Origin: Chloroflexota bacterium
GTDB taxonomy: Bacteria; Chloroflexota; UBA11872; VXOZ01
NCBI GenBank assembly: GCA_964291655.2
Contig: OZ219801.1
Location: 160,001-224,000, forward strand
Direction of reading: 5' to 3'
DNA: 64,000 bases
Positions 1 through 64,000 of the stretch are shown here, in pieces. Made by a program: the position numbers and the translations under genes. Each line of letters opens with the position of its first letter. Positions within the stretch are counted from its first letter, which is position 1. The notes under the pieces were generated by a model. It did no database searches and was not told the origin of the DNA. It worked only from the letters and a program-made list of their open reading frames with translations.

Positions 1-946
1 CGATTCCAAGCACACCCAGGCCGGGATTCTGGGCCTCAAATGCAATCAATGCAGCGGCAACCAAGAGGAGCACCACGCCGCCCCAGTTGATGGGCAAGGT
101 GCCGAACGCCACCAGCGCCAGTACGATGGCAATTGCTCCTACGACTGCCGGAACTATCGCCCCCGGGTTATAGAGCTCCGCAATTACAGCGTACAGTCCA
201 ATTAAGAAGAGCAAGTAGGCGGTATTGGGGTTGAAAATGAACTTGAGCACCTGCTCCGCAAAATTGTATTCCATCTCCCGCAAAGGTGCGCCTGCTACGA
301 CCAGCGTGCGTGTCCACGTAGGCGTTTGCACCTGGCGGCCGTCAAGCTTTGCGAGAAGGTCGGGCAAGTCTCGCGCAATCAAGTCTACGACATCCGACTT
401 TACCGCTTCCTCTGCAGTCATCGTCTGACTGGAGCGAACCGCCTGTTCTGCCCACTCGGCGTTCCGGTCCCGCAATTCTGCCAGACTGCGGATATATGCC
501 ACCGCTTCGTTCGTCACCTTGTCATTCATGTCGCCCATGATCTGCCCGCCGCCTGCGGAGACCGGATGGGCAGCGCCAATGTCAGTGCCCGGGGCCATTA
601 CGGCCACGTGCGCCGCCATCGCCAAGAATACGCCGGCACTCGCAGCACGGCCTCCCTGCGGATAGACGAATACGACCACCGGCACAGGCGACATGAGCAT
701 GTCCTGCACCATCGCCCGCATCGAGGAATCCAGACCACCGGGGGTATCGAGGAGGACGATGAGCACTTCCGCCTGGTCGGCAACAGCGCGATTGACCGCG
801 CGGGCGAAGAGCTGCTCAGAGGCAGGATCGATGGCGCCGGAAATCCTCACGGTGTCCACCGTACCCACGCGCTCTTGGGCAAGGGCCCCTTCAACCGATA
901 GGAGGCCCGCAACTAGCACGATGATGCCCAGCAGTACTCTTCGCAT
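1..946 (-). CDS. nfeD: NfeD-family membrane-bound serine protease (ClpP-like), runs off the window at its 3' end
   Basis: Not in the ORF track. Manual translation from ATG at 946 (GGAGG upstream) gives signal peptide MRRVLLGIIVLVAGLL, then LDTPGG, GGRAASAG, MAPGTDIGAAHP and KVTNEA, followed by hydrophobic segments. Confidence 0.9.
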   Translation of the reverse strand, partial: MRRVLLGIIVLVAGLLSVEGALAQERVGTVDTVRISGAIDPASEQLFARAVNRAVADQAEVLIVLLDTPGGLDSSMRAMVQDMLMSPVPVVVFVYPQGGRAASAGVFLAMAAHVAVMAPGTDIGAAHPVSAGGGQIMGDMNDKVTNEAVAYIRSLAELRDRNAEWAEQAVRSSQTMTAEEAVKSDVVDLIARDLPDLLAKLDGRQVQTPTWTRTLVVAGAPLREMEYNFAEQVLKFIFNPNTAYLLFLIGLYAVIAELYNPGAIVPAVVGAIAIVLALVAFGTLPINWGGVVLLLVAAALIAFEAQNPGLGVLGI

Positions 947-1182
947 CGCCACTCCTCCCCAACCTTTAACTTCATTATACTCCCGCCCAATGGCTAACGA
1001 ACCCCTATTCGCTCCCCCTGTCGCATCGCGCTTGCCCGCTCTTGCTGCCTCACTACCTATCTGTCACGATGGAAGGGAGATTGGGCTGCTGGCAGGGATT
1101 TCGAAATGTTGGCACCGCCCGTCCCAAGCGGCCAGTACACTGAAATACATGCCTTCTATTGCTTTGATCAGAAAGACAAGAT

Positions 1183-3216
<2,034 letters not shown>

Positions 3217-3262
3217 GCCCTCTTCAGTCTCCCCTTTTCGCACGGACCTACGATATACAAAG

Positions 3263-3287
3263 GGGGCACGACATGTCGTGCCCCTAC
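3263..3287 (-). repeat. GTAG-type REP-like palindrome
   Basis: Minus strand reads GTAGGGGCACGACATGTCGTGCCCC: perfect palindrome with a GTAG foot, intergenic between convergent genes. Confidence 0.7.
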
Positions 3288-3311
3288 CGAGTGTTACCTG
3301 CCGGTCAGTTC

Positions 3312-3339
3312 CGTCATTCCGGCGAAAGCCGGAATCCAG
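3312..3339 (+). repeat. Short palindromic repeat of the GTCATTCC...GGAATCCA family
   Basis: CGTCATTCCGGCGAAAGCCGGAATCCAG hairpin; degenerate relatives at 28734-28799 and 45029-45056. Confidence 0.7.
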
Positions 3340-3452
3340 ATGCCTCAAATTGGGAAAACATCCTCGCCCGTCACTTCCGTAGAAGAGGGTGCCCATCCTT
3401 GTCTCACAGTCAGCAATGCTTCTTCGGCGAAGCAGCGCAATTGCCATGGGCC

Positions 3453-4175
3453 CTACATCATGCTGCGCGCGACGTTCCCTCCGTAGGCAGACTCACCGCG
3501 CACGAGAAGCCTATAGGGATCCTGCACCCCGGCGAGTTCATCCACACTGACGTACCCCATCGTCATGCTCGTGCGCGTGCCGGTGGTCACATTCGTGCCA
3601 ACGCGGTGAAAAATCTGGCTGTCGATTACGGCCAGGCCGCCGGCCGGGCTCGGCACCGGAACTTCCTGTCTAATGATTTCGTCAGTTATGACGTCTTCGA
3701 CGCTCGACTTCGTGCCGATATTCTGAATCCAATTGAAGAGGTGAGTACCGGGCACAACGTGGGTGCAGCCGTTGTCGACGGTGGCTTCTTCCACGTAGAA
3801 CAACACCGTTACGATATCGCGCGTCCACTGGAGCACGTCGCGGTGCAGCTCCGTGCGACCGCGTGACGGGGGATTGAGCGTGGCATGGTTATGCCGGTTT
3901 GTAATGAGCTCGATGTTTGGACCCAAGAGCGACTCCAAGGAGTCGAGCACAAGCGGGCTGGTCGCGACTTCTCGAAAGATCGGGTCACGATCGAGTACCT
4001 GTGAGAGCCGGATCACGTCTCCATTCTTATCGCGGACGTACGGCTCAACCTCATTCCCTACATCATTCTGGATGGCTTCCTTGAGGCGTGCCACTGTCGC
4101 GTCGGACATGCGACCCGGCAGACGCAGGAAGCCATTGTGGCGGAAGAGCTTAACTTGATCGTCAGAAAGCGCCAT
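3453..4175 (-). CDS. Phytanoyl-CoA dioxygenase (PhyH) family Fe(II)/2OG oxygenase
   Basis: LHRD (HxD), NGCTHVVPGTH, distal FHRVG and R. Confidence 0.88.
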   Translation of the reverse strand: MALSDDQVKLFRHNGFLRLPGRMSDATVARLKEAIQNDVGNEVEPYVRDKNGDVIRLSQVLDRDPIFREVATSPLVLDSLESLLGPNIELITNRHNHATLNPPSRGRTELHRDVLQWTRDIVTVLFYVEEATVDNGCTHVVPGTHLFNWIQNIGTKSSVEDVITDEIIRQEVPVPSPAGGLAVIDSQIFHRVGTNVTTGTRTSMTMGYVSVDELAGVQDPYRLLVRGESAYGGNVARSMM

Positions 4176-4321
4176 GCTTGCACTCCTCTAGGTACTTGAC
4201 TCGGCGTTAGCAGTATTATCTATGTTACACAGGCACAATGATACGCTTCATTCCACTAACGCGCACCTGTACCGCCAAGCCGCGTACGATGCGTGCACAC
4301 CTCAACCCATTCGATTGAAAT

Positions 4322-4358
4322 AAAACCACCCGCCCTGCGAATTGGCAGGGCGGGTGGT
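4322..4358 (-). terminator. Intrinsic terminator of the solute-binding protein gene
   Basis: 14-bp stem ACCACCCGCCCTGC/GCAGGGCGGGTGGT with a T-run on the minus strand, about 35 nt after the stop at 4393. Confidence 0.85.
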
Positions 4359-4392
4359 AATTTGCGCTGAACAAGCTTGGCTGGACTGTGAT

Positions 4393-5784
4393 TTACCCGT
4401 CGATGCGGGCCTTCCACTCGTCGAGAATTGCCTGCATGTCGTGCTCGGCTGACGCCAAGCCTTCCTGTGGCGTTACCTTGCCCGAGGTCACGTCGTCGAC
4501 CAACGGGATCCGCCAGCGTCGACGCAAGGCCTCGGCTCCAGGTATACCCACGTTACCCACGCGATGCGGGATCATCTCGTTTTGCAGCAGCAAGAACGGA
4601 TCATTCTCGTGGAATTCCGCCGAGTGGGTTACGTCAATGCGAATAGGAATACGGTCGTAGCGTTTGGCGAATAGGAGGTTCCACTCGGGTCGGGCCCCAA
4701 ACTCAATGAACGCCCAGCCGCCGTCCGGGTTGGCAGCACTATTGCCAATGTGCCAGGTGTGCGTGCCACCCCAGGTCGCGTGCTTATCCGTCTCACGCGG
4801 ACGCGGATACGGCATGAAGTGGAACGTGAGATCCGGCGCATTCACGCGCAGCCACTCGCCGCGTTCGGCGTAGGTAGCCCAATAGTTGGCGATCCGGCCG
4901 TCATTGAAGTGGACGTTGGACTGAATGCCCTGGCCTCTAAGCTGCTGGACATTATCCCAGCCGCCCTGGAGATCGAAGATCTTCTTCAGCCACGTGAGCG
5001 CCTCCACCGCCTCAGGGCTGTTGATCGTAACCGTCCAGCGGTCCTCGCTAAAGCGCGAGCCGCCGAGTTGGGTCAGAGGAACGATCCACTCGTTGTGGCC
5101 GCCGCTGCCCCAGAACGGCGCATAGCCGGAGACGGTGAGCTTGCCGCCCGCATCCACCTTAGACGTCTTGGTGACTACCTCTTCCATCTCATCCCAGTAT
5201 TGGGGCGGATTCTCCGGATCGAGCCCCGCTTCCAGGTAGCTCTCTGTCCGCATATACATGACACGCAGGTCGGGAGAATAGGAGAAGCCGTAGAGCTTGC
5301 CGTCCCAGTAATTCTCTTGGAAAAGAGATCCCCAGAACGCGCTCATGTCAACGTTGGACGCCTTGACGCGCGGCAAGAGGTCGGTTGCCACACCGGTGAG
5401 ACCCCACTCCGGCGAGAACCAGTCGCCACCTGAGGCAACGTCCGGCGAAGAGCCTGCCGCAGCCGCGGTTGCAATGGTGTTCCACAGACTGGCCGGCGTG
5501 GAACCCACAACGCGGACTTTGTTGTCGTATGCCTCGCGGAACGCATTGGAAATTTCGCCACCCGTGTCGGTGCCAAAGTCGTACTTGGTGGGACTCCAGA
5601 CCGTCACCACGCCTTCAACTGCGCCCGGCTCCGTCATGGCTTCAGGCGCTTTGGCTTCCGGCTCGGCATCATCGGCCGCCGGAGCTGCCGCCGGCTGCAC
5701 ACCGCAGGCTGCAGCCAAGAGCGTAGTGGCGCCAATTCCTGTTGCCGCCAGGAAACCGCGTCGCGAAATGTGCGCTGCTTTCAC
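4393..5784 (-). CDS. Extracellular solute-binding protein (carbohydrate ABC type), Tat lipoprotein
   Basis: SRRGFL twin-arginine motif, LAAAC lipobox, Ala/Glu/Pro linker, DGKLYG, PPQYWDE, INSPEAVEAL. Confidence 0.88.
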   Translation of the reverse strand: MKAAHISRRGFLAATGIGATTLLAAACGVQPAAAPAADDAEPEAKAPEAMTEPGAVEGVVTVWSPTKYDFGTDTGGEISNAFREAYDNKVRVVGSTPASLWNTIATAAAAGSSPDVASGGDWFSPEWGLTGVATDLLPRVKASNVDMSAFWGSLFQENYWDGKLYGFSYSPDLRVMYMRTESYLEAGLDPENPPQYWDEMEEVVTKTSKVDAGGKLTVSGYAPFWGSGGHNEWIVPLTQLGGSRFSEDRWTVTINSPEAVEALTWLKKIFDLQGGWDNVQQLRGQGIQSNVHFNDGRIANYWATYAERGEWLRVNAPDLTFHFMPYPRPRETDKHATWGGTHTWHIGNSAANPDGGWAFIEFGARPEWNLLFAKRYDRIPIRIDVTHSAEFHENDPFLLLQNEMIPHRVGNVGIPGAEALRRRWRIPLVDDVTSGKVTPQEGLASAEHDMQAILDEWKARIDG

Positions 5785-5826
5785 TGTGCCCCTCCTTGCT
5801 TAAGGGTCTACTTTTTCACCGACACA

Positions 5827-5856
5827 ACAGTACCACTCTAGTGAGGATGTAGTCAA
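5827..5856 (-). promoter_or_regulatory. Putative sigma70 promoter for the SBP gene
   Basis: Minus strand TTGACT-18 nt-TACTGT with TG extension, about 40 nt before the start. Confidence 0.45.
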
Positions 5857-6018
5857 TAACCTTGCGTATACTCAGAGTCTCATAATCAAAGCGCTTCCTC
5901 TGTCAAACTGAAATGCTGGCCGCCGTACACGCACGTGTACCGCGAGCCGGTGATTTGCCTAGGTATGTACCCACAAACGTACCATTGGTATAATGTCTCT
6001 GATATCCCCCGAACACTC

Positions 6019-6963
6019 ATGGACCAGCCAGGGCTTATGCGGAAACTATTCAGCAATCAAGAGCGGCGGTTTGGCTTTTTGCCGGGACGGCAACAGCAGC
6101 CTGAGTTACCTGATGAACTTTGGGAAAAGTGCGCTGGCTGCGGCGAGATGATCTATGCGGCAGAATTCGAGCAGAATGCTCATGTCTGTCCAAAGTGCGA
6201 TCACCATGCCCGCCTGAGTGCTCGCAAGCGTGTCGCCTACCTTCTCGACGAGGGCTCTTTTGCCGAACGCGACAATGGAATGCGCTCGCGTGACATTCTG
6301 GGCTTCGAGCGGCCTGACCGCAGCTACGAACAAAAGCTTGCAGATGAAGCGGACAAAGCCGGCATTCCGGAATCAGTAGTCTACGGTACCGGCACGGTAC
6401 GAGGCGAAGACGTGGTGCTGGCCGTCATTGACACAAATTTCTTCATGGCGACAATGGGCTCGGTGGTCGGCGAGAAGATTACCCGGGCAATCGAGCTCGC
6501 CACGATAACGCGCACGCCGTTGATCATCGTATCGGCATCCGCCGGCGCACGCATGGAAGAAGGCATGTTTTCCCTCATGCAGATGGCTAAGACATCCGCC
6601 GCCTTGACTCGGCTGCACGAGGCGCGCGTACTCTACGTCTCTATCCTTACCGATCCCACGCTTGCGGGTGTTACCGCCAGTTTCGCGACGCTTGCCGATG
6701 TGATTGTCGCCGAGCCACAGGCCACGATAGGCTTTACCGGTCCGCGCCTCATTGAACAGATCACGCACGCCAAGTTGCCGGCAGGGACACACTCGGCAGA
6801 ATTCATGCTCGAGCGCGGCATGGTGGACTGTATTGTGCCGCGGGCAGACCTGCGGCGTACGCTCGCCCGCTTGATAGGCCTATACTCCCACCAGACATCG
6901 GACCCCCGCACCGACGTTGTGCCGCCGACAAACGGCAGCACGCCAGCAGAAACAGTTACCTAG
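6019..6963 (+). CDS. accD: Acetyl-CoA carboxylase carboxyltransferase beta subunit
   Basis: LWEKCAGC...CPKC zinc ribbon, TMGSVVGEKI, SAGARMEEG, LMQMAK, GFTGPRLI. Start is probably ATG 6019 or 6037, not 5935. Confidence 0.96.
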   Translation: MDQPGLMRKLFSNQERRFGFLPGRQQQPELPDELWEKCAGCGEMIYAAEFEQNAHVCPKCDHHARLSARKRVAYLLDEGSFAERDNGMRSRDILGFERPDRSYEQKLADEADKAGIPESVVYGTGTVRGEDVVLAVIDTNFFMATMGSVVGEKITRAIELATITRTPLIIVSASAGARMEEGMFSLMQMAKTSAALTRLHEARVLYVSILTDPTLAGVTASFATLADVIVAEPQATIGFTGPRLIEQITHAKLPAGTHSAEFMLERGMVDCIVPRADLRRTLARLIGLYSHQTSDPRTDVVPPTNGSTPAETVT

Positions 6964-6965
6964 CC

Positions 6966-7916
6966 ATGGCGTACGAGTTCGAACAAGCACTTGTAGACCT
7001 GCGCGAACGCATCGACTCAATGGAAGCCGATCTCAAGAACGGTGCTCCGGCCGACGCGGCGCAAGCGGTAAAGGCGCTCCGCACCGAGCTTGAGCGTCAG
7101 ACCGTTGATGTCTTCGCGAATCTCTCGCCGTGGGACCGGGTGCAGCTTGCCCGCCATTCGCAGCGACCGCGGTCACTGGATTTCATCCGCTACGCCTTTT
7201 CCGACTTTGTGGAACTCCACGGTGATCGCCACTACGGTGACGATCTGGCGATAGTCGGCGGTCCTGCCCGCCTTGGCGACACGCCGGTTATGGTAATAGG
7301 ACATCAGAAGGGCAAGGACGCCAAAGACAACCAGCAACGTAATTTTGGCATGGCGCACCCGGAAGGCTTCCGCAAGGCGCGGCGCCTCATGCTGCAGGCG
7401 GAGAAGTTCCGGCTGCCGCTCTTCACGTTTCTCGATATTCCCGGCGCCAGTCCGTTTCTGGCTGATGAGGAGCGCGGCCAAGCGTGGGCCATTGCCGAAA
7501 ACCTGCTGACGATGAGCCAATTGCGGACGCCAATCATCGTTACCGTCATCGGAGAGGGCGGCAGCGGCGGGGCCTTGGCGCTCGGCATCGGTGACCGCGT
7601 GCTCATGCTGGAATTCAGCATGTATTCGGTCGCCTCACCGGAAGGGGCAGCTTCCATTGTCTGGAAGGATTCCAAGTTTGCGCCGGAAGCGGCTGGCTCC
7701 TTGAAGCCATTTGCCCAGGACTTGGCAAAACTCGGCATTATCCACCGCATTGTACCGGAACCGGTCGGCGGCGCCCACGTGGACCCGCGCGATGCAGCAC
7801 AAATGCTCAAGTCCGCCCTGGTAGAAGAGCTAATCGCGCTCCAGGAGCTCTCGCTCCCCAGTCTCATAGACCGTCGCTACGAGTTCTATCGCTCGCTCGG
7901 CGTTGTGATTCCGTAG
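6966..7916 (+). CDS. accA: Acetyl-CoA carboxylase carboxyltransferase alpha subunit
   Basis: WDRVQLARH, ELHGDR, NFGMAHPEGFRKA, GEGGSGGALA; 2 nt after accD. Confidence 0.97.
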   Translation: MAYEFEQALVDLRERIDSMEADLKNGAPADAAQAVKALRTELERQTVDVFANLSPWDRVQLARHSQRPRSLDFIRYAFSDFVELHGDRHYGDDLAIVGGPARLGDTPVMVIGHQKGKDAKDNQQRNFGMAHPEGFRKARRLMLQAEKFRLPLFTFLDIPGASPFLADEERGQAWAIAENLLTMSQLRTPIIVTVIGEGGSGGALALGIGDRVLMLEFSMYSVASPEGAASIVWKDSKFAPEAAGSLKPFAQDLAKLGIIHRIVPEPVGGAHVDPRDAAQMLKSALVEELIALQELSLPSLIDRRYEFYRSLGVVIP

Positions 7917-8171
7917 CAGGGCCAACCGCTCACTCGCCGGACGCCCGGCTCTCGAGCCGGATTTACTCTGCGCGAAAACCTGCTCTACACGCCGAATCTC
8001 CCCCCGCCGACTGGTTGCCCGGCTGGGGCGATTCGCCGTGACAGTTCTGGGGGGCTACCTCTAACGGACTCTGGGGCCGGCTACTGCGGGTGCGACGGCT
8101 TACCTACAGCGCAGATTCTCCAGTCGAACCGATGCCATCCCGCCATGTCTGATCCAGCCTGCGCCGCAAGG

Positions 8172-9134
8172 CTAATTGGACGGATTACTCAATTCCCAAC
8201 GCAGCGCACCTTCCAGGGCGGGCTCCTCCCAGCGGAATCCTAACGCATCGAGACGGGCGGGAAGCGCCGCCTGCCCTTTGAGAATGAGTTGCTCCCCCAT
8301 CTCTCCGTACAAGGCGCTGATCGCAAAACTCGGCACGCGCGCGAACGCAGGTCGCCGCAGCACAGTCGCCAGGGCGTGGGTAAACTCCCGGTTGGTGGTC
8401 GGCTGGGGGGCCACCACGTTGATGGGTCCTAGCGCCTCCTTGGAACACACAAGGAAGTAGAGCGCGCCTATCGCGTCATCCATTCCGACCCAACTCATCG
8501 GCTGAGAACCGCTACCAACTACCCCACCTGCCCCCATGCGAAACAGCGGCAACAATCGCTTAAGCAGTCCACCCTGTGGGCTGAGAACCGCACCCAAGCG
8601 TGCATGTGCCACACGGATACCCGCATCCCTCGCCGGAGCGGCGGCATGCTCCCATGCGTCAGTCAGCTCCGCCAAGAATCCGTTACCCACCGGCGCAGAT
8701 TCGTCAACCTGATCCGCCGTGTCGCCGTAGTAGCCAACTGCTGATGCCGCCACCAAGACCGCCGGAGGCTGCGACAGTCCGGCCAAAGCGCCGCACAATA
8801 ATTCCGTGGCCTGAACGCGACTCTGCCAGATCCTGCCGCGCCGCGCCGCGGTCCAGCGCCCAGCGCCAATATTCTCACCCGCCAGGTGGATTACTGCGTC
8901 AAAGCCCTCCAGAGCCGACGCATCGATCTTCCCTGCGGCGGGGTCCCAGGAAATCTCAGCCGGCGCCGCAGCCGACCTACGTACCAGCCTGCACACCTCA
9001 TGGCCCCCACTCTCAAGAAACGGGACGAGCGTGGCGCCAATCAAACCGGACGCGCCCGTTACCAGTACTCGCTGCGGACTATCCGGACCGTGGGAAAGCC
9101 GGGCGAGATTTCGCCGTGACCGTTCTGGTGTCAT
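8172..9134 (-). CDS. TIGR01777 family NAD-dependent epimerase/oxidoreductase (YfcH-like)
   Basis: VTGASGLIG, AVIHLAGENI, SAVGYYG, GFLAEL..WE, GSGSQPMSW. Confidence 0.92.
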   Translation of the reverse strand: MTPERSRRNLARLSHGPDSPQRVLVTGASGLIGATLVPFLESGGHEVCRLVRRSAAAPAEISWDPAAGKIDASALEGFDAVIHLAGENIGAGRWTAARRGRIWQSRVQATELLCGALAGLSQPPAVLVAASAVGYYGDTADQVDESAPVGNGFLAELTDAWEHAAAPARDAGIRVAHARLGAVLSPQGGLLKRLLPLFRMGAGGVVGSGSQPMSWVGMDDAIGALYFLVCSKEALGPINVVAPQPTTNREFTHALATVLRRPAFARVPSFAISALYGEMGEQLILKGQAALPARLDALGFRWEEPALEGALRWELSNPSN

Positions 9135-9143
9135 ATCAAAGGC

Positions 9144-9407
9144 CTATTCTACTTTTCGTTGCGATGTCGCGCGACCAACGAGAGCCACCGTCCTGCTCGG
9201 TAAATCTTCGGTCCGGCCAGTCATCTCAGACTGCGACTCCACGGTCAACCGGTTGCCGAATTCTTGGGGAGAATCGTAGTTTTCATTTCCCAGCGCAAAA
9301 GGAATGCAAAGCGGACCGACGCGGAACTGCCTCTCAAGCCATGCCCAAGCCACTTCCAGGCCGTGTGGATGTGCTCTTGACCGTTCGTATACTTTCACTT
9401 TGGACAT
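9144..9407 (-). pseudogene. Probable decayed N-terminal SRPBCC-like domain of the TIGR01777 gene
   Basis: Same frame as the 9134 ORF, separated only by TAG + GCCTTTGAT; MSKVKVYERSRAHPHGLEVAWAWLER resembles SRPBCC N-termini. Confidence 0.45.
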
Positions 9408-9669
9408 AGCTATAGGGCCTTGCTCCGGAGAGCAACCGTCCCAAGAAGCGCCCATCCCTTCCTGTCCAGCGGCCAGTCTAGGTGCGAACCCACACCAAGC
9501 CCAAGATCGCCGCCTAGGCCTTTTGCAGCGCGCTCACATTGTTAGAATTATGCTCCCTGCTCAAGCGCTGCGGCAGAGCCTGGAAACCCACACAGCACTT
9601 TGCAAATACTCTTAAGCTGCTCATCTTCGAGCAACTCGGAGTAATCTTTCTCCACAAGCTGCCAGATTC

Positions 9670-10485
9670 CTACTCTAAGCCGAAGATCGTATCCAAAGAT
9701 TCAGCCATTATACGCACGCCCAACTCTGGATTGTGGCGCATGGGCCCGATCTCAACGGTTACATAGTCGTCATACCCAATCTCGTTCCACGCCTGTCGCA
9801 CGGCGGGCCAATTCACATCGCCTTCCAACAAGGTAGTAAAGTGGCCGCCGGGCCGTTGCGCAACGAAGTCCTTCACATGGCACTTCTTGATGCGCTTGCC
9901 CAGAATCCGAATCCATTGCTCCGGGTAGCCGTAGGCAAGGATATTGCCCACGTCAAAGTAAGCGCCGACGTGGGGATCATTGATTTCGTCAACGAACCGA
10001 GCAAATTCAAGCGGGCTCAGCAAGAATTTATTCCACACGTTCTCTACGCCAATCGACACGCCCAGGCTTCTCGCTTTGGGAACAAGACCCGCTAGCGCGT
10101 CGCGTGCACGGTTGTACGCATCGTCGTAGGCGGTGGTTTCATCGACCACTCCCGGCACAATGAGCAGAGTGTTCGCGCCAATCTCATGCGCCACTTCCAG
10201 CATGCGCTCGTTGATGCGCGCCGCATTGGCGCGTACGTCCGGGTCGGCAGACGTCATGAGAACCTGCCAATTCAAGCTGGTATATAAGCTGGGAAGTTCT
10301 ATACCAATTGACTCGGCATGTTTCCTGATGGTGCCCAACTCGTCGTTCGTGAGGTTGACATGCAAGTATCCTTCATTGCCAAATGTCAACTCCACACCAT
10401 CGAAGCCCGCTGCTTTAGCCGTATCGAGAATTTGCGCAGGTTGCCAGTCTTGCGGCAACGCTCCCCGGTTAAGACCCTTCTTCAT
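9670..10485 (-). CDS. Sugar phosphate isomerase/epimerase (xylose isomerase-like TIM barrel)
   Basis: AGFDGVEL, GVENVWNKFLLSPLE, YFDVGN, HVKD metal-binding motifs. Confidence 0.9.
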   Translation of the reverse strand: MKKGLNRGALPQDWQPAQILDTAKAAGFDGVELTFGNEGYLHVNLTNDELGTIRKHAESIGIELPSLYTSLNWQVLMTSADPDVRANAARINERMLEVAHEIGANTLLIVPGVVDETTAYDDAYNRARDALAGLVPKARSLGVSIGVENVWNKFLLSPLEFARFVDEINDPHVGAYFDVGNILAYGYPEQWIRILGKRIKKCHVKDFVAQRPGGHFTTLLEGDVNWPAVRQAWNEIGYDDYVTVEIGPMRHNPELGVRIMAESLDTIFGLE

Positions 10486-10684
10486 GGTTTCCCTCTACTC
10501 TTTATTGCCCCCATTTCATGTCGACTCAAGTACTAGCGCTTACCTCAAATAAGAACATCATTCCACATGAAACAGGTTTCATGTTGAGAAGTCAAAGGAA
10601 GTCTTCCTGCTTCACCCAAAAGAGGAGGTCGAGTCTCGGAGGCGTAAGTACAGTCCTTGGACATGACCCAAGTCAACGCCACAA

Positions 10685-12310
10685 TCAACATTCAAGCACT
10701 TGCTTCCCTACAGAATCCAGCCAAGCCTTGTTCCAGGCTATGCGCCACTTCCCCCTCGTCTCAATCGTAGAATCCAAAATATCTGGCGCTCTAAGGCGAC
10801 TGATCCTCTGAAGTCTCACTGTACAGACCAAGTCGTCACCAAGACCGAAAATTGAGAGCCTTCGCCGCCGGTAATCTCGTCTGAATACGTTGATTTGAGC
10901 ATAACCAATCGGCAGCAATCCCGCGAAGCTAAAGGAGCTTGTTCTACGCGCATTTCTCTTACCATTCTTGACAATGCGCCCACAGTTGTCACGGATAATA
11001 CCTACCAGTTCTTGATCGGCAACTCCCTCAAGCACGACACTGCCCCACAAAACGGCACCCCAAGAGTTACGGTGCACGGTGGCGGATCTACAATGCATTA
11101 ATGGTTTTCCTAAACTCTCCCTAAACTTCTGGACGGCAATTGGAATAGTGATGCGAAAGCTCGTAGTGTAAGTGTCCACCTTAGCGAGTAAAGCAGGCAA
11201 CTTAGGTCGAGGCTCATAATAGAAGATATTGTCTTCAAGAACTCCCTGATACGCCGAAAGAGTATCTGCTCCACTTTCTCGCAAATCCCTTAGCTTTTCC
11301 CCGTCAAAGGCCGCCCAGCCCTGTAATGCCTTACGCGAGTGCAGCGAGAAAAAGTATCGGTCGTATCCTGGCGCCAGACTCTCACTCAGAATGCCACTTT
11401 GGACAGTTGACCAGAACACTTTCCACTTGTCCCGCGAATCTGGCCTCGCATAGATAGTCAACTGCGATCCACCAGCGATCTCAGCTTCGACGCAACCTTC
11501 AATTGCCCACCAGGGTGCCCTAGTATGTTCTTGAAGTACCTCAATCATGAACTCTCGCGGCCGCACGTAATCTTTACTCGGTGAATTAAGTAGGAACACT
11601 TTGAGCGCCGCAGCTATTCCATTGCATGAATCCAATAAGCCATCGAAGAGTTGGATCAAGTACCCTGTGTCGAGGGTTTCCTCATTTCCTTTCAGGTCGC
11701 GGTAGCGAATCCCTCGTTGTAGAAAAGTAATGCCACCGTGGGCGACGCCATTGCGGACTGTGTGTTGATAATATTCACTTAGATGCTCTTCACTTTGGCC
11801 CTCTATTTCGTCAACAATCGACCAGACATTTAACCCACTTACACACTTACCGCGATGTAGCCGGGAAAAGTAGGCTAAGGGCCGAAGAAGTGGAGTAAAG
11901 ACCCCCTCCACCAATCGTAGGTACGCTGGGTGGACATGTTTGTCGATCACTCTGATCAAGTCATATTCGTCTCCCTCAGAAAGGCGGCCGTCGTGCCATC
12001 CTTCCATGTTTAGTTCCCTAAGGAAGAGCAATGCACGATTGATCTCTAAACTGAACTGAGCGAGGTATTTCCTCAGTTGTTTCGAACATATCTGATCCTG
12101 TCTTTGGAGCCAGTACAGATAAGTCTCATAGGCATCTCTATCGAAGAATTTCTCGGGACGGCTGTGAAGATATCGCCGTAGTACCAAAGAGTGATGCTCT
12201 GATTCTGCGCCTAGTATGGTGAATACTCTAAGGATACGCGCTATATCGCGTTGATCTCGTTCCTTAGTAAGTGGGTTTTGAATTTTATCTAAAAGCTTCT
12301 CATTTAGCAT
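10685..12310 (-). CDS. Hypothetical 541-aa protein with HEPN-like RNGVAH motif
   Basis: Long uninterrupted ORF in visibly AT-richer DNA; R-x4-H motif at 11738-11755. Confidence 0.7.
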   Translation of the reverse strand: MLNEKLLDKIQNPLTKERDQRDIARILRVFTILGAESEHHSLVLRRYLHSRPEKFFDRDAYETYLYWLQRQDQICSKQLRKYLAQFSLEINRALLFLRELNMEGWHDGRLSEGDEYDLIRVIDKHVHPAYLRLVEGVFTPLLRPLAYFSRLHRGKCVSGLNVWSIVDEIEGQSEEHLSEYYQHTVRNGVAHGGITFLQRGIRYRDLKGNEETLDTGYLIQLFDGLLDSCNGIAAALKVFLLNSPSKDYVRPREFMIEVLQEHTRAPWWAIEGCVEAEIAGGSQLTIYARPDSRDKWKVFWSTVQSGILSESLAPGYDRYFFSLHSRKALQGWAAFDGEKLRDLRESGADTLSAYQGVLEDNIFYYEPRPKLPALLAKVDTYTTSFRITIPIAVQKFRESLGKPLMHCRSATVHRNSWGAVLWGSVVLEGVADQELVGIIRDNCGRIVKNGKRNARRTSSFSFAGLLPIGYAQINVFRRDYRRRRLSIFGLGDDLVCTVRLQRISRLRAPDILDSTIETRGKWRIAWNKAWLDSVGKQVLEC

Positions 12311-12732
12311 TTGTCAACAACCAACAAGAGTGATGTTCGAAGAGTGAGTCACGAGAAACCGCAACAAATGAAGCATTTGAACAATCAGTGACCCGAGAGA
12401 CTCTAGTCTCTGCCACAACCATGCGACAGCCACCTTGAAGTAGTCGCTCGAATCGCCTCTTGCTATTTCCATTGCAGTCCAAAGATCGTGAACATTGTAG
12501 ACGGTGGAATTCTCCAACAGGTGGTTAGAGCCTGGCTAAATTGAGGAACGCCGAGTACCGGAATCATGTGTGTATTGTGTACCACGTTTAGTTAGAAATA
12601 CAAGCAGTTGTTGGCTTAAGAATCTGATTGTACAATGATTCTTGGAGGGAATTTTCTCTCGCCTCAAATACGATCAGGGTTAGGAGAAAGCAAAATAGCA
12701 CTCCTCTCTGCTTCTGCCGCTGCTAATGTGAC

Positions 12733-15700
12733 TTGATGTTCCGTAAGTTTGGGCGCCTTATCGTGCCCCTTCGCATCCCGTTGCTTGTCTTTTGGATCGC
12801 TCTGGCGCTTATCCTCGGCTTTACGGCGCCATCTATCAGTGACGTCGGATCTTCCGATCAGACGAGCTTTCTCCCCGATTCTGCCAGGTCCATCGCTGCC
12901 CGCACATTGGAAGCTGAGGAATTCGCAGCGAGCGGCAGTGCCAGTTTCGGTCTGTTGGTTCTCACCCGCGAGGGCGGACTCACCGCGGCGGACCGTGGGT
13001 TCGCCGAATCTATCCACAATTGGCTGCTCTCCCCTCAGGGCCCTGCCATCGTGCAGGATGTGGTCTCGATTTACAGCCGTCCCGAGCAGGAAAGCACGCT
13101 TGTCAGCGCCGATGGCGCTGCCATGCTGCTCCAGGTCAACTTCACCGTTGAAGCCTTTCAGCCGGTGGTGGACGAGGCGACGTACGCTATCCGTGAGCGG
13201 GTGCAGCAAGGCAGGCCCGACGGCCTGGCCGTGCATTTCACTGGAGAGGCCGGGCTGGGCACAGACCTGGTCGATAGCATCGTCGAGAGCACGGACCGCA
13301 CAACCATTGTTACGATTTTTCTCGTAATCGGCTTGCTGTTCTTCATCTATCGTGCGCCGCTGGCAATCCTCATTCCCCTCATTACTATTTCGCTAGCATT
13401 TCTTGTCTCCCGTGGCATCCTGGGGTACCTGGCTCAGTTTGGCTGGCAAGTTTCATCTTTGCTCGATTCCTATATGGTGGTGCTCGTCTTCGGCGCCGGC
13501 ACGGACTATTCGCTATTCTTCATTTCAAGATTCCGGGAAGAACTCGCCAAGCATTCGGCCTATGAAGCAGCGGTGCGCTCTGTGCAGCGCATCGGCACAG
13601 TGATAGCGGCGAGCGCCATAACGACAATGGTCGGACTTTCGGCGCTAGGCATGGCACGATTTGGCCTGGTCCAGACGATGGGGCCCGGTTTGGCGCTTTC
13701 TGTAGGCATCACTCTGCTTGCCGGACTAACGCTAACACCGGCCCTGCTTTCCATCTTTGGCCGCTATCTCTTCTGGCCGCGCAAGACGAGCGTCGAGAAT
13801 ACGCAGCCGTCCACCTTCTGGGTACGTGTGAGCAATCTGGTTGCCAGGCGGCCGTTAGTCTCTGTGATTCTCATCACCGTGCTACTGGCAATTCCTTACC
13901 TCGGGCTACTCCAGTATCGAGAGAGTCTCGCTTTAACTGCATCTCTACCTAAGACCACAGATTCACGCCAGGGCTTCGATGCAATTGCCAATCACTTCCC
14001 GCGAGGAGAGTTTGCTCCTGCAGTGGTGCTGCTCCGGCTTCCGTCGAGCGCAGACGTCACATCTACTCCCTTCTTACGTGCCGTTGCTACGTTGCAAGAT
14101 GAACTTCTGGAGATTGATGGGGTAGATCTGACGCGCAGTTTCATTGATCCTGTTGGCGACGGGTCTGCATCTGCAGCATTCACGGTAACGGGACAGCTCG
14201 ACCAGATTGCGGCATCATTGCGGGACCCTCAAGCAGACGCAAGTGGTGATCCAGCACGCCGGCTCAATGAAGCATCGGCTCTAGTCGACGATCTACAACG
14301 GTATGTGGACGAGTTGGCAGTCGCCTTCCCCGACGTGGCGCAAGCCGCGCAGTTCTCCCAAACCCGAGAAGCGCTCGCTCGTCTGTCCACAACCACTTCC
14401 GCGCTCCACGCCCAGGCACATCCGGCCACGCAGCTACGGCAGTTGGCAGCACAGTTGCGCCAGCCTCCGCCAACGCAGAGTCCGGCCGACCCGTCCGAAG
14501 CGTTTGCTCCTGTGACCCGCTATCTAGCGGAATTGTCTCAGGCGTTTCCGGATGTGTCCGCACAGACTGCTTACGGGGAAGCAACCGAGCTTCTCGAAGG
14601 AATTCAACAGCTAGCGCAGGACGCGCCGGCGCCAGCCAATCTCTCTGCTCAACAGCGAGCGGCGCTGCAGTCTCAATTACAAGATTCTGCCGGTGGCGTG
14701 GCTGCCCAACTCGATCTACTCGCCGGATTCTTCGCCGAAAAGCCGGAGGCGGTGTTTTTCCCAAGCGACGCAGCGCAGGAATTGGGGGAGAACCCCACTG
14801 TAGGAGCGACAACCAGCCTAGCGGAGGCCCTTTCAGCATTGCGCAATGTCTTCGCGGCAAATCCTTACCCTTACTTCATTCCAGCGTCGCTACCCGATGT
14901 GGAGCAGGCTGCCAACGCTGTCATGCCGCTATTCATCTCAGAGGATTCAAAGACAGTCAGACTCTTCGTCATTCTCAATGAAGACCCGCAAAGCGCAGAT
15001 GCCATCTCTACGCTGGAAAGAGTTCGGCAGACAGTTGAGCAGAACAATGACGGCCCACTGGCTTCGGCCCAGGTTTTCTTAAGCGGCGCCACTGCCGAGG
15101 TCGCTGACGTCCAGCGCGTGATCCATCAAGACCTGCAAACGGTGGGGGTGGTGACCGTAGTAGGCATCTTTGCCGTACTCGCCATTCTCCTGCGCAGCCT
15201 CGTTGCCCCCCTCTATTTGGTTGGAACCGTAGTCTTTTCCTACGGCAGCAGTCTAGGACTTTCCACGCTCTTCTTCCAAGGGTTGCTCGGCCACGAGGGT
15301 GTGTACTACCTGTTGCCGTTGACGGTAATGGTCATGCTCATTGCGCTCGGGGCGGACTATAACGTTTTCTTGGTTCACCGCATTCGGGAAGAAAGTGCGA
15401 CATTGCCCCTGCGTGAGGGCGTACGCGTGGCCTCAGCGCGCACCGGGGCAATAATCACGGCCGCTGGAGTCATCCTCGCCGGTACCTTTGCCGCGCTCAC
15501 GGCGTCCCCGCTGCAGATGCTCTTTCAGATGGGTGCGGCTGTTGCGCTGGGCATCCTCATCGATGCGCTGGTCGTACGCTCGCTGCTCGTGCCGGGAATT
15601 GTTACGCTGATAGGCAGCGCGAACTGGTGGCCGGCATCCATTCGCGCAAACTGGTGGCCGCTCCTTCCCGCCGGTTCAAAGATCCCGCTCGGAAGTGAGC

Positions 15701-16128
15701 AAGGCCTTGCGCGAGTTGTCGTTTATTCCGCCGTAGCCGTGATCATCGCCGTGACGTTTGCCACCCGCAGCCTCTGGTATCCCGCTTCGACGGTCGCAAC
15801 AGCGCAGGCAGCCACCCACACAGACGATCTGCAATCCACGGTACCGACAGCGACACCCCAATTACTCGTAGTGCCGCCGACACCAGTGGCCGAAACCACC
15901 CCAACACCAGCACCCACACCTAGCCCCCAATTGACTACAACGCCTTCGCCTACGCCGCTTCCACCACCTGTGCCGAGAGAGTACGTCGTACAGCCTGGCG
16001 ATAAGCTCACCGCAATTGCCCTGGAGTTTGGCGTCACAGTGAGTGCGCTTGCAGAGTATAACGGGATTGAGGATCCCAACGCGATTTCCGCCGGTCAGCG
16101 CCTGCTCGTCCCGCCCACAGCACCGTAG
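12733..16128 (+). CDS. MMPL (RND superfamily) transporter with C-terminal Pro/Thr linker and LysM domain
   Basis: FGAGTDYSLF..SRFREE and ALGADYNVFL..RIREE (two MMPL repeats), GPGLA, LLVPGIV..NWWP; C-terminal YVVQPGDKLTAIA...YNGIEDPNAISAGQRLLVP. Confidence 0.9.
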   Translation: MMFRKFGRLIVPLRIPLLVFWIALALILGFTAPSISDVGSSDQTSFLPDSARSIAARTLEAEEFAASGSASFGLLVLTREGGLTAADRGFAESIHNWLLSPQGPAIVQDVVSIYSRPEQESTLVSADGAAMLLQVNFTVEAFQPVVDEATYAIRERVQQGRPDGLAVHFTGEAGLGTDLVDSIVESTDRTTIVTIFLVIGLLFFIYRAPLAILIPLITISLAFLVSRGILGYLAQFGWQVSSLLDSYMVVLVFGAGTDYSLFFISRFREELAKHSAYEAAVRSVQRIGTVIAASAITTMVGLSALGMARFGLVQTMGPGLALSVGITLLAGLTLTPALLSIFGRYLFWPRKTSVENTQPSTFWVRVSNLVARRPLVSVILITVLLAIPYLGLLQYRESLALTASLPKTTDSRQGFDAIANHFPRGEFAPAVVLLRLPSSADVTSTPFLRAVATLQDELLEIDGVDLTRSFIDPVGDGSASAAFTVTGQLDQIAASLRDPQADASGDPARRLNEASALVDDLQRYVDELAVAFPDVAQAAQFSQTREALARLSTTTSALHAQAHPATQLRQLAAQLRQPPPTQSPADPSEAFAPVTRYLAELSQAFPDVSAQTAYGEATELLEGIQQLAQDAPAPANLSAQQRAALQSQLQDSAGGVAAQLDLLAGFFAEKPEAVFFPSDAAQELGENPTVGATTSLAEALSALRNVFAANPYPYFIPASLPDVEQAANAVMPLFISEDSKTVRLFVILNEDPQSADAISTLERVRQTVEQNNDGPLASAQVFLSGATAEVADVQRVIHQDLQTVGVVTVVGIFAVLAILLRSLVAPLYLVGTVVFSYGSSLGLSTLFFQGLLGHEGVYYLLPLTVMVMLIALGADYNVFLVHRIREESATLPLREGVRVASARTGAIITAAGVILAGTFAALTASPLQMLFQMGAAVALGILIDALVVRSLLVPGIVTLIGSANWWPASIRANWWPLLPAGSKIPLGSEQGLARVVVYSAVAVIIAVTFATRSLWYPASTVATAQAATHTDDLQSTVPTATPQLLVVPPTPVAETTPTPAPTPSPQLTTTPSPTPLPPPVPREYVVQPGDKLTAIALEFGVTVSALAEYNGIEDPNAISAGQRLLVPPTAP

Positions 16129-16514
16129 CGCCACTCAGTGCCGCAAGTTGATAACAGTTCAGAGTTAGAGTCGCCTGCATTGGGCACCGTACGCTTGCGA
16201 AACACGTCTCTTGCCTCCAAGTGCCGGGCGTATCTCCGTACCTGCATTGAGACATACCTCCAGAATTCTCTCAGCTCTAAACTCTTCCACGGGGCGCGAT
16301 TCTTGGGCTTGCCTCGGAGATTCCCACGAGACCTACGCACGGTACAGCTCTCGGCGCGGGTTGACTCATTGTGTCCTGCATCTAAGCGAGCTCGTCTCGG
16401 TCCTTTCAGTCCCAAGACCATATGTCTGTGATATTCTACCTGCTGAGACAACCTCTCTAAACGGTATTCAATGTCGAATTCAGGGGGGTTGGCCTATTAG
16501 GAGACAGTGCGGAC

Positions 16515-18413
16515 ATGGGATTCTTCGTCGACAGATGGCGGCGGATCGGAACACGATTATACATAGCTTTGGGCTTCGCGGTAATCCTCACCCTCGTATC
16601 CGGCGCGGTAGGAGTCTTCTACTTTGAGCAGAGTGGTGACCTAAACTTCCAGGTGCGGTCAGAATCCGTGCCGGCGTTAGAGGCGTCTTGGACTGTGGCT
16701 CAGGAGTCCGAGCGCTTGCGCAATGTGGGGCTGGGTCTGGCAGCAGGGCCCGATTCTGGGCTTCAGGGCTTGGCAAGGGGCACCGTGGCCGATTCACTGG
16801 CGCGAATTGACTCGGCATTGGATGTAGTAAACGGCGTACCGGACCTATCCCCGGATGCCCAGGCCGTAAGCGATGCGGCCTACGATCTGGCGGATGCAAT
16901 TGATAGTCTCGGCCGCAGCCGTGAGGCATTGATTAGTACAAATCAGGTTGCCGCCGATTATCGATTGATTCTGGCGACGGCCCGGTCGAATGTCGGCGAG
17001 TCGGAGGCAGCATTGTCGGTATTGCGACAGGTGCTGGAAGCCGAGGGCGAAACCGAGTTGCAGCGGCTGTGGGATGAGTTTGTAAGGCTGCATGCGCAGG
17101 GCATTGACCCTTCGGTGGCGACTCTGGGTGAAGGCGAAGGGGTATTCTACGTCCGCAGCCTTCAGTTGGCCTTGACCGCAAACATTAAAGACTTAACGGC
17201 TTCCTTCGACGCGTCAAGTGTGGCATTGGAAAATGCCGTCGCAAGTCTGCTGGCGGCATCCCGCGCCCACTCTGCAGAATCGCTCGGACAAGCGGTGAGC
17301 AGCTTCGATGAGGGACGGACATTATTGACGGGAATTAGCGTGATAAGCGTGATAGCAGCTACGCTTGCTGCCTGGCTATGGGTGGGCAACGGCATGGTGC
17401 GGCGACTCTCACGTATGTCGGAGCGCATGCGGCACATGGCCGACGGAGACTTGGAAACGCCCGTTCCGGAAGTGGGGCGGGATGAGATCGGGGAGCTTGC
17501 CAACGCTTTGGAAGTCTTCCGAGAGCAAGCACTGGAAGTGCAACGTCTCAACCTGGTTGAAAAGCTCTACGAAGAGTTGCGCCAGACCAATGCGGAATTA
17601 AAACGTGCCCAAGCCCGATTGATTGCTCAGGAAAAACTGGCCGCACTCGGAGAATTAGTATCGGGTGTTGCCCATGAAATCAGGAACCCGCTAAACTTTG
17701 TCAATAATTTTTCCGAAGGGACACTGGAGCTTTACAACGAACTTACCGAAATGTTGGACACGTATCGCGACAGAATGTCGGCAGACGATACGGCGTTGCT
17801 GGATGACATTGGCGAGGAAATGACCGCTAGTCTGAATCGTGTCCTATCAAACGGAGGACGCGCCTTGGCAATCGTGGAGCGTATGCGGGGACTGGGAGTG
17901 GTAGGTGGAGAACCGGTCGTCACAGAGTTGAACGGCCTGGTGCGGGACGCGGTGCAGTCCGGCGTAAACAGCTTTACCGCTGAAGCTCAGGGCTTTTCCG
18001 TACGGACTGAATTTGACCTGGATCCGGCGGTGGGAGAATTGTCGCTCGTAGAAACGGATTTTGGCGAAGCAATGCTCAACATCGTCAGAAACGCCTGCTA
18101 TGCGATGCAACTAAGGCAAGAAGCCTCAGAGGATGACTATGAACCGAACCTGGCCGTTTCTACCCAGGTGGTTGGCGACGTAGCCGAAATCCGGGTACGT
18201 GATAACGGCACGGGCATTACTGAAGACGTGCTCGGTCAGATTTTCAATCCATTCTTTTCAACGCGGGAAGGTGTATCCGGGGCCGGATTGGGCCTTCCTA
18301 TCGCCGCAGACGTGGCCAGGCGACTGGGTGGCGACCTTGCGGTGGACTCGGTGCACGGAGAGTACACAGTGTTCACCATGACCTTGCCCCTAAGCGTGCC
18401 TGCTCCGGTTTAG
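16515..18413 (+). CDS. Membrane sensor histidine kinase (2 TM, HAMP, HisKA, HATPase)
   Basis: GRDEIGELANAL (HAMP), GVAHEIRNPLNF (H box), NIVRNA, DNGTGI, IFNPFFST, GAGLGL. Confidence 0.93.
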   Translation: MGFFVDRWRRIGTRLYIALGFAVILTLVSGAVGVFYFEQSGDLNFQVRSESVPALEASWTVAQESERLRNVGLGLAAGPDSGLQGLARGTVADSLARIDSALDVVNGVPDLSPDAQAVSDAAYDLADAIDSLGRSREALISTNQVAADYRLILATARSNVGESEAALSVLRQVLEAEGETELQRLWDEFVRLHAQGIDPSVATLGEGEGVFYVRSLQLALTANIKDLTASFDASSVALENAVASLLAASRAHSAESLGQAVSSFDEGRTLLTGISVISVIAATLAAWLWVGNGMVRRLSRMSERMRHMADGDLETPVPEVGRDEIGELANALEVFREQALEVQRLNLVEKLYEELRQTNAELKRAQARLIAQEKLAALGELVSGVAHEIRNPLNFVNNFSEGTLELYNELTEMLDTYRDRMSADDTALLDDIGEEMTASLNRVLSNGGRALAIVERMRGLGVVGGEPVVTELNGLVRDAVQSGVNSFTAEAQGFSVRTEFDLDPAVGELSLVETDFGEAMLNIVRNACYAMQLRQEASEDDYEPNLAVSTQVVGDVAEIRVRDNGTGITEDVLGQIFNPFFSTREGVSGAGLGLPIAADVARRLGGDLAVDSVHGEYTVFTMTLPLSVPAPV

Positions 18414-18490
18414 GAGCGGGGAATTAGTCTAGCTGAACACGATTGCCACTCGCGAACTAATCAATGCTGGTAATCGCGATTCCTGCAATC

Positions 18491-19573
18491 CTATTGGCGC
18501 CTGCGCAGAATCAAGTATCCGAAGACTGATACTGCAAAGATGCTTGCAAGACCTTGAATAACCATCAGCGTTATCCTTCTCCGTGGCGTGGACGCAATGC
18601 CACCCAAGGTATTGCGGATACGAGGAACAGTGTTGCTAATGACTGGAGCGGCCAGCCGCTGCAAGTCGCGTTGCACAGGCTGCACCACCGGCTCGGCTGT
18701 TGGGAGAGCGGCAGTTGCTGTCGCAGAAACGGCGGCGGGCTCCGGCGTAGGCGTGGCGGCAACATTGTTACCAACCGTTCCGGCAGTCTCAGCAGTGGGC
18801 TCAGCAATCAATGCAACCGTGGGAACAGCAATCAATGCTGGTGTGGGTGTCGGAGTCGGTGTAGGCGTCGGGGTTGGCGTTGGCGTCGGAGTGGGAGGGA
18901 TAGGTGTTGGGATTGGTGTAGGCGTTGGTACTGGCGAAGGCGTTGGAGAGGGCGTAGGGACTGGTGTCGGCCTGGGTGTAGGGCTCGGAGTCGGTGGCGG
19001 TTCCGGTGTTGCCGTTGGAGCGGGCCTCCGCGTCGGAACGGGACTAGGAGTAGGTGAAGCACTTGGTGTCGGCGATGGTGTTGGCGTCGGAGTAGGAGTC
19101 GGCGTCGGCGTCGGAGTAGGAGTAGGTGTTGGTTCGGAAGTGGGAGTAGGCGGTGGTGGCGGGGGCGGCGGCGGCTCCACGTTATCATCATCGAAGAGGC
19201 CGCACCATGATCTGGGATCGGAACCGCAACTAAACTGACACTCAGATCCCCCGTCACTGACGGCACACCCCCTCAACGGTCCCAGCGGATTGGCAGGGAC
19301 TATTGGCAGACCTCTACTGTCGCAGCCGGTTGTAGCACTATTGCTGCTTCCTCCTTCTTCAGCGTAATAGTACTTACACTCTAAGGACACTGGGGCGCCA
19401 ACACGGACTGCATAGCTCATTGCGGCTGTGGAAAACGCAATTACAATGATCAGGCCGCAGATGGCTAGCTTCCTGCTTTCCACTCCCCAGACGCCCATGT
19501 GATTCATTCGTGACAAAAGTGTATGCGGTGTCGTGCCAGCAAAGGGTCTGAGGCGCCGGAGGAAGTTCATCAC
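18491..19573 (-). CDS. Pro/Thr-rich membrane-anchored surface protein with Cys-rich N-terminal domain; start uncertain
   Basis: Signal-like hydrophobic stretch, six-Cys domain, long (PT)n stalk, C-terminal TM ending LRRRQ. Confidence 0.7.
18840..19172 (-). repeat. Low-complexity coding repeat (poly-Pro and Pro-Thr)
   Basis: Degenerate 6-nt periodicity encoding PPPPPPPP-(PT)n. Confidence 0.8.
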
Positions 19574-19855
19574 TCTTTTAGCTCACACAATGACTTGAAG
19601 AAGTGCCGACACTCTAGCTGTCAAAGACATGATACACTTCAATGCGGATCGCTCGGTCCCCCAACCCTTCTTCGGAGCATAGCTACCCGACTTACATGCT
19701 CCGCCAGCACGGAATTCGTACGCAATTATTGTATCGGCAATGCCGCCTCCCGGCCTATCGAAACTAAGTCCCCGCCTCTCACCTGCTCCGTTGCCCAGAG
19801 TCATCTTGCATTATACTATCGGCACGGGAGGCTTTTCCCTTAGGCGGAGGCTGGT

Positions 19856-21913
19856 ATGGCGTCTCGCGAACCCGAACAGCTAGCAAACCGAGAGTTTGAA
19901 ATCGACGACGGCAGTGGGCTGCGGGTGGCGCACGTTCGCTTTGAGTCGGAGGCAAAGTTCGACTGGTCGCTGTTCGACGGCTACGACCGCATCCGTATTC
20001 TCACCTACTCAGCAGGTGTGAGCGCGATTATTCGGCTGCTGGAGAAGCATAGCTTCAGCGAATTCGAGTGCGTATTCGGCTGCGAGAGCACGCTGCGCAC
20101 GCTCAAGGACATCATGGCTTTCCAGCAGGTCGCCATCGGCGACACGCGGGCCGCCATCAAGAACCTGTCCGATGAACGCCATGCCTTCATCCTGAGCCGT
20201 GTCAGGGAAGGACAAGCCCGCTTTCGCGTGCTGCGCAAGCAGATCGCCCACGCCAAACTCTACCTGCTGGAGAATACCGAGACCGGCAGCACCCGCACCC
20301 TTGTCGGCTCCGCGAACCTATCGGAGACGGCCTTTGGCGGTCGGCAATCCGAGACTCTGGTCTGCTTCGATGATGATCGCGCCGCGTGGGATCACTACCT
20401 CGACATGTATGAAGCCATCCGGGACCGGGCATCCGACGAGCTGCCGCTGCCGTCTGAGCGCATCGAAAGTACTGAAATTGCGCTGAAGGAAGTGCCCGTC
20501 CTTGATCCTGAAAACATCTCCACTCTGGTAATTGACACGCCGGAGAGCGAGCAGGGCGCAGCCGATGGGGCCCACATTGCCATTCCCACGCAAATTGAGC
20601 GCATTGAAAAGATGAAAGCAGCGATTCCACCGGTGGTGGCCAACCTCATCCCTTCGCCCCGCAGTGGCAAGCAGCAGATCACACCCGACATCCGGCGCAA
20701 GATCGTACGAGAGTCCAGCCGCATCCGCGTCGTGCAGTCCGAGGAAGAGACCGACCACCGCGAGCTATCCATCGACAGAGACACAAAGACCGTTACACTC
20801 CTTGGCGAACCGTATTCACTGGAAGCCGACCTTGCCGCCGCAAAGTCAGATGCGAGACTGCTGGTGGAATTCTTTGGCAACTATGAGGGCACGTTTGAGG
20901 GCGGCATGGGGGTGGAACGGCTGCAGCGGGACTACTTCATCCTCTGGTCGTGGCTCTACTTCGCACCATTCATGTGCGACATGCGCACGCTGGCCGGCCA
21001 CCAGGGTGACATCTTCCGGTTCCCCTCGTTCGCCATCGTCTACGGCAAGCCATCGTGCGGTAAGTCCAGCCTCATCGAGACACTCATGTCATCCATGTTC
21101 GGCAAGTCGTACAGCATCGATAAGCGGGAGTTTACCCGGGCTCGACTAAGAGACATCCAGCACGCCTACAAGCGGTTCCCCGCCGTGTTCGACGATATTG
21201 GCAGGTCGGCCATTCGGAGCCACGGCGAGGACGTCATCAAGGACGAGAATCCGCCGCCGGTCACTGAATACCCCTGCTTCGTGCTCTCGATGAATCAGGA
21301 GCTCAAGGCGTTTACCGACCAGATCGTCAAACGCAGCCTGATGATCTACACCACCACCGCGCTGCCCTCATACAAGGAAGAATTGCGCCACGAGCTGCAC
21401 CTGAAGATACAGGAAGTGCGCCGCAGCCTCTCCACGCACCTCTACCGCGAGTATCTGCAGCGAACGCTCGCTCGCTTTGACGAGACCCCCCAGCCCGAGG
21501 ACTGGCTCGCGTTCTCATCTACCATCCTCGCGGGATTGATCGGCGACCTGCTGGACGACGGTCCGCCTGCATGGTGCACGCCCGTCACGTGGGACGAATA
21601 CGCGGACAAACGCCACGAGCGGGTCAAGTCACAGCTCGAGCACCTGCTGCGGCGCGCCACCCGCATGAACAAAGAGGGCGACCACCCCACCGGCTGGATA
21701 TTGGAAGCTGACAAGGTTATTGTCATCGAACAGAAAGACACCTTCGGACGGCGCGAGTTCGACTGGGAAAACGTCCCCTCCACCCTCATCGACGACAACG
21801 CCAGCGTCGGCGGCCGCACGGTGTTAAATCGCAAAGAGCTGGAGGAGTTCCTAGACAGGAAGCTTACCGGGGGAGGAATTCGATTCCTGGATAAGCTGTT
21901 TGGTCGGAGTTGA
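19856..21913 (+). CDS. PLD-superfamily nuclease domain (NgoFVII/BfiI-like) fused to a P-loop NTPase
   Basis: HAKLYLLEN...LVGSANLS..E (HKD-type), GKPSCGKS (Walker A), AVFDD (Walker B), VLSMN; GGAGG RBS. Confidence 0.8.
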   Translation: MASREPEQLANREFEIDDGSGLRVAHVRFESEAKFDWSLFDGYDRIRILTYSAGVSAIIRLLEKHSFSEFECVFGCESTLRTLKDIMAFQQVAIGDTRAAIKNLSDERHAFILSRVREGQARFRVLRKQIAHAKLYLLENTETGSTRTLVGSANLSETAFGGRQSETLVCFDDDRAAWDHYLDMYEAIRDRASDELPLPSERIESTEIALKEVPVLDPENISTLVIDTPESEQGAADGAHIAIPTQIERIEKMKAAIPPVVANLIPSPRSGKQQITPDIRRKIVRESSRIRVVQSEEETDHRELSIDRDTKTVTLLGEPYSLEADLAAAKSDARLLVEFFGNYEGTFEGGMGVERLQRDYFILWSWLYFAPFMCDMRTLAGHQGDIFRFPSFAIVYGKPSCGKSSLIETLMSSMFGKSYSIDKREFTRARLRDIQHAYKRFPAVFDDIGRSAIRSHGEDVIKDENPPPVTEYPCFVLSMNQELKAFTDQIVKRSLMIYTTTALPSYKEELRHELHLKIQEVRRSLSTHLYREYLQRTLARFDETPQPEDWLAFSSTILAGLIGDLLDDGPPAWCTPVTWDEYADKRHERVKSQLEHLLRRATRMNKEGDHPTGWILEADKVIVIEQKDTFGRREFDWENVPSTLIDDNASVGGRTVLNRKELEEFLDRKLTGGGIRFLDKLFGRS

Positions 21914-22598
21914 AGATGAATCAGACTGAGCCCAATTCATTGCGCCCTGGAGATGCGACGCATCTGGCTCATGCTCCCTTGAAAACAACCAGCCTGCCGG
22001 CCGAGTGGGGCGCCGCGAGGAACTGCATAGCCCTAATTCAGATTGTTTGGTGGGCCAAGGCGTACCGATTTGCGAACTCTTCGCTGGGAAGTCCGATTGT
22101 AGCATCGTGGGCGACTATTCACCACATTTTTCCATGCGATGAGTCACTCAGCCACCGACTCGTCGATGTGCCATACGGAGCCGAGCACCATTCCACCGTG
22201 CTCGACTGAAGACTACGGAACGCCCGTCTGTTGGCAACCCGCGCATCGGAATGCCGACACACCATGAGCGCAATCCGTTTCGTCCGCTTACGGAGCTTGC
22301 TCTTTGACCTGAACCTTCCTCACTGCTACCTTAGACTTGGATGTTTGCCGGTGGGTCACTGTGGACCGAAGGGTCGGAAACGCGCCTAGAGCAAACCGAG
22401 AAATTGTCCCTCACCCTGTTCATGACTCTCAGCTACGACTCCGCATTCGCTGTATAGCGCACTACTTCCCCATGGATGAGGCATATTGCTATGAACTGCG
22501 ACACAGAGTTTGGACGGGAAACTTCCGTCAGGCCAGTAATTCATTGGTGCAATAGGGCCATCTTGTATAGGCAATTTACCTTGAGGAGACGATATTAG

Positions 22599-23588
22599 AT
22601 GGAGAACGCCATTCACACCGCAGAGGGCTACACGGATCGAATACGACAAGAGCTCGGAAACTGCCTCATTGAGACGAATCTTCCTCAAGGTGAGAAGTTC
22701 ATAGGCAAAGTACGGGATCGCTACGATCTTGGGGAACGTTTGGTACTCATCACTACCGACCGACAGAGTGCCTTCGACCGGGTGCTGGCCGCTGTCCCCT
22801 TCAAAGGGCAGGCCCTCAACATGACGAGCGCATGGTGGTTCGAACAGACCCGCCATATTGTGCCAAATCAGGTTCTATCAATCCCCGATCCAAACGTCAC
22901 AATTGCCAAGAAATGTACTGTCTTCCCGATTGAGTTCGTGGTGCGTGGATACATCACCGGAACCACGAGCACCTCCCTCTGGACGGTCTACCAGAGTGGT
23001 CAGCGTCACTACTGTGGCATCGACTTGCCCGACGGCCTCATGAAAAACCAGAAGCTCCCGACGGATTACCTCACACCGACCATCAAGGCGGAGGACCACG
23101 ACCGTCCGATCAGCCCTGACAAGATCGAGTCCGAGAACTGGATGACGGTCGATGATTGGGAACAATGTAGCCGCATCGCGCAGCAACTTTTCGCTTTCGG
23201 TCAAGCCAGGGCAGCCGAACATGGCTTGGTTCTCGTCGATACCAAATATGAGATGGGCCGTGACGAGAACGGTGAGATCCTTCTGATCGATGAGATCCAT
23301 ACCCCTGACTCCAGTCGCTACTGGATCGCCGACACTTATCAACAGCGCATGCGGGAGGGACAGGAACCCGACAACGTCGACAAAGAATTCCTCCGGCTCT
23401 GGTTCACGGAGAACTGCAACCCCTACGAAGATGACGTCCTGCCACCGGCGCCGGATGACCTTGTAATCGAACTCTCAAGACGCTACATCTACCTTTACGA
23501 GTCGATCACCGGTCGCTCTTTCGAGTTTCCGGAGGTGGACCAACCGATCGAGACACGTTTGGAAAACAACCTTGAAGGAATCGCTTGA
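22599..23588 (+). CDS. purC: SAICAR synthase
   Basis: GKVRDRY, TDRQSAFDR, LVDTKYEMG, DEIHTPDSSRYW, DKEFLR. Confidence 0.96.
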   Translation: MENAIHTAEGYTDRIRQELGNCLIETNLPQGEKFIGKVRDRYDLGERLVLITTDRQSAFDRVLAAVPFKGQALNMTSAWWFEQTRHIVPNQVLSIPDPNVTIAKKCTVFPIEFVVRGYITGTTSTSLWTVYQSGQRHYCGIDLPDGLMKNQKLPTDYLTPTIKAEDHDRPISPDKIESENWMTVDDWEQCSRIAQQLFAFGQARAAEHGLVLVDTKYEMGRDENGEILLIDEIHTPDSSRYWIADTYQQRMREGQEPDNVDKEFLRLWFTENCNPYEDDVLPPAPDDLVIELSRRYIYLYESITGRSFEFPEVDQPIETRLENNLEGIA

Positions 23589-23740
23589 AGATATGCGGAG
23601 GACAATAGGGCCGATGTGATTCTCCTTCCACTTCAATTGACGGAAAGCCCTATCCAACAAGCAAGAAGTGTAGGCTGATCAGGCGCTCAACTTAACCGAG
23701 CCGGCATTTTTTCTTAGAAGGTGTCCAATAGGTCGCCTGA

Positions 23741-23801
23741 TCCGTTCGTGGTGAGCTTGTCGAACCAAGAACGACCCTTCGACAGGCTCAGGGTGAACGG
23801 A
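23741..23801. repeat. REP-like inverted-repeat element (TGAGCTTGTCGAA / TTCGACAGGCTCA family)
   Basis: TCCGTTCGTGGTGAGCTTGTCGAA...TTCGACAGGCTCAGGGTGAACGGA folds into one long hairpin. Confidence 0.75.
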
Positions 23802-23921
23802 GTTCTTACACACCATTGGAGTTTCAGCGTCGCAATCACCGTTATCTCTTCTCTGACGGTTCGTCGCCGGGGCTCGTCAAGTTGGCTTGATAGTTAAGCC
23901 GAAATTGAATCGAGCGAAAAA

Positions 23922-24581
23922 GTGAAGAGATTTATCCTCTTTGACCATGATGGCGTTCTGGTGGATACCGAATTCTGGTATTACAAGGCCGGAGAGCGCG
24001 CCCTGGCTGACATTGGATTTATTTTGGATAGAGATCAATACGTCCGAGACATGACCCAGGGATTGGCCACCTGGGGCCAAGCTAGAGCGGCAGGAATTGA
24101 TGAACAGACCATCAGCAGGCAGCGTGAGGTCCGTAATGCCTATTATCAGGAATATCTTAGAACAGAAGACATCGAAATCGAGGGTGTCTTGGAAACGCTG
24201 GACGTACTCGCAGGTGAATACAGGATGGCCGTAATTACTACCTCCAAACCACCTGACTTCGCCTTAATACACGATAGGCGATCCATTCTGGATCATATGG
24301 AATTCTATTTTACTCGGGAGGATTACGAGCGAGCTAAACCACATCCCGAACCCTATCTGAGAGGGCTCCAACGCTTTGGTGCTACTGCCGCTGAAACGGT
24401 TGTTGTTGAAGACTCAGCGAGAGGGATGAACTCGGCAATTGCGGCGGGTATTGACTGCATCGTGGTCGCGAACGAGTTCACTGCAGCTCACGATTTATCC
24501 AAAGCGACTGCCAAGGTTGCTACGTTTAGGGAACTGCCATCTGCAATAAGGGGCTTGGACAACTTACCCGCGCGACGCTGA
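23922..24581 (+). CDS. HAD-family hydrolase/phosphatase (subfamily IA)
   Basis: ILFDHDGVLVDTE, KPHPEPY, VVEDS..G..SA..AG. Confidence 0.92.
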   Translation: MKRFILFDHDGVLVDTEFWYYKAGERALADIGFILDRDQYVRDMTQGLATWGQARAAGIDEQTISRQREVRNAYYQEYLRTEDIEIEGVLETLDVLAGEYRMAVITTSKPPDFALIHDRRSILDHMEFYFTREDYERAKPHPEPYLRGLQRFGATAAETVVVEDSARGMNSAIAAGIDCIVVANEFTAAHDLSKATAKVATFRELPSAIRGLDNLPARR

Positions 24582-24627
24582 AGAGCGCGCGCCTGCCAAA
24601 AGCGTTTGGCCTTAGAAATCGAGAGTC

Positions 24628-24800
24628 ATGAATCAGCAAACGCAGAAGCAACCCGCCGAATCGCCGGCCGAAAGCTATGAATATCAGATGGTACCGGCCA
24701 TATTTGCCCCTTGGGTGCCGGCCTAACTGGGCATTGCAGCGCCACAGATTGGCGGAATTTTCCTGGATGTCGCGTGTGGTACTGGCGTTTTCACGCGAAG
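24628..24800 (+). pseudogene. Class I SAM-dependent methyltransferase (UbiE-like) N-terminal fragment
   Basis: Manual translation MNQQTQKQPAESPAESYEYQMVPAIFAPWVPA*LGIAAPQIGGIFLDVACGTGVFTR; TAA at 24724-24726, motif I at 24766, similarity lost after about 24800. Confidence 0.75.
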
Positions 24801-25037
24801 TTGCCGAGGCTTTGGACCTCATCGTGGAGTTCCGTGAGCGTAAGGAGAAGCTGGAGATTGCCGCAGAAGAAGCGAGGAGCTTGCCCAGGAAGCGGTGGCA
24901 ACTCCTGGATAGCGCCGATGTCAGCGCCACTTTCGCCGGGGACATGGACGAGTATTGCAAGGACGACGACTACGGAAGTCCCTAACGCCTAAAGATAAGG
25001 TGCCCTGGACAGATGGTTGAGGGGCAGATCACCTGGG

Positions 25038-25796
25038 CTAACCTACTAGGGTACCGCTCGCGCGGGTTGGGTACCGAGCGTTCGGACCTTCAAGGATGGC
25101 GCGTTGGGAATCGGTCAGGTCTGCATAGTCATCGGGGTCCAGGTAGCTGGCCGACCATGAGAGCGGGTGCGGGCTGTACTTGAAGAAGATGGTGCGGCGC
25201 TCGTCGGCGCCATTCCAGGGAAGGGTGCCGTGGGTAAGGGCCTCGGTGAAGATGATGGCGGTGCCGGCGGGTCCGGTTACCCGCTCCACGAATGGGCCCG
25301 GTTCGTCCATCGCTTTCCACTCTTCGGGGAACTTGATGTTGCTCTTGTGCGAGCCTGGCACGCAGCCAAAGCCGCCGTCCATGGGTCCGACATCCTTCAG
25401 ATTGTAGGCAACCACGGACAGGCCGTTATACATCATCCCGTCATGGAAGCGGTAGTAGAACGTGGGGTTGTAGGGGGCGCCGCCGCCGTGGAGGTTAGTC
25501 CCGATCGGGCCCTTGCCTGACCTGATGACGTCGAGATAGACGTGGTCGAGCCTGAACTGATCGCCAAGCAGTGTTTCCAGGTAGGGTGTGATTGCCGGAT
25601 TGTCGATTAGGTCACGGTATTCCTTGGACCAGTCAAGCAGATGCTCAAACCTGTGGGTGCGCATGTCCGTTGTGAACTCAGCGGCCATGTGCTCGTCGAG
25701 CACGCTGTTGAGCTGGGCGATCTTCTCAGGTGACAATGCTCCCTGCACAACAAGGTAGCCTTGAAGGTCGAACATGTAGCGCTCGTGGTCGTTCAT
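25038..25796 (-). CDS. Phytanoyl-CoA dioxygenase (PhyH) family protein
   Basis: FDLQGYLV, LHGG, GGFGCVPGSHK, FTEALTHGT, ERR. Confidence 0.88.
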   Translation of the reverse strand: MNDHERYMFDLQGYLVVQGALSPEKIAQLNSVLDEHMAAEFTTDMRTHRFEHLLDWSKEYRDLIDNPAITPYLETLLGDQFRLDHVYLDVIRSGKGPIGTNLHGGGAPYNPTFYYRFHDGMMYNGLSVVAYNLKDVGPMDGGFGCVPGSHKSNIKFPEEWKAMDEPGPFVERVTGPAGTAIIFTEALTHGTLPWNGADERRTIFFKYSPHPLSWSASYLDPDDYADLTDSQRAILEGPNARYPTRASGTLVG

Positions 25797-26210
25797 GAGT
25801 TGTCTCCCTGTTACATGTTATCTGGAATCAATGGCAAGAGCCTTTATGCCATGTTCCTTCCAGGCCCTGTTTCTAGCCTACGTCGACCGCCTCGATGGTC
25901 CACCAAGAGTCAGCAACTCAACACCTACCTTGCCACTCTGGAGGACCAATCGCAATAACCTGGTTTCGATCTCTGTAACTGGAGTCTTGCCAAGGCAGCA
26001 GACATGCGCTTGCGTGGCGTCCAAGATTTGCTTTCGAGCGGGCGCCCCTCTAACTTCCCTTACACGGTTCCGTTCTTACCCTCCGTATTGTCACATCCCT
26101 GGGTAACTATCTCAAAATGGTCAGCCGCCACTGTCGGCGGAACCACCGGTCAAGTCTGGTCAAGTGCAACCGTGGAATAGTTCGAGTCCCTTCAGGTCTT
26201 AGCTATGAAC

Positions 26211-26287
26211 TGGTGGGCAAGAGAGGACTTGAACCTCCGACCTCCACGATGTCAACGTGGCGCTCTAACCGGCTGAGCTACTTGCCC
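26211..26287 (-). tRNA. tRNA-Val (GAC)
   Basis: GGGCAAG acceptor stem, anticodon arm CCACG-TTGACAT-CGTGG, T-loop GGTTCAAGTCC, encoded CCA. Confidence 0.97.
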
Positions 26288-26377
26288 TGCTTCTATAGCG
26301 GAGTATAGCATGCGCCTACCGCCCGGACAATCGGCGACGGCGGGGCGGCAGGCTTGCTGTCTGTAATTGTCAATTGC

Positions 26378-27094
26378 CTAGCGCAACGTTACCAGCACCT
26401 CGTTGCGGCGGAACCAGGGAATGGTGAACGGAGGATCATACGTCGCAATTCTCCAATCGCCTTGGTGCTCCAGACCTTGTGCGTGCAGCCAGTATTCCAG
26501 CTTTGCCCGCTGGGTCTCGGCACTTTGGTTCGACAGCCTCCCGTTGAAGCGAATGCTGGCGACCTCGCGCGCTTCAATTTCGCGAATTGTCACGCTACTG
26601 TTGGTGGGGAGGGGAGCCGTCTCGACCGTGTAGCCCGCGGGGAGCACAAACGCCATCGTCCAGGCTTCGATATCTGCTCCAGCCAGCCTCTGTCCGTCCG
26701 CGCTTTCACCGGTGGCTCTCGGCTCCACTAAGACCGGCACCGTCATGGCGAGCTTTTCCGACTTTGCCTGACCGGAAGGTTCCACCAATACCGGCGTGGT
26801 CATGTCAATGTTCTCGCGGCTGCGATTATTGCCCGATATGTACCTGAACAGCGGACTGAAGGAACTATTCGTCGCCCGGTTGAACGACCCGGTAGCAGAA
26901 ATCTCAGCAACCACGTACGGCTCGTACCTGCGAATCTCGATGTTGCCGTCTTTCAATACGACTTCGTGCGCGGGCTCTTCGTACGCGCTGCCAAACAACG
27001 AGCCGAAGACGAAAGACCTGAGGTAGAAGACTCCCGACCCAAGTAAGAGAACGAATACGAGTGCCACTGCCAGTCTCCTGTATCTTGACATCAT
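26378..27094 (-). CDS. SOUL family heme-binding protein
   Basis: YEEP, IEIRRYE, LFRYISGNN, MTTPV/MTVPV, MAFVLP, YDPPFTIPWFRRNEV. Confidence 0.92.
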   Translation of the reverse strand: MMSRYRRLAVALVFVLLLGSGVFYLRSFVFGSLFGSAYEEPAHEVVLKDGNIEIRRYEPYVVAEISATGSFNRATNSSFSPLFRYISGNNRSRENIDMTTPVLVEPSGQAKSEKLAMTVPVLVEPRATGESADGQRLAGADIEAWTMAFVLPAGYTVETAPLPTNSSVTIREIEAREVASIRFNGRLSNQSAETQRAKLEYWLHAQGLEHQGDWRIATYDPPFTIPWFRRNEVLVTLR

Positions 27095-27670
27095 CCGCTC
27101 CTTCTCCAGTCACTTAGTCGCCTCGTTACGTAAATTATATCTACGCAACCTAAGTAGAAGCTAAGTTATCTGCCGGCCACAGTCCTCCCGCGGAGACATT
27201 TACGGGCAATTGAGCAACTCTACCGCCCGAGAGCGCGACTGGAACGGGTGATTTGGTTGACAGCTTGCAGAGACCCGGAATTTCCTTCGTAATCGGCTTC
27301 GCAAAATGTGCATATTCACAAAGCTGGCAATGGTACAAGAGGACCGTCACACAACGTTAGGAGTGTCCACGAATGTTGCGTGAGAGTTCAATCCAAGCTC
27401 CGGCCTGCCTACTTTCAATGAAGCGTTCTAACCCAGAGAGCAACTTGCCCTTCCTCCACGGCGGGGTATAGCATGGTGCTAACGCTTGGGCTTCATGCGC
27501 AGCGGATGCGGCTGCACCGGCAAGAACTCGGCGGGAATGCGGTGAAGTGCTCCAAATTTCAGCCCAATGCAACGCAGGAGAGCAGTTCTCGCGGAGGAAA
27601 ACCCTAAGAGTCAGAGTAGGGAACTGAATCGCCTCATTTAGGGCATTCAGCCCACCGTGACGGGTCAAAA

Positions 27671-27706
27671 CTCTCCACTCTCGCGAGGAGACGGCCAGGG
27701 TGAGAG
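27671..27706 (+). repeat. Degenerate CTCTCC...GGAGA..GGGTGAG type palindromic repeat
   Basis: CTCTCCACTCTCGCGAGGAGACGGCCAGGGTGAGAG resembles the CCCTCTCCC..GGGAGAGGG..GGGTGAGGG intergenic repeats; single worn copy. Confidence 0.35.
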
Positions 27707-27838
27707 CGAGTCCTAATCCGACTCAATTCCGCTTGCCTGGCCGATGTATCCAAGATTGTTCAGACTGGTACAAGTCAGTTCCTTACCGCCTTGTGAGAGT
27801 GGCGGCAAACACGATCGAGAGGCAAAGGAGTAATCAAG

Positions 27839-28702
27839 GTGAGCGTAACATTACAGCGACCCGAAGTGGGTATGGAAGCTCCGGACTTCAGTCTGCCGGA
27901 CGTGTACGGCAAACGCTGGTCGTGGAGCCAGTTTCGGGGCAAGAGAGTCCTGTTGTACATGTGGGCCTCGTGGTGAGGCTGCCGCGATCAGTTGCCAGGT
28001 TGGCAACGATTTGCGGAAAAGCACCAGGGCGACAACTTCCAGATGCTCTCTGTAGCCATGGACGGCGGCGGCGTGGAAAAGCCACGCGCGTTCGTGGAAG
28101 AGTCCGGTGTCACGTTTCCCACCTTTGTGGACGCCAGCGGCCTCTTGTTCCGCCTCTTCGGCTTCACGGCGGTGCCGAACGGTGTTTACGTGGATGAAAC
28201 GGGCATCATTCGCTTTCAACTCTTCACGGGCTTTAGCGTTGACCGCAAGGACATTGTGGCGCAGCTTGAGACGCTGCTGGCAACGCCTGCCGGCGACGTA
28301 CCCGCCACGCCGACGGTCGCGCAGCAGTCGTTTGAAGTCGAAGTCATGTTGGAGCAAGCGGCATCCCAAGGCGACGATCCGCACATGCAGCTCGGCCTCG
28401 CGGAGGCCCTGCTGCAAGAGGGCGAGAACGAGCACGCGGCAGAGGCATTTCGGCGGGCGTTTGAGCTAGACGGTGATTCTGCCAATGCCGCCTTTGGTCT
28501 GGGCACCGCGCTGCAACAACTTGGGCAGACTTCCGAGGCGCTCGCCTCATGGCGGCAGGCCTTGCAGATCGAGCCGGATAATTTCATCATTCGCAAGCAG
28601 ATCTGGCGCGTCGAATATCCGGAGAAATTCTACCCTGTCATCGACTATGACTGGCAGAAGGTCAAACTTGCCCAAGAGAAGGCTGCGGAAGGCAGAGCGT
28701 GA
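27839..28702 (+). CDS. Probable selenoprotein: TlpA/peroxiredoxin-like thioredoxin-fold domain (UGC motif) plus TPR repeats, 287 aa
   Basis: AAGGAG RBS, GTG 27839, MSVTLQRPEVGMEAPDFSLPDVYGKRWSWSQFRGKRVLLYMWASW-[TGA 27974-27976]-GCRDQLPGWQ, in frame with ORF 27992..28702; TPR helices at the C-terminus. Confidence 0.85.
27982..28016 (+). promoter_or_regulatory. Bacterial SECIS-like hairpin
   Basis: CCGC GATC a GTTGCCA ggt TGGCAAC GATT t GCGG starts 5 nt after the in-frame TGA; 7-bp perfect upper stem with a G-led apical loop. Confidence 0.75.
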
Positions 28703-28733
28703 TTTTCCGAGGCAGGCCTATCGCCCATAGGTT

Positions 28734-28799
28734 GCCACTCCCACGAATGCGGGAGCCACGGGGGTATGAGAAGATGGATTCCCGCGTGCGCGGAAATAA
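28734..28799. repeat. Degenerate inverted pair of the GTCATTCCC..GGGAATCCA repeat family
   Basis: GCCACTCCCACGAATGCGGGAGCCA ... TGGATTCCCGCGTGCGCGGAAAT. Confidence 0.55.
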
Positions 28800-28889
28800 G
28801 GGACTGCGAAGAGTCTCAGTTTCGGGAATTGCAGTCTTGGCGAGGAATCGCTTCGGCAGGATGCTCAGCAGGCAGTGAGGCTATGATGC

Positions 28890-30083
28890 ATGGCATGGGG
28901 ATTCTTGGATAGATTTGTGCGGCCTAAATGGCTGCTCGACCGCATCTTGCTTGTGGCGGAGCGCGTCGCCGAGCGTGACGAGGAAGAGCTGCCCTCGCTC
29001 CTCATCGACACGCTGCGGGAGCATTTTGGCGCGCAGCATGTTTGCATACACTTCGCTGATCCCTGCATCCTACGCACCTCAGCACGGGAGGCCATGGTTG
29101 CGGCGTGTCCTACTGCGTCCGCCAACGCGACAGATGGTGCCACCGGCGGCGCGGAAGCGCCCTTCTGGCAATTCGCCCTCGCGCATGGGAAGGTTGTCAC
29201 CGCTTCCACCACACCCACAGCCATACAGGATGAGCTCCGCCCGCTCCTTCAGGCCGTCGGTGCACGCGATGGCATTGCAATCCCTCTCATCTACCGGGGC
29301 ACAGTCTACGCCGTCGTCAATCTCTACTTCAAACGCACGGTACCCTCTAAGCTTGCAACTGCGGAAAACGTCATGCGGAGCATCCGTTTGCTCGGGAACC
29401 TCGTGTATAGCGTCCTCCAGCAAGAGTACTACGCGAGCGCGTTGCAGGAGGGTGAAGACGTAGTGCTAGCCCTTGCTCAGGCAATAGCCACAAGGGATGG
29501 CTACGACGCGGGCCACGTGCAACGGGTGTCCACTCTCGCGAGCGAGTTGGGAAGAGCGGTGGGCCTGAGCCACGCTGAGCAGATCGCAGTGTGCAAAGGG
29601 GCAATGCTCCGTGACATTGGGAAGCTCTACGTCCCTGACTACCTCCTCCAAAAGCCCGGCCCGCTCGATGCCGCAGAACACGCGTGCGTACGCGAGCATC
29701 CGGTTACGGGTGCGAATATGCTCTTGGACGCCGGCAGCAGCATGGCGCCGTCCAGGGAGTCGCCGGCCATGGTTGTATCCGCCATCCGCAGTCACCACGA
29801 ACGGCTCGACGGCTCCGGCTACCCGGATGGCCTTACAGGGTCGGACGTGCCGGCGCCGGCCCGCATTGTCGCCATAGTCGACGTTTATGCCGCGTTGACT
29901 GCCGATCGTCCCTATCGGGCCGCATTGCCGCAGCCGCGGGCGGTGCAGGCACTCCAAGAGATGGCCGGACCGGGACTCGATGCCGAGTTGGTGTCGCTCT
30001 TCCTCTCCCGTGGCATTCACACCGCCGTTGCGTCCGGACTGTCAGAACAGCTTGAACCGGCGGCGCCACGCGCTGCCTCGTAG
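28890..30083 (+). CDS. GAF + HD-GYP domain protein with degenerate HD motif
   Basis: GAF-like IAIPLIYRGTVYAVVNLY; GHVQRV, MLRDIGK, LLQKPGPL, HHERLDGSGYPDGL, ARIVAIVDVY, RPYR. Confidence 0.9.
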   Translation: MAWGFLDRFVRPKWLLDRILLVAERVAERDEEELPSLLIDTLREHFGAQHVCIHFADPCILRTSAREAMVAACPTASANATDGATGGAEAPFWQFALAHGKVVTASTTPTAIQDELRPLLQAVGARDGIAIPLIYRGTVYAVVNLYFKRTVPSKLATAENVMRSIRLLGNLVYSVLQQEYYASALQEGEDVVLALAQAIATRDGYDAGHVQRVSTLASELGRAVGLSHAEQIAVCKGAMLRDIGKLYVPDYLLQKPGPLDAAEHACVREHPVTGANMLLDAGSSMAPSRESPAMVVSAIRSHHERLDGSGYPDGLTGSDVPAPARIVAIVDVYAALTADRPYRAALPQPRAVQALQEMAGPGLDAELVSLFLSRGIHTAVASGLSEQLEPAAPRAAS

Positions 30084-30145
30084 TCAGTCCGGTCGTGAGC
30101 TAAGTACGCCAGTGCCTTCCTCACTACCTCGTTTGCACTCCAGTC

Positions 30146-31357
30146 TCACGAGCCATCTGTCGCTCGTCTTGCCTGACGGAATGCCTTGTGTGTCAAGAAC
30201 GGCATGACAATTGCGATTGGCACGAGGCTCAGCATGGCGACACGGAAAGAAAGCGTCTCCGCCACAAATCCCATGGCATATGGTGGGAGAACTCCGCCTG
30301 CGGCAGCGCCAAGCAGGAGCAAAATGGCAACCGTACCTGGCCGGCGGGGAAACCGTTGCAGGGCCAGGGCAAACATGGTGGGAAAGATTGGGGCCACACA
30401 CAAGCCGAGCAGAAAGATCACCACGTATACCACCGGAGCAGTGGGCGCGAGGCCAAGTAAAAGAAATAACGGCACGCTGACGATGAGTGGAATCTGTAGG
30501 GCTTGTTCGGTCGATAGGTGCCGGGCCAGCCACATCATCGCGAGCCGCCCGAGAAAAATCGCACCCCAGAATAAAGAAACAACCGCGGTACTCCGCCCAT
30601 ACGGCTCTTGAAAGACGTCCGTGAGATAAATCACACCCCACCCGATCATCGAGAGCTCTACCCATATATATAGAACCAGCACGGCAGTGACGGCCGCGAT
30701 TACGCCGTTGCGCGCCAAAGGGAGTACGTTGGCGCGGCTGAGTCGCTCGAGGTTCGCCGCCTGCGGGAGACGCACACGCATTGCAAACGGCAAGCTTGCG
30801 AAGCCAAGCACGCCAATGGCAAGCATTGGCAGCCGCCAATTGAAGTCGAGCGACAAACCTATCAAGAGCGGGCTGAGCACGGCGCTAAGTCCAAAGAACA
30901 TGTGCAAGCGATTGAGATCGGCAACACGATTGCCGGAACTTGCGTCTGATGCCGTGACGTTGGTAATTATGTCAATGCAACCTAGCCCCGCTCCGGTAAA
31001 GATCATGAATGCGGCCATCGTGGCCCAGTGCGGCGCGAGACCCCATCCCAGGTACCCAACACCCAGCATCAGACTTGCGCCGATCAAGGCCGGCCGCCGA
31101 CCGTAGCCATCGACTACATATCCCGCAACCATAACCGCCAAGGCAAAACCCAACGTTGCCAGCGGGAATACTATCCCAACGCTTGCGAGACTTAGTGAGA
31201 ACTCGGCCCGCATAGCCGGCAATGAGGGTCCTATAAGATTCCAGCCAAGCCCCATTAGGATGACGAGCGCGTAGTTCAATAAAGTCAGGTGACGAAAGCT
31301 GGGAGTTTCCTCATGGGCGATCCCTGCCTGCAGAGTTGACGAGGCTGGCTTTATCAT
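30146..31357 (-). CDS. MFS transporter
   Basis: About 12 hydrophobic segments, GYVVDGYGRR motif A, LHMFFGL, APIFPT. Confidence 0.9.
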   Translation of the reverse strand: MIKPASSTLQAGIAHEETPSFRHLTLLNYALVILMGLGWNLIGPSLPAMRAEFSLSLASVGIVFPLATLGFALAVMVAGYVVDGYGRRPALIGASLMLGVGYLGWGLAPHWATMAAFMIFTGAGLGCIDIITNVTASDASSGNRVADLNRLHMFFGLSAVLSPLLIGLSLDFNWRLPMLAIGVLGFASLPFAMRVRLPQAANLERLSRANVLPLARNGVIAAVTAVLVLYIWVELSMIGWGVIYLTDVFQEPYGRSTAVVSLFWGAIFLGRLAMMWLARHLSTEQALQIPLIVSVPLFLLLGLAPTAPVVYVVIFLLGLCVAPIFPTMFALALQRFPRRPGTVAILLLLGAAAGGVLPPYAMGFVAETLSFRVAMLSLVPIAIVMPFLTHKAFRQARRATDGS

Positions 31358-31495
31358 TGCCTGGTGTTTGACGCCTTCTTCTCAGATTGCAGCATGGTAC
31401 ACACGACACGCTTGCCGTAAGTTCCATGTGTCAGCAATACGTGTCGGCTCTGGTCCGCGCTCAGTGTGAGCGCTCATGTCGTTACAACGATAATC

Positions 31496-32767
31496 TCACA
31501 CCCGAAACGCCGCTGCTACCTTCCTAATTGCATCCAGCACGTCATCCAGGTCCTCTTCTTGCAGTGTAGGAAATACCTCCAGCCTAAATGAGCGCTGGCC
31601 GATGTCTTTGGCATTCGGACACTCTACTTGCCCATAGTCAGTGGATTCAAACGGATGATGCGAATTGCCGTAGCCAACCCGGTCCTGGTAGACCGGTTCC
31701 CTATAGAGCTCGGCACTGGTGCCGCGCGCGGCGCGTACACCTTCAGCTTGAACCGCGCGCACGAATTCATCGCGGCTGCAGTTGAACTGCGTCAGGTTCA
31801 GCGTGACGTAGTAGCAATAAAAGGCATGCGCGGATGCCGGTGTTTCCGGCGCGGGACTCAGAACCTCGTCTAGGTCCTCGAGACCGGCAGTGAGATAGTG
31901 TGCATTCGCGCGGCGACGCTGGAGGTGCCAGTCCAGCCGCGCCAGGGCTTTCAACCCAATGGCGCTCTGCATCTCGGTCATGCGGTAGTTGAAACCAACG
32001 CGATGATGGGTATATTGGTTCAAGGCGCCGCGAGCCAATGCGGTGCGGCGTTCGGCCTCGTGAAACCCGTGGTCGCGAAAGCTGCGGGCAACCTCGGCGG
32101 CCGCCGCATCATCCGTGCCCACCATGCCGCCCTCGCCGCCGGTGGTGAATATCTTGTCCTGGCAGAAGCTCCATGCGTTCACGGTGCCAAAGCTGCCCAC
32201 CTTCTTGTCGCGATACGTTGCGCCGTGAGCTTGAGCGCAATCTTCGATTATAGCCAAGTTTCGCTGCCGTGCGAGGCCAAGGAGACTATCCATGTCAGCC
32301 GGCAGCCCGGCAAGATGGACCGGTATGATTGCCGCTGTGCGAGACGTTATGTGCTCTGCCGCGGAGTCTACCGAGATCGTGTGGGTGTCGGGGTCAATAT
32401 CCGCAAAAACCGGAACCGCGAATTGATTGGTAACTGCCGAGGCAGTGGCAATGAAACTTCGCGCAGGCACGATCACCTCATCACCCGGCTCAATTCCCGC
32501 TGCCGCCATGGCCACGTGCAACGCACTCGTGCCGCTGTTCACGGCAATCGCATCGTTGACGCCCATGTAGGCGGCAAACTCCGTTTGAAACTGCCAACCC
32601 ATCTCTCCGGTCCAATAGTTCACGTGGCCGGAATCCAGGACTGCCTGCACAGCTTGCTTCTCGTCATCCCAAAACACAGGCCACCGAGGAAAAGGTCGCT
32701 GCTTGATGTCTCGCACAGGCGTTCCGCCGTTTACCGCGAGTTCTCGCACAACTGTCGGCTGCGCCAC
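31496..32767 (-). CDS. DegT/DnrJ/EryC1/StrS family PLP aminotransferase
   Basis: VNSGTSALH, IIPVHLAG, IEDCAQAHGA, SFCQDKIFTTGGEGG, GFNYRMTEMQ. Confidence 0.94.
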   Translation of the reverse strand: MAQPTVVRELAVNGGTPVRDIKQRPFPRWPVFWDDEKQAVQAVLDSGHVNYWTGEMGWQFQTEFAAYMGVNDAIAVNSGTSALHVAMAAAGIEPGDEVIVPARSFIATASAVTNQFAVPVFADIDPDTHTISVDSAAEHITSRTAAIIPVHLAGLPADMDSLLGLARQRNLAIIEDCAQAHGATYRDKKVGSFGTVNAWSFCQDKIFTTGGEGGMVGTDDAAAAEVARSFRDHGFHEAERRTALARGALNQYTHHRVGFNYRMTEMQSAIGLKALARLDWHLQRRRANAHYLTAGLEDLDEVLSPAPETPASAHAFYCYYVTLNLTQFNCSRDEFVRAVQAEGVRAARGTSAELYREPVYQDRVGYGNSHHPFESTDYGQVECPNAKDIGQRSFRLEVFPTLQEEDLDDVLDAIRKVAAAFRV

Positions 32768-32945
32768 TACTGTTTCTCCCTCTTGTAGTATGACCTACTA
32801 CCCTCTAGCTCTCGTAATCGACTGCATCTTCGGTGCTCCTGCAATCTCACGTCATCCCAGTATTGACAGGCGGATCCAATGGGTGTGAGACAATCAGCTC
32901 ATGGTATGTCGACTAAAGACTGTGCGTTGCCAGCACACGGATTGG

Positions 32946-34970
32946 CTACGCGCACAGCGTACGCCAATGTCGCAAGATTTCGGCCACACTCCAAGCCTGC
33001 GCATAGCAGCCGCGAGGCGCGTGGGGCGCATCGCCATCGAATATTTCGCTCACGGTGCCGAGCGCACCGGTTGCCACCTGATCTACAAACTCTCTGAGCT
33101 GTGCGCCTGCGGCAGCTTGATCGTCATTGTAGCGCACAATTGCGTCGAGATACGGCCCAATCAGCCAGCCCCAGACCGTGCCGTTATGGTAGCCGCCCTC
33201 CCTCTCCCAGAGAGATCCGCCGTAGTGCCCCCGATACTGTTCATCTCCAGGCGCAAGCGATCGCAGGCCAACGGGGGTGACCAGGTTTTCCGCTACGACG
33301 GACAGGATACTCTGCCCCTGGTCGGATGGCACGAGCGTGTTGGGCAAACTAAGCGCAAGAACCTGATTGGGTCTCAGCGCGGGATCATCTCCATCCGGCC
33401 CATCGACTACGTCGAAAAGATAGCCCCCCTCCTCATGCCAGAAGCGACGCATGAAGTGTTGCTCTATCGTTGCCCGCCATTGCGGGATGTCGCCGAGCGG
33501 TTCCTCGGCCGCATTGCACCAGCGCTCGAGCAGGCAGAGCGCATTGTACCAGAGGGCCTGGACTTCCACGGGTTTGCCGATGCGAGGAGTGGGCAGCCAA
33601 TCACCAGCCTTAACGTCCATCCATGTCAATTGGACCCCCGGTTCCCCCGCCCAAACGAGACCATCCGCCGGATCAACGTGAATGTTGTAGCGGGTGCCAT
33701 GGTAATAATGGTGGACGATGTCTCTGAGCACGGGCAGGAGTTCACTAAGCAGGTCTCCGTCCAGCGTTGTCTCCAAGTACGCGTGCAGCGCTTGAAAGTA
33801 CCACAGTGTGGCGTCCACTGTGTTGTACTCGGGCTCCTCACCAACGTCCGGGAAGCGGTTGGGAATCATGCCCTCACTCACATAAGCGGCGAAAGTACGG
33901 AGTAAGCCTTTCGCAGCATCTGAGCGATTCGTCGCGAGCGCAAGCCCCGGCAGACTGATCATGGCATCCCGACCCCAGTCACCAAACCATGGATAGCCGG
34001 CGATGACGGTGAGCGAGCGGTCTCCCGCGGCAAGGGATCGCTCCACTAAGAACTGATCGGCGGCAATGACCAACTGCGCCCCTGCCGGGTCGGCAAGCGG
34101 ATCAATAGCAGCCTGTTGCAGGAGGGCTTCCGTGCGATTCTGCTCTCTGTTCAAGGCGCTTGACGAGTCTCGATCGATGTCTTCGGGTAGCTCGACGCTT
34201 GCGATGAGACACATGCTTGCGCCGGGTGCAAGTTTCACCGTGCAATCGAGGGGATGATAGAGGTCCTCCATGAAGTCAAGGGCGCGCGCACGTTCAACAC
34301 GGTAGACGTAATTCCAATACCACTCTTCTGCCAATTCAAACGTGGCATCCTGGCTGCACAAGAGCTGAAGCGGCGGCTCGTCCTGACCAGTCGCGGTCTG
34401 CGACGCAGTCGCATCCTGCGGGGGACGCGAAATCGTGACGTGGTTGGCATCGTGGAGGGTGACGTCGGGGCGCAGTTGGTCACAGCCGCGCATCAGTGAA
34501 TGAAAGTCGCGTTGGGCCGTGAATAGTCGCGTCGTCACCGCAAGAGGCGCAGTGCCGGCTACATGGGCATACCTAATGTAGGTGGTGTTTTGGCCATGCT
34601 CCATCCAGATGTGTTTCTCAAGTAAAGATTCTCCTACGCGATAGCGGAATACCGGCACTTGACCCTCAAGGTGCACAGAATCCAAGAGCGCGAAGCCTTG
34701 GGGATGAATGACATCCGGGTGATACTCGTTGGCGCCGATTTCGTAAGTCTGGTCACCAACGGTCACTGTCTCGTCGACCTTCGCTAAGAGCACCGAGCGC
34801 CCGAGGGGCGGATTCAAAGCTGCCACCAGCAAACCATGGTACCTGCGGGTATTGATGCCCGTTACCGTACCGCTGGCGTAGCCGCCGATGCCGTTCGAAA
34901 CCAACCATTCCCGTTGGATCGCTGAGTCCAGATCGTGGAGCACAGTGGTTTCGAGCGAATTAAACCCCAT
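32946..34970 (-). CDS. Glycogen debranching enzyme (amylo-alpha-1,6-glucosidase family)
   Basis: REWLVSNGIGGYA, TRRYHGLL, IAGYPWFGDWGRD, LTWMD, GKPVEVQALW, YHNGTVW, QAWSVAE. Confidence 0.94.
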   Translation of the reverse strand: MGFNSLETTVLHDLDSAIQREWLVSNGIGGYASGTVTGINTRRYHGLLVAALNPPLGRSVLLAKVDETVTVGDQTYEIGANEYHPDVIHPQGFALLDSVHLEGQVPVFRYRVGESLLEKHIWMEHGQNTTYIRYAHVAGTAPLAVTTRLFTAQRDFHSLMRGCDQLRPDVTLHDANHVTISRPPQDATASQTATGQDEPPLQLLCSQDATFELAEEWYWNYVYRVERARALDFMEDLYHPLDCTVKLAPGASMCLIASVELPEDIDRDSSSALNREQNRTEALLQQAAIDPLADPAGAQLVIAADQFLVERSLAAGDRSLTVIAGYPWFGDWGRDAMISLPGLALATNRSDAAKGLLRTFAAYVSEGMIPNRFPDVGEEPEYNTVDATLWYFQALHAYLETTLDGDLLSELLPVLRDIVHHYYHGTRYNIHVDPADGLVWAGEPGVQLTWMDVKAGDWLPTPRIGKPVEVQALWYNALCLLERWCNAAEEPLGDIPQWRATIEQHFMRRFWHEEGGYLFDVVDGPDGDDPALRPNQVLALSLPNTLVPSDQGQSILSVVAENLVTPVGLRSLAPGDEQYRGHYGGSLWEREGGYHNGTVWGWLIGPYLDAIVRYNDDQAAAGAQLREFVDQVATGALGTVSEIFDGDAPHAPRGCYAQAWSVAEILRHWRTLCA

Positions 34971-35216
34971 AGACAGGTCACATTTCTCGGAAGAGCGCGT
35001 AGGTCCGAAGCTAAGGGACGCTGTGCAGGCAGTATAACAGGAGCTGCGCAGCCGACTTGCTGAGGCCTGGGTACAACGAGAGCGCGGCGTGGACTACTCG
35101 ATCATATCGAACGTGGGTTAGACTTAGGCAGCAATCCAATTCGCGGCAAGACTGATCGAGGAATGCGACTACTCGATAGTAAAATCGAACTTGGTGTATT
35201 GTCCGGATGCGCTGGG

Positions 35217-35289
35217 TGCCGAGAGCCGGGATCGAACCGGCGACACCAGGATTTTCAGTCCTGTGCTCTACCGACTGAGCTATCTCGGC
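35217..35289 (-). tRNA. tRNA-Phe (GAA); CCA not encoded
   Basis: GCCGAGA acceptor stem, CAGGA-CTGAAAA-TCCTG anticodon arm, GGTTCGATCCC T-loop. Confidence 0.96.
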
Positions 35290-35296
35290 AGCAGAT

Positions 35297-35373
35297 TGGT
35301 GGGCGATGCAGGACTCGAACCTGCGGCCTCTACTTTGTAAGAGTAGCGCTCTAACCAGCTGAGCTAATCACCC
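35297..35373 (-). tRNA. tRNA-Val (TAC)
   Basis: GGGTGAT acceptor stem, CTACT-CTTACAA-AGTAG anticodon arm, GGTTCGAGTCC, encoded CCA. Confidence 0.97.
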
Positions 35374-35749
35374 ACGCAAACCGATTGTATCATCGCCAAA
35401 GACGAGATTCAATGAAGCTGATTGACAAGCAAGTGAAAGTTAGAGACTGTAGCGCTGCGCCATTGCGCGCTAGCAATATCCAATTTCCGTCCGCAGAGAA
35501 ACGCGTCAATCGTCCTCTTTGCATGCAGCATTCTGCTAGCTATCATTGTGCGGTTGGTGGGAAATGCTGTCAGTGCGTATCGTGGAAGCACGGCACCACA
35601 CAAGGTGGAGCTACCGAAGCGAATTAGTCGATGCGGCAAGCGGGTGACGGGTTGCGAATTCCAGTTCCTTTAAGACTGCGCCAATAGACAGGAAAGTCAT
35701 TCAAGAATCGTCCGTTTTGCCCACGGTGGAATTGTAGAGAATTGTCCTC

Positions 35750-35778
35750 TTGACGCACCCATTACCCTCCGCTATCAT
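35750..35778 (+). promoter_or_regulatory. Putative sigma70 promoter of gltB
   Basis: TTGACG-17 nt-TATCAT. Confidence 0.65.
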
Positions 35779-35829
35779 TAACGAAACCTACCGTAGTCAC
35801 GCAGCTTGGAGCGCGCTTATTGGGGGTGT

Positions 35830-35858
35830 GAGGAACTCCAAAGTGGAGTCCCTCTTTT
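35830..35858 (+). terminator. Terminator-like hairpin in the gltB leader
   Basis: GAGG a ACTCCA aag TGGAGT c CCTC followed by TTTT. Confidence 0.45.
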
Positions 35859-35948
35859 CATGTTTAAGGGACAAATTTGTGTTGCGCATTCGTTGCGTGC
35901 CTTGCGACATTGCCTCCGATGAATTCGATTCTCCTTGAGAAACAATCT

Positions 35949-38900
35949 ATGAGCCTATCGATTAGTCCAGATTCAGATTCGCCCGTTCAGTCAACGCAAC
36001 CTGCCGGCCTCTATCGTCCTGAGTTTGAGTTCGACTCCTGCGGCGTCGGTTTCGTCGCCAGCATCTCAGGTATACCCGATAACAAAGTACTGCAAACGGC
36101 GATAGATTCCGTAGTTGGGTTGAGCCATCGCGGTGCGGTATCTGCCGATGGGCGTACCGGCGATGGCGCAGGCATTCTCACGCAGATCCCACGTCGGCTG
36201 GTGCAACGGGAGCTGGCAGCAAGAGAGATCTTCCATGTCTCCTCTTCCGATGTTGGCATCGGTATGGTCTATCTCCCGCAAGCCGGCGCTACGACGAACG
36301 CACAGGCCGTTGAGATCGTCAACAATGTCCTTGAGGAACTTGGAATTTCACTGCTGACATGGCGCCCCGTGCCGGTGGACGTGTCTGCCCTGGGTGTAAT
36401 TGCGGCGCAAAGCGCTCCGGACATCTGGCAAGTCTTGGTACAACGCCCGGATGGCATGGACGACATCGCCTTCGAACGTGCGCTCTATGTTGCGAGAAGG
36501 TCCATTCAAGGCGCTGCCAACCGCGCAGGCATTGACGAACTCTACCTGCCTTCGTTCTCCCACCGAACTGTCGTCTACAAGGCGCTGATAATTGCGGCTC
36601 AACTCCCCGAATTCTACCAAGACCTTAAGGACCCAGACTACGAGACGGCCCTGGCCGTATTTCATCAACGCTACAGCAGCAATACATTCCCCACGTGGCA
36701 ATTGGCCCAGCCCTTCCGGCTGCTTGCGCACAATGGCGAGATAAACACATTGTGGGGCAATCGCAATTGGACACGCGCCCGTGAGCAGAGCATGATCGCA
36801 GCGGCGTGGGACGAGCGCGTGGGGGCGGGGATTCCCTTCATCGAACCCGACGGCAGTGATTCCGCGTCTTTGGACAATCTTGCGGAGCTCATCTACCTTT
36901 CCGGCCGAGACATCTTGCACACGCTTGCCATGATGATGCCGGAGGCATGGGAAAACAACGAGGACATGGATCCGGACCTTCGGGCCTTCCATGCGTACCA
37001 TGCCGGCGTTACAGAACCTTGGGAAGGGCCTGCGTCGCTTGCCTTCACCGACGGCCGCATTGCCGCCGCCTGCTTAGACCGCATTGGCCTACGACCGGCC
37101 CGATACAAAGTTACGCGGTCCGGCATGGTCATCCTGGCATCGGAAGCAAGCGCTTCAGTCGTACCCGATTCCGAGGTCATCGAAAAAGGTCGGCTAGGTC
37201 CCGGCGAAATGTTGGCCGTGGATACGGAAAACAAGTGTCTCTTGACCGATAAAGACATCAAGGAGCGGCTGGCCAAGAGGGCCCCCTACCGCACCTGGCT
37301 CAGTGAACAACGAAAGCGCGCGCAAGATTCTGTGCCGAAACTTGAGGACAGTCTTGACTTCGATCAAGATAGCCTGGGCACGTTGCACCGCGTTTTCGGT
37401 TACAGCAACGAAGAATTGCGCGTCGTGCTCGATCCCATGGGTAAAGAGGGCAAAGACGCTGTCTGGTCCATGGGCAATGACATTCCGCTGGCGGTGCTTT
37501 CCTCACAGCCGCGTTCATTCTTCAACTATTTCAAACAGAGGTTTGCACAGGTAACGAATCCACCGATAGACTCGCTTCGCGAATCTCTCGTTATGTCGCT
37601 GCGGAGCTACATTGGCGGCCGTGGCAACTTGCTCATTGAGAGTCCCGAACACGCCCACCTATTGGAGTACGATAGTCCTCTGCTCGATCACGGCCAGTTT
37701 AGGGATCTCGTGCACCAATATGATTCTTCATTTTCTTCCATCATGCTCTCTACGCTCTACCCGGTTGCCCAAGGGCAGGCCGGTATGGAAGAAGCTCTGA
37801 GCAGGCTATGCCGGCACGCAGAGAAGAGCATTGATAATGGGCGTACCGTCCTGATTCTCAGTGACCTTGGCGTGGGCGTCGATCATGCGCCAATTCCGAT
37901 TCTCCTCGCTGCTTCCGCCGTGCATCAACACCTTGCCCGCGCCCGCAAGCGCATGCAAGCCAGCATCGTGGTTGAAAGCGGCGAAGTGTGGGATATCCAT
38001 CATTTTGCCTGTCTGCTGGGGCATGGCGTTGGATTCGTGTACCCCTACCTGGCGTTGGAGACTATCCGCCATATAGCTGAGACCGACCGTAGGCAGACCG
38101 TGGATCCCCTTACAGCATGGCAAAATTACCGCACGGCAGTCGATGACGGGCTGCTGAAAATCATGTCCAAGATGGGCATCTGCACGCTGAGCGGGTATCG
38201 TGGCGCGCAGATTTTCGAAATCGTCGGCCTGAATAGCCGATTATCAAGCTACTACTTTACCGGCACGCCTTCCCGCATCGAGGGACTCGGCCTCGGGGAA
38301 ATTGCGGCGGAAGTTGCCAACCGCCATGTTGAAGCGTTTGCTGAGAGAAAGAACGGCAGACTGCCTGACTACGGCCTCTATCGCTTTAGGCGCAATGGCG
38401 AGTTTCACGCATACAGTCCCGCCACAGTAAAAGCGCTCCAGCAGGCCGCGCTCACGGGAGACAGGGAAGACTACCGGCGCTATGCCGAGATGGTGCACAC
38501 GCGGCCGCCAACGAGCCTGCGCGACTTACTCGAGTTCGCGCCGAGCGGTCCCATTCCCCTCGAAGAGGTCGAGCCGGTAGAGTCAATTCGGCGCAGGTTT
38601 ACAACCCAGGCAATGTCGCTCGGCGCACTCTCACCGGAGGCCCACAAAGCCATTGCGATTGCCATGAACCGCATAGGAGGCAGAAGCAATACCGGCGAAG
38701 GCGGGGAAGACCCGCAGTGGTACAAGCCACTGCCGAACGGCGAATCTGCAAACTGCGCGGTAAAGCAGGTGGCCAGCGCGCGCTTTGGGGTAACCACAGA
38801 GTACCTCGTGCGAGCTCGTGAGCTTGAAATCAAGATGGCCCAAGGCTCGAAGCCGGGTGAAGGCGGCCAACTGCCAGGCTTCAAGGTCACGCCATTTATC

Positions 38901-40496
38901 GCGAGAATTCGCCATGCCATTCCCGGCATTCCGCTCATCTCGCCACCACCCCATCACGACATCTATTCGATCGAGGACATTGCCCAGCTAATATACGATT
39001 TGAAGCAGGTGAATCCACGGGCGCACGTTGGCGTAAAGCTTGTCTCAGAGGCTGGTGTCGGCACCGTGGCAGTTGGCGTAGCCAAGGCCTACGCGGACTA
39101 CGTGCTCATATCGGGACAGGATGGCGGCACGGGTGCCTCGCCATTGAGTTCCATCAAGAATGGCGGCTTGCCCTGGGAACTGGGTCTGGCCGAAACCCAG
39201 CAGACCCTCGTGCGCAATAACCTTCGCTCGCGCATCCGCGTGCGCGTGGACGGCGGCTTCAAGACCGGTCGCGATGTAGTGGTCGGAGCGATGCTTGGCG
39301 GCGAAGAGTTCGGGTTTGCCACTGGCAGTTTGGTGGCGATCGGCTGCGACATGGCGCGCCAGTGCCACCTGAATACCTGCCCCACCGGCGTTGCCACACA
39401 GCGGGAGGACTTGCGTGAGAAATTCACCGGCACACCGGAGATGCTCGTCAATTACATGACGCTGATCGCCGGGGAAGTGCGCGAGATTCTGGCTAGCCTG
39501 GGCTTTCGCACGCTGGATGAGGTTATCGGGCGAACCGACATGCTCCGCCAACGAGAACTCTCCGAGGAATCCAAAGCAAATACTATAGACCTTCTTCCTC
39601 TCTTGGCCGATGTCGACCCAGACAGGGCCCTCCCTCGCTCTTCCCAACAGGAGTGGAATAACCTCTCTGGCTCCACGCTCGATGACGTGATCTTGCAGGA
39701 TGCCGCCAGCGGCATTGCTGGTGAGCGAAGGGTAAGTCTTGAGTATAAAGTGCAGAACGACATGCGCAGCATCGGTGCTCGGGTCGCGGGGGCTATTGCT
39801 GACAAGCACAGCGATGCCGGCCTCAGCGCAGGATCAGTCGCGTTGAATTTCGACGGCAGCGCCGGTCAGTCCTTTGGCGCCTTCTGCGTGCCCGGCATGA
39901 CGTTGACCCTGCACGGCGAGGCCCAAGACTATGTTGGCAAGTGCATGACCGGCGGCGAAATCGTCATTGCTCCTTCACCACAGGCCAACATGCCCCCAGA
40001 CAAGAACGTCCTCATAGGCAATACCTGTCTCTATGGGGCCACTGGCGGTTCTCTTTTTGTAGCCGGTCAAGCCGGGGAGCGATTTGCCGTGCGCAACAGC
40101 GGTGCGGAAGCGGTAGTAGAGGGCGCAGGGGACCACTGCTGCGAGTATATGACCCGAGGTGTTGTGGCCGTTCTAGGAGAATTAGGGTACAACTTTGGGG
40201 CGGGCATGGCGGCCGGCATCGCCTTCGTGCTGGATGAGCATAACAGTTTCTCTCGTCGGTATAATCCGGAAATGGTGGACATCGAACCTCTGACAGACGG
40301 AGAAGATATCAGTACGCTGCGCCACCTGCTGGAGCGACATGTTGCCGTAACCGGCAGTCCTCGCGGCAAGGCAATCCTGGACGACTTTGGCCACTACCTG
40401 CCCAAGTTTTGGAAAGTGTTCCCGAAACCGCTCCGAGCATTGATGGAACAAGACGTAGATGTAGAATCACAGGTCGAGGCCGGGGCAGCAGGCTGA
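35949..40496 (+). CDS. gltB: Glutamate synthase large subunit
   Basis: DSCGVGF (catalytic Cys), HRGA, HNGEIN, FAQVTNPPID, SNTGEGGE, IKMAQGSKPGEGGQLP, CDMARQCHLNTCPTGV [3Fe-4S], GXGXG C-terminal domain. Start ATG 35949 preferred over 35877. Confidence 0.97.
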   Translation: MSLSISPDSDSPVQSTQPAGLYRPEFEFDSCGVGFVASISGIPDNKVLQTAIDSVVGLSHRGAVSADGRTGDGAGILTQIPRRLVQRELAAREIFHVSSSDVGIGMVYLPQAGATTNAQAVEIVNNVLEELGISLLTWRPVPVDVSALGVIAAQSAPDIWQVLVQRPDGMDDIAFERALYVARRSIQGAANRAGIDELYLPSFSHRTVVYKALIIAAQLPEFYQDLKDPDYETALAVFHQRYSSNTFPTWQLAQPFRLLAHNGEINTLWGNRNWTRAREQSMIAAAWDERVGAGIPFIEPDGSDSASLDNLAELIYLSGRDILHTLAMMMPEAWENNEDMDPDLRAFHAYHAGVTEPWEGPASLAFTDGRIAAACLDRIGLRPARYKVTRSGMVILASEASASVVPDSEVIEKGRLGPGEMLAVDTENKCLLTDKDIKERLAKRAPYRTWLSEQRKRAQDSVPKLEDSLDFDQDSLGTLHRVFGYSNEELRVVLDPMGKEGKDAVWSMGNDIPLAVLSSQPRSFFNYFKQRFAQVTNPPIDSLRESLVMSLRSYIGGRGNLLIESPEHAHLLEYDSPLLDHGQFRDLVHQYDSSFSSIMLSTLYPVAQGQAGMEEALSRLCRHAEKSIDNGRTVLILSDLGVGVDHAPIPILLAASAVHQHLARARKRMQASIVVESGEVWDIHHFACLLGHGVGFVYPYLALETIRHIAETDRRQTVDPLTAWQNYRTAVDDGLLKIMSKMGICTLSGYRGAQIFEIVGLNSRLSSYYFTGTPSRIEGLGLGEIAAEVANRHVEAFAERKNGRLPDYGLYRFRRNGEFHAYSPATVKALQQAALTGDREDYRRYAEMVHTRPPTSLRDLLEFAPSGPIPLEEVEPVESIRRRFTTQAMSLGALSPEAHKAIAIAMNRIGGRSNTGEGGEDPQWYKPLPNGESANCAVKQVASARFGVTTEYLVRARELEIKMAQGSKPGEGGQLPGFKVTPFIARIRHAIPGIPLISPPPHHDIYSIEDIAQLIYDLKQVNPRAHVGVKLVSEAGVGTVAVGVAKAYADYVLISGQDGGTGASPLSSIKNGGLPWELGLAETQQTLVRNNLRSRIRVRVDGGFKTGRDVVVGAMLGGEEFGFATGSLVAIGCDMARQCHLNTCPTGVATQREDLREKFTGTPEMLVNYMTLIAGEVREILASLGFRTLDEVIGRTDMLRQRELSEESKANTIDLLPLLADVDPDRALPRSSQQEWNNLSGSTLDDVILQDAASGIAGERRVSLEYKVQNDMRSIGARVAGAIADKHSDAGLSAGSVALNFDGSAGQSFGAFCVPGMTLTLHGEAQDYVGKCMTGGEIVIAPSPQANMPPDKNVLIGNTCLYGATGGSLFVAGQAGERFAVRNSGAEAVVEGAGDHCCEYMTRGVVAVLGELGYNFGAGMAAGIAFVLDEHNSFSRRYNPEMVDIEPLTDGEDISTLRHLLERHVAVTGSPRGKAILDDFGHYLPKFWKVFPKPLRALMEQDVDVESQVEAGAAG

Positions 40497-40821
40497 CGGC
40501 AACTAGCCAAGTGCGCCTTCCTCCGGGGTTTTGCGGGCAGCCCAGTATTTTGCCTTAGGACTGAGCCGGAGTGCTCTCCTGCTTTTCTTGCGCATTCTTC
40601 TGCGGCAAGGGCCGTGCAGCCCCGGTTGGCATAGTCTTTTTGCGGCATGCCCATCCAGCCCGCACCACGAAGTTCAGACTGACACACACGCCCTTTCTTG
40701 GGCAAGTCAAACGGTTCTGTGCTACAATATGAGCGGCATGTGTACGCTAGCAAGCAGACGCAAAGAGGCCACGTAGCTGAGTCCCAAAATCAACGCAATG
40801 GAAACGTGAGGCTGTCCCCCA

Positions 40822-42018
40822 ATGGAAGGAATCGAGTACCGTGAGATGCAGCCAGACGATGTTTTCAGCGCGTTAGCACTCCGAAATGAGGTTTTCCCAG
40901 ACGCACCGGTAGCACAGGAAAACTGGGAACAAGATGAAATGCTGGCATCCATCGCCGTTCTCGAAGGAGAGGTGGTAGGTGCCATTCCCCTGGTACTGCG
41001 CGAGACAGTTATCGCGCCCGGCGTGACGATCACGGCAGCATTTGAGAATTCAGTGGGCACGCGTGAAGAGCTCCGCAGCCAAGGCATCGGCACGGGCATG
41101 ATTGAGAGTGCACGCGAATTCCTGACCGGCCGCGCCGATGCCCTTTTTGTCTATCGTGGCGATGAGCGTAGCGACGGATACCGCTTCTATGCCACCACCA
41201 ACCACTACGACCTACTCTATTCGCGCCACTATGGCTATGGCTCGCCGGAGACCAGTTACCTGCCGCCCGGTGTTACCTTAGCCGGCAAAGAATCCATCTA
41301 CCTCAACATGGAACGCCTGGAAGCGATATTCGATAGCACCTACGGACGATTTGGCGGCTACCCGCAGCGCCGAGGGGACTATTGGCAACGTGCGCTGGCT
41401 TCCTCGATTTACACGGAGTTTCCCACCGACATCTCTTTTGTTCATATCATTCAAAGCGATGAACTCTTGGGGTATGCAATTTGTGGCGCCCGCACAACTC
41501 GGCACGACGGCATGGCAAATGTGCTGGAGATGGCAACGCTCGGGGGAGATCTGAGCATCGCTCAGCGTATTCTCACAGGTATTGCGTCTGTTGCCGGCGA
41601 ACGCAAGCTGGGCGTGGACATGCAGGCGTCTGACGAAGACCCTTTCCTACCTCTTTACCAGTCGAACGGCTTCATTCCGGAATCCCGCGGTACGATCATC
41701 ATGGGGCAAGTCATCGACGTTCCCAGCTTCTTTGAAAAGCACTGGAGCGAGCGCTTCGACATTTACAACACGGCGCTCGTCGTTTCCACGCCGAAGGATG
41801 ACTACACGCTCATCGAGCCAGAGACACGTCAGTGTACTCTGACGTTGGAGATGAAAGAAGAGTCGCTTCACCGTTGGCTGCTCGGCCGGCTGGACCTGCG
41901 CGCACGCCTCTCCGAGGGAAGCGTGACCGCGTATGGCGCAAATGGCCCAGTAATCGAGCGGGTCTGCGACGCAATTACTTTCTCGCCGTGGGCGTACCAC
42001 TTTATTGACTGGATTTAG
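40822..42018 (+). CDS. GNAT family N-acetyltransferase, Eis-like layout
   Basis: VGTREELRSQGIGTGM acetyl-CoA motif A, YRFY, second GNAT-like domain, SCP2-like tail. Confidence 0.8.
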   Translation: MEGIEYREMQPDDVFSALALRNEVFPDAPVAQENWEQDEMLASIAVLEGEVVGAIPLVLRETVIAPGVTITAAFENSVGTREELRSQGIGTGMIESAREFLTGRADALFVYRGDERSDGYRFYATTNHYDLLYSRHYGYGSPETSYLPPGVTLAGKESIYLNMERLEAIFDSTYGRFGGYPQRRGDYWQRALASSIYTEFPTDISFVHIIQSDELLGYAICGARTTRHDGMANVLEMATLGGDLSIAQRILTGIASVAGERKLGVDMQASDEDPFLPLYQSNGFIPESRGTIIMGQVIDVPSFFEKHWSERFDIYNTALVVSTPKDDYTLIEPETRQCTLTLEMKEESLHRWLLGRLDLRARLSEGSVTAYGANGPVIERVCDAITFSPWAYHFIDWI

Positions 42019-42307
42019 CGCCAAGACCCAAGCACGCAATTGATGGATGTTTCGCGCTCTGTCCGTCAGTCCATACACCCAGGATTCGGCTGTCGAGACG
42101 AGATGGCATGGAGGGCAGCGACTTTCACGCTCGACGGGCCAGGTGCTTGGAGCGTCTCAGTTGTACCCAGAAACCGGCGGAAACGTGCCGGTATCCGATG
42201 GGGTACGATTGCCGCCACTTCCCGGTATCCACCCTGCGTTGCATCCTGCATAGGACGTGAATTAGTGTGATCGACGAACCTTCTATGAGGAACCTGAGGT
42301 CCGACCC

Positions 42308-43525
42308 ATGAGTTCGAAAGTGGACTGGAAAGAGCACCCTGCCGTCGTCGTCTGGAGTGATGACTGGGGCATGAATGCTTGGGCGCCAACCGAGGAAGCA
42401 TACAACGCTACTAGGCACGAGGAACTCATGCAGACGCGTTGGTCGTCGGGAAGTTTGGAATCACCGGCAGACCTTGAGCGCACGTTTCAATTGCTGGAGG
42501 CACATCGCAGCGGCGACGGCCAGCCAATTGTCTTTGAGCCCTACTACATCGTGGGCAGCCCGGACTACGACGCCATCCGCGCGGCAGAATTTCGCCATTA
42601 TGTGGATATTGGCCTCGACCAGGGAGTTTCACAAGGCTGGGAGAGGGGCGATATCGTCACCAAAGCGAGAGAGGGCATCGAGCGCGGCGTGTGGGCGCCA
42701 CAATATCACGGCAGGACCCACCACTTCAGTCACCATCGCTGGCTCAAGCGACTGCGGGAGGACGATGCCAGGGCACACCGGATGTTCGCACACCTTATGT
42801 ACGTTTGCGAGACCGTGCAAGAGCGCGTGCCGGAGCATGAAGACATGGCGGAGCCGGAGCGCAAAGAGTGGGTACGCGGCGCCATGAGCTATTTCATTCG
42901 CGCCTTCGGCTATCCACCTGCCAGCGTGCGCAATTCGGACGAGGCAGAGATTGCCTGGGCTACGCAAGGCATTGGGATTAGGGTCGGAGTTTCAGATCGC
43001 GAAGGAGAGGATCAAACCGGCAAGACCTCCCCGCTTGCCGACCTCTGGTACGCGGGAAAGGCCCTTAACTTTGAGCCGTTCCAGACTGCGGATCAGGAAG
43101 ACATTCTTGCCCGCGTCCAAGCAGAAACTACCGCAGCTTGGGAGGCCAATCTACCGGCATTCATTAGCAGCCATCGCCGCAACTTTACCGCATTTACGGA
43201 CGACGTGGACAATAACTTCGCGGTATGGGATTCGTACCTCTCGTGGCTCGAAACACGGCATCCCGCAAACGTCTTTCTCACCATGCCTGAAGTGCGCCAA
43301 CTCTGGGGGACCGGCGCGTCGTCACGTCGCTACGGCAACACAATCATCTTCCGCAACTGGACGGACAAGGAACAGACGATGACGTGCCGCGCTGCTACCC
43401 ATGAAGTCGTGGAAGACGTGCACTGCGCCGACAATGAGTCTGCTATTTCAGTTTCCAGCGGTGGTGGAAAGCACATCCTGGTTGCCCCCCATGGGAACTA
43501 TTGTGTCACCGTAGCTTCTCGTTAA
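42308..43525 (+). CDS. Hypothetical protein, possibly polysaccharide deacetylase-like
   Basis: VVVWSDDWG, PQYHGRTH (HxxxH), ISSH, FLTM resemble NodB/CE4-like metal-binding motifs. Confidence 0.55.
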   Translation: MSSKVDWKEHPAVVVWSDDWGMNAWAPTEEAYNATRHEELMQTRWSSGSLESPADLERTFQLLEAHRSGDGQPIVFEPYYIVGSPDYDAIRAAEFRHYVDIGLDQGVSQGWERGDIVTKAREGIERGVWAPQYHGRTHHFSHHRWLKRLREDDARAHRMFAHLMYVCETVQERVPEHEDMAEPERKEWVRGAMSYFIRAFGYPPASVRNSDEAEIAWATQGIGIRVGVSDREGEDQTGKTSPLADLWYAGKALNFEPFQTADQEDILARVQAETTAAWEANLPAFISSHRRNFTAFTDDVDNNFAVWDSYLSWLETRHPANVFLTMPEVRQLWGTGASSRRYGNTIIFRNWTDKEQTMTCRAATHEVVEDVHCADNESAISVSSGGGKHILVAPHGNYCVTVASR

Positions 43526-43598
43526 TCCCCTGCTCCGCGCGGGGCGAGCGTTCACGGCGATTTCGAGCCTATTCCGATCTTTGGGAGGTACACGCATA

Positions 43599-44900
43599 GT
43601 GAGAAGTATTACCCGCTCCGAGCAACTTTGGCAGCGCGCCAGAAAGCATCTTGCCGGCGGCGTGAGCAGCAATATTCGCTTGCAGGAGCGGCCCGCGCCC
43701 CTCTACTTCAGCCATGGCGAGGGATCCCGCCTGTTCGACGTGGACGGCAATGAGTACATAGACTACGTTGCCGCATACGGGCCTCTCATTCTGGGTCATA
43801 GCCACCCTGAACTAGTAGAAGCCGTCCAGCGCCAAGTAGCCTTGGGCCAGACTTACGGCGGACAGCATGAGATCGAGGTTGAGGTCGCTGAGAAGATTTG
43901 CGCGCTGATGCCGGCGATGGATGTCGTGCGCTTTTGCGGCAGCGGTTCCGAAGCCAACCATGCGCTCTTTCGACTCGCCCGCGCCTACACCGGCCGCACG
44001 AAGATAGTGCGCTTTGAAGGCCACTACCATGGATGGCTCGACGACCAGCTCATCAGCGATCATCCTCATTCGGCGGAAACAGCCGGAGAGTTGCCGTTTC
44101 CCCATGCCGTGCTTGGCAGCAACGGGCAGCTTCCCCACGCAGCCGGCGAGACCCTGGTGCTCCCATGGAATGACCTGGAGGCCTTTACGGACCTCATGGA
44201 GCGTGAAGGGCAGAACGTGGCCTGCGTCATCACTGAGCCAATCATGTGCAATGGCGGCTTCATCCTTCCCAAGCCGGGGTTCTTGGAAGGTATACGAGAA
44301 ATTTGCACGCGCAATGAAGCCCTGCTCATTTTCGACGAGGTCATCACTGGTTTCCGCGCAGACCTCCACGGCGCGCAGGGGCTGCTGGGCATAACGCCGG
44401 ACCTCGTAACGCTAGGCAAAGCCATCGCGAATGGCTTTCCACTGAGCGTCTTTGGAGGACGCCGCGACATCATGCAGCTCGTGGGCAGTGGGGTCATGCA
44501 CGGCGGCACCTATAACGGCAACCCCATCACACTGGCCGCCGCCAATGCCACTCTTGACGTGCTCTCCCGAGACAATGGCGCAGTCTACGACGACATTCGC
44601 AAGATTGGCCGAAGCCTCATGGATGGCATCCGGCAAGCAGCGCAGCAGGCCGGTCAATCGGTGTTGGTGCAAGGGATCGGCCCGGTCTTCTTTGCCTGGT
44701 TCACAGAACGGCAGGAACTGACGAGCTTCCGTGACAATTGGGACAGCGATGAAGATCGATACGCTGCGTTCCAAGGAAACTTGATAGGTCACGGCGTACG
44801 TACGATACCCTCCGGTCGCTGGTACGTGTCTGCCGCCCACACTGCAGAAGACGTGCGCCAAACGGTCGACGCGGTGGCGCAGGCGCTGCAAGAAGCATAG
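43599..44900 (+). CDS. Class III PLP aminotransferase (glutamate-1-semialdehyde aminomutase-like)
   Basis: AGGVSSNIR, DVDGNEYIDY, FEGHYHG, LIFDEVITGFR, TLGKAIANG, HGGTYNGNP; GTG start after GGAGG. Confidence 0.9.
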   Translation: MRSITRSEQLWQRARKHLAGGVSSNIRLQERPAPLYFSHGEGSRLFDVDGNEYIDYVAAYGPLILGHSHPELVEAVQRQVALGQTYGGQHEIEVEVAEKICALMPAMDVVRFCGSGSEANHALFRLARAYTGRTKIVRFEGHYHGWLDDQLISDHPHSAETAGELPFPHAVLGSNGQLPHAAGETLVLPWNDLEAFTDLMEREGQNVACVITEPIMCNGGFILPKPGFLEGIREICTRNEALLIFDEVITGFRADLHGAQGLLGITPDLVTLGKAIANGFPLSVFGGRRDIMQLVGSGVMHGGTYNGNPITLAAANATLDVLSRDNGAVYDDIRKIGRSLMDGIRQAAQQAGQSVLVQGIGPVFFAWFTERQELTSFRDNWDSDEDRYAAFQGNLIGHGVRTIPSGRWYVSAAHTAEDVRQTVDAVAQALQEA

Positions 44901-45028
44901 CGCCTAGAGCATGGGTCTAATCAAAAGTATAGGAATGGCAGTCATGCTCCCTTGGTTACTACGCGAATGAAATGTAACGCCGAGGGAGATTCCTCGCTTG
45001 GCCACTCTCCAAACAACTCAATCAAAGA

Positions 45029-45118
45029 TGGATTCCGGATTTCGCCGGAACAACGGAGGACGGGCCGCTGCGGGTGAGAAGGACACCCGGTGGGCACAGG
45101 TCTGAGTCTCTGCCCCCT
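45029..45118 (+). repeat. Degenerate composite of the two repeat types seen at 3263-3339
   Basis: TGGATTCCGGATTTCGCCGGAACAACGG followed by GTGGGCACAGGTCTGAGTCTCTGCCCCC. Confidence 0.5.
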
Positions 45119-45227
45119 GCAAGCTTGGCAAACACACATAGCAACAATTCTGAAGAGCTGGCCGTGCTTCCCCAGTGTGGCTCGGCTGGCGTTATGCAAA
45201 GAACCGCCTGGATAGGAGTGATTATTA

Positions 45228-45989
45228 ATGCCAGAGCTTCTTGTCGGTAAGAACGCCATCGTAACCGGCGCTGCCAGCGGTATCGGGCAAGCCATCGCCC
45301 TTGCCTTCCTGCGTGAGGGAGCGAATGTGCTCGGCGCCGACCTCAATGAGGAGGGACTTGAGGAGACCGCTCAGCGTGCAACTGAGCACTCCTCGCTGTT
45401 CGTTGCACACAAGTGCAACGTAACGCAGCGGGCTGATGTGGAACGGACGGTAGCGCGGGCGGTGGAAGACTTCGGCCACCTTGACATCATGGCCGCAATC
45501 GCCGGCATTGCCACGGAGCACGACTTCACAGACATCACGGATGAAGATTGGCACCGGGTTACCGATGTCAATTTGCACGGTGTCTTTCTCTGCGATCAGG
45601 TCGCCGCCCGTCAGATGGTCAAACAGGGCCATGGCGGCCGTATCGTCAACATGTCCTCGGTAAACGGCCTCATGGGAGAAGAGGAGTTAGCCGCGTACAA
45701 CACTTCCAAGGGCGGCGTGACGCTCCTCACCAAGAGCGCGGCCATCGACCTGGCCAAACACGAGATTACGGTGAACTGCCTTGCGCCGGGCTATATTCGC
45801 ACACCGCTTACGGAAGAGAGCATTGAGGACAGCGCTTGGATCAACGAGTACTTGAAGCGTGTCCCCTACCGCCGGGTGGGAGAACCGGAAGAGGTGGCCG
45901 ACTGTGCGGTGTTCCTCGCGAGCGATCTCAGCCGCTATGTTACCGGCCACGCGCTGGTGGTTGATGGCGGGCAGATCGCCGTGATCTAG
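45228..45989 (+). CDS. SDR family NAD(P)-dependent oxidoreductase
   Basis: VTGAASGIG, NMSS, YNTSK (YxxxK), PGYIRT, VDGG. Confidence 0.94.
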   Translation: MPELLVGKNAIVTGAASGIGQAIALAFLREGANVLGADLNEEGLEETAQRATEHSSLFVAHKCNVTQRADVERTVARAVEDFGHLDIMAAIAGIATEHDFTDITDEDWHRVTDVNLHGVFLCDQVAARQMVKQGHGGRIVNMSSVNGLMGEEELAAYNTSKGGVTLLTKSAAIDLAKHEITVNCLAPGYIRTPLTEESIEDSAWINEYLKRVPYRRVGEPEEVADCAVFLASDLSRYVTGHALVVDGGQIAVI

Positions 45990-46033
45990 ACTCCAAGACC
46001 TTCTGTACAATCCATGTCATCGATCATCAAGTA

Positions 46034-46077
46034 ATGCCTTCAGTGTGAATTCCAGTTGAAAGACACACTGAAGGCAT
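46034..46077. terminator. Stem-loop between convergent genes, probable bidirectional terminator
   Basis: 14-bp perfect stem ATGCCTTCAGTGTG/CACACTGAAGGCAT. Confidence 0.65.
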
Positions 46078-46173
46078 CGTTTGTTGTCTAGACTAAGCTA
46101 CCCCATCGCAACGGGCCCAAGACCTCACACACTCGCCCACTAGAGACCCACGTGCGCCCTGCACTGCTGCCAA

Positions 46174-46983
46174 TCAGGCTTGCGGCCCGGGGTGGAAGTC
46201 ACGCTGCGGCCGGATTTCGCGGGCGCGAAACTCCTCCAAGAATGCGGCAGTCCGATTAACCGCAGCCTTGTAGAGGACTTCGCCTTTCTCGGCGCTGGCG
46301 CCGGTAGGATCGCCCTGAATGCCCGTTGAAGTATTGCGGCTGAAGAACTCCTGGTAGTGTATGCGCGTGTTGGCCGGCCATGCACCCCAGATGTGCTCGC
46401 TCTGCTGTACCTCCTCCACGGTGCGGACGGCCTTGCCCATGTCCACCAGGTGAGGATAGAGGTAGAGCATGAGAGAGGTCTCATCCTCGTCCGCGTGGTG
46501 GCTCACACCATGGGACTCACGGTCCCAGGTCAAGTCTTCGGCGCGAATGAGCGCCCAATAGTTGGCCAAGACACTGATCGCCGCGCTCTCATTGTTGATG
46601 CGGCGCATGGCGAGGTCCATTACGGGTACATTACTGCCGTGGCCGTTGAGGAGCACGATGTGCCGAAAGCCATGGTGTGCCAGGCTGAAGCCAATTTGCG
46701 CCACGTAATCGATGATCGTATACATATTGATGGCAATCGTGCCGGGAAAGTCCATGTGGTGTTCATTGAAAGAGTAGACAACCGGCGGCATCACAATGAC
46801 ATTCGGCGCCATTTGCACAGCCACGTCATTGGCAATGCGTTGCGGAATGATGTAGTCCACCATCAGCGGCATGTGCGGCCCATGTTGCTCCATGGTCCCT
46901 ACGGGCAGGACGACGACGGGGTCGTGCAGCGAGGCTTCGCCTACTTCAGGAGACTTGAGCTCTTCATAGCGAAAATTTCCCAT
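46174..46983 (-). CDS. Creatininase family amidohydrolase
   Basis: LPVGTMEQHGPHMPLMVD, HHMDFPGT, NGHGSN, HADEDETS, ASAEKG. Confidence 0.92.
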   Translation of the reverse strand: MGNFRYEELKSPEVGEASLHDPVVVLPVGTMEQHGPHMPLMVDYIIPQRIANDVAVQMAPNVIVMPPVVYSFNEHHMDFPGTIAINMYTIIDYVAQIGFSLAHHGFRHIVLLNGHGSNVPVMDLAMRRINNESAAISVLANYWALIRAEDLTWDRESHGVSHHADEDETSLMLYLYPHLVDMGKAVRTVEEVQQSEHIWGAWPANTRIHYQEFFSRNTSTGIQGDPTGASAEKGEVLYKAAVNRTAAFLEEFRAREIRPQRDFHPGPQA

Positions 46984-47077
46984 ACCACCAATCTTCCTCT
47001 CAAATTGCATTCAACTATTCAGTAGCAGCGTTCGCTGTTCGAATCAACATGCCTCTTCTACTTGTGGAACAGCATGG

Positions 47078-48148
47078 TCAGTCCACACGCGGAACCGTAA
47101 CCCACGAGCGGCTCTGGGAAGATTCAACCACCGCGTGGAGCACCTCTTGCGTCTTCAGTCCCTCGGTAAAGGTAGGTGTAATCTCGCGGTTTTCGCGAAC
47201 GGATTGGACGAAAGTCTCCATCTGTCTCATGCCGCCTGCCAAGAGCTGTCCTCCATGTCCTTTGTCCACCGTAGGCGGCGCACCGGGGATCGGCTCACCT
47301 TCCTGCCCCGGCAGGTAGAGCACTCCTTGGCCGTTCTCATAGAGGATGCCGCCATTGCGACCGTTGATCATGAAGTGCCGGCGGCCCACCGGGTAGTTGG
47401 AATGCACCGATCCGAGCCTGCTGAGGCCAAGAGTCCCGTGTGCGCCATTGGCGAGTTGCATCAGCACAATCGTGTCGTCGTCAAGGTCGTGCGGGTGAGG
47501 CGTGCCGTCATCACCGTAGACCTGCGGCGTGAATGTCTTCATGTTTGCGCAGACTTCGGTAATGTCGCCCACGAGGAAGTGCGCAAGATCGATGTGGTGA
47601 GATCCCAGGTCGCCCAAGATGCCGGTGCCGGTGCGCCTCGCGTCGGTGCGCCAGGTGAAGCGGGGTTTAGGTGACCGCACAAGCGCCGTATTGAGGCTCT
47701 GCCCATGCACGTGCACTACCTCCCCAATTACATCATCTTCGATGAGTTTGCGGATGTTGTTGGCCGCTATGTTCCAGCGATTTGAAAACCCCACCACCGT
47801 GCGAAGATTGGCCTGCTTTGCCGCCTCGTACATCTCCCGCGCCTCTTCAATCGTGACCGCCAGCGGCTTCTCGCAGAAAATGTGCTTTCCGGCACGTACG
47901 GAACGCATGACGAGATCATGGTGAAATGCGTCCGGCGCATCCACCAGTACTCCGTTGATTTCATCATGGGCAAGAAGCCGTGCGGGGTCCGCATATACGT
48001 TCTCTATGCCAAACTTGCCCGCAAACTCTCGCGCACCTTCCTCGCGAGGGCCGCATACGGCGACGAGTTCCACGCCGTCGATGTGCGCCAGACCCTCCGC
48101 ATGCACGTCTGCAATCATGCCGTAGCCAAAGACACCGAATTTCAGCAT
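47078..48148 (-). CDS. Gfo/Idh/MocA family oxidoreductase
   Basis: GVFGYGMIA, AGKHIFCEKP, GILGDLGSHHID. Confidence 0.93.
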   Translation of the reverse strand: MLKFGVFGYGMIADVHAEGLAHIDGVELVAVCGPREEGAREFAGKFGIENVYADPARLLAHDEINGVLVDAPDAFHHDLVMRSVRAGKHIFCEKPLAVTIEEAREMYEAAKQANLRTVVGFSNRWNIAANNIRKLIEDDVIGEVVHVHGQSLNTALVRSPKPRFTWRTDARRTGTGILGDLGSHHIDLAHFLVGDITEVCANMKTFTPQVYGDDGTPHPHDLDDDTIVLMQLANGAHGTLGLSRLGSVHSNYPVGRRHFMINGRNGGILYENGQGVLYLPGQEGEPIPGAPPTVDKGHGGQLLAGGMRQMETFVQSVRENREITPTFTEGLKTQEVLHAVVESSQSRSWVTVPRVD

Positions 48149-48599
48149 ACGATCGCGCCTTTCAAAGAACTTACACTTTACGTACGATCTTGCCTAAGGA
48201 AGGGAGAGCTTCAAGACCCACTGTGCTTGAATAGCGTCTCTGACCCTTCCTAGCACACAATCTTGCCAACGAGACCGCTGGCTTCCCAATGCACTCGTCG
48301 CACATGGAATGGCCACAAGCAAGACTTCTCTCGTCCCAGGTTGTCCTGTCCGGTTTCGCCCCGCTGAAGCGATTGCTGTTCTTGTCCTAGTGAAACAGAC
48401 CTCGTGAAGACGCGCAACTCATCGGCATGGCAGGCAGCACAACGCGATTATTGCGAGCTCTCGGCTGGCATCCCGGTGAAGTACCGCGGCGAGAGTACGG
48501 AAGAAGCGCCTCCCACTTGCCATCTAGCCCCCCTGTTGCGCACTTTTCCTCAGGCCGTACGACGTGGGAGGGCAGCAAGCAAGAGAAACAGCATCCAAT

Positions 48600-49322
48600 C
48601 TAGTCTTCAAGCGGCACGAGCGAAACGTGCGCCTGCCGCAAGGCGCTAGTCATACGATCCATGGCTGCAGCCACTGTAATGTCAGGCGTGAAAATGGAAG
48701 AACCGGCGACCAGCACGTCAGCGCCTGCCGAGACCGCAGCCACTGCCGATTCTGCATCTATGCCGCCATCTACCTGAAGCCGGACGTCCAGGTCGCTCCG
48801 ATCAATGGCGCTGCGGAGCACACGGACTTTCTCAAGCATTTCTGGCATGAAGGCTTGTCCTCCCCAGCCCGGCTCCACAGTCATTACCAAAGCGAGATCA
48901 AGGTCGGCGAGATATGGCAGGATTGCTTCCACCGGCGTGCCGGGCTTGATTGCCAGCCCGACCCGTTTCCCGGCATTGCGGAACGCTTGGATGGTACCGG
49001 CTACATCCGCGCATGCTTCAACGTGCATCGTGAACAGATCGCCCTCGCTTCCGAGGAACAACTCAAGATGGCGCAACGGCTCCGTGACCATGAGGTGGAT
49101 GTCGAAGAGGCGTGACGAAGCTTGCCGCACGCTTTGGATAACCGCCGGTCCAAAGCTGAGATTCGGTACAAAGTGGGCATCCATGACATCAAAATGGATG
49201 TAGTGTGCGCCGGCGGAGTGGGCCGCTGTCACGTTCTCCGCGAAACGGCCGAAGTCGGCCGCCAGCACAGAAGGCGCTATTCTAACGCAGTGGCGCGACA
49301 TAGGAGGTTGTGCGCGTGTCAT
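48600..49322 (-). CDS. rpe: Ribulose-phosphate 3-epimerase
   Basis: IAPSVLAADF, HFDVMDAHFVPNLSFG, DIHLMV, MTVEPGWGGQ, VDGGI. Confidence 0.95.
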   Translation of the reverse strand: MTRAQPPMSRHCVRIAPSVLAADFGRFAENVTAAHSAGAHYIHFDVMDAHFVPNLSFGPAVIQSVRQASSRLFDIHLMVTEPLRHLELFLGSEGDLFTMHVEACADVAGTIQAFRNAGKRVGLAIKPGTPVEAILPYLADLDLALVMTVEPGWGGQAFMPEMLEKVRVLRSAIDRSDLDVRLQVDGGIDAESAVAAVSAGADVLVAGSSIFTPDITVAAAMDRMTSALRQAHVSLVPLED

Positions 49323-49412
49323 TATGCCTCAGTGTGCAGAGTCCTCAATAGTGAGTCGAGACAATTCGGACGTAACGCGACGGGTGCTGTGTCCGGTAGT
49401 CCTGTCACCCAC

Positions 49413-50696
49413 TTAATTCAGCAATGTTAGCGGGTCTCTGAACCGGTTGAGATACAGCGCCTCAAAGTGCAGATGCGGACCTGAGGAGTATCCTGTGTTA
49501 CCCATCCCCCCTATGACCTCCCCGGCCTTTACAAAGTCGCCAACGGTTACGGCAAAGGTGCTCAAGTGATTGTACGTGGTAACCCAACCGTTGCCATGAT
49601 TGATCACGACCCGATTGCCATACCCAAGCGGGCTCCATCCGGCTCCTACTACCTGCCCGGCGTCCGCAGCGACAATTGCTGTTCCTGTGCGATTCCCGAT
49701 GTCCAGACCTAGGTGGCGAGAATGAAAATACTGCGTAATTGTGCCCTGTGTCGGCCACCGGAATTCACCGAATGCCGCCACCGGTTGCTCACGCTGGGAG
49801 AGTTGCGTTTCCCCGCCGGACTTTCGCAAATCCGCCGGCAGAATTCCGTGTGGGATGATCAATTCCATGCCCGGTACAAGGGTTGTTGAGAGGCCGATTC
49901 TGTTGTATTCCGCAATTGCAACTGGATTGCTCTCGTACGTTTCGGCCAATTCGTGCAGTACATCACCCCTGGAAACGGTGTAGATCACGCCATCAATGGG
50001 CGGAATTCTCAACTTGTCTCCAAGTGAAAGATGGTGGTCGGTGGCAATGTCATTGGCCCAAAGCAAGGTATCCAGGCTAATGCGAAACCGACCGGCAATA
50101 TCAACGAGTGTGTCGTTGCCACGCACCTCGTAGGCGAAAATCTCGTCTCGCGGGCGCAAGACTACCGTAGTTTCCAACAATATGGGACGCTGTATTACGT
50201 CCGGAAACACAGCTTCGACCGAGCTGGCGCGAAAAGTGGGAACTGAACTGTAGTAGTCAATCTCCTCTTCAAGCACGCGTCCCGTTACCTGCTCGGCGGC
50301 GAATGGTGCGGCCCAAAGTGCAACTATCCCAAGAGCCAGCAAGACGATGTGGCCTGCGGCGCGGTGTGCAATGGTGCTCATCCATAGCGGCAAGGCATTG
50401 CTACGCAGGGCAAGCGCCACAAGGCGAGGAATGTGAAAGATAGAATAGCCGCAGAAGACTACCAAGCCGATGAGCTGCAGAATCAAAGAGCGGCGCGGAG
50501 CCCTGAAGGATGCTGTTGCCCTGTGAGCTTCACTCTCACCCGCGTGGGAAACGACATCCTCATCACGCACTGCCTCAAGCGCCATTGCTAGCTTTTCCAA
50601 GGATGTCTCTGGGAGGTGACAATTGCCTGTTGGGCGTTGCGAACATGATGTGGAAACCTCGAAGAATTCAACAATATCCACAACTGAGGCGGCCAT
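49413..50696 (-). CDS. LysM-domain M23 family metallopeptidase; start uncertain
   Basis: Two LysM repeats (YEVRGNDTL, YTVSRGDVL), WPTQG, HLGLD, YNHL, GPHLHFE. Confidence 0.9.
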   Translation of the reverse strand: MAASVVDIVEFFEVSTSCSQRPTGNCHLPETSLEKLAMALEAVRDEDVVSHAGESEAHRATASFRAPRRSLILQLIGLVVFCGYSIFHIPRLVALALRSNALPLWMSTIAHRAAGHIVLLALGIVALWAAPFAAEQVTGRVLEEEIDYYSSVPTFRASSVEAVFPDVIQRPILLETTVVLRPRDEIFAYEVRGNDTLVDIAGRFRISLDTLLWANDIATDHHLSLGDKLRIPPIDGVIYTVSRGDVLHELAETYESNPVAIAEYNRIGLSTTLVPGMELIIPHGILPADLRKSGGETQLSQREQPVAAFGEFRWPTQGTITQYFHSRHLGLDIGNRTGTAIVAADAGQVVGAGWSPLGYGNRVVINHGNGWVTTYNHLSTFAVTVGDFVKAGEVIGGMGNTGYSSGPHLHFEALYLNRFRDPLTLLN

Positions 50697-50980
50697 TTTG
50701 CAAGTTATCAGGTACCCATAGGGATGTCAACAATCAGCAGAGGATCACCACTTTCCCGTGCCACACGAGAGATTCTCGTTTAGTTTTGGAGCAGTCGAGC
50801 CCGTTGGCAACTGAGGCAATTCCTGGCTCTGGGACGCACTGAATGGCCGCACGCTCCGCCTTGAAGTCTTAGTGCATGACGGTACGTCGGCAGTCTTGCC
50901 CAACACATGTTGGCGGGGCATAATGCATAGGCGATATGGGAAACAATCAGGCACACACACCACGATGAGGAGCGATACGC

Positions 50981-51274
50981 ATGGTCGAGCATTTGGTGCT
51001 GTTCAAAGTAAAAGCAGGCGTCAGCGAGGACGCAATTGAAGCAATGCAGGACGCTCTCAGAGGGCTTCAGAGCGCTATTCCGGGCATTTTGGAAATCACT
51101 GTAGGGGCAAACTTCAGCGAGCGCAGCCAGGGGTTCACGCACGGTTTGCTAGTGCGATTCCAAGATCGAGCCGCGCTAGATACCTATATTCCTCATCCCG
51201 CCCATGAAGACGCCAGGAAGAACTACATTCTTCCCATCGTCGAGGACGTGCTCGTCGTGGACTACGAGTGCTAG
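50981..51274 (+). CDS. Dabb family (stress-responsive A/B barrel) protein
   Basis: HLVLFK, IPGI, GFTHGL, YIPHPAH, VVDY. Confidence 0.9.
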   Translation: MVEHLVLFKVKAGVSEDAIEAMQDALRGLQSAIPGILEITVGANFSERSQGFTHGLLVRFQDRAALDTYIPHPAHEDARKNYILPIVEDVLVVDYEC

Positions 51275-51379
51275 GAAGAGCCTCAGGCATCGCTGTGCGC
51301 CGTTTTCAACCGCATTGAGAGACTCTACGCGAATCACCCGCGGGTGGCAGCAGCGTGAGACTTCGCGTCAGAGCAAACG

Positions 51380-52477
51380 CTAACTCTCAGAAGCGACAGG
51401 AGTCGGCCACGCGCCCAACACTCTAACGAGCACACATCCCTTCTCGAGTTCGGCCAGTGCCATTCGTACAGGCTCCTGCGCAGGGTGACCGATGAGGATC
51501 GCAAAGAAGTAATAGTCCCATGTTCGGCGTTGGGATGGCCGGGAGAGAATAAACGTCAGATTTACATCGTGTTTTGCGAACACTCCAAGAGCGTTGAATA
51601 GGGATCCGGGCTGGTCAATGACACTGAATAGTAAGGCGGTGCGGTCATTTTCCGTTGGCGAGGGTAACTGCTTGCCTAAGATGGCAAATCGCGTAACGTT
51701 TTCGGCACGGTCCTGAATGCTGCGCGCTACAATCGAGACGTCCTCTGCCTGCGCCGCGAGTTCACTGGCTATGGCAGCGGCTCCCGGCTCGTTCTTGACC
51801 CTTGAGACTGCTGCGGCAGTGCTCACTACCTCAACAATGTCCGTGTGAGGCAACACTTCAGCCAGCCAACCGCGGCACTGCGCAAGTGCCTGGGGATGCG
51901 AGTACACCACACGGATTGAATCCCGGGGGCTATTCGAAATGAGATTGTGGCCGATAGGCAACACCACCTCACCGCAAATCTGAATAGGGCTATCCAAGTA
52001 CTGTACAAAAGAATCGAGCGTAGGCGTAACACCGCCTTCCGTGGAGTTCTCGAGAGGGACAACACCGTAATCGGTCTCTCCCGTTTCCACAAGCTGAAAG
52101 ACATGATTCACCGTAGCCGCCGCCTGCAGAATGGCGGAGCTGCCAAACGACTGAAGGGACGCCTGATGCGTGAAGGTGTTCTCCGGTCCCAAGTATGCTA
52201 CGCTCGTAGGTCTCTCCAATGCGCGGCATGCGGAGAGGACTTCCCGATAGATGGCGGTAAGCGAAGCGCTCTCTAAGAGGCCGTCTCGCGCGCGGGATGC
52301 GACGTTTTCCAGCACTTGCCGCTCGCGTTCCGGTACATAGATGGGGACTTCATCCCCTTTCTCAACGCCAACACGTATGGCAAGCGCCGCACGGCGTTGG
52401 AGCCGGTCTACGATCTCACGGTCAAGGGCGTCTATCTGCTGACGCAGGTCCGCCATGACGCCGTCCTGCTTACGCAT
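51380..52477 (-). CDS. pheA: Chorismate mutase / prephenate dehydratase
   Basis: LRQQIDALD, YLGPENTFT, VPLENSTEG, SHPQALAQC, NVTRF, ACT domain. Confidence 0.96.
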   Translation of the reverse strand: MRKQDGVMADLRQQIDALDREIVDRLQRRAALAIRVGVEKGDEVPIYVPERERQVLENVASRARDGLLESASLTAIYREVLSACRALERPTSVAYLGPENTFTHQASLQSFGSSAILQAAATVNHVFQLVETGETDYGVVPLENSTEGGVTPTLDSFVQYLDSPIQICGEVVLPIGHNLISNSPRDSIRVVYSHPQALAQCRGWLAEVLPHTDIVEVVSTAAAVSRVKNEPGAAAIASELAAQAEDVSIVARSIQDRAENVTRFAILGKQLPSPTENDRTALLFSVIDQPGSLFNALGVFAKHDVNLTFILSRPSQRRTWDYYFFAILIGHPAQEPVRMALAELEKGCVLVRVLGAWPTPVASES

Positions 52478-52681
52478 TGAGGCTACCTATCGGTTGTAGA
52501 ATGAGCCGTGCCTCCGTTGATTGCGGCCGATGCACGTAACGAAGTATGCGAGAGTACCGCCAAGCTGAATCGATCCGGCTCTTTTCGGGCAGTATTGTAG
52601 CAGGTTCCATAGCTCTGTGCATGCATAGGGCTAGGCGTAAACCCAATGCAGGCCGCCTGGCACGTTCCGCTCTCAGCTACC

Positions 52682-52710
52682 TTGACGACCCGCGCCTTTC
52701 TTCCTAGAAT
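52682..52710 (+). promoter_or_regulatory. Putative sigma70 promoter of the ferredoxin gene
   Basis: TTGACG-17 nt-TAGAAT. Confidence 0.65.
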
Positions 52711-52861
52711 TAAAGCGATGGGGATAGTTGCGTTGGGCGTCAAAATACCTTTGCAATCGCTAGCTTTCGCGTGCGCGCGACTAGGCCAGTGAGGTGAAAT
52801 CGCTCACGGTTGACCGATAGAGACCTGCCAATGGCATGTTTGAAGGAGAGAGATTACCGCA

Positions 52862-53107
52862 ATGACGTACGTGATTGCCGAACCCTGCATCGACATTAAA
52901 GACAACTCGTGTGTAGATGTCTGTCCCGTGGACTGTATCCACTCCGACGACGATTCGGCGCAATTCTTTATTGATCCGGACGAATGTATCGAGTGCGGGG
53001 CATGTGAGCCGGTCTGCCCGGTGACAGCAATCTTCTTCGAAGACGATCTGCCGGACGAGTGGCGAAACTACATTCAGACCAACGCAGACTTCTTTGCCAA
53101 CCAATAG
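52862..53107 (+). CDS. Dicluster (7Fe, FdxA-type) ferredoxin
   Basis: MTYVIAEPC...CVDVCPVDCI...IDPDECIECGACEPVCPV. Confidence 0.95.
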   Translation: MTYVIAEPCIDIKDNSCVDVCPVDCIHSDDDSAQFFIDPDECIECGACEPVCPVTAIFFEDDLPDEWRNYIQTNADFFANQ

Positions 53108-53155
53108 GTAGCACTGTCTTCTGGTTGATCGGCAGCGCTTTCTCGCATTCTCAGC

Positions 53156-54394
53156 TCAGCTTTCCTTGGCCTGCGAATACGCCGCGGCAAACGCTGGCGT
53201 CCCATCGTCGTTCTTGATGTCCATGCGCGAGCCGCGCACGAATCGCGGATCGTGGCCTAGGTCGAATCCCTGCTGCAAGTCGTGCTCATAGCCGGCATAT
53301 GTGCTGATGGCCCCCTCCCCAAAGTCATCCGGCCACTGGATTTGAAAGACCTGGCGCGGCCTGGTGGGATTCTGATCAACCCGGAATCTGGTTACCGCGT
53401 CTTCATCTAGGCTGATGCCGAGGCCGGGGCCTTCAGGCACTCGCATATACCCGCGCTCTACGGCAAACGACTCCGTCAGGAGATCATGCTCCCAAATGTG
53501 GAGACACGTTATCGCCGGCCACTGTGCATGCGGGAGCACCGCGCCGAGGTGGGCCGCCCAGGCTGTCGTCATCCCCAAACCAACGAGCTGCAACCAGAAT
53601 GGCTTGTTGGCAACGGCAGCTAACGTACCTGACTCCTTCACCCCTGCCAGACTCCCGCCAACGACAAAGCCATCGCAAACATCGTCTTGCAGTGCAGTCA
53701 TGATGGGGGGCGTACCGTAGTGCATGGCCAGCGGTCGTGGCACATGCCTGCGAATTTGCCGGTTGCCGGTCACATCGCCCTGTGGAATCGGCGTCTCAAA
53801 AATCGAAACATTCACATAGGCAAGCAGCTCTTGCAAGAGCGGAATGGCCGTGCCCGCATCCACGAGCATGCTGTTATAGTCTATGTCCAGATGCATAGAT
53901 TTCGGAATGACGGTCTCGAGCGCGGCAAGTTGTGCATGGATGTCTCGCCACGGGCGACCTTTGAGCTTCATCGATGCATAGCCTTGATCCAGCGCTTTTT
54001 CCGCTTCGGCCGCCCACTCTTGTGGCGACATGTCCAGGCACCACCAGGAAATGGGGACGCGTGACCGCACTTGCTCCCCGAGCAGCCGGTGGACCGGAAC
54101 GCCGGCAGACTTTCCTACCAAGTCCCAGAGTGCCATCTCGGGGCCGGCGCCAAGCGTCGAATCCCATAGGTGTTGATGCGGATCTGAGCCAATGAGTCGC
54201 TCCTTTAGATCGTCCGGCGGTCTGCCCCAGGTATACTCCACGACCGTCTCACCAATGCCGCTCAGGCCGGAGTCGGTGTGAATGCGACAAAGCTCGACAA
54301 GCCGCCAATCACCACTCAGACGTGTCATGTGTAGATCGTGGTGCTCGTTGAATGGCACTATGAGCAGAGTCTGTTCGACATCTGTAATTGTCAT
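53156..54394 (-). CDS. Mandelate racemase/muconate lactonizing enzyme family (enolase superfamily)
   Basis: TDSGLSGIGE, EMALWDLVGK..GVPVHRLLG, KLK, DIDYN, FETP, PEGPGLGI. Confidence 0.9.
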   Translation of the reverse strand: MTITDVEQTLLIVPFNEHHDLHMTRLSGDWRLVELCRIHTDSGLSGIGETVVEYTWGRPPDDLKERLIGSDPHQHLWDSTLGAGPEMALWDLVGKSAGVPVHRLLGEQVRSRVPISWWCLDMSPQEWAAEAEKALDQGYASMKLKGRPWRDIHAQLAALETVIPKSMHLDIDYNSMLVDAGTAIPLLQELLAYVNVSIFETPIPQGDVTGNRQIRRHVPRPLAMHYGTPPIMTALQDDVCDGFVVGGSLAGVKESGTLAAVANKPFWLQLVGLGMTTAWAAHLGAVLPHAQWPAITCLHIWEHDLLTESFAVERGYMRVPEGPGLGISLDEDAVTRFRVDQNPTRPRQVFQIQWPDDFGEGAISTYAGYEHDLQQGFDLGHDPRFVRGSRMDIKNDDGTPAFAAAYSQAKES

Positions 54395-54527
54395 GGCAGC
54401 GTGCCCTCTCCTTTTTCGTGTGCATACACTCGTGATCACGTAGCTTAAGTGAAACTCAAGATGCGGTCACAGCCGCAGACCTCTAACTCCTCGCTTGCCA
54501 GGACTAGCGCCGGCACCCGCATACGGT

Positions 54528-55052
54528 TCAGCTCTCCGGAGCACCGGAATCTTCCTGGTGGGCATGGCGCTTGGGGAAGTCGAAGTCAAGCAACCTACCA
54601 CAGTTTCTCTCCACCTCTTGCCACGACGACACGGCAAGTTCCAGGCGGACAACTCCGCAGGTAGGGACATCGCCAATGTAATCCTGGCTCAAGAGGCCGC
54701 TAAGCTCGGTAAAACCCGGATTGTGGCCAACCAGCGCCACGTGGTCACGAGAATCATCCAACCCTCGAATGATGCTGAGCAACCTGTCCGACATTGCGTG
54801 ATAGATTTCTTCCTCGAGCGCAATGTGGGACTTCGGGAAACCTATCTCTTTGGCCAAGCGCCTGGCAGTGCTGCGCGCGCGCTTGGCAGGACTGGAGAGG
54901 ATTGCATTGGGCAAGAAGCCGATTGCCGCCAGCCGCTGCCCCATCATGGCGGCGTCCCGTTTGCCTCGGCCGTTGAGAGGTCGCGCAGAGTCCTCCACGC
55001 CATACTGTTTCCAGCTAGACTTCGCATGCCGGATTAGTGTGAGCAGCTTCAT
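54528..55052 (-). CDS. sixA: SixA-like histidine phosphatase
   Basis: LIRHAKSSW, RPLNGRG, SSPAKRA, VGHNP; start ATG 55052. Confidence 0.88.
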   Translation of the reverse strand: MKLLTLIRHAKSSWKQYGVEDSARPLNGRGKRDAAMMGQRLAAIGFLPNAILSSPAKRARSTARRLAKEIGFPKSHIALEEEIYHAMSDRLLSIIRGLDDSRDHVALVGHNPGFTELSGLLSQDYIGDVPTCGVVRLELAVSSWQEVERNCGRLLDFDFPKRHAHQEDSGAPES

Positions 55053-55062
55053 GCGACGCTCC

Positions 55063-55596
55063 CTAGAGCAGCAGGTCGAAAATTCGCTTGCTGTTGTCAT
55101 CCAGTTCACGAAAGTCGGGGATATGGAAGCGATTCCCGTCAATATCAATGATAAGTATCTCATGCTCTGCAGGCAAGAGCACGGAGTCAAGCTCCCAACG
55201 CATGACAAACTCGCGTATGCCGTGATCCGTTTCTACCGTCCAGAACGACGTGCGCCACTCATTGCGATAGGCGCGCACGGAGTGGATGCGGTAGACCCGG
55301 TAGTAGTCATCCAACGCCGCCATGAGAATGTGCCGCGACTCCTCGTCAAGCTCATCCGGATTCTCAATGAGGCAGAATTCCTTATCTTTCGTATCGAGAA
55401 TTGAGACGAAACGCTTGAGCGAAAGTGGAAATGCCCAAACTGCTTTACCCCGCAGGAGGCAGCGCTCCCCGGCAATCTCGACCCTCAACTCGCCTCCCGG
55501 CCCGCGCAAAAGACGAATGTGTGCCGTGTCGGTCGCGCCAGCGCCTATGTCGGCGATGTGTACAAGCTCTTCGCCATTGACTGTCGTGTCTTGCAT
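55063..55596 (-). CDS. DUF1854 domain protein
   Basis: AFPLS, E..I..L, WTVETDHG...F, DIDGNRF.I...LD..S. Confidence 0.8.
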   Translation of the reverse strand: MQDTTVNGEELVHIADIGAGATDTAHIRLLRGPGGELRVEIAGERCLLRGKAVWAFPLSLKRFVSILDTKDKEFCLIENPDELDEESRHILMAALDDYYRVYRIHSVRAYRNEWRTSFWTVETDHGIREFVMRWELDSVLLPAEHEILIIDIDGNRFHIPDFRELDDNSKRIFDLLL

Positions 55597-55755
55597 GGAA
55601 AGCCTCTATTGCCATTTGCCGAAACAGACGGTTTCAATCTTAGTTTGATGATGATTGCCAGTGAGCTCTGCGTTCATGCGCTAGCTAACAAGCTAACGGC
55701 ACTATGGTCCCAAAACTCTACGTCCAAAATTGACTCTGCCCGCGCAATGCAGGCC

Positions 55756-57975
55756 CTAGCGTTCAACCGCCCGCAAACGGGAAACCGTACGCTGCATCTC
55801 AACCAATTTGGAATATATCCCACGCTTCGCCAGGAGTTCATCGTGCGTGCCGATCTCAGCGACAGCACCATCATCCATAACGACGAGCCGGTCCGCATTG
55901 CGCAGTGTGGAAAGCCGGTGCGCTATGGCAAAGGTCGTGCGGCCCTTGATCAAACGACTGATGGCTTGCTGAATGGCGAACTCCGTTTCGGTGTCTACCG
56001 ATGCGGTCGCTTCATCGAGAATGAGAATGCGCGGATCTTTGAGAACCGCGCGCGCGATCGAAACGCGCTGCTTCTCGCCAACCGACAGGCGATTGCCCCG
56101 CTCGCCCACGAGCGTATCGTATCCCTCGGGCTTGGACACTATGAAGTCATGGGCATTCGCCGCCCGAGCGGCGGCAATCACCTCCGGCAAATCAGCCGTT
56201 GGCTTAGAGTAGCGAATATTCTCAAGAATAGTGCCGCTAAAGAGGAACGGCTCCTGAAGCACCACGCCGATCTGGTCCCGCAGGCAGGTCAACTCGATGT
56301 CGCGAATGTCTATGCCGTCGATGAGCACCGCGCCGTGATCGGCCTCGTAGAAGCGGCATACCAGGTGCGCCGTCGTGCTCTTGCCCGCACCCGATTTTCC
56401 CACCAACCCGACCATCTCGCCGGGCTGAACGTGTAGGTCTACTTTCTTGAGCACGGGTTTCGTCTTGTCGTAGCCAAACGTCACCTCGCGAAACTCCACC
56501 TCTCCCCGCAGCGGGTTGGGAGTGAGCTTGCCTGGCTGATCGAAAGGTTCGGTCGGTGTGTCCATGACGTCGAAAATGCGGTCGGCCCCCACCAGTGCCC
56601 GTGACATCCAGTTATAAATGCGGTTGAACCACTGCAAGGGTCCGTAGAGCATCCAAAGATATTGGATGAAAGCGATTAGCGTTCCAAGCGAAAGATCACC
56701 GCCGATCACCGCGCTGCCACCGGCGAACCAAGCAATGAAAACCCCCGCGCCGGTGACAAAATTTAGTATCGCGAAGGAACTATCCCAAAATCGCGCCTCA
56801 TGGACTGTTGCCCTGGCAACCGCTTCGTTGCGGCGCTCGAAGCGGCCAATCTCGGCCTCTTCCTGCGCAAAGGCCTTTGCAACGCGGATGCCGAGGAGCG
56901 ATTCATTTAGCTGGCCATGCAAGAGCGCCCAGTTCTGGGAGACCCGCGACCACAGCACGCGCATGCGCTTCACCAGCGCTGTACCTCCCAGCACGACGAA
57001 CGGCACCGGCAGTAAGACAAAGAGGGTTACCTGCCAACTCATCAAGAGCAGAATGACGAGCACACCCAAGAGCATGACACTATTGACAACCATATAGGGC
57101 GCGCCATCAATGAGAAAGTAGTTCAGACTCTCGGTATCCCGCGTGACAAGTGAAAGCAGGTTTCCCTGCCCTTTGCGATTATGGAATGTCAGCGACATAC
57201 GTTCCAGGACCTGATAGAGTTGCGCGCGCATATTGGCAATTACACGTGTGCTCAGCCACGCGCCAACCCAACTACCGACGACTTCAAGACCGCTGGTTGC
57301 CAGGTTTGCCGCAACTAGCGCTGCTACGAGCCAGGCAAGCAGGGCAAAGTTCTCTCGAGGTACAAGTACGCTGTCAATCAAGTACTGCGTGATAAGCGGA
57401 GGCGTGAGCTGGACTAGCGCGCGGCCCAGGGTAGCAAGAACCAGAATTGCTGCCAAGCCCTTATAGGGCCTCAAATAGCTGGCAATGCGCAGCATTACCG
57501 CCATTTTGCGCACGCAGCGAGGACAGTTGCGTTCCCTGTCCGGCAAGAGTGCCTGGCATTTCTGACAGCGGGCGCGAGGAATGTCCGTCGATACGGCGAA
57601 AGGCTCGTCTTTGGCAAGCTGCTGAATGCCGCGGGCTATCTCGTTGAATTTGGCGCCCAGGGAGCTCGAGTATTCGATGACGGGCGTGAAATACCCGTTC
57701 CGGCTAACTTCAAGGCGACCGCCGCCCACAAGCGGCTCTGCGCGGGCATCCGATATCTCGGCAAGGTCCACGCTCACTGCGCCGTCAATTCCCGGTGACA
57801 AGTGAGGCAATACAACGACACGCTGATTGGTTAGCATCATCCAGCGCACGCCGAAGCGACCATCATGCCGGATGTCCGACATAGCGACAAGGAGCGTCTC
57901 CTCGCCGGGCAAGATCAACTCACTCCACTGGGCCTCGATTTCAGGAGGCAGCGTGTCAAAAACAACCAAACTCAA
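55756..57975 (-). CDS. ABC exporter (TMD + NBD) with N-terminal extension and CxxC..CxxC knuckle
   Basis: CQKC...CPRC, TM helices, GKSGAGKST, LSVGEKQR, ILDEAT, IAHRLST. Confidence 0.93.
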   Translation of the reverse strand: MSLVVFDTLPPEIEAQWSELILPGEETLLVAMSDIRHDGRFGVRWMMLTNQRVVVLPHLSPGIDGAVSVDLAEISDARAEPLVGGGRLEVSRNGYFTPVIEYSSSLGAKFNEIARGIQQLAKDEPFAVSTDIPRARCQKCQALLPDRERNCPRCVRKMAVMLRIASYLRPYKGLAAILVLATLGRALVQLTPPLITQYLIDSVLVPRENFALLAWLVAALVAANLATSGLEVVGSWVGAWLSTRVIANMRAQLYQVLERMSLTFHNRKGQGNLLSLVTRDTESLNYFLIDGAPYMVVNSVMLLGVLVILLLMSWQVTLFVLLPVPFVVLGGTALVKRMRVLWSRVSQNWALLHGQLNESLLGIRVAKAFAQEEAEIGRFERRNEAVARATVHEARFWDSSFAILNFVTGAGVFIAWFAGGSAVIGGDLSLGTLIAFIQYLWMLYGPLQWFNRIYNWMSRALVGADRIFDVMDTPTEPFDQPGKLTPNPLRGEVEFREVTFGYDKTKPVLKKVDLHVQPGEMVGLVGKSGAGKSTTAHLVCRFYEADHGAVLIDGIDIRDIELTCLRDQIGVVLQEPFLFSGTILENIRYSKPTADLPEVIAAARAANAHDFIVSKPEGYDTLVGERGNRLSVGEKQRVSIARAVLKDPRILILDEATASVDTETEFAIQQAISRLIKGRTTFAIAHRLSTLRNADRLVVMDDGAVAEIGTHDELLAKRGIYSKLVEMQRTVSRLRAVER

Positions 57976-58167
57976 ACTCGCTTGATGTATGTACTCAGGT
58001 ACAATCGATCACCGTACGCAGGCAACGATTTCTAACTCTTGAGGATGTTTGCCAAGTGCGGTCAAAGTCAAACTGAGGATTGGCAAAGTAACTCGCTTTC
58101 CGTACCTGCGTTAACGAATGCAAATGGGCATTTCACCCACTATGCCAGACTGTGTCATTTTTCTAAC

Positions 58168-59217
58168 TCAGGAAGACTGGTACTTGCGCACGTTGGCATT
58201 ATGCTCATCGAGCGTGCGACTAAAGACATGGGAGCCGTCACCGACCGCCACAAAGTAGTAGTAGTCAGTTGTTGCGGGAGCCGACACTGCTTGCAGCGAG
58301 GCCAGACCGGGATTGCAAATGGGGCCGGGCGGTAGACCAGCGTTCGCATAGGTGTTGAACGGCGACGCTACTCTCAGATCGTCATAGGTCAGCGCTCGCT
58401 TCCACCACCGCCCTTCTGACTCTTGATAGCCAAGGGCATACTGGACGGTGGGATCTGCCTGCAAGGGCATACCTATACGCAGACGATTATAGAAGACGCT
58501 CGCAATCACAGGGCGTTCGGCTGCAACTTGCGCTTCGCGTTCGACAATAGCAGCCAAGGTAACTGCCTGGTACGTGCTCAGCCCGTTTGCCTGGAAGCCA
58601 TTGTCCACCCCGCCGCCAATCTTGCGAGAAAACTGATCCAAGAGACCCTCGATGAATTGCGTTGTCGTAGTCTCGTTCTCAATTCGATACGTATCGGGAA
58701 AGAGAAAGCCTTCCAGCGTGGACGTTGCCGGGAGATCTGCCAAGAAATCACGCTCGAAATTCGTGCTTGCAGTTAGTGCGAGAAACTCACTTGCGTTGAG
58801 CAGACGCTGCGTTTGCAGGTACGCCGCGATTTCCTCCCGGCGCCAGCCTTCGATGAGAGTCAGTGCCCTGTCCTGTACTTCCGCTCTCTGCAGCGCCTGG
58901 ATAGCTTCGTCAACGCTCATGTTCCGGCGCAACACGTGTTGACCGGCCTGAAAGGACCCGTCCAGGCCGCTTTGGCGTGCACGCATGCGGAACGCCAAAG
59001 CACTACGGATAACTCCCGCATCCCTTAATTGATTTGCGATTTGTTCCGTGGTACTGCCGAGAGGAATTTCTAGGACAACCTCGGTGTTATCTTCGCTCTC
59101 CGGGCCGGCAACGGCGTCGGCAATCCGATCGCCAATCCCGCAGCCTGCAGCCAGCGAGACAGGAGCCGCCGCAATAATCGTGCGAAGTAAAATGCGCCGC
59201 GTTACGTAGTTTCCCAT
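58168..59217 (-). CDS. mltG: Endolytic transglycosylase MltG
   Basis: IEGW, LEGFLFPDTY, AAIVERE, LQADPTV, SPFNTY..GLPPGPICNPG; start probably ATG 59217. Confidence 0.95.
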   Translation of the reverse strand: MGNYVTRRILLRTIIAAAPVSLAAGCGIGDRIADAVAGPESEDNTEVVLEIPLGSTTEQIANQLRDAGVIRSALAFRMRARQSGLDGSFQAGQHVLRRNMSVDEAIQALQRAEVQDRALTLIEGWRREEIAAYLQTQRLLNASEFLALTASTNFERDFLADLPATSTLEGFLFPDTYRIENETTTTQFIEGLLDQFSRKIGGGVDNGFQANGLSTYQAVTLAAIVEREAQVAAERPVIASVFYNRLRIGMPLQADPTVQYALGYQESEGRWWKRALTYDDLRVASPFNTYANAGLPPGPICNPGLASLQAVSAPATTDYYYFVAVGDGSHVFSRTLDEHNANVRKYQSS

Positions 59218-59233
59218 ACAACTATCATACAAG

Positions 59234-59677
59234 TCACTGGCAAATCCCGGGCAAGGCTGAGTCACCCGCTTCCTGCTGTGCCGCAAAGTAGGATTCGAGG
59301 ATTACTGCGGCTGCAGCGGCATCGAGCGGAGATTTGCGGCGGGCTGCGGTGGGACTAGCTTCCAGCCGCTCCTCTGCAATGACTGTCGAGAATCGCTCAT
59401 CCCAAAAGACTATCGACATGCCAAGCGCCTGCCCGAAGCGCTCACCTTCTTTCTTTACGCGTTCTCCCTGGTAGTGCAGGGCCCCATCCAGACTAATCGG
59501 CAGGCCTACCACCAGCGTGTCTGCCTGTTGCTCGTTGAACAGTCGTCGCACCGCAGCACTATCTTGATGCCACGAGCGCCGCTGAATTGTCGTCAGTGGC
59601 GTTGCGATACCAACGCGCGAGTCCCCGCAGGCCACGCCGATACGCCGCTCACCAATGTCGAGACAAAGTATCCGCAT
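59234..59677 (-). CDS. ruvX: RuvX/YqgF family nuclease
   Basis: LDIGERRIGVA, VVGLP, WDERFST, DAAAAAVIL. Confidence 0.95.
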   Translation of the reverse strand: MRILCLDIGERRIGVACGDSRVGIATPLTTIQRRSWHQDSAAVRRLFNEQQADTLVVGLPISLDGALHYQGERVKKEGERFGQALGMSIVFWDERFSTVIAEERLEASPTAARRKSPLDAAAAAVILESYFAAQQEAGDSALPGICQ

Positions 59678-59695
59678 AGTTAATGACCAAACGTA

Positions 59696-61321
59696 TCAGG
59701 CAGCCAGTCGGATTGGCTCCCTCACTTCTATGTCGATTCGAAACCACAGCCGCGGCATGCGATCGTACCAGTCCGGCCCCATTTCGAGCACAAAGTCACC
59801 GACTCCCGTCAAATTGCCCAAGTAGCTTTCAGCTTCCTCAAGCGTCTTGTTCGCCAAATCTCGCCGGATCCTGCCATGGTCCCATGCAGACAATATATCT
59901 CCCTGAGCTTCCAAAGTAAGCTGAATGACACCATCAGTAATGCTATTCACATGTGGTTTGCCCAAGACAACGGTATCGGAAACCAGCACATGTGCTTCAA
60001 ATTGATTCTCCACGATTCGTGCCAGAATGATTGGTGCTACTTCTTCCAGGTATATGTTTGAAAAAGCGGTGCCGCGCAGCTTTACTCTCATACGCAACGT
60101 CACTTGGTCGCTCTCTTCACCTACTGTTCTATCATAGTTCGCTTCGTCAACGATGACGTCATCATCCCAGGGCACGAAACTGCTTTCGACGGGGTTAACA
60201 ACCCCACCCAGTTGCTGCCAAACTCGCTGCATGAGGAGATGGCGAAGTTGCTCGAAAAGCTGCAGCCGGTCCTGTTCTGTTACAAAGGTGACAACACGCT
60301 CCCCGCCACCCTGTATTGGAAAATCGTTATTGACAATTAAGCGCTGGTTGAGTGACTGGTCCTCTATGTGCGTAATCACGCTGGGCCCCACGTTGCCGCT
60401 TGGACCAGGCTCCTCAGCGACGACCGCCACCCGTCGCCCCACTAACTCACTGCTCGTGCCGGAAGTAGGCGGGACATTGACCTCCGCCGCAGTCACATAC
60501 CGCCGGTTCTCATTGGTGAGTACTATTGTCCCCTTTGGAACAACAACTGGCTGCGAAATCCGATTGCGGAAAACGACAGAGCCCTCTGCCCGTCCGGTCG
60601 GCTCGTTTCTCTTCCCCGTAGCGGGTACTGTCATCTCATCCGTCTCTTCGATGACCACCAATTGCGCAGGCACCTGACCGGTTGCAGCGTTTAGGCGGCT
60701 TACCTGTGGATCTGCCATCAACTGCAGCACCGTGCTATAGCGTTGCTGCACAGGTGTCAGTTCAATCGCGGCGCTAGGAAGCACCAAATAAAACGCCCCC
60801 CACACAATGAACAACAGCACCGAAACTACTGTGGCCAATGCAAGAATGCTGGAGAACGATCGTTCTATGGAGAGAGACCCTCTGCCTCCCCGCTTGTTTG
60901 ACCGACCCGTCGCAACCCTGGCAGCCTGATTGGCTCGAATAGTGTTTTCGGCAACGTCGGACGCCTCAGCGCGAGTTCTAGCGATCTTGCTTGAAGCACT
61001 ACCGGCGATTGCAGGTTCCAGGGCACGATCCGGGTGCTCAGGCGCGTGCAGCGCTCCCAAAGAGTTGACCACCTTGATGCCCAAGCCACTTGCGGAATCG
61101 CGAACGCCACGATCGCCACACACCAGCGTAAGGTCAAGCTCCAGGTCAGTTGCTTTGCGCTGCAGGAACTCCAGGTTCTCCCTGTCATGCAGTGCCGGGC
61201 AATTGTTTCCGACCAGCACGACTGAAGAGCCGCGCTTGCGCTGGAGCTTAACGAGAACTGCCGCGATATCGTCGCCGTGGCTGGCATAGACGATCCGGCT
61301 ACTTGGAATAGAGCTTGCCAT
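59696..61321 (-). CDS. Membrane-anchored protein with baseplate J/gp47-like extracytoplasmic domain
   Basis: Cytoplasmic N-domain, single TM ending LPSA, then ATG..AEGSVVFRN, VPKGT, VAVVAEEPGPSGNV, IQGG; the family call is from memory of motifs. Confidence 0.7.
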   Translation of the reverse strand: MASSIPSSRIVYASHGDDIAAVLVKLQRKRGSSVVLVGNNCPALHDRENLEFLQRKATDLELDLTLVCGDRGVRDSASGLGIKVVNSLGALHAPEHPDRALEPAIAGSASSKIARTRAEASDVAENTIRANQAARVATGRSNKRGGRGSLSIERSFSSILALATVVSVLLFIVWGAFYLVLPSAAIELTPVQQRYSTVLQLMADPQVSRLNAATGQVPAQLVVIEETDEMTVPATGKRNEPTGRAEGSVVFRNRISQPVVVPKGTIVLTNENRRYVTAAEVNVPPTSGTSSELVGRRVAVVAEEPGPSGNVGPSVITHIEDQSLNQRLIVNNDFPIQGGGERVVTFVTEQDRLQLFEQLRHLLMQRVWQQLGGVVNPVESSFVPWDDDVIVDEANYDRTVGEESDQVTLRMRVKLRGTAFSNIYLEEVAPIILARIVENQFEAHVLVSDTVVLGKPHVNSITDGVIQLTLEAQGDILSAWDHGRIRRDLANKTLEEAESYLGNLTGVGDFVLEMGPDWYDRMPRLWFRIDIEVREPIRLAA

Positions 61322-61493
61322 AGCCTACAGCGGGCGTTACATGGAAGAGAGTAGCCACTACTCGGAGGATTCCTACTTGGTTCACACTAATACTATACCC
61401 GAACCTGTTGCAACGGTGTTACACAAGATTTGCACCGGCAGCAGGTGAGGATGCAGACCAAGCAAGGATTCCCCCGAGAGGCAATGCCTAAAC

Positions 61494-61522
61494 TTGACAG
61501 TGTGACAGTACTTAACTATAAT
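61494..61522 (+). promoter_or_regulatory. Consensus sigma70 promoter
   Basis: TTGACA-17 nt-TATAAT, about 57 nt before the start codon. Confidence 0.85.
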
Positions 61523-61579
61523 CGCTAGCGGATTAGGACACTCTGAATTTGGGGCACCGCCCCGTACCGAGGAGGCTCT

Positions 61580-62986
61580 TTGATGGAATCATCGAACACC
61601 CCTAGTGGACTAAGCAGACGGCGGCTGCTGGCCGGCTTGGGACTTGGCACCGCTGGCGCCTTCGTGATTGCGGCCTGCGGCGGCACGGCTGCACCTGCAA
61701 TGGAAGAACAAGCCGAGGAAGCGGAAGCTCCCAAGGCCGAAGAAGAAGCGAAGATGGCCGAGGAAGCCCCTCCCGTGCAGTTCCTGCACTGGTGGATTTC
61801 CCGCATTGACCCAGGCGGACTGGTACCGTGGGCCTTGGAAGAGTTTACGAACCGCACCGGCATTCCGGTGGAGGACGTGGGCCGGGATCCCATTGAGCCT
61901 GTACGCCAGCACTTCCGCACGACCATTGCGGCCGGTACGCCGGTGGACGTGGCCTTCAATTCCATCATTTGGGCCCGCGATCACTGGGACCTGGGCTTGC
62001 TGATGGACTACGGGCCATATCTAACTCAGTACCCACATATTCAGGACGACCAGTACTTCGAGGCTTCCCACCAGTTCCGCAAGGCTGAGGGTGCGACCTT
62101 TGGTATTCCCGTGATGGGGCCGGAGTCGCAGTCTATCGTCGTCAACGGCCAGTTGCTGATTGACATCGGCATGGACGAGAATGGCGGCGATATCAACAAT
62201 TGGGATGACTTGTTGACGGCCGCACGCGCCATGACGAAGCGCGAAGGTAACCAGGTCGCAGTTTCCGGCTTCCTGTTGCCGAATAACGTGGCGCTCGCCC
62301 GCTGGGCGGCGTGGGTGCTCACCACAGGTACCGGCGCGTATGATGCTGAGCAATTCACGGCTCAATACAACACAGAACAGGCGCGCGACACGCTCCAGTT
62401 CCTGCACGACCTTTGGAACCGTGAGGATGTCAGCGCAAAGACGCCCGAGGGCGATAGCGTGCCGGACCACTACAAGCTGCTGCAGGCAAACCAGGCCGGC
62501 ATGCACTATGACATTAGCTCGACCCCCACGCTGCGCTACTTTGATGTTCCTCGCGACTTCAAGTATTGGCAGATTGGGTATCCCGGACATTCTGATGGCG
62601 GTCAGTTTGCCACAGCGTCCTGGATGAATCCGGTCGTTACGCCACTAGGCGCAGGCAATCCGGACGGAGCGGTTGAGTTCATCAATTGGTTCTGCGGACT
62701 TGAAGTGGCCTTGCATAAGATCGAAGTCAATAAGGCCGTCTCCCCGCGCCTCGATCTCTTTGCCCATGAAGCGTGGACCGCTGGCGTTGCAGACCTTCCC
62801 GTGCTCCAGACACGCGAAGATCTTGCTAAGCTGCCGGGCGTTTACCCGTTCCGCCGCTTCCTGAAGCAAAACAGCGAAGTGCGGCCTATTCTCGAGGCTG
62901 CGTATCGCGGCGAGTTGGAAGTTGCTTCAGCACTTGCTCAAGCGGACGAGTTGGCCAACCAGATCCTCAACGAGCCAGCGGAGTAA
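61580..62986 (+). CDS. Extracellular solute-binding protein (carbohydrate ABC type), Tat lipoprotein
   Basis: SRRRLL, IAAC lipobox, Glu/Ala linker, AAGTPVDV, FGIP, NWDDLL. Confidence 0.88.
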   Translation: MMESSNTPSGLSRRRLLAGLGLGTAGAFVIAACGGTAAPAMEEQAEEAEAPKAEEEAKMAEEAPPVQFLHWWISRIDPGGLVPWALEEFTNRTGIPVEDVGRDPIEPVRQHFRTTIAAGTPVDVAFNSIIWARDHWDLGLLMDYGPYLTQYPHIQDDQYFEASHQFRKAEGATFGIPVMGPESQSIVVNGQLLIDIGMDENGGDINNWDDLLTAARAMTKREGNQVAVSGFLLPNNVALARWAAWVLTTGTGAYDAEQFTAQYNTEQARDTLQFLHDLWNREDVSAKTPEGDSVPDHYKLLQANQAGMHYDISSTPTLRYFDVPRDFKYWQIGYPGHSDGGQFATASWMNPVVTPLGAGNPDGAVEFINWFCGLEVALHKIEVNKAVSPRLDLFAHEAWTAGVADLPVLQTREDLAKLPGVYPFRRFLKQNSEVRPILEAAYRGELEVASALAQADELANQILNEPAE

Positions 62987-63022
62987 GCACTGCTTATGCT
63001 GCTAATGCATAGTTGAAGATTG

Positions 63023-63059
63023 AAAGGGGGCGCACAATTGTGCGCCCCCTTTGTTGTTT
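63023..63059 (+). terminator. Intrinsic terminator
   Basis: Perfect palindrome AAAGGGGGCGCACAATTGTGCGCCCCCTTT followed by a T-rich tail. Confidence 0.88.
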
Positions 63060-63237
63060 GGTGTGATCGCACCTGTCGCTGTTAGCTGATCGGCACAACC
63101 CATGCAAGGTTCTGTTCAATTGGTCCATCCATATATACTCTTTGCCTCCGATGCAACAGCGAACTTACTCACGGAGGCTTGCCACAGCTTTCGGGGTTGC
63201 TACTTTCTAGAACAGAGGCTCCATGCAACTTCCACAC

Positions 63238-63266
63238 TTGACAGTACACAATCAAATTCGTAGCAT
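63238..63266 (+). promoter_or_regulatory. Putative sigma70 promoter of the second SBP
   Basis: TTGACA-17 nt-TAGCAT; shares ACTTGACAGT with the 61494 promoter. Confidence 0.7.
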
Positions 63267-63321
63267 CTACTTAGTGTAACTAGAAGCCGTATACGTACGG
63301 CACCTGAATGGGAGGGTTGCC

Positions 63322-64000
63322 ATGGAGTCTTTGGATGAACGCAAAGGACTTAGCAGGCGAAACCTGCTCGCCGGCATAGGTCTTGGCACCGCAGGTGCTC
63401 TGCTCGCCGCGGCCTGCGGCGGCACGGCTGCCCCGGCAATGGAAGAACAAGCCGAGGAAGCCGAGGCTCCCAAGGCCGAGGAGGAGATGAAGCAGGCGGA
63501 GGAAGCCACACCGGTCCAGTTCCTGCACTGGTGGATTCCGCGCATCGACCAGAATGGTTTTACGCCTTGGGCCTTGGAAGAATTCACAAATCGCACCGGC
63601 ATTCCGGTGGAGGACGTGGGCAGGGATCCGATCGAGCCTGTGCGCCAGCACTTTCGCACTACAATCGCGGCTGGTACGCCGGTGGACGTGTCTTTCAATT
63701 CCATAATCTGGGCCCGTGACCATTGGGACCTGGGCATCTTGATGGACTACACGCCGTACCTGACGCAGTACCCAGAACTGCAGGACGATAAGTTCTTCGA
63801 AGCTTCACACCAGTTCCGTCAGGCTGAAGGCGCGACGTTCGGCATTCCCGTCATGGGGCCAGAGTCGACCTCGATTGTCGTCAACGGCCAGTTGCTCTTA
63901 GACGCCGGTCTTGACGAGAATGGTGGGGACATCAACAACTGGGCCGACTTGGTTTCTGCCGCCCGTGCCATGACCAAGAAGGAAGGCAACGATGTCTCTG
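63322..64000 (+). CDS. Solute-binding protein, tandem paralog of 61580..62986, runs off the window
   Basis: Not in the ORF track. MESLDERKGLSRRNLLAGIGLGTAGALLAAACGGTAAPAMEEQAEE... aligns closely with the upstream gene. Confidence 0.92.
   Translation, partial: MESLDERKGLSRRNLLAGIGLGTAGALLAAACGGTAAPAMEEQAEEAEAPKAEEEMKQAEEATPVQFLHWWIPRIDQNGFTPWALEEFTNRTGIPVEDVGRDPIEPVRQHFRTTIAAGTPVDVSFNSIIWARDHWDLGILMDYTPYLTQYPELQDDKFFEASHQFRQAEGATFGIPVMGPESTSIVVNGQLLLDAGLDENGGDINNWADLVSAARAMTKKEGNDVS

Follow-up and report, generated by a model that had tools for sequence, protein, structure and literature searches.

Positions 27839-28702 on the forward strand of the window, the 64,000-nucleotide stretch of Chloroflexota bacterium DNA analyzed here (GenBank assembly GCA_964291655.2, contig OZ219801.1, positions 160,001 to 224,000), very probably constitute a single gene encoding a 287-residue selenoprotein in which selenocysteine (Sec46) is inserted at an in-frame UGA. 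This UGA lies at the attacking-cysteine position of a ResA/TlpA-type thioredoxin fold, and the resulting U46-G-C48 site corresponds to a CxxC motif minus one residue. The gene is a further member of the already listed UGC-containing Prx-like/TlpA-family and not a new kind of selenoprotein. Current annotation ignores its 5' part and labels the remainder a 'TPR repeat' or 'hypothetical' protein, and the databases hold truncated products only. The features of the locus are collected in Table 1.

Table 1. Features of the selenoprotein locus, in positions of the window
Feature	Positions	Strand	Basis and remarks
Shine-Dalgarno-like AAGGAG	27825..27830	+	Direct reading; 8-nt spacer before GTG 27839
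Complete selenoprotein gene (very probable reading)	27839..28702	+	Direct reading; 287 codons including Sec46, plus terminal TGA stop 28700-28702
Thioredoxin-fold redoxin domain	27866..28216	+	Pfam AhpC-TSA/Redoxin, residues 10-126; structural match residues 5-154
In-frame TGA (Sec46)	27974..27976	+	Occupies the place of the nucleophilic first Cys of CxxC; column is TGA in 136/148 loci
Cys48 (TGC), proposed resolving partner in U-x-C	27980..27982	+	Family-invariant column in alignments
Lower stem, 5' arm (6 bp, genus-specific)	27982..27987	+	83% of cells paired within genus set
Upper stem, 5' arm GTTGCCA	27991..27997	+	92.7% pairing across 82 sequences; 5-bp core unbroken in 106/107 unique Sec forms
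Apical loop GGT	27998..28000	+	21 nt after TGA; starts GG/GU in 107/107 Sec forms
Upper stem, 3' arm TGGCAAC	28001..28007	+	Folding, family alignment
Lower stem, 3' arm (genus-specific)	28011..28016	+	Pairs with 27982-27987
Three TPR repeats, six helices	28325..28615	+	Residues 163-259; Pfam TPR matches; AF2 helices H165-176 through H249-259
Conserved loop (PEKFY..IDY.WQ) and C-terminal capping helix	28616..28699	+	Residues 260-287; AF2 helix 270-286

A preliminary description of the locus, made from the sequence alone, had proposed a ribosome binding site and GTG start, a frame continuing beyond the TGA, and truncation of the product by gene callers, all of which were borne out. The AAGGAG element precedes the GTG at 27839, the position at which ATG or GTG is likewise found in relatives' loci, and the frame is open for only 13 codons further upstream. 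From this start the N-terminus of the 287-codon frame reads ...APDFSLPDVYGKRWSWSQFRGKRVLLYMWASW, followed by TGA as codon 46 and then by GCRDQLPGWQ, after which translation can proceed, over 241 codons in all, to the terminal TGA. Gene calling with table 11 yielded only a 236-aa ORF (27992..28702), and the nearest database proteins are 214-236 aa long, with 74-97% identity over 71-82% of the query, while full-length orthologs with exactly one TGA each were recovered from 17/17 genomes of the genus. Public contigs from three other DNA studies span the TGA and show no difference there among the differences listed, which, together with conservation of the TGA in relatives, answers the concern raised at the outset that the codon might reflect a sequencing error or a nonsense mutation. 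One RNA-library contig runs across both the TGA and the adjacent hairpin, which is not proof of transcription, and 4-6% of sampled words were present in the RNA runs, a figure that is not a measure of expression level.

Read through the TGA, the product contains a redoxin domain that spans the codon, with E values of 2.6e-19 for Pfam AhpC-TSA (residues 10-126) and 2.7e-15 for Redoxin. Foldseek matches reached a TM score on the target of about 0.8, and a VIA search gave Z scores of 15-19.5 to DsbE, ResA, TlpA and CcmG. As had been claimed from the sequence, Sec46 falls on the first CxxC cysteine when superimposed on ResA/TlpA-type structures, and the spacing is U-x-C rather than CxxC, one residue being deleted; Pro113 is invariant and aligns with the active-site-facing proline of 3kcm. 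The protein resembles the extracytoplasmic thiol-disulfide oxidoreductases ResA, TlpA, CcmG (DsbE), StoA and Etrx in fold (Z 16-19.5, rmsd about 2 Å over about 135-140 residues), nucleophile placement and aligned active-site proline. In contrast, these oxidoreductases possess a C-x-x-C motif with cysteine and are membrane-anchored or secreted proteins without TPRs, whereas the protein described here possesses U-x-C with Sec, is leaderless and carries a TPR domain. The peroxidatic motif of peroxiredoxins (Prx/BCP) is P-x-x-x-T/S-x-x-C; unlike these enzymes, the present sequence, L39-Y-M-W-A43-S-W-U46, has neither Pro at -7 nor Thr/Ser at -3.

Alignment of homologs revealed that the TGA within the motif W42-A-S-W-U46-G-C48 is retained over large distances. 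The TGA column is identical in 20/20 relatives' loci, a homolog with one TGA is present in 6/6 genomes of a second family, and TGA was found in 80/80 loci from species-representative genomes (the best 80 of at least 495 confirmed stretches). Among 148 homologous loci overall, 136 have TGA, and the 12 exceptions comprise 3 Cys (TGC), 8 Glu and 1 Ala codons, all belonging to one acidobacterial clade in a FastTree tree that was built without bootstrap and has several long branches flagged. The Cys/TGA pairing that the preliminary description had put forward as a check is therefore found at this column, both in loci L142, L152 and L153 and in the database proteins P0024 and P0312, which have Cys at the Sec position. 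In some low-GC database homologs (P0037, P0069, P0109) a W is printed at the Sec column, probably a misread TGA. A search of a 401-genome phylum sample with P0037 did not find the DNA behind these forms; its 11 matches, at 34-44% identity, were all TGA forms (11/11). The middle residue of the motif varies among homologs (G, R, A, V, M, T, D, L, Q, I), and the family motif is therefore U-x-C.

The hairpin reported to follow the TGA, a GTTGCCA/TGGCAAC stem with a GGT loop, is present at 27991-28007. Folding of a 66-nt segment gave -31.9 kcal/mol (z = -3.47), a stability attained by 0/200 shuffles. The bacterial SECIS model set out in the Fig. 2 legend of PMC13188914 specifies a loop of 3-9 nt with a G within its first two positions, a stem of 4-16 bp, a UGA-to-loop distance of 16-37 nt and an MFE of at most -7.5 kcal/mol; with a 3-nt GGU loop, a 7-bp stem, a distance of 21 nt and -24.7 kcal/mol from the UGA onward, the hairpin agrees with the model on every count, and its likeness to SECIS elements, suspected earlier, stands. 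An Rfam scan of 27850-28150 with E up to 1 returned no match. The lower stem was considered as a family feature and rejected, being genus-specific and absent from the family-wide consensus.

Constraint at synonymous sites reveals that the hairpin is under RNA-level selection in Sec forms, and it decays in non-Sec relatives. The Leu codon of the stem is xTG in 84/84 unique sequences, compared with 939/1905 (49%) elsewhere in the same ORFs, and CCA encodes the stem Pro in 44/84 (52%) compared with 110/1096 (10%). The Leu1:Gln3 pair covaries, as the preliminary description had suggested examining, with C-G in 63, U-A in 12, U.G in 9 and C.A in 0 of the 84 sequences, and in the family-wide set 0/500 shuffles matched the observed percentage paired, the double-change cells or the covariation score; in the close genus set (20 loci) covariation was not significant, 74/500 shuffles reaching the score. 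Over 82 sequences, four of the seven stem pairs are invariant, and pairing is lost at the outermost position in 19 and at the loop-closing position in 23. Of the unique Sec forms, 107/107 open the loop with GG or GU and 106/107 retain an unbroken core stem (the single mismatched one being L181), the corresponding counts among non-Sec forms being 2/10 and 7/10; the median hairpin energy is -9.6 kcal/mol in the former and -4.6 kcal/mol in the latter. The non-Sec controls form a single clade representing only about 2-3 events, and P values of the Sec versus non-Sec contrast therefore overstate independence. The loop codon specifies Gly or Val (GGN/GUN) in 107/107 Sec forms, with Ala, Thr and Ser codons appearing after Sec loss; in the Cys forms L152 and L153, for example, the peptide has become QLAAW and the Leu codons are CTA and CTC. 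In the Sec forms L140 and L141 Gln is replaced by Arg with pairing preserved. The Pro and Gly/Val of the peptide overlapping the hairpin appear to be kept for the RNA and not for the protein, drifting once Sec is replaced. For a bacterial SECIS element the hairpin varies unusually little across four phyla, a uniformity that stems from its overlap with a conserved peptide.

The host genome encodes the Sec machinery whose presence the preliminary description had made a test of its proposal, with selA (562.1 bits, cut-off 268), selB (356.8 bits, cut-off 242), selD (383.3 bits, cut-off 125) and a tRNA-Sec (67.1 bits, cut-off 47), the last identified by ARAGORN as tRNA-SeC with anticodon tca (UCA). 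SelB was found in 8/8 carriers versus 111/151 genomes of the phylum sample overall, a co-occurrence that is uninformative.

Other accounts of the TGA have to be weighed against this body of evidence. Were TGA46 a true stop, either the locus would have to be explained by pseudogene formation, a nonsense mutation or an error of sequencing, or its sole product would be the 'TPR protein' of 214-236 aa encoded downstream, as the single table 11 call, the lengths of the genus database entries and the use of TGA as a normal stop in the host genome would allow. However, the Pfam redoxin domain crosses the TGA, and a downstream start would halve the fold; conservation across phyla extends to the 45 codons before the TGA, among which G34, W42 and W45 are invariant in the alignments; the alternatives to TGA at its column are sense codons; and the further studies' contigs list no change at the codon. 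We assign this account next to no probability. That near-cognate decoding or a reassigned code instead places Trp, Cys or some other residue at the UGA is very unlikely: although the W printed in P0037, P0069 and P0109 could be taken in its favor, TGA terminates 10/29 long ORFs in the window as well as the selenoprotein gene itself, the genome has the full Sec machinery, and the TGA is accompanied by an RNA-selected SECIS that decays where the codon is Cys, Glu or Ala, at a column that pairs with Cys like those of other redox selenoproteins.

A further alternative accepts the frame and questions the hairpin, which might be a mere by-product of the conserved peptide QLP(G/V)WQ, the Sec signal, if any, lying elsewhere. 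Most stem bases are indeed dictated by Leu, Pro, Trp and Gln, and both the stem pairs that never vary and the insignificant covariation of the close set are in keeping with such an origin, but the constraint on free synonymous sites (Leu xTG, Pro CCA, absence of C.A), the restriction of the loop residue to Gly/Val until Sec is lost, and the preserved pairing on Gln to Arg replacement all speak against it, and we regard it as extremely unlikely. The conserved TGA, the Sec machinery and the SECIS under RNA-level selection support the 287-aa Sec enzyme as originally proposed.

Selenoproteins designated 'Prx-like (UGC-containing)' were listed in the 2008 GOS paper and then in later reviews, a precedent that the preliminary description had correctly noted; the 2008 GOS paper describes the family as commoner in non-marine samples. 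The present gene shares with the UGC-containing Prx-like/TlpA-family, as characterized in the passages devoted to it, the pfam00578/cd02966 thioredoxin fold, a single TGA giving one Sec in U-G-C, prediction by TGA/Cys pairing and a Sec-competent host. Those passages do not mention a TPR domain, a C-terminal signature, a cytoplasmic/exported split or a function, and the supplements may list more. Peng et al. 2016 do not use the string 'UGC' in their main text, and 'WAxxUGC' used as a literature search term retrieved nothing. The best NCBIfam match is NF041054, 'WAxxUGC_long' (ResA-like WAxxUGC motif-containing protein, an equivalog of 354 positions with a cut-off of 300 bits), which the protein matches at 162.4 bits, below the cut-off, with the redoxin part aligned to profile positions 82-194 and the last TPR plus signature to 275-324. 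Like NF041054 the protein has the WAxxUGC motif (W42-A-S-W-U-G-C48); unlike it, there is no match to the N-terminal region at profile positions 1-81. Among 10 diverse family members none reached the cut-off (0/10; 116-176 bits), which indicates that the model stands for a narrower, 'long' clade. In all, the family accounts for no fewer than 495 confirmed stretches among species-representative genomes, and its specific tail occurs in at least 1024 protein clusters. For the host genome the finding corrects the annotation to one 287-residue selenoenzyme, and the same annotation error recurs across a large family whose sole curated model misses members. The known mechanism of Sec insertion is unchanged by the finding; the evolution of bacterial SECIS elements can be followed in the family as a clean natural experiment, its hairpin being overlaid on a conserved peptide.

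The C-terminal half is modeled as three TPRs plus a capping helix, in agreement with the TPR module first noted in the sequence: Pfam TPR models match residues 182-248, AF2 predicts the corresponding helices, and the model superimposes on HOP TPR1 (residues 163-258, Z 14.0, rmsd 1.7, 96 aligned) and on RPAP3 TPR2 (residues 163-286, Z 14.6), a Z of about 14 being barely above chance for helical repeats. The last TPR helix carries a family-invariant N-x-x-x-R-K-Q-x-W signature and the tail invariant residues P261, F264, W272 and Q273, so that N-x-x-x-RKQxW ... PExF ... WQ is invariant across four phyla; among the best 120 of 1024 matches the tail is confined to the UGC-family architecture. CnoX/YbbN is a cytoplasmic 'chaperedoxin' in which a thioredoxin-fold redox domain is combined with TPRs. 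It is absent among the 50 structural matches listed, a list filled by single-domain matches.

In the proposed mechanism, SelB with Sec-tRNA-Sec would read the hairpin, with GG at the start of its loop 21 nt from the UGA, and insert Sec. The selenolate of Sec46 would then attack a substrate disulfide or sulfenate, and Cys48 would resolve the mixed Se-S bond by closing a selenenylsulfide ring of 11 members, to be re-reduced by a thiol reductant of the cell. The three-TPR domain and capping helix might recruit a protein or peptide partner, and the 'partner targeting' attributed to the TPR domain from the outset may thus be its role. A more speculative reading, which we consider rather unlikely, is that these proteins form a distinct, almost obligately Sec-dependent class, in which a contracted U-x-C site and a three-TPR clamp serve one conserved client in cytoplasm or periplasm, for example as a selenium-based 'chaperedoxin' or disulfide isomerase. 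In that case the Glu/Ala forms of the acidobacterial clade would be redox-dead derivatives retaining client binding.

Genomic context gave no conserved operon partners, the most widespread neighbor cluster occurring in 9/70 loci and tracking lineage. The recurrent neighbors are unrelated enzymes (gluconolactonase-like, aconitase C-terminal, SDR, amidohydrolase and epoxide hydrolase), and the SOUL, GAF-HD and MFS neighbors within the window offer no functional lead. No hydrophobic leader or signal peptide was found in the 45 residues preceding Sec, and there is no room for one upstream; the Chloroflexota protein therefore probably acts in the cytoplasm. Homologs from Acidobacteriota, Armatimonadota and Poribacteria have predicted signal peptides and are presumably exported. 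The host genome encodes two further TlpA-like Sec candidates, both with lipoprotein leaders.

The preliminary description read window positions 27839..28702 as a hidden selenoprotein, and this call was correct: the gene encodes a selenoprotein that is genuine but mis-annotated and belongs to an already listed family. The ribosome-binding site, the GTG start, the TGA at codon 46 and the open frame beyond it all lie where they had been proposed (see table). The anticipated thioredoxin-fold N-terminus is matched by the Pfam models AhpC-TSA (E 2.6e-19) and Redoxin (2.7e-15) on residues 10-126, spanning the TGA, and the TPR module by several TPR models on residues 182-248 of the 287-codon product. 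Under translation table 11 the sole long ORF in the gene's frame is 27992..28702 (236 aa), and the database proteins of the genus, at 214-236 aa, are post-TGA truncations, just as gene callers had been expected to produce. The gene is single-copy in its own genome.

Features of the selenoprotein gene and its surroundings (window coordinates)
Feature	Position	Strand	Remark
SOUL heme-binding-family protein	26378-27094	-	neighbour
103-aa ORF, no Pfam match	27357-27668	-	neighbour
Shine-Dalgarno-like AAGGAG	27825-27830	+	8 nt spacer before GTG 27839
Start codon GTG	27839	+	direct reading
Frame N-terminus ...APDFSLPDVYGKRWSWSQFRGKRVLLYMWASW	up to TGA codon 46	+	direct translation
In-frame TGA, codon 46	27974-27976	+	GCRDQLPGWQ directly after
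Lower 6-bp stem	27982-87 with 28011-16	+	fold; genus-specific
Upper hairpin GTTGCCA/GGT/TGGCAAC	27991-28007	+	direct reading
Terminal TGA	28700-28702	+	closes 241 codons counted from after codon 46
GAF plus HD_5 (HD-GYP-like) protein	28890-30083	+	neighbour, 187 nt downstream on the gene's strand

The full Sec-machinery set was sought in the own assembly (3.47 Mb, 2 contigs), and selA (562.1 bits, cut-off 268), selB (356.8, cut-off 242), selD (383.3, cut-off 125) and tRNA-Sec (67.1, cut-off 47; tRNA-SeC with anticodon tca according to ARAGORN) all scored above their cut-offs. Of the window's 29 ORFs with 300 aa or more, 10 end in TGA, as does the studied gene itself; TGA thus keeps its usual stop meaning, and the recoding has to be a local event. 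The selD match (locus L013; contig 2, 2457313-2458242, minus strand) contains one in-frame TGA, and selenophosphate synthetase here is probably itself a selenoprotein. In the Chloroflexota sample, SelB scored above threshold in 111 of 151 genomes, a tally that includes the unpublished G075 and G172, and Sec use is thus widespread in the phylum.

Among 41 related genomes, a full-length ortholog with exactly one TGA (74-100% identity) occurs in 17/17 genomes of the genus, the own genome included, and a 44-48% homolog with one TGA in 6/6 genomes of a second family; the TGA column is shared in 20/20 loci, with the motifs WASW*GC, *RC or *AC. Scanning prokaryotes with a single genome for each species yielded at least 599 pattern matches, at least 495 of them confirmed relatives, of which the best 80 belong to Chloroflexota (Dehalococcoidia, Chloroflexia, Thermomicrobiales), Acidobacteriota, Armatimonadota and Poribacteria and carry TGA in 80/80 cases under a regular expression open to any residue at that column. 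Because some genus genomes were reached by both searches, the loci are not all independent, and unique sequences were therefore counted in the hairpin tests. Distribution across the phylum is patchy, the family being present in 8 of 151 genomes and 4 of 97 genera of an even sample (seven with one TGA, one cut by a contig end); a 401-genome sample held it in 11 genomes, with TGA in all 11. In a Dehalococcoidia genome (locus L115), a partial second copy of the gene's 3' half (about 5990-6430, plus strand; GGFDIRR... to ...DVDYDWQ) lies downstream of the intact gene, at a distance of about 2.5 kb, and looks like a duplicated fragment.

Full-length database entries include two with Cys at the Sec column (P0024, WASWCTC; P0312); another protein has Glu there (P0319), and three are printed with W (P0037, P0069, P0109), presumably because a gene caller with a different code translated TGA as Trp. 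A metagenome search with the Cys form as query gave 42 loci. Across the 148 of 150 pooled loci that span the active site, the codon is TGA in 136, TGC in 3, GAA/GAG (Glu) in 8 and GCA (Ala) in 1, so that the suggested check for Cys/TGA pairing among homologs came out positive. In a FastTree phylogeny without bootstrap, all non-Sec forms fall into one 14-row clade (support 100) with three Sec forms of Acidobacteria gp11, corresponding to about two to three events, and on the same tree Sec is the family's normal state. One acidobacterial clade (L144-L151, L157, P0319) has Glu (WASWE[NSL]C) or Ala (WASWALC) at the column; its members keep Cys48, the TPRs and the tail, and may be redox-altered or redox-dead derivatives.

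The perfect stem and GGT loop noted soon after the TGA are present, and a 66-nt window holding both stems folds at -31.9 kcal/mol (z-score -3.47, 0/200 shuffles as stable). A 2026 review (PMC13188914, Fig. 2 legend) describes the consensus bacterial SECIS as having 3-9 nt in the loop, 4-16 bp in the stem, G at both of the opening loop positions and 16-37 nt between UGA and loop, with an MFE of at most -7.5 kcal/mol; with a 3-nt loop (GGU), a 7-bp stem, GG, 21 nt and -24.7 kcal/mol, the proposed SECIS-like hairpin lies within every range. Rfam holds no matching family for it.

Plain conservation proves little here, because the stem is written over the codons for Q-L-P-(G/V)-W-Q and could be a shadow of the peptide; four of the seven stem pairs are invariant in 82 unique sequences, and in the close locus set alone covariation was not significant (74/500 shuffles reach the score). 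We therefore turn to synonymous sites in 84 unique 60-mers from 100 loci, with the other codons of the same ORFs as background. The stem Leu codon is CTG or TTG in 84/84 sequences versus 939/1905 Leu codons elsewhere (binomial 1.6e-26), and for the stem Pro the codon CCA, giving one more A-U pair, is used in 44/84 versus 110/1096. Leu base 1 and Gln base 3 combine as C-G 63, U-A 12, U.G 9 and C.A 0 times (Fisher 2.6e-9). The binomial and Fisher tests, like the covariation test, ignore relatedness. At the level of sequence, these synonymous sites settle the question in favour of a SECIS. In the 82-sequence set the 7-bp helix is 92.7% paired, and 0/500 shuffles attain the observed pairing, the 14 double-change cells or the covariation score, which answers the call for a covariation test; the RNAalifold consensus retains a 5-bp core. 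The outer pair is broken in 19/82 and the loop-closing pair in 23/82 sequences.

The non-Sec forms supply a natural control. Among unique 48-mers (107 Sec, 10 non-Sec), the 5-bp core is intact in 106/107 Sec and 7/10 non-Sec forms, and the loop starts with GG or GU in 107/107 versus 2/10 (the others being seven GC and one AC). The 21-nt hairpin window has a median energy of -9.6 versus -4.6 kcal/mol (Mann-Whitney P 1.6e-7, the non-Sec forms being one clade and about two to three events). The loop-start GG/GU demanded by the consensus model is thus tied to the presence of TGA. Individual cases include L142, the most recent Cys form, in which the hairpin is still there; L152 and L153, with peptide QLAAW and Leu codons CTA and CTC; L157 (QLSAW) and P0312 (QLPSW); and the Sec forms L140 and L141, in which a Gln to Arg change turns U-A into U.G. 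From this contrast and these cases, the peptide's Pro and Gly/Val appear to be held by the RNA.

A sequence search of solved structures returned ResA, StoA, TlpA, DsbE and Etrx-type proteins. In the alignments to such structures, as with 3kcm (WASWCg.CR against WATWCppCR), Sec takes the place of the first CxxC Cys and one residue is deleted, in agreement with the attacking-Cys position and U-x-C spacing first described. An AlphaFold2 model (44-sequence alignment; mean pLDDT 94.5, pTM 0.79) places the predicted N-terminal domain (residues 5-154) close to DsbE, ResA, TlpA and CcmG (Z 16-19.5; Foldseek TM on target about 0.8). The modelled six helices of residues 163-259 resemble three-TPR domains, matching HOP TPR1 (Z 14.0, rmsd 1.7, 96 aligned), and residues 163-286 match RPAP3 TPR2 (Z 14.6), values that barely exceed chance level for helical repeats; no solved structure chain spans both the redoxin and TPR halves. 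Family-invariant residues lie on the last TPR helix (N248, K253, Q254, W256) and on the next loop and the start of capping helix 270-286 (P261, F264, W272, Q273). A tail-only profile matched at least 1024 clusters at E up to 0.001 (8000 candidates scored). The best 120 are 109-298 aa long and have no domains besides TPR and/or AhpC/Redoxin; among these, the tail is confined to this family's architecture. Chloroflexia, Thermomicrobiales and 'f5' forms (L050-L052, L079, L082, L088, L089, L092, L095, L106, L112, L118, L120, L130, L139) carry an additional C-terminal C-G-P-(D/A)-G-C-P motif beyond the capping helix, absent from the window protein and a possible further redox or metal site.

UGC-motif Prx-like selenoproteins had indeed been listed before. 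For 'Prx-like (UGC-containing)' (motif UGC, pfam00578) the 2008 GOS paper counts 46 Sec sequences and 855 Cys homologs, with a higher abundance in non-marine samples; the 2022 review sets it apart as a separate subfamily and calls most such functions unclear. The window protein scores 162.4 bits against NCBIfam NF041054 'WAxxUGC_long', below the cut-off of 300 and without profile positions 1-81; 0/10 diverse family members reach that cut-off, and the string 'WAxxUGC' does not occur in the literature searched. The available parts of the family literature contain no description of the TPR domain, signature tail, compartment split or Glu forms, which supplements may hold. To the known family our analysis adds the scale of mis-annotation, a dual-coded SECIS with a natural control and an apparent cytoplasmic/exported split.

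Local recoding signals and machinery are present, Sec occupies the nucleophile position with Cys48 two residues further along, and the protein has a TPR domain. Insertion of Sec at the UGA would depend on SelB. The selenolate would attack a disulfide or sulfenate of a client captured by the TPR clamp, Cys48 would resolve the adduct to an 11-membered Se-S ring, and a cellular thiol system would re-reduce it. A C-x-C disulfide carries more strain than a C-x-x-C disulfide and favours exchange or isomerase chemistry; Sec would keep a C-x-C-like site fast. We give thiol-disulfide exchange on a TPR-bound protein client roughly an even chance; a peroxidase is the less probable function, and the Prx motif (P-x-x-x-T/S-x-x-C) is absent from the translated sequence.

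The Chloroflexota forms have about 45 residues ahead of Sec, without a hydrophobic stretch, and upstream of the window GTG the frame is open for only 13 further codons; signal peptides are clear in the forms from Acidobacteriota, Armatimonadota and Poribacteria. On contig 2 (about 821.3-823.0 kb; L032, about 1240-2994) lie two divergently placed paralogs for TlpA-like proteins. Their leader is of the lipoprotein type (...LAACGGGS) and their in-frame TGA falls within FWTYT-U-P-V-C, of canonical U-x-x-C spacing; they are probably further exported selenoproteins. Since these two Sec candidates of the same genome have leaders, the missing leader is meaningful, and the window copy is most likely cytoplasmic. 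None of its neighbours, the SOUL protein, the 103-aa ORF and the GAF plus HD_5 protein included, is conserved beside the gene in other lineages.

Four public runs hold the whole stretch and, as possible sources of the assembly, were left out as support. Further runs, from about eleven studies and in several cases labelled sponge metagenome, contain 17-31% of the sampled words. Three of these DNA studies have contigs, 95-99% alike, that extend over 27974-27976, and none of the 40 difference rows covered, of 52 in all, falls there; an 84-nt contig from a metatranscriptome library, by itself no proof of transcription, spans 27941-28024. The alike relatives in several independent sponge-labelled studies, along with the Poribacteria homolog (L105), hint at a sponge-associated habitat.
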